Shown one piece after another: positions 1-32,790 of a DNA stretch of 32,790 nt. The stretch lies in assembly GCA_049999805.1 (NCBI GenBank), contig JBNGIO010005932.1, positions 1 through 32,790 on the forward strand, written 5' to 3'. This stretch comes from Folioceros fuciformis. Its lineage: Eukaryota. A model generated the notes under the pieces. The model was given only the letters and a program-made list of their open reading frames with translations, was not told where the DNA came from and made no database searches. Made by a program: the position numbers and the translations under genes. Each line of letters begins with the position of its first letter. The first letter of the stretch is position 1.

Positions 1-584
1 CTTCCCGCCCTTGCCTCAATTGCCTGCTCCCCTTCCCTCCCTGCCTCTGCCTGTGTGCTCTACTCCCTGCCTGCCTGCCTGCTTGCGTGCGGCTGCTGTT
101 GCGGCGTTGCATTGTAGCCTCCGTGCGAGGCTAGATTTTGCGTCTGCTTCTAGATTGCTGCGCGCCAGGCTCGGGTGTGTGGAAGGGAGGGAGACAAGTG
201 CAGGGTGCTGTGAGAGGCGCACTGTTGCCATTGAGATGTCAATTCTACTGGCTCTCACTTGAGAGCGTGCTGTTTAGGGTTTGATCCATGTGATTGCATG
301 CTCCATGTCCCCAGCGGGTGCATCCTTCTCTCTCAGCTGCTTGAGCGGGGGAAGCGGGTGAGGCTGGGTTTAATTTTCTGGTGGCTCGCCGACTCACCGG
401 AGGATGGGACCGTTTGTGATGCTTGAGCGTGGGGAGTGTGCTAGTGTGTCAGTCCGTCTTTAACATACCAGCTTGTTACACTGTGCATCTAGCGATGATA
501 CTTCCTCTTTCAGGCCAGGGAGCAGGCGCTGGAGCGGGAGCCACAGCCGCAGCCGGAGCAGGAGCAGTCAAGGCCTGCGTGGGG

Positions 585-6578
<5,994 letters not shown>

Positions 6579-8458
6579 TTTGCCCGCAACGTGCATGTCT
6601 TGTGCAACAAGCATATGCACTGACTTAAGGCTTGGCTGTTCAGCTTAAAGCTAGCACAATTTAGCTGGTTTAGGGGCTGAAGTCGCATCCGATCTACTCT
6701 AATGTTTCATGTAGTTTTTGAGGCGACTCGGGATCGTTCCAGTGTGAGAGGAGGCGGCCCTGGTACTGTCAGGATATATTGTTTTGGTACATAATTCTAG
6801 TTGGTTAGTTTTCCTAACTGATGATAGGTCTCTGGAAGTATAAGAGCTGAAGACATGATTCTCTTATCCTTCCACGCTGAGAACTGTGGACCAACTCGGG
6901 AAAAGTCTTTATGAACATGAACTGATAAATCGCATTCTACAGTGGTTAAGAGGGCATATTGTACATCTATGGACACAAGTGAAGCCTTGGAAGAGACGCA
7001 CATTGCTCTCTTCTCATCCCTCTTTTCGAATCTTGGAATAACAGTGGATGGTTTGCTCTCTTCCCTGTTTCTGCCTTAAGCTTGGGAGGTCTTTTAACTT
7101 TAGTTTTAGTTCCAATGTCAGCGCTTCGTATTGGCTTATTCCTTTTCGTTCTTTCTCTTGGTGCATCTATGCACTGTAGAAATGTAAAGTAGATAGCTAA
7201 CCCTGCTGATGTTGAAAATGTTTTCCCTCAGAAAAGTGGAGAAGGAAGGATGAGGAACGGATAGCGTAGCTGAGTTACACGCTTTATAGATGCATCACAT
7301 GGAACGGAGGCCTGATTAAATCGTTTTTAAGCTAGTGACCTGATCCATTTCAGCTATGATGCTTGTTTATCCCCACCTGTACAGACAAACAAAATGTATC
7401 GTCATGTCGAATACAGCATTGTAATCAAACCAACCGGTGCCTGTATTTTTCACAGCTGCGCATCTCAATAACTGTAAGCTCTGAATGGTTAATTCTTTCA
7501 ATCGTACGCGAAGAGAACAAATTAAATGTGGAATAGGTGAAAAACACTTGCCAAAGAACGTACGGGAAACAATCACCACGTGCAGCAAGTTGAAACGAAG
7601 TAACGGTAAATAGCCCGTAAACAACGGGCTTTTTTCATAAAAAATTTGAGGGAAAGTGATTTGTCCCACTAGATTCTTTGAAATGAATTTTTCTTTGTTC
7701 TTGCTCCTTATAGATGACTTTTGGTGTAAATATATTTAACTTAAAATAAAAATAAAAATGTCTTATCATTAGTAATAGAAGCTCTTTCTAATCTAGTGTC
7801 ACAAGAAGCTTTCCCACAAGTCTTTCATTTGCACTTATGATAATTGGAACAAGGAGGTTTGAGTGAGGACACTCATAGTAAATAGTTGTATTCCTATCTT
7901 AGAAAAAGACTTGTCTAGGTACATCTCTCTCCAACTTCATGTCCTTGTTATCTTGATGAAGAGACATACCACATTGTGCATTCTCGTAGGCTAGACCAAC
8001 TAACACAAAACTCTTATTCAATATACTACAACATGCTACCTATCACCTTGTTCCCACATGGCACATTCGTTCTTCACATCAACAATATTGGTTACGAGGT
8101 GTCCACACTTTTAACCCCAGCACAACGAAGTAACTAATATCAAGCTTCTTGTTAGGGATACCAATTACACTTATTTCCAATGCCCAAATTTCACATGAAA
8201 AGTGCATCATTATTATTAGAGCCTGTTGCATTACATGATGCTTCACTCCATTGCTGCTTCATTTTAGCAAGCATTTTCTCTCCTTGAAGCTTTGTTGACC
8301 CTCTATAGCCACTGCTGGAGGTAGCACCTTTAATTCAGTATTGGACTTGCCTCCTCCACCACCTCATCTTAATCAAGCAATGGTCATAGTTGTATGGGAC
8401 GAGCGGTAAAAAGGTAGCCCCTTTGGCCATAGTGCAAAATGTAAGCCTTACAAACGAA

Positions 8459-8560
8459 GATAAGATGTAGTTTCAATTGTATGCCATGGCTGACTTAGCC
8501 CAGTTGTGTGATAAGATGTAGTTTCAATTGTATGCCATGGCTGACTTAGCCCAGTTGTGT
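8459..8560. repeat. Perfect tandem duplication, 2 x 51 bp
   Basis: GATAAGATGTAGTTTCAATTGTATGCCATGGCTGACTTAGCCCAGTTGTGT occurs at 8459-8509 and 8510-8560. Confidence 0.95.
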
Positions 8561-9175
8561 AATTTTCTTGTCCATGTGACAGTGGTCATAATATGATGTG
8601 GGAGTAGATTAATAATGTAGGGTCATATTAATGCAATGGTGGATGGATTGAGTAATCCTAGCAAATTAATGTATTCTTTCTTCATCGCAATTTTGTCATA
8701 ATAATGACAACAAGTCATTGTAGCAAAGTTTGGAGAGTGTACTTCATTTTCTACTCTAGTAGATGCTAAGCTTGCACCAAGGAAAAAGACAAGAGCATAT
8801 CCCGGCAGGTATCATAGTTTTCATCTTTTTTTTATATAGGTAAATGGTTGTGGAGGTTTCAATGATGTAAAAGTTTTATAGAATATTAATTTATGCCAAA
8901 AATCTTCTGCTTAGTAACATACTTAAATAAAATGATTTATTCTTATGGCCCAAACACTCAAGAGTGAAGGATAGTGAAGAGTGCTCTTTCTAAGTTTCAG
9001 CACAACTCATGTTCGCTAGTCTATGATTTGTCTTCAAGAGCTAAAGCATCACAAGCCAATAGCCTCCAAGCTAAAGCTAGAACTACATAACCAAAAATAT
9101 ACATTAAACTACTTTTGAAAAATCTCAATAAAATGTATAGAAAAAACATTGCTTCCACATTTGTAGCCTACTATG

Positions 9176-9524
9176 TGTAGGGTTATTAAAGCCCAATGTG
9201 CTTAGACTAATGTGATTAGTCTAATTAGACTAATGTGATTAGTCTAATTAAACTAGTGTGATAAGTCTAATTAGACTAATGTAATTAGTCTAAGATTAGT
9301 GTTGAATTAAGTATCATTAGCTTAAGCTAATCTTTAGGAAGCTTCCTGTGAGCTTCTTGTGAAGCTTCCTTGGGAGCTTTTCTAGAGGGTATAAATACCC
9401 TCTTGAGCTCCCTTTGCAATAGAGCTGTGAGAGACTCTATGAGACCTCTCTTTCTCCTCTCCTCTCCTCTCCTCCTCCCTTCTTCTCTCCTCTCCTTCAC
9501 CATGCTCCTCTAATGATCGTTTCA
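9176..9524 (+). mobile_element. Solo LTR (349 bp) of an LTR retrotransposon
   Basis: Begins TG (TGTAGGG) and ends CA (GTTTCA). It is flanked by an identical 5-bp TSD CTATG at 9171-9175 and 9525-9529. An internal TATAAATA at ~9390 is followed by a CT-rich tract. Confidence 0.85.
9202..9293. repeat. 4 x 23-bp tandem array of palindromic units (TTAGACTAAT-GTG-ATTAGTCTAA) inside the solo LTR
   Basis: Units start at 9202, 9225, 9248 (degenerate) and 9271. Each has 10-bp arms around a 3-nt centre. Confidence 0.9.
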
Positions 9525-10179
9525 CTATGTGCTATGTAACTTTTGCGTAACAATTGGAAAGTTAGATTTTATAGATAGATTTGTAGATGAACACAAGTTA
9601 CCACATTCTAAAAAGATTAGCCTAAAAAGTATCCAAGACGATGCTATGAAAGCATAAGTGATAGTACAACATACGACATTATACAAGCATTGGAGAAATG
9701 CTGGCAAGGCAACCTTGATTATTAGCATCGAATTGTTTTTAAATGTTTCAAATGATTCAATGAATTCAAATTTCCATCCACAAGAGGGAGTTAATAATAC
9801 CTGTGTTCAAAGTAGTTTTAGAGACTTATGTTCCATCTATATGGATGGTTGTGAAGGCGTCACAAGGTTTATTTATGAGGTGTTAAAGTACAAAGTCAAT
9901 ATTTAAAAACCAAAACACAAATTATGGGATATATCATAGCACTAAAAGTTTGAACAACCATGTCTTTGTATTCAGTTGTCCAAATTTGAAGATGCACACG
10001 TCATTTCAAATAGCTCTTTCTTTCACCAAGTCTTTGTTATATTTTTTCTTATCTTCAACGGTTGGTTTCATAATGAAAGAACACATAACTGCAATATAAA
10101 TGCTATCAACTACCTTATCTAATTTGGCTTTATTAGACACACCCTCCCCTATCTTGACCTTCATGATCATTATGTCCTT

Positions 10180-11260
10180 TAGCTTAATTAACTTAGTTGT
10201 GTAGGTTGATATTAAGAATGTTGTTAACACGGTCTCCATAGTTGCTATCTTCTCCGAGCTCAAGAGTGTCTTCTCCGAGCTCAAGAGTGTCTTCTCCGAG
10301 CTCAAGAGTGTAAGAGGCCAATTGGCTCCTCTTATCCCTTTTATTCACTCCTTTTACAGCTCGACATCCAAGCTCTACTACCAACACGGCCCAGCCATTA
10401 AGGAAGGCTCACTTTTTTATTCAGCAACAAGAACAAGGCAAGGAGATCTGCTAGTGGGTACTCTTTTTGCAATTAGGTATTTTCACACGTTGTCTTCTAC
10501 TTCCTTAGCATTTCGAGCATGCGTTTTTCTATCCGGGTCTGATGACACTCATATTTTCGAGCAAGCAGTCATAGTTAAAGTAGCCTTTGATTTCAGCTTA
10601 GTCGACTTAGTTGTACAGGTTGATATAAAGTATGCTTTCAACATCGTCTCTAGAGTCACCATCTTCTACAATCTCAAGAGTGCAAGAAGCCAATTGGCTT
10701 GTCTCATCCCCTTTATCCGCTCCTTTTATGGATCGCCATTTAAGCTTTAATACCAACATGACCCAGCCATTGAGGGGGGTCTTGCGTAGACTTAGGCTTT
10801 CTTATTTATTGCCTTTGGAGGGTTGGACTTTTGGCTATGGAAGCCTTTGCCTTAGCTACCTTTCTTAATAGTTGGGCCCCTCTGAGCTCTAATGTTGGCC
10901 TTTCGTTTTCTGCTCCAAGATTCTTCTTTTCTTGAAGATTCTATTTTAGCTGTTGACAAGGACGTTTTCCTTTTATAGGTATCTTTTAGGCAAACGAGGG
11001 ACTCTTTACCTTTAGAGGTTCGAGAGGCACACCTTCTTTTCTAGAGAAGGATTGAGCAATCTTCATGCTTCCTTTCTGAAAAAGGAGTGTGGCTAAACTC
11101 TAAGAGCTCTTCTTTTGGATTCATCCATCTCCAGGTCATCTCGAGCTTGTATTTGCTCTTGTTTAGATAAAGGAGCGAGATCTTGGCTTTTGGCTCAACC
11201 TTGTGCCCATGCGTTTTGAATTGTACCAAGAACTTTCGTTATCACGATGAGATTTCACAT
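10180..11260 (+). mobile_element. Degenerate non-LTR retrotransposon reverse-transcriptase remnant with internal duplication
   Basis: Decayed RT motifs VDIK(N/Y)AFN..SR, TRQGDLL..TLFA (cf. GxRQGDPLxxxLF) and SDDTHI (cf. YxDD), with stops and frameshifts. Boundaries are approximate. Confidence 0.65.
10248..10311. repeat. 3 x 21-bp tandem repeat (TCTTCTCCGAGCTCAAGAGTG)
   Basis: Directly visible. It explains the SSEKTLL / LELGEDT repeats in spurious minus-strand ORFs. Confidence 0.9.
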
Positions 11261-12025
11261 AGGTTTGGCCTACACCTTGGATTTTTTTTTCTCTACATAT
11301 AGTTGTGGTGCGCTATTGTTGACATAGGGTTCCATATGGCATGTTGTCCTATGGGGGTATTGCATTGCTACCCATTATGCAGTTTTGGGATGTCATGTTC
11401 TCAATGTTTAGGGAATTGTGGGTTAATTGTCCATATACTTTGCGCAATAGGGTTTCACTTAAAGCGACCTTTTTTTTACTAGGGGGAATAAGTTTGTGTC
11501 ATTGATGTGGTTGATAATATCTCACTAGGAATTCAAGTTGCATCAACCCCTGGATAGGTGACTAAGGATTGTGCAAGTGCGTAAGTCCATAAGTATTCTT
11601 CTTTGCAAGATGGACATTTTTCATCCACCTTGTGCTTCAAACCCACAAGGCCATGGGCAAGTTTCAAGTTCATCAAGGAGTGGGCAAAGGAGTGGGCAAA
11701 GGTGTATCATAATTTTAAGAATGAGGTTCTTTCTCTTCTCTATATCTCTATGATAACGTTCTTTGCAAAAGAGCATTGGTCAATGTAGTTTTTAGAAAAG
11801 CATCAAGCAAGAATTAAGCAACTCCTTCGCCATTGGTGGTAGGTAGGCCTTTTTTATTCACATCACTATATTTTGGGAGTGTTTGAAGGGGGGGGGGGGC
11901 AACTATCCCTTTTGACCACTACTTAGTTTGTTTTGCTATTTTTTAGGGTTTGCTTAAATTATTCCTGCTAGTTTTAGGGTTGGATACCACGTTGTTCTAG
12001 ATCGAAGTGATGTGATGCATAGTCT

Positions 12026-12205
12026 TAGAGTTAGGACTTCTAACTTGCAAAGTTCTGGAGCCAGGACTTGTAACCCGCAAAGGCAAAGTTCTAGAGCCAG
12101 GACTTGTAACCCGCAAAGGCAAAGTTCTGGAGCCAGGTCTTGTAACCCGCAAAGTTCTAGAGCTAGCACTTGTAACCGGTGACGTCCTAGAGCTAGCACT
12201 TTAAC
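12026..12205. repeat. Minisatellite of 30/36-bp units (~TAGAGCCAGGACTTGTAACCCGCAAA[GGCAAA]GTTC), ~6 copies
   Basis: Directly visible. Two units carry an extra GGCAAA hexamer. Confidence 0.85.
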
Positions 12206-12576
12206 CTGTTCTACTGACTACTGCCCGCAGAAAACGGCTTTCGAGCTGTTCTCCGCATTCAAGAAGTTTAGGGTAGTAGACAGTGTGCCTGGAACATCCC
12301 TCAGAGTTCGAGACGCAGTCGATTCCGAAACTACGGACTTTTCTTGATCAGACTGCTCAGGAAGAAAATGTTCAAGTATTACATAATACCAAAAGCATCT
12401 CAAAACCACCCTGCCCTCCTGAGAGCAAGTCATCATAAACGGAACGGTAGAATAAGCAGTCGTCTCCTCTCATGCAATTCCGGATAGAAAAATCAAACAA
12501 GTCACTTCCGCCCTTTTCGCTTGTGTCTACCATCTCTACACTTTTTTTTCCAAAATTGGCTGAACATAATCATCCA

Positions 12577-15400
<2,824 letters not shown>

Positions 15401-16324
15401 CGCTGATCCTCCCGAGCGCAAAAGCTAGCACTGAAAAACCGAGCCAACAGAGTAAGCCCCGATCCACCACTCGCGACGCAACGCACGTCCAATTGATAAT
15501 GCCCCTGACTTCCTCAACCAGCTCCACACTCCAAGTCCTAGTCCCATTCCCAGACTCCACACTTCCATCCTCCAAGACCAGATCAGGGCTGTACAGTTGC
15601 AGCCGCAGCTGCAGAACCGTGCCGGCTCTAACCTAATGCACTCCAATTGCCGCAACCACGCAGGCAACGCAGCCGGGGCCCAAGCACATCAGCAAGCAGA
15701 GCAGATCAAACCGACAGAGCTTATGAAATTGGCGCGCGAGGCAGAGCCCAGATGCATGCAGCAGGCATGCAATCAGCTGGATGCGAGCGAAGGCAGCGTA
15801 CCGTAGTCGAGCGGCCGGCGATCGAGACAGGCGATGAGGGGGAGCAGAGAGCGCACTCGAGAGCGTTCGCGAATGAGGGAGAGACCAGTTTTCTTGCCGA
15901 TAAAAAAGGGAGAGGAGTTGGCTTGGGAAGTACCGTCGTCCGGGAAGCAAGTTCCCGAGGACCGGCGTCCGGGGAGGCAAGTTCGCATTGGATGGCCGGA
16001 CGCAACCCGTGGGGTCGAACCGGCAGGCCAAGTGGATGTTACCGGCGGGAACCGAGGGCATGCCACCAGCAGTCACGACAGCAGCTCCAGGAGATTCTGG
16101 GCCCCAGCCAGCTGCCCGTTGCGAGATACAAGAAAATCCTTTTCTGATTTCGAGCGACACGAATAAAAAACAATTGAATGCCCTGCCTGCCAGAAATGCG
16201 TGCCTGCCTCTGATGATGACACGGTCACGAGCCCTGCCCTGACGCCCCGAGTGGGTGACCCGGGGCCCGCACCCTTCATCTTTACTCTCACAACATCTCC
16301 TTGCGAAGCTCGGAAGGTTCGCTC

Positions 16325-16516
16325 ATGGCGGACTTGTACAGGCACAAGCCTGCCGTCTCACGGATGGTGATGGAGCCCTCACCTCTCACCCTGTGCCATC
16401 GTGCCCGCCTCTTGCTCTCTTCACCGCCATCTCCTCGTACAGTGCACGAGAAGATGCCTCCTCCACGCATTGTGCGAAGGAGAGAAAAGGAGGAACTGGA
16501 CTCCTTCCTGCTCTGA
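16325..16516 (+). CDS. Candidate small ORF, 63 aa (MADLYRHKPAVSRMVMEP...RRREKEELDSFLL), unknown function
   Basis: ATG with +4 G (CTCATGG) after a pyrimidine-rich leader, and protein-like composition. No recognised homology. Confidence 0.3.
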   Translation: MADLYRHKPAVSRMVMEPSPLTLCHRARLLLSSPPSPRTVHEKMPPPRIVRRREKEELDSFLL

Positions 16517-16666
16517 AATGTGGCTGCCTCTACCTTCCTCCACTGGACGCTACTGTTGTGTGCTGTGACGGGGGAATAATGTTGTAGATAAAGACATGCC
16601 TTGTCTGAGTATGTACATCGGAGAAGAAGTGTGCAAAAAATCTCATCTGACAGACGGATAGCTAGG

Positions 16667-18064
16667 CTACAAGTACTGCTTGACGGCGTCCCTGAGGCTG
16701 GTCTTTTTCTTTGCTCTTGGCTGCACAGTGGGATCCGGAATTGCAGCGTTGCTTGCCGCATCCCTTGCAGAGGGAGGAGGAGCCGGAGCCGTAGCCTGGG
16801 TGGTGGTGGTGGTGCATTGCGTGGAGTCCACGCTTCGGTCTGGCCTGAATGCTGGCAGGAACATTCCCAGCATGTCATCAATCCCCGTCTCCGTCATCTC
16901 CCCTCTGGTAGTTGGGGTTCGGGCTTCGGGCAGCACTATTGCGGTAGGGTCGCTCACTTGCTCCACAGTAGCTGCTGGTACGGGGGTATATTCTGCTGCC
17001 GGAGGGCCCTGACTCAATATGCCTTGACTCAACATGCTTCGCCACTGGCTTGAGGAGAACATGGACGTCGATTTCTTCTTGTCTTTTAAGGGAGAGTCTG
17101 GCTTGGGTCGAACTTCCTCGCGGTCCAGCTCGTCGTCCTTCATACTCGTCTTGTTCTCGTCCAAGTGCTGCGTGTGAAAACAGTCAGCTATTTCCTTGTA
17201 AGGTATTCCATGAAACTTAACACGGGGAGGACATTGCTTGGAGATGTATGGTTCTGTCTTGTGAGCCGGTACCTGCTGAGCCAAATTGAATAAATCATCC
17301 GATGTTAAATGCAGCCCCTTCGATTTGGGCACTTCCTTCTCTAAGTGCTCGCTTTCTTCCTCTTGAATCAGCTTTCTCGGCTTCCCGCCCTTCTTGGTTT
17401 CTGGAGGTTGTGCTACAGTTTCTCCCTCAGCTTCATCATGGCCCCTCCGAACATTTTCCTCTTGTTGTTGGAGCCCGCTTGACCTGCTTCCTCTCTCAGG
17501 TTCTTCAACCACAGCAGCCTCTTTGGACACATTTCTCACTGCTTCTTTTCCAAAATATCTCAAAATACCACCAGGGCGTGCGTCATGAACCTCGTCCTCC
17601 TCGGCTTTGCCCTTTCTTCTCAACCTTCTTCCACTGTGCCGTGCAACATGCACCTCCTCGTCTTCCGGGTTCAAGTCCTCTTCTGGACTCTCCCTGCCTC
17701 TCCTGCGTTCCTTAGCTGCCGTGTCCCCTTGAGCATCCTCGTCGGAGACTGCTTCACCCACCTCGGCATCTTCCTCAATTTTTACACCTTTTCTGCCTCT
17801 TGGTCGTTGGGGTGCAGGTGGTGGCTTTCTAGCTGCTGTTCCCCGCTTCCGGCTTTTAGGGGATTTCTCCTTATCCTCTCCGGTACCTTCCTTCCGTTTG
17901 GGAGACTCTAGCATCCACGCTGGCAGAACCCTGTACTTGGCAGCAGTATGCAGAGCCTCGGCACTTAAAGCAACAGGAGGCTCCAAGTCGTTCACCTCCT
18001 CCTCTGCTGCAGGTTTGGCAGACAATGTCCCTGATTCCACAGTGGTGGCCTGCACTTTCTTCTG

Positions 18065-18106
<42 letters not shown>

Positions 18107-18675
18107 GGCTCGGCAAGTAGGGCCTCCTCCATCCTTTTCCAATTTCAATACCTGTCGTCATATTGTGCAAACACCTGCATCTGATTCAGGTAGTGCATTC
18201 ACAGAAATCACTGCCGTCAACAAGGAGCCAAAGACTAACACCAACAGTAACAACAAGGGCAGATGCTTACCTCCTCGACACGCTTCAACAAAAGTGCAAC
18301 GACGTGTTTACATAACGCTGCCTTCGTTGCTGCAGGGCAAGAGCACTGTGCAGATGGAGACGCAGACGAGTTCAAATTGATGGTGAAGCTCAGCTGGTAA
18401 TTGTCGCCTGGACTTGAGCCTGGAAAAGAAGGGGAGAAGCTTATCAGCCAAGGCAGAAACTCAGAGCAGCCAACTCATTCCAGCATATGCAATGAGCATC
18501 CCAAGCCTGAAGAGTAAAAGGGCGTACCCTCACACATCCCTTTCCCTTCTTCCAACGCCTCTCCTTCGAAGACAACGTTCTGCAGCTTGGCTGATGTCAG
18601 AATCTCTCTGGCTCGTTTGAAGGTGACATCCGGCACTAAAGCCTTCACCGATGCTACGGATCCAAACTTTGACAT
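16667..18675 (-). CDS. SWIM zinc-finger protein with long disordered region and Ku-binding-like motif, ~558 aa; exons 18675-18528, 18419-18271, 18151-17273, 17167-16667
   Basis: The spliced N-terminus reads MSKFGSVASVKALVPDVTFKRAREIL...GMCEGSSPGDNYQLSFTINL...AQCSCPAATKAALCKHVVALLL (CxC-x8-CxH, SWIM). Phases join into the 493-aa ORF. It contains KYRVLPAWML and ends KKKTSLRDAVKQYL. Confidence 0.85.
18066..18106. repeat. (GCAGAC)n hexanucleotide microsatellite encoding an Ala-Ser repeat
   Basis: About 6.5 copies, in frame within the SWIM gene (ASASASASASASAQ). Confidence 0.95.
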
Positions 18676-19154
18676 CCTTGCCCTACCCTTGGCAAGAGCC
18701 CCTGATTACCCCTGTCTCTCTTCACTGGAAGTCATCGAACTATACGACAACGATATAATCCTGTTGCGTCTAACTGCCTCCGGCTCCTGAACAACTTCTC
18801 AAGACACGAGCACAATACATGCAGTGTAGTCTAAAACGTTATCAGCACTTAAACTCCACAAATTTTCGTTGTCGTACCAGCTCTCGCGTTTGCTTGAAAG
18901 ACGACAAGCTGGTGATTACCTGAGAAGAGGCAGGTCCGCAGTGGCGCAGTGGCGCAGCCGGCTCCCGTCATAGTGTGACAACCGCAAGATCACAACTCAA
19001 CTCGAGATTCTCGATTTTTGTTACTCCAGTCAACTGATTGGATGACATTTATTTTGGGAAAGGGTTTCTAGGTGGTGAGCTCTGACCCCGTTGACGGACG
19101 TTGCAAGCGCAAACCGAATTGTGCCAAGCACTGTTGGGTCTGGAGTCATCGGAG

Positions 19155-21010
19155 ATGGCTGCGCCTGATTTAGCGTTCGTTGAAGATAGGCAGCGACGGG
19201 AAGAAGTATCAAGACGTGCTCCGAGAGGGAAGCGTGATGCAGCAGCCGGTGCCTTTTACAGTCATGATTTTGATTGGGAGTCCCTTTGTGCGGAAGTCGA
19301 GAGCAAGGGCTTCCATGAAAGTAGGCAATCGCGCTCTGGCTCGCTTCGTCACGTGCCTTCCATGTGTGTGCTCGCCGTCGCTGAATTTGACTGTTTGACG
19401 TGAGCTGCACTCTGAGAGAAGTGAGCGTGTACTCAGGCACTGACAGCATGGAGATAACAGCTGAGGAAGACAACACTAGTGAGGAGCTTTTGAGGTCAAC
19501 AGCGTGGGAAGCATTTTACAGGCGTCATTCCAATGCTCTGTTCTTTAAGGTGGAAAAGAACCCGTCACTGTGATGTAGTTCTGGTACATGTGGGTGTGCC
19601 TCTTACCGGGTTATGCCCACTGGTGTTGAGCAGGAACGGAGGTATCTGCTGAAGGAATTTCCTGAGCTGAACAACGCAGCAAACCCCCTTTCAGTTCTTG
19701 AGATAGGATGTGGAACTGGTGGCTCCGTGGTTCCGATCCTGCGGTAGGCAAGTATGTTATGTGCTGCTGTTGTGAGTTTTCAGATGTTTCTGTTCCTTAG
19801 AACAGGGAAGGTGCGTGAGGTTAGCCTGTTCCACAGGCGAGCCTCACGCAGACTTGGTTCCCACTTCCAGAGTCTTACAGACATGGATGCTGTTGGCCAG
19901 GGGTAATGATTCTGCCCATGTTTATGCCTGCGACTGCAGTCCAGCTGCTTTGGAAAAGGCCACGGCCGTGGTTCGCAATGAAGCCGGTCTTCTTAACCAG
20001 CAAAGCAGCCGGTTCTTTCCATTTTGTTGTAACCTCTGTGTCCAACAGCTTCCTAGCTGGCTCTGTTGCAGTGCTTGCCAGGCCTCCTTTCAGATGCCAC
20101 CTGTCGCATTTTTGCCGCACGGTGTGGAAGTTCAACAGCCCAGATGTAAGGAGGTTGCCTTGTTACGTTGCCAGACAAAAGGGTCAGGTCAGTCTCCACA
20201 ATCAGCTGTCATGGCAGCAGAAAATTCTGCTGAAGGCTCACAAGGGGAGAAGGAAGGAACTCAGCCTGTAGAAGTGACAACTTATGTACCTCCGTGTGTT
20301 CAGCAGGGCACAGTATGTTGCCTTGGAGGAGTTGATATAGTTACCATGGTAAGCTTGCTCTCTCTCCATGGTTGTCAAGACTGCGGACCCCCTTTCTGTT
20401 GCTAATGGACTTACGTTGATTTACCCTTTGCGAGAGCAGATTTTCACTTTGTCTGCCATGCGTCGGGAGAGTATGCCCTTTGTCTTGAAGGAAACATTTA
20501 GAGTTATGAAGCCCGGAGGACAACTTTTCTTTCGAGACTATGGTAAGCTGACCAATGCTTTCGTCTCATGCATGCTTACCACGCAGTGGCCTGACTTTGT
20601 CACAAGTCCAGGAGGTGCAGTTTCCTTGTTTCTTTATTTAAAGTAGTCACGTCGTTCTCGGTTTCAGGTTTGTACGACATGACGATGTTAAGATTTCCCG
20701 CGTCTCAAAGGATTGGGAGCTGTCTATATCAACGCATAGATGGGACTCTATGCTACTATTTTTCATGCGAAGCTCTTAGAGACCTAGCGACTGGTGCTGG
20801 CCTTGTTGAGGTGAGATGTGGGCAGTCATCTGGTGGCATTTTGGTGTTTGTTGCTTTCATAGTTCCTGATTACATCGCCGGCGTTCACAGGAGGAACTCT
20901 ACTTCTGCTGTGTGCAGTTGATGAACCGCAAAACACAAAGTCCGATGAAACGTGTCTGGATTCATGGCAAATTTCATAAGCCAGCATCGGCGGTAGAACA
21001 ACCATGCTGA
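19155..21010 (+). CDS. tRNA N3-methylcytidine methyltransferase, METTL6/METTL2 (Trm140) family, ~400 aa; exons 19155-19320, 19437-19549, 19634-19743, 19901-20348, 20440-20542, 20668-20810, 20891-21010
   Basis: Motifs include AWEAFYRRHSNALFFK|ERRYLLKEFPEL, SAM motif I VLEIGCGTG, VYACDCS, IFTLSA, KPGGQLFFRDYGLYDMTMLRF, YQRIDGTLCYYF and NRK...MKRVWIHGKF. Introns are GT-AG and in phase. Confidence 0.93.
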
Positions 21011-21262
21011 TGAGAGTCTGTGAGTTCTTGTGTCAGATGCCTTGTAAGACGTTCCACATTCCCGATCTCTTGGATAAAGCTGCCCTTGTGCTTATGGGGC
21101 TCCGTTCGGTTTCAGTGCCTATATGTTTTCCACGTGCTGTACCTATTTTGTTGTGTTTGTGATGGCATCTTCACATCCGGTTTGGCGCTGGCGTACTGTT
21201 ATTCACGCGGATTCGCTCGTCGAGTAGGTTTCACAGGGAGGGTGTCGCATAGCTTGCAAATT

Positions 21263-24200
21263 TTACAGCCGGACTGTTGTTAACAGTTCTACCACCTCTT
21301 TCATGCTGGGCCTATCTCGAGGATTCTCTCGGGTACACAACAACGCTATCTTGAAGACCAAGGCCATCTCGTGTTGATGCGCAGAGTGGTCCCTGCTGCC
21401 ATCAACTTCAAATAGACGGGGATCCAGGATCTTGATTGGACCCCTCCGCGAAGCACCCGATGTAGAGGCAGCCTCAGCGTAATCTGATGCCCAGCCCACA
21501 ATGTTCACTCCCTTCTCGATGAAGCTGGTGTCCATGGGCGTCTTGCCCGTCAAGAGCTCGAACAGGACTACCCCGAAGCTGTATACATCACTACGATCTG
21601 TGATCTTCATAGTGAAACAGTACTCTGGTACAAAACAAGTCCCAGGCATGAGTCAGTTCGTAGCCAACGTTGGAGGAAGAGATGAGGGGGAGATGAGGAG
21701 GACTTTTACCAGGAGCAATATAGCCATAGGTGCCTGCGATGCTCGAGAATGTTGCAGCGCTCCTCTCAGGGTCTGTTTCGATAAGTTTGGCTATTCCGAA
21801 GTCGGTGACCTTAGGTTCCATATTTGCATTCAGTAATATGTTGTTGGACTTGACATCGCGGTGAACGATAGTGGGCCGGCAATCGTTGTGACAATAAGAA
21901 AGTGCCTGCGCTGTTCCCAGTGCTATCTTGAATCTGCGTCGGGTGCATTCGATCATGTTAGAACGTCACACTCAGAGGCTAGTGCCAGAATTCGGAGTTG
22001 GATAAAGTTGGTACCGTGCATCCCAATCCAGATGCTTGATGCCGATTTCTGAGGGCTTGCCATGAAGAAGATCACCAAGACTGCCGTTAGGCATGTACTC
22101 GTAGATGAGGTAGCTCACATCTCCAGCCCTGGAGAAGCCTAGCAGCTTTACGATAGACTTGTGCCTGATCCTTCCCGCAGTCTTGATCTCAGTCATATAG
22201 CTCTCGTACATGGCTAAGGCGGCTCTGGAACTGCTGGCTGCACTGCCGAGTCGTATCTTCTTCACCGCTACGACGTCCTCTGTCTGTGGCAAGACAATCC
22301 TGTAGACTACGCCGGAAGCTCCTTGTCCCACAATGTTATCGTCAGTGAGCTGTTTTGCGACTTCCCCGATGAGGTGCGGAGGGATGGCTTGGGTGAAGCT
22401 GAAGGCGACCTCTTTCTCTTCCGATGACAACCCGTTCCAGCTTGAGGGTTTGAGCAGCACGCCTCTGGAGTAGCATCCTCCTCGGATGCAAGCCACAATG
22501 CAGACGACGAGGCCAAGCAACAGAATGCAGCAACCCAATATGATGCCCACCAATGCACCCGTACTTAATCTGGAAGCACAAAAGACGGACAGCCTGGATG
22601 TGAGCAAGGCTGCCTTTGTGCTAATTGAGTGTGAATTTGGAACGATCAAAAGCAGCAGATGGCTAGGTGCTGAGATGAACCTGTTATGACTTGAGGGAGC
22701 TGAAGGAGCTGAAGGAGCTGAAGGACATGGAGGTGCATCACACAGCGGTCGCAAGGCACCACCACTGAGGCCAGGGTTCCCCACAAATGCGGAGGAGCCA
22801 AACCTGGAGGAGTTCGAGGGAAGAGAGCCACTGAGGTCGTTGTAGGATACATTCAGGTTCAGGAGACTCGGTGAATCGACAAGTGCTTGAGGAACTTGTC
22901 CTGTACGAGCATTCGGCTAATTAGCACAAAGGTACACTCAAATTGCGTGGGATCATACGTGCTGTGTGTTCGTACCGGAAAAGTCGTTGTAGGACAGATC
23001 CAACGACTCTAAACGCAAACTGCTCCCGAACGCAAGCGGAATTGCTCCTGGAAGTGCAACCAAAAAGGTCAGTATGATGAATCCTAGCATTTATACAGTG
23101 AGTTAGACATTCCCACAGAGGTAGACCCTATGAAGATAGAAGGCACACCCGATAGATTGTTGTGGGATAGATCCAAGTCCCTAAGACTCAGCATTTGAAC
23201 AATTGCGTCAGGTATTTCTCCTGCAAACTCATGCGACCTGAGGAGGTCAGGACAGCGAAGTAGTGCCAGCTTTTCGGAACTACCCTCACAAAGAAGTCTG
23301 AAAGGCAGTAGTTAGCACACGAGCACCACCTGTGATAGCATTGTTGGAGAGGTCAAGGTCCACAAGAGCTGTCAGCTTTTGTAGCAATGTCCTTGGGATT
23401 GTTCCTGACAGTTGGTTGAAGCTAAGATTTAATCCGATTTGCAGAGTTGATGGAAGCTGGGCAGGTAGAGGCCCACTGAGCTCATTTCCAGCCAGACTCA
23501 GTTGAAGGAGCTGCTCGAAGAAGCGAATTCCAGGACAGCAGATTAGTATGGCTGTCAGCCCAAATCAAAAGATCCATACTGTTAGGATCCAACCGTGCAA
23601 AGATAGACATGATCACCTTCTGCAGACCACCAAGTTGAGCTGGAATGCCATCGGAAAACAGATTGTCGTGCAGGAGCAGGATATCCAAGTTTTGAAGATT
23701 ACCAAGTTCTCCCGGGATATTGCCGTCGAAGGAGTTCTTGCTAAGATCGAGCGTCACCAAGCCAGTGCAGTTTCCTATCTCTTTCGGGAGCTCTCCCGCT
23801 AGGGCATTTCCTGAGATGTTGAAAAAGCCCAAGTTTTTGAGTCGCTGTATCTCAGGAGGAAGGGTCCCGTTCAGGTTGTTGCCCTCTAGTGTAAGCCTTG
23901 TAAGGTTTGAAGCCTGGGTGAGAGAAACCTGGAACGGGCCAGTTATCCTGTTTCTGTCCAGCTCCAGGTAGTTCAAGGCGGGGAGACGACTCCCAAAGTC
24001 TGAGGGTATGCCTCCTTCCAACGAGTTGCCCCCCAGATTGACCCGGTACAGCGACGAACAGTTGGACAGCTCGGGGGGAATAGTGCCATTGAGCTGGTTG
24101 TCACTGAGGGTCAGGTTGATGAGCATTCCTTTCGCACACAAGGTGCCAGGAATAGGACCCTCCAGTAGGTTGCTGTCTAACGAAAGGGCTGACAAGGGAC

Positions 24201-26712
24201 AATTCTTTCCCAAATCTGCAGGGATTCCTCCAGACAGCTGGTTTGCACTCATCAAGACGACTTGTAGCGATGTCATGTTTGCTAGGCTAGGTGGGATAGG
24301 CCCTGCCGTTAAAAAGATACACAAATCAACATGAAACTGCAAACTCCTCAACTGAAAATGGGGAAGCCAGTGGAGTGGAGTACACAACTTACCTGAGAGA
24401 TTGTTGTCGCTCAGGAACAGATAGTTGAGGACGGTACAGTTGGCCAGAGAGTCGGGTATGGGGCCTGTCAAATTGTTGGTCCACAGAATCAGAAATTGAA
24501 GGTTCTGCAGTTTCCCAAGCTCAGGAGGTATGGTTCCTGTCAGTTGATTTTTGTACAGATTGATGATTTGAAGACTCTGTAAGTCACCGAGTTGGGGGGG
24601 AATCGGTCCGGAGAGAAGGTTGTCGTAAAGGTTCAAGCCCGTAAGGTCTGCAAGGAAGACATCGCGTGGCACAACCTTTTACGGGAGGTCTCCAACAAGG
24701 CGGCACATGAGATCATCCGAGAAGCAGAAGGACATGACAAGGCACAACCTCATGAAGAAACTCACTTTGCAGGCTGCCTAGAGATGGTGGAATGCTGCCT
24801 GTCAACTGGTTCCCAGACAGATCTAAGTAGACCAACTGCGAGCAGTTCCCCAGAGACGCTGGAATCGTGCCAATGATCTTGCCGTTGGAGTTACATTCGA
24901 ACTGTAGCAAAGACGCGGCATTCCCAATTTCCGAAGGAATGATGCCTTCAAGGTCGTTTGAAGATACATCCAGGGCTAACAGCATGCTACCTTTTCCAAA
25001 AAGCTCAGGCGGAATGATGCCTGTGAGCTGATTCGCAACAAGAGACAAAGTAGTGAGAGTCTGGAGGCTGCCGAGCTCGGGAGGTATTGCTCCAGTGAGT
25101 TGGTTACCGCCAAGAAATGCGCTGGTAAGGTACTGCAGACGAACATAAACATTTTTGTTAGGATCTGTTGTTTCCAACCAGAGAAGAAGAAAGGTCGGCA
25201 GAGAATTCGGCTTACAGGGAAGTTTGGTAGCAATGAGAGATCCCCTGTGAAGGAATTGGAAGAAATATCGAACTGCGTTAACGAAGTAAGACCACTTAAA
25301 GTAGCTGGCAGAGGGCCACTTAATTGGTTCGAACCGACAACTAAGTTCGTGAGCTGTTTAAGGTTCCCGTACTCAGATGGAATTCCTCCTGTGAGGCTAT
25401 TCTGTGAAACGTCCAGAACCTGGTGAAAATTCAGGGGTGAGATGTCTGCCATAGGGAGCTCATATCGTGATTTCCCACGGAAGAATACCCCACACCATGG
25501 TACCTGGAGTTTGGACAGTTTTCCAAGTGATACGGGCAGGTTGCCATTGAGGGCACAAGAAAATAGGGTAAGCTCTTGCAGCTGCGATAGGTCTCCCAAC
25601 TCTTCCGGAATCGGACCTGAAAGAGTAAGATACAAGGATTCAGCATTCTTCGGAGTGCTGGAGCAACTGAATGGACCAGAAGCCTGGAAGCTTCATGGAT
25701 ATTGAAGACATTCAACGTGGTGAAATGTGTAACGCTCGTCTGGACTGCACTGCCAGCGCCAGATTTAGACTATGCAGCAAATAGCATCAAGTACCTGTCA
25801 AGAGATTGGTGTCCAGATAGAGGATGGTCAGATTTTTGCATCGGCCAAGGTCCTTGGGGATGATTCCATCTAGCTGATTCTCGTACAGGATCAGCTGCTG
25901 CAAGCCCGTCAGATTGCCGAGCTGTGGTGGGACAGATCCTGTAACCACAATTTCGAGAAACGGGATGAGCCAACGGAATCGCAGCCCTCACCTGAGACTG
26001 CTGTAAGGCCTTCTTCACCTTCAAGTCCGTTGTGACTAAGGTCGAGCGTTAAAAGATTGCTCAGGTTTCCCAGCTCAGGTGGAATAGACCCAGAAATGAC
26101 ATTGGTCCCAAGGATCAAATACTGAAGCAGACTAAGCCGTCCAAGTACTGGTGGGATGGGACCTGCATGCCCAGAGCGGTAAACTAAAATTACCAGCATG
26201 CGGATGGCAGACACGTGGAAGTGTATGGAAGGGCTTCGTTTCCTATCCCGCTACGCTCATCACAATCGGATAGCTGAAGACCCAAATTTCCGCCGGGTAC
26301 CTGAGACGTTATTGCTAGACAAGTCTAGCTGTTTCAAGGCTTTGCACTGTGCTAAATCCGCCGATATTTGGCCCACGAGAAAGTTGTTTGACAAGCTGAG
26401 ATTCTGAAGGGCGGGCAGCCTGGCAAAGCTGGAAGTAGTAAGATTGCCCACAAGTTGGGCTTTCGACAGTTGCACAGACACCACCTGCTTCTGTCCGTTG
26501 CAGCCCACTCCGTTCCACTTGCAAGGGGTGGCATCTGATTTCTTCCAGTTGGCCACCGCGCCCAGAGGATCAATTGTGATCCCTTGCTTGAAGCTAAGCA
26601 AGCTGAGTCCATCCCGGGACAATCCTGTGGCTGGGGGCAAGTTGTTGGCGAGCAGAAGCAGGACCCAGAGGACCAGCACCCAAGGGCTGATGAGCCCATA
26701 TGACCGTGGCAT
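21263..26712 (-). CDS. LRR receptor-like kinase (RD kinase, subfamily XI-like), ~1336 aa, 15 exons: 26712-26301, 26162-26019, 25938-25795, 25616-25504, 25419-25216, 25132-24766, 24647-24393, 24302-23617, 23510-23330, 23220-23149, 23047-22976, 22900-22681, 22569-22015, 21933-21710, 21624-21263
   Basis: Signal peptide [22 protein letters not shown] and N-cap CKWNGVGC precede many 24-aa plant LRRs. These are followed by a C-cap GNPGL and a TM segment [25 protein letters not shown]. The kinase has [25 protein letters not shown] and [11 protein letters not shown]. Exon lengths sum to 4011 nt, in frame. Confidence 0.95.
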
Positions 26713-28639
26713 GGTGCTCAGGCTCACGTTGAGGCACCACCTCAGAGTCGATCACACCGCTGTCTCAATGCGCCTGTTGAATGCAAAGGACTCAAACTTT
26801 CACGACAGCGGTTCCCAATCGGCCCCAGCATCGTAGTGGGTGGCTTGCAAGCCAAGAGGCGATGGAAACGGGCACACAGTGAACAGCACCCGAACTCGTG
26901 CACCTCGCGGAGCTTTTTGCATCAGCTTCATGAGAGAGGGCTCGTCCAGTAGGCAAAACCCCTGCACCCTTCAGCACAGTCCGGGAGCTCAGGATGCGAC
27001 AACGAAAACTTCGAGCATCGACAGCGGACGGGACTTGATATGCCCTGGTTCCCTTGCCCCTTCCTATTTTTTTGGAGTGGGTTGCAGTAGAGCCTGATGG
27101 ATGAATCACGCCGATTGACCCGCCCTGGACGGTGGTCCGTCGGGGCATGCGGACAAGGAAGGCCAGCCAGAGACCACTGACCGCCCTGCTCCTATCCAGT
27201 GCCGACCGTCGCATTTTGCGGCCATATACTGTACTGACCTGCGTTCACACTAACACCTTCTAGTGAATACCGACACTGCCGGAGTTGGTCTTCCGGTCAA
27301 GGTGCTCCGCCACAGTCATGTCCATTTCTGGCGAATGAGAGACAGGACCGACAACGCGCAATGGCCGCATCTGGTCAGGTTGAATTTGAAAACGAGTTTC
27401 CACCTGTTTCTCGAAATTCCCTCCCTACGGCCGTGAGCCCACGCTTAAGCGTTAAGTGTCCACTATATCCGTCGTGGCAGAGGTTGCGATAAAAAATGCC
27501 TGCAGCTCGTCACGTGTGGGAAAGGTAGAAAAGATGTTGACTTCCACGGACTTCAAGATCCCATCGGACCTGGACTGCCGGGCACCAACAATGCAGCCAT
27601 ACCATGTGCAAGCTGGTCATCCTATTGGCATCAGGAGGAGGCCGACTTCCGCAATCCCGGTGCTTATTCAAATAAAAGGCAGACCCTAAGGCACATGATG
27701 CAATGCTGAGGATGGCAGGAAAAGCACGTGCATGATGTGGAGTCGGAAAAAGTGCCACTTTCACCCTGATATGAAGGTCTCGTGGGAAGCTTCGCGAGCT
27801 TTCGAACCGTTCAACTGCTTAGAAGCTGAAAGGCTGATAAGCCTGTTTGATTTCTGGCCTGGCAGGAATTAATGTGACACGAAAAGTCCAGCAGCGTTTG
27901 GCACAGGGTCGTCGTCCTGCAACACTGAAATCCAGCAGCAGCATCTTACCAGCTACTAATCTCCTATAGCGTAATACTTGACAACGAAATCTCGTGCTCT
28001 CATTCATGGCGGTCGATAGAAACCAAGCAACCAGTCAATTGCCTGCGCGGACTTTCTAAGTCATTTCGCCCAAGTGGCACAAATTCGATCTGGTGTCACC
28101 CGTCCGGTTTGCGTCTGGGCTCAAGCAGCAAGCTTTCTTCTATAGCCAGGCAAAATTGTAGTGCTAAAGGATTGGGTGAAAGCAGCTGCAAAGCAGCGTT
28201 GACCTGTGGCCAATGGCGTCAAGTCCCTCATGATATGTTCTCTTGACTTCAAAGACAAGAGAATTTGCAAGGGAGAGACTTATGTTCATCACATTGTCAT
28301 TAGACTAGTATATGTATGTCCTCACTTTCGACAATCTAACCAAAAAGCTCATCACAACAATGCCTTGATGTCCGCATTGGCATGTCCAATGATCGTGAAG
28401 CGGAGCGTGGAGATTGGAGAATGCATTGCACTCAAAATCAGCTCACAAATCGCAAATTGATGTGGAGCCCTACGATACAAACGGTAATAATACGTGTTCC
28501 TGTAGACAGCTTCCTAATCTGTGTGTCTTACTTTGAAGATTTCCTTTTACACTTGGAAGTCGGTCACCATACAAACTCGCACGATGCAGAGCCTGAACAT
28601 CCTACCGAAGAAGGAGAGGCCGATCTGCACGATGCGGAG

Positions 28640-29374
28640 CTAAGGGTCCCGCTGCCCAGTTGAAGGATAGACAGGTGGCGGCGGCGGGGCTGTGCCTTTA
28701 CGAGGAATGGTAGTTTCGACTGGTGGCGTAGAACTTGGAATGGGCGAGGACGATACTCGGAGGGCACGACGCTCCGAGGTCTGGAAATTCTGCATTCAGT
28801 ATACAAACATCAAGCAAAGCAAGTTACACATTGACTAGCAACAAACAAAACTTGCAGTGTGCGTTGATGCTATTGCACGTTGCAAGCCGGAAGCTACTTG
28901 CAAGTTGCAATAGCATCAACGCAATTGCTGCTGCGCTTCGCGCGGACGTTGGGTTGTTCATGCTCACCTTAGAAGTTGGAAGTTGCAAGGTGTCTGGCAG
29001 GGTGGCCCCATTGCTGTCTCTGCCAGATCCGGAAGTGCTGCTATCCTTCATGCTCTCTTGTAGGGGCTTCTTGCTGTCTGTCAACCAGCCCATACCCAAC
29101 AGTTAGCAAAACTGTAACAATTTGTTGTACAAGATTACGACGTGACCGATTGATCAAGAGTCTACGTGTTTGCCAATGCCTTACCAAGTGACATCGTATT
29201 GAGCAAACATTCGGAGCATAAGAGATTAGAAGTCATTACGATGACAACCAACCAATGCCGCAGTGGAATTACAACCTCATACCCTCTCCACAGCCGGAGA
29301 GTCCTAGGAGCGTTGCAGGTCGACATGTTTGCAAGAAGAAAGACAGCCCAAACTCTGCCAACCTTCCAAGCCAT
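28640..29374 (-). CDS. Candidate small secreted peptide precursor, ~115 aa; exons 29374-29283, 29073-28968, 28789-28640
   Basis: Donors are GG|GTATGA and AAG|GTGAGC, acceptors are CAG, and a CTAAC branch-like motif is present. The spliced product has a signal-peptide-like N-terminus, a Ser/Thr-rich spacer and a Pro-rich C-terminus IPRKGTAPPPPPVYPSTGQRDP*. Choice of the exon 2 acceptor is uncertain. Confidence 0.5.
28860..28923. repeat. Inverted repeat/hairpin, 27-bp arms (2 mismatches), 10-nt loop
   Basis: TGCGTTGATGCTATTGCAcgTTGCAAG (28860-28886) pairs with CTTGCAAgtTGCAATAGCATCAACGCA (28897-28923). Confidence 0.9.
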
Positions 29375-30745
29375 TTGAAGGTGTGCAGTCGACAGGAATA
29401 GCGCGTTCAAGACGGAGCACGTGCTTGTCCCTGCTTCGGGACGCTGTTTGACCATCCAGCGACTCTTGAAATTTTCAGAAATCAGGATTTGACAGCGTCA
29501 TGCACAAGCAAATATAGATTGGATCCCTCTAGCCGATCAGCATAGTCGAATCGTGAGTTGGACTTGGCAAGCTAGAGGGCCCCGATCCAGAAACTTGGAC
29601 TTGGCAAGCACGAGAAGTTATTAGGAAGTCGGTCATTATCAAAACCAGAGACGATCAAGGGAGTATGAACAGCCTGTAAGACGTGGTTCCTTTGTGGAAG
29701 CACGTAAGCTAGTTTGTAAAAGGTTACCGACGTTCTTGGTCCATGTTTCCCACCTGCCGGTTTGGTCCCCCTTCGCCTGCTGCCCCTTTCTGGATTGGTT
29801 TCCGTGTCACAGGTAGATGCGATTTTCCTACAATAAAGTTTTCCTGATTTCCCATCTATTCATCGAATGTTGTTGTCCGATGCCTTCTAGCTATTTGGAC
29901 CTTGGCCTTTTGTTTAAGGGTCATATAATCTGTTGGACTGAAGTAGTGAGCGCTTCATTTCGAATACAAACTCCTTCCCCAAAGCTGCCAATTATTGCCG
30001 CTGTGTGCAAAACAGCCTGCAAAGGCTTGACAGAAAGGCTGTCCGGGCTGCCTCCCCCAGGCCATTCCTCGTACCGATCCCTTTATGAGTAATCGAGACG
30101 TGGCCGTTCTGCAACCACACACCACGCTGGCCAGGTCATAGCCCCGTCTCAAATTTGTCCTGCATTCGCACTTTTGACGTTACCCACCGGCGGGGGGTAG
30201 CTTCGAGGCAAATGTCTGTGGCTTGTGACTATCTGACATGCTAGTGGGATTCCAGCCCTAGCGCTTACGCTTGGGTTCCTTATGACGGCGCCCAGGTTTA
30301 CCACCGATTTTACCAAGAGTGACTTCGAAAGCTGGCTTGCGATCAGCAAAGGCTTGTAGAACCCGGTGACCGGCTTTAGGGCCCAGCTCGGGACAAGTTA
30401 GAGTTTGCAACGTTTGGAAAGATTCGTGTTCATCCTTCTGTCAAACATCAGTCTATCCTCACCCTCCTCCTTGCAGGCTAGGCAGCATGACCATATACCC
30501 GAATAGCTCGGGAAAGCACTGCCCTAATGTCCATTGTTTCCTACATTTCTGAAAGTTTGCAGAAGGAACGTCCGCATATTGCCCACGTTTGTGAAGCAAC
30601 GTACGAGAATGGCGTACAGGCATACAAACTTGCGCTGTCATCAGATTTTCGTGCTCACACATCAGCGATCCTCACAGCGTTCAGCCTCATCATGTTCCCT
30701 CGTCGCTCTCTCTCGTTTATATGCACATCCTTACCGTGTCTTACG

Positions 30746-30856
30746 TGCTTTTTTAGGCATTTATCACACTATAAATCACTGAAGGAACCGTCCCTTCCAT
30801 GCTTTTTTAGGCATTTATCACACTATAAATCACTGAAGGGACCGTCCCTTCCATGC
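30746..30856. repeat. Tandem duplication, 2 x 54 bp (1 mismatch)
   Basis: TGCTTTTTTAGGCATTTATCACACTATAAATCACTGAAGG(A/G)ACCGTCCCTTCCA starts at 30746 and at 30800. Confidence 0.95.
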
Positions 30857-31589
30857 ATTCTTGTCTTATGGCCAACACCTCTGCTTGCATTCGCGATGAG
30901 GCAAAGAGGAGAAAGGGCACATTCCCATTTGCTCATTCTCTTCTATCTCCACACCTCAAGGGTTCCCTGCATACAGATATAATAGGTCTCTAGTTGCCGT
31001 AGAATGCTAGCAAACATCCCATCCCAAGTTGTGAGGGGCAATCAACTGGGTATGTTTTTTTTCGTGAAAACGAACGGATTAAATTAGCCAAGACTAAAAT
31101 AGAGGTACAAAGGCAAATTGTCGAGATCTGCTGAGAAGCACTCTTGTGCATAAGGGAGCTGAGAAAAGAAAACGAGTAGATGGCCTTTGCGAACTTAATT
31201 GGATTTATTTTCTCCCTAACCAAAATAAAATAAAATAAGTAGATGGTCCGGCTAGGACCTAGTTAACCTCTGTCGACCCGACTTCCACTCCAAGGGCAGA
31301 TGTGATTCCAATGTGAATCGGCGCCTACCGTGAGGAAACCAGCCGCTCTTCATTAGTACGTGCTCCCATACTTGCCATAATAAGGCCCTTAGAGAAAGAG
31401 GGAGCTTGACCCCATATACCACCGACGGCCAGTTGCACCACAGACCATAGAGGCATGAGCTCCAACCACTCCTCACCACTAGGATAGGATAAGTGGTTTG
31501 CCTGACACTTCCTCTAGTCCTCTAGTCCAAAGAGAGGTGTCAACTCCATGAGAACAATACTCTTGGACGGGAAGAGGCCTGCGTAAATT

Positions 31590-32302
31590 TTGATCCAATA
31601 TGAATTGCTTGAAAGATGGGGAAAGCAAGTGCTTGAAGTCTTGGGTCTTGGTCACCAAAGCTATAGCCCGTTTAACTGAAGGCCTGGAGACCAATTGAGC
31701 TCCTCAGCTTCCACAACTTAATTAGCTGCGGGCTAGAAGGAAGGAGAAGAACACTGGCAAGGCCATAAATTGTTGAACATCGGCAAGGTGTGGAGTAATT
31801 CACGCCTGCACAACTCTTACTCAATTGTACCCTCCCCATGATGCATGTGTTTGCTACATGGACTTCCAAACTTATGAGGGGCAATTACCTGTGTATGTTG
31901 TGATCCAGTCTGAATTGCTTGAAAGATGTTGAACACAAGTGCTTGAAGTCCTAAGATGCTGAACACAAGTGCTTGAAGTCCTAAGATGCTGAACACAAGT
32001 GCCTGAAGTTCCAAGATGCTGAACACGAGTGCCTGAAGTCCCAAGATGATGAACACAAGTGCTTGAAGTCCCAAGGTGTTGAACATAGGTGCTTGAAGTT
32101 CCAAGTCATGGTCACTAGAGCTGTAGTCCATTTAATCGAAGGCATGGAGACCAACTAAGCTCCTCGGCTTCCACACCTTAATTGGCTGTGGGGAGGAGGG
32201 AAGGAGGAGGAGGCTGGCACGCACCGATAGAGTGTGGAGCAATTCACATGTGCATGACTTCTCCTCCCTTGGTGATCTCTCAGTGACCCATGTGTTTGCT
32301 AC
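31590..32302. repeat. Diverged ~270-310 bp tandem duplication; the second copy contains a ~6 x 30-bp minisatellite (AAGATGCTGAACACAAGTGCTTGAAGTCCT, ~31923-32102)
   Basis: Shared anchors TGAATTGCTTGAAAGATG, GGAGACCAA..AGCTCCTC.GCTTCCACA, GTGTGGAG.AATTCAC and CATGTGTTTGCTAC occur in both copies. Confidence 0.85.
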
Positions 32303-32790
32303 TTTTTTGCTGTGTGTCTAAGCCTAACTTAAAAAATGACGTGTCTCACTAAGACCCTATAAACTTGTCATAGAGGTTTCCTGTTCCCTAGGGTTGGATC
32401 TTCATAAAATATTTTCTTTTTAGGCTTTACCACATAGCGGCACCCAACTGGATCTATATAGGATATTCTCGTTTTTAGAGGGCATAGGTATGGCATGGGT
32501 ATGGCATACCAAAGGGGACACGCCCCCTCTCTCTAGGGGTTTTTACAAACATACGAGTTATGCGTCCCCTTTGGCGCGTACTCAATTTTGAGGGCCAAAA
32601 CCAAATTGGACAATTGACAGATGCATCTGAAAAAACTTGTGTGGAGGCCACTTGAAATACGTTTCCTCATATCGAAAAAAACACCTGCCACCACCCTAGC
32701 CAAATCTCTCACCACCCCCCCTTCCCCATTCTGGAACCCTAAACCCTGCCATCCAACCCCTCTCCCCCCTTCTTGCCATCCAGCCCCATG

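Follow-up and report, generated by a model that had tools for sequence, protein, structure and literature searches.

The analysed window, a stretch of 32,790 nt of DNA from Folioceros fuciformis, harbours a four-exon gene on the minus strand whose spliced coding sequence of 1677 nt encodes a protein of 558 residues (Table 1). The features on which the original prediction had been built, i.e. an N-terminal SWIM finger, K-Y-R-V-L-P-A-W-M-L, I-D-D-M-L-G-M-F-L-P, LTSDDLFNLAQQ and KKKTSLRDAVKQYL, were all found where it had placed them. The introns measure 108, 119 and 105 nt, with GT..AG borders at all three, and the corresponding splice joints (17167/17273, ~18151/18271 and ~18419/18528) are seen in contigs from two sequencing runs, one of the same organism (X3) and one of a relative (X7), both guessed to be RNA, while the same three joints are absent from contigs of runs X1 and X6, whose kind is guessed to be DNA. 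A single 1830-nt contig from the related organism (X7) joins all four exons, and the in-frame intron 3 (17168-17272) is marked not only by its splice joint, but also by a gap of 35 residues in all orthologues. The transcript-like contigs thus show that the SWIM exons are indeed joined to the exon starting at 18151, as the original prediction required, and the gene is confirmed as real and spliced.

Table 1. Coordinates of the SWIM-domain gene, its exons and the sequence features of its product within the window.
Feature	Coordinates	Strand	Description
Gene	18675-16667	-	start ATG at 18675; stop codon 16669-16667
Exon 1	18675-18528	-	residues 1-49 + 1 nt; N-terminal portion of the SWIM module, with the VKALVPD..FKRA block; aligns with fern N-termini
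Exon 2	18419-18271	-	SWIM zinc finger; exon 58-67% identical to 7 fern proteins
SWIM signature C-x-C-x9-C-x-H	18345-18304	-	residues 75-88
Exon 3	18151-17273	-	293 codons; charged disordered tail (predicted), including the Ku-binding-like motif
Hexanucleotide repeat	18066-18106	-	6.8 copies; lineage-specific; codes for a Ser-Ala run where exon 3 begins
K-Y-R-V-L-P-A-W-M-L	17938-17909	-	residues 171-180; look-alike of the APLF/MRI-type Ku80-binding motif
LTSDDLFNLAQQ/HL block (L-H-L-T-S-D-D-L-F-N-L-A-Q-Q/H-L)	17314-17162	-	conserved amphipathic helix, split by intron 3 (/); island 379-394
Exon 4	17167-16667	-	166 codons + stop
K-K-K-S-T-S-M-F-S-S-S-Q-W block	17080-17042	-	ferns K-K-K-G-S-I-F-S-x-x-G-W (alignment)
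I-D-D-M-L-G-M-F-L-P block	16882-16853	-	island 487-496; helix 450-461 in the Ceratopteris model (P0005)
C-terminal tail KKKTSLRDAVKQYL + stop	16711-16667	-	K-K-K-T-S-L-R-D-A-V-K-Q-Y-L at 16711-16670

An N-terminal SWIM module

Exon 2 matches the Pfam SWIM family PF04434 with 27.7 bits, well above the curated cut-off of 19.6 (E 2e-06), and the four Cys/His residues of its SWIM signature, which is followed by V-V-A, are kept in 8 of 8 full-length alignment rows. The surrounding N-terminal module of about 100-120 residues is predicted to be folded: in the ESM Atlas model of an orthologue, residues 1-125 superpose on the N-terminal SWIM modules of bacterial SWIM / SNF2-helicase proteins (TM 0.66-0.70 by query), and an Atlas feature search with residues 1-125 returned SWIM-bearing clusters alone, with scores of 0.87-0.90 that serve as leads only; the same search with the whole protein gave no usable match. 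The likeness to the bacterial proteins extends to both the C-x-C-x(n)-C-x-H finger and the fold of the module, but in the window no helicase or other enzymatic domain follows the finger, and the gene is a eukaryotic, intron-bearing one that encodes a tail of linear motifs.

Plant SWIM fingers are mostly of transposase origin, and the locus could accordingly be a remnant or a domesticated piece of a MULE/FAR1-type transposase that has no dedicated cellular function. We consider this origin extremely improbable, as PF04434 was the only Pfam family hit by the three ORFs that contain the exons (E up to 1), with no MULE, FAR1 or other transposase family (and no FHA domain) on any exon, and as the finger is N-terminal and lies behind a beta-sheet module, the arrangement found in bacterial SWIM proteins. 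Moreover, intron 3 and the motifs described below are common to orthologues at 28-31% identity, and the gene is transcribed and spliced in two organisms, judging by the runs guessed to be RNA.

The finger, which reads C-x-C...C-K-H-V-V-A, also has an Ala two residues past the His, a feature typical of the SWS1/Shu2 family, and the protein could then be a fern counterpart of SWS1/Shu2 (ZSWIM7), in which the SWIM module would bind a RAD51 paralogue and promote homologous recombination, the tail being a lineage-specific extension. Both share a small SWIM module with C-x-H-x-x-A and a link, putative in the window protein, to DNA repair, but this string is common in generic SWIM fingers too, it is the bacterial modules that come closest in structure to the N-terminal 125 residues, and the window protein is much longer, about four times the length of SWS1. 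Small-module SWIM proteins do act in recombination, and a structure of the Shu complex has been published; our family profile, however, found no yeast Shu2 or SWS1 chain, nor any other chain of the Shu complex, among the PDB sequences at E up to 10. An SWS1/Shu2 identity therefore appears improbable to us.

A divergent, predicted disordered tail

Beyond the SWIM module, the remaining ~460 residues are predicted to be disordered and highly charged. The AlphaFold2 model of the Ceratopteris orthologue (P0005), built on a shallow alignment of 12 rows, has a mean pLDDT of 46.2, and its comparison with the PDB by Foldseek yielded nothing within an E-value of 0.001, the top rows being meaningless for a model of this type. 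Acidic stretches are present in the tail. The hexanucleotide repeat at the start of exon 3 is missing from the fern rows and causes a spike in depth.

Homologues were found in ferns only (Adiantum, Ceratopteris, Pteridium and transcript contigs), with an overall identity of 28-31%, and the protein belongs to an uncharacterised fern protein family; what had been proposed as a plant adaptor for NHEJ (non-homologous end joining) is thus narrowed to the ferns in its detected distribution. Strong divergence and a biased composition put the tail beyond the reach of sequence search: its ORF (496 aa) retrieved no protein within an E-value of 0.001 in a word-indexed search that scored 8000 candidates, had 0 matches in an exhaustive phmmer search of 1.84 billion representatives and hit no Pfam family at E up to 1. 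Searching the PDB sequences with the family profile gave nothing significant, the best match being the SWIM domain of ZSWIM8 at E 2.2, and matches to V-ATPase subunit G at E 5-6 were dismissed as charge-bias noise. Across Pfam, the protein searches and the PDB sequences, no sequence relationship to non-fern proteins was found.

Several readings of individual tail segments were discarded. E-S-D-L-S-E-E-D-E, a candidate CK2/FHA ligand, and S-D-S-Q-A-T-E, a candidate S-Q site, occur in the Polypodiales rows and have no counterpart in the window protein, and attempts to read the F-F and F-S blocks as motifs of the RIR, PIP or MIP type found no support, F-F being missing from the window version of the F-F block.

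A conserved look-alike of the Ku-binding motif

Although mean identity of the tail to the fern proteins is only 0.21, it contains four islands of identity, one of which coincides with the Ku-binding-like motif (identity 0.62 over residues 172-179). APLF-type Ku-binding motifs (A-KBMs), as present in APLF, WRN and MRI/CYREN, dock in a hydrophobic groove on the von Willebrand A (vWA) domain of Ku80, an arrangement represented by PDB 6ERF; their core consensus is R-x-x-P-x-W with conserved Pro and Trp, and binding is lost when the Trp or the groove (human L68R, I112R) is mutated. Besides L68 and I112, the human groove includes D106 and D109, which face the Arg of the motif, and Q119 close to its Trp. 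This core is matched exactly by R-V-L-P-A-W at residues 173-178. Conservation of R-V-L-P-A-W had been set beforehand as one of three tests of the original prediction, and the outcome is in its favour: R-[VI]-L-P-x-W is present in the window and, among the 10 homologues extending into this part of the tail, in 9; the sole exception, P0002, is a 251-residue model whose N-terminus is foreign and whose sequence diverges once past N-N-Q-R. Seven fern homologues read R-V-L-P-S-W and are thereby identical over six residues to the tested human MRI/CYREN peptide (MRI-A, which holds R-V-L-P-S-W-L, the MRI string quoted in the original prediction; the tested WRN-cA peptide holds R-R-L-P-V-W-F).

The residues flanking the core also bear on its likeness to known A-KBMs. 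Hydrophobic residues precede the Pro (V-L in the window, [VI]-L in ferns) and follow the Trp (M-L in the window, [IVMF] in ferns), and the window motif carries W-M, Met directly after Trp being the high-affinity state that raises the affinity of MRI more than 30-fold and is likewise found in APLF (M190). Upstream basic residues are thin: the window has, besides the core Arg, a single Lys at -2 (A-A-K-Y-R), and the ferns one Lys/Arg at -1 (N-Q-K-R); the basic patch is weaker than that of WRN-cA (E-R-K-R-R) and similar to that of MRI (K-T-R). The stretch that bears the motif (158-247 in the P0005 model) is predicted without secondary structure at pLDDT <50, and the A-KBM of MRI is itself disordered and folds upon binding. 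When the 459-residue tail was shuffled 20000 times, R..P.W arose in 215 shuffles and the extended R[VIL]LP.W[MLIVF] in 1.

These properties have to be weighed against the possibility that the protein is a disordered scaffold, anchored by its SWIM module, in which R-V-L-P-x-W and the other motifs bind non-Ku partners (chromatin, transcription or ubiquitin-ligase factors), the likeness to a Ku motif being coincidental. We regard such a scaffold as a realistic possibility. The bare core is unspecific, as more than 600 human proteins carry it and only a handful have been validated, and, the motif having been selected in a scan of very large size, it may be a chance look-alike among conserved motifs. 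The sole PDB match of the family profile, non-significant as it is, falls on a cullin-ligase substrate receptor (ZSWIM8), and the other four conserved blocks fit no verifiable motif class in Pfam or the PDB profile search. Against coincidence argue the identity of 6 of 6 residues with the tested MRI peptide in seven fern orthologues together with W-M in the window, the single occurrence of the extended motif among the shuffles, and basic-plus-aromatic terminal motifs that fit the known layout of Ku adaptors.

Precedent bears on the same question. Our literature search with the motif strings returned no paper besides Grundy 2016. In the accessible parts of the sources, no A-KBM and no APLF- or CYREN-type factor is described in plants, and none emerged from the publications that pair the Ku-binding motif with Arabidopsis; plant use of this Ku80 site is therefore hypothetical. 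In our literature search, SWIM domain, Ku80 and end joining were linked only in a broad review. Published work does record a vWA domain in the Ku80 of Chloroplastida and Ku-binding motifs fused to differing modules across lineages, for example in a sea-urchin PNKP-like protein.

Further conserved blocks of the tail

The amphipathic block that is interrupted by intron 3 is predicted as a helix in the P0005 model (335-351, block pLDDT 81-86). Downstream, the Trp of the KKK..FS..W block is the second of only two Trp residues in the whole protein, and the internal K-K-K-x-x-[IM]-F-S resembles the [basic]-G-L-F-S of XLF and WRN-X, fitting the letters of the XLF-like motif at a position ~125 residues from the C-terminus. 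In XLF-like motifs, which typically occupy the very C-terminus, a conserved Phe comes after a basic patch, and the tested examples end in [LIF]-F-S.

At the C-terminus itself, the ferns read K-K-K-x-S-L-K-D-K-V-x-x-[YF]-L-x, and all of the 10 rows extending this far share K-K-K-x-S-L-[KR]-D. The P0005 model predicts a helix here (516-524, pLDDT 77-86). The window protein ends in Y-L and the ferns in [YF]-L-G/S/N, with Phe replacing Tyr in 2 of 9 fern rows. The strict XLF-type C-terminus (X-KBM/XLM) is therefore lacking: a basic patch is combined with an aromatic Tyr and there is no F-S end.

Discussion

We propose, with a probability of roughly 45%, that this family is a Ku adaptor with a CYREN-like motif architecture, a reading that draws on motif likeness and conservation. 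A folded SWIM module would be followed by a disordered tail that acts as a string of short linear motifs, of which R-V-L-P-A-W-M would most likely dock into the hydrophobic groove of the Ku80 vWA domain and so bring the protein to Ku-bound DNA ends. The SWIM module would provide a zinc-dependent contact to protein or DNA, and the central amphipathic helix, KKK..[IM]FS..W, DDMLG[LM]F and the C-terminal basic-hydrophobic helix may bind further partners, a second site on Ku or the protein itself. While the gene model, its splicing, the SWIM domain, the predicted disorder and the motif conservation across ferns are shown by the data above, binding to Ku80, participation in end joining and what the other motifs do are inferred from these features.

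The closest parallel in layout is MRI/CYREN (human C7orf49), a Ku adaptor that is disordered and combines an A-KBM at its N-terminus with a multimerisation region and a C-terminal XLF-like motif. The fern R-V-L-P-S-W (R-V-L-P-A-W in the window) corresponds to the core of the MRI-A peptide, the motif lies in predicted disorder, and both proteins have a central helix and, at the very end, a basic-plus-aromatic stretch that are conserved. In contrast to MRI/CYREN, a folded SWIM module precedes the tail, the motif lies at residue ~173 rather than at the N-terminus, the protein ends in [YF]-L-x instead of I-F-F-S, and no homology is detectable by Pfam, protein searches or PDB sequences. The CYREN/MRI-like scaffold of the original prediction thus survives in its arrangement of A-KBM-like motif, central helix and C-terminal helix, but neither in homology nor in an [LIF]-F-S end, and the resemblance is best described as an analogy of motif layout, not as family membership. 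The window protein is, moreover, about 3.5 times longer than MRI.

APLF, the protein for which the Ku-binding motif was first defined and a scaffold of end joining with zinc-finger (PBZ) and FHA modules, offers a second comparison. Here too, a zinc-finger module is combined with a long disordered region (predicted in our case) that contains R-x-x-P-x-W and acidic stretches, and the Met after the Trp of the window motif recalls APLF M190; the finger, however, is of the SWIM type, not PBZ, and there is no FHA domain (Pfam, E up to 1). APLF orthologues are reported only in some multicellular lineages outside the plants.

A wider proposal, which we regard as unlikely, is that docking of A-KBMs into the Ku80 vWA domain did not arise as an invention of animals, and that ferns, and perhaps more plants in which fast divergence of the tail would hide it, possess a SWIM-anchored adaptor with multiple Ku motifs (the A-KBM, the internal X-KBM-like block and the C-terminal basic-aromatic helix). 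At DNA ends, such an adaptor would serve to bridge Ku or to regulate it, standing in for accessory factors of the APLF, CYREN and XLF type, which plants supposedly lack. The known plant end-joining proteins are essentially core factors, and a PAXX-like factor was reported only recently.

If docking to Ku holds true, the family would provide the first A-KBM adaptor of plant NHEJ, the Ku80 interface would be either ancient or reinvented, and there would be a handle on the efficiency of end joining, of interest for genome editing as well as gene targeting. As Ceratopteris is a fern used in the laboratory, the proposal is open to experiment. Should the motif bind something else, the family would still represent a conserved SWIM scaffold, hitherto uncharacterised, whose linear motifs are clearly defined.

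Structure and splicing of the SWIM gene

The gene consists of four exons on the minus strand (18675-16667), with an in-frame stop directly upstream of exon 1 (18708-18706) and three introns of 108, 119 and 105 nt, all GT..AG, whose removal gives a CDS of 1677 nt that encodes 558 residues. We checked splicing by aligning assembled contigs (not reads) of four coded public sequencing runs to 16400-19100: X3 (same organism) and X7 (a related organism, ~90% identity), both guessed to be RNA, and X1 (the possible source of the window) and X6, both guessed to be DNA. Joints in X3 and X7 contigs remove exactly the three predicted introns and skip, in all three cases, pieces that read CT..AC on the plus strand and hence GT..AG on the gene's strand; these joints are absent from the guessed-DNA runs X1 and X6. 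All four exons are joined in X7 record 20 (1830 nt) and exon 3 is joined to exon 2 in X3 record 12, so that the originally predicted joining of the SWIM exons to the exon starting at 18151 is borne out by spliced contigs of guessed RNA. Unspliced X3 contigs are also present (record 10 across intron 3, record 13 across intron 1). In the tail, X7 carries two insertions (12 and 30 nt) and two deletions (3 and 15 nt) relative to the window, all multiples of three, as expected for coding sequence, and the protein alignment shows a gap in all orthologues where 35 intron-3-encoded residues would fall, providing independent support for this intron. The SWIM fusion and the splicing of the gene are secure.

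The 105-nt intron 3 (17168-17272) is in frame and stop-free, so the ORF reads through it; it occurs spliced and unspliced among the X3 contigs, and its retention would add 35 residues inside the conserved central helix block. Among the homologous proteins of the family (handles P0001, P0002 and so on), an intron situated at this position is read through in the JGI model P0012; the Adiantum models P0001 and P0003 break there, with read-through residues directly after L-V-N-L-A-T-E, and P0011 represents the C-terminal half as a separate gene on the 927,737-bp contig of P0003. The orthologue is thus split or truncated in public Adiantum annotations.

Elsewhere in the window, a multi-exon LRR receptor-like kinase gene lies on the minus strand (about 21972-26836; LRRNT_2, many LRRs and a protein kinase domain), and a plus-strand ORF of 1403 codons (420-4631) matches PB1 (69.5 bits) and no other Pfam family. 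These neighbours and the short GT..AG introns mark the sequence as that of a land plant. A short plus-strand ORF (19574-19747), divergent from the 5' end of the SWIM gene, carries a methyltransferase motif of the L-E-I-G-C-G-T-G type with Pfam matches below cut-offs (15.1 bits versus 27), a weak lead to a neighbouring methyltransferase gene. The AT-rich stretch at 8001-12000 (GC 0.36-0.40 versus 0.49-0.56 elsewhere), with few long ORFs, may be intergenic or repeat sequence.

Features of the SWIM gene and its 558-residue product
Feature	Window position	Residues	Strand	Remark
Exon 1	18675-18528		minus	ATG at 18675
Exon 2	18419-18271		minus	carries SWIM finger
Exon 3	18151-17273		minus	
Exon 4	17167-16667		minus	stop at 16669-16667
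Joint, intron 1	18418/18527			X3, X7 contigs; cut one place on possible = 18419/18528
Joint, intron 2	18148-18149/18268-18269			X3, X7 contigs; equally cut 2-3 places on = 18151/18271
Joint, intron 3	17167/17273			X3, X7 contigs
KYRVLPAWML	17938-17909	171-180	minus	
LTSDDLFNLAQQ then HL			minus	straddles intron 3, HL following the joint
IDDMLGMFLP	16882-16853		minus	
KKKTSLRDAVKQYL			minus	C-terminal end
Island 1, Y-R-V-L-P-A-W-M		172-179		
Island 2, L-H-L-T-S-D-D-L-F-N-L-A-Q-Q-H-L		379-394		
Island 3, G-I-D-D-M-L-G-M-F-L		487-496		
Island 4, A-K-K-K-T-S-L-R-D		544-552		

A SWIM module followed by a long linker

The SWIM finger and all motif strings of the original prediction were found where it had placed them. 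Exon 2 encodes C-x-C-x9-C-x-H at residues 75-88 and matches Pfam SWIM (PF04434; 27.7 bits versus a cut-off of 19.6, E 2e-06); at E up to 1 the three exon-bearing ORFs match no other family. Averaged over the N-terminal 99 residues, identity to the window residue reaches 0.53; over the tail it drops to 0.21, and only four islands of conservation emerge there (7-residue window, threshold 0.6); a fifth block, K-K-K-x-x-[IM]-F-S-x-x-x-W, was seen by eye. The tail is rich in charge (K+R 16%, D+E 17%) with 8.5% Pro and only 17% bulky hydrophobic residues, and both Trp residues of the whole protein lie inside conserved blocks. In an AlphaFold2 model of the Ceratopteris orthologue (P0005; 12-row alignment, mean pLDDT 46.2), residues 14-119 form a helix/four-strand/helix module with a block pLDDT of only ~50-64, the motif region is without structure (pLDDT <50), and short helices fall exactly at conserved blocks: 335-351 (block pLDDT 81-86), 385-394, 450-461 and the C-terminal 516-524 (77-86). 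Residues 1-125 of the orthologue, as modelled by the ESM Atlas, can be superposed on the N-terminal SWIM modules found in bacterial SWIM and SNF2-helicase proteins (TM 0.66-0.70 by query, 98-111 residues). Conservation islands, composition and models together point to a small, folded SWIM module and, behind it, a long linker that bears short linear motifs.

The Polypodiales orthologues P0003-P0009 and P0016 share an S-D-S-Q-A-T-E block (with an S-Q site) and an acidic serine cluster, E-S-D-L-S-E-E-D-E; both are missing from the window protein, whose aligned residues are about 140-160 and 355-365. The Ser-Ala run at the start of exon 3 comes from a perfect hexanucleotide repeat (6.8 copies, 18066-18106) that no fern orthologue has; the repeat draws unrelated contigs in all four runs (depth spike of 163-214, many loose ends).

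Relatives in ferns

Neither a word-indexed search nor an exhaustive phmmer search of 1.84 billion representatives found any match to the disordered tail alone. Searched against longer proteins, the 50-residue SWIM exon matched seven of 56 candidates at E up to 0.01 (58-67% identity), and a family profile, built from four full-length matches together with exon pieces of the window, retrieved 13 of 8000 scored candidates at E up to 0.001. Named matches are all from polypod ferns (Adiantum capillus-veneris, A. nelumboides, Ceratopteris richardii and, by accession, Pteridium aquilinum), the remainder being transcript-like contigs and one JGI record. Among the profile matches, for which only candidates sharing 5-residue words were scored, none came from a seed plant, bryophyte, alga or non-plant organism. 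Annotations of the fern relatives go no further than 'hypothetical protein' or 'SWIM-type domain-containing', and with 27.6-31.4% identity to seven full-length relatives the window protein is the most divergent member seen.

No homology to CYREN was detected by Pfam, by the tail searches or by the family profile search. Two minor readings, an SWS1-like protein and a transposase remnant, we consider improbable even when taken together. The evidence on SWS1/Shu2 leans neither way: the finger reads C-K-H-V-V-A in the window protein, and the family profile, run against PDB sequences to an E of 10, matched no Shu complex chain and had ZSWIM8 (E 2.2) as its only SWIM match. A transposase origin was rejected because Pfam finds no MULE or FAR1 domain and the position of intron 3 is shared with fern orthologues.

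A conserved motif of the Ku-binding type

The minimal core of the APLF-type Ku-binding motif (A-KBM), which docks on the Ku80 vWA domain, is R-x-x-P-x-W, and this core occurs in >600 human proteins (Grundy et al. 2016, PMC4831024), so that the core alone means little. Peptides tested in that work hold T-R-V-L-P-S-W-L-T (MRI-A), R-R-L-P-V-W-F (WRN-cA) and R-K-C-P-E-W-M (WRN-nA). The window protein has R-V-L-P-A-W-M-L and, in line with the conservation anticipated for orthologues, R-[VI]-L-P-x-W is kept in nine of the ten homologues that reach the region: R-V-L-P-S-W in P0001, P0005, P0007, P0008, P0009 and P0016, the same with Thr for Ser in P0003, R-I-L-P-S-W in P0004 and R-V-L-P-C-W in P0006. 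The lone exception, P0002 (A. nelumboides, 251 residues), is a model whose N-terminus is unrelated and whose sequence diverges immediately behind N-N-Q-R. Conservation of a motif that, as judged from sequence, cannot be told from validated A-KBMs is thus secure.

The motif of MRI (CYREN) is disordered and folds upon binding the Ku80 vWA domain; a Met immediately following the Trp predominates across species and increases affinity >30-fold, and MRI also needs a multimerisation region (preprint 10.64898/2026.07.22.740027). The residue at this position is Met in the window protein, which would correspond to the high-affinity form, and I, V, M or F in ferns. Among 20000 shuffled versions of the protein's tail, 215 contained the core and one contained R[VIL]LP.W[MLIVF]. 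Three points count against the Ku reading: the basic patch upstream of the motif is thin, the motif was picked from a very large scan, and plant Ku80 is not known to use the A-KBM groove, whose residues named in human work are L68, I112, D106, D109 and Q119. The same motif might instead bind a non-Ku partner, a reading only somewhat less probable than docking on Ku. Docking of the motif on Ku is our main, tentative reading, with a probability of about 0.45.

XLF-like motifs comprise a basic patch and then a conserved Phe, as a rule at the very C-terminal end, with examples ending in G-L-F-S (XLF, WRN-X) or I-F-F-S (MRI-X) (Grundy et al. 2016, PMC4831024); the final residue of X-KBMs, which take up a helical conformation, is Ser, where P-KBMs have Asp (preprint 10.1101/2023.12.12.570754). 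The C-terminus of the SWIM family has a basic patch, with K-K-K-x-S-L-[KR]-D kept in all ten rows that reach the end, and then a predicted helix ending in [YF]-L-x; it thus loosely resembles a basic patch plus aromatic but lacks the F-S ending. An internal block, K-K-K-G-S-I-F-S in ferns and K-K-K-S-T-S-M-F-S in the window, is the closer match by letters but lies ~125 residues from the end. A strict XLF-like motif is thus absent, and both the C-terminal tail and the internal KKK..[IM]FS block are candidate XLF-like motifs. Of the proposed CYREN-like end-joining (NHEJ) adaptor, the SWIM fusion, the splicing and the conserved A-KBM-like motif thus stand; detectable CYREN homology and a strict XLF-like C-terminus were not found; that the protein would bind Ku and act in end joining is what we infer.

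Discussion

Full-text literature searches on the motif strings found only Grundy 2016, and the available portions of papers that combine 'Ku-binding motif' and 'Arabidopsis' revealed no plant A-KBM protein. The only publication these searches turned up that connects SWIM domains, Ku80 and end joining was a broad review. A preprint on plant PAXX places APLF and CYREN in other lineages only and describes a PNKP-like protein of sea urchin that carries a fused CYREN-type motif, indicating that the motif moves between scaffolds. A disordered adaptor with a Ku-binding-type motif is a known design; going by the sequence of this family, what is new would be its anchoring to a SWIM module, in a plant lineage from which no such adaptor has been described.
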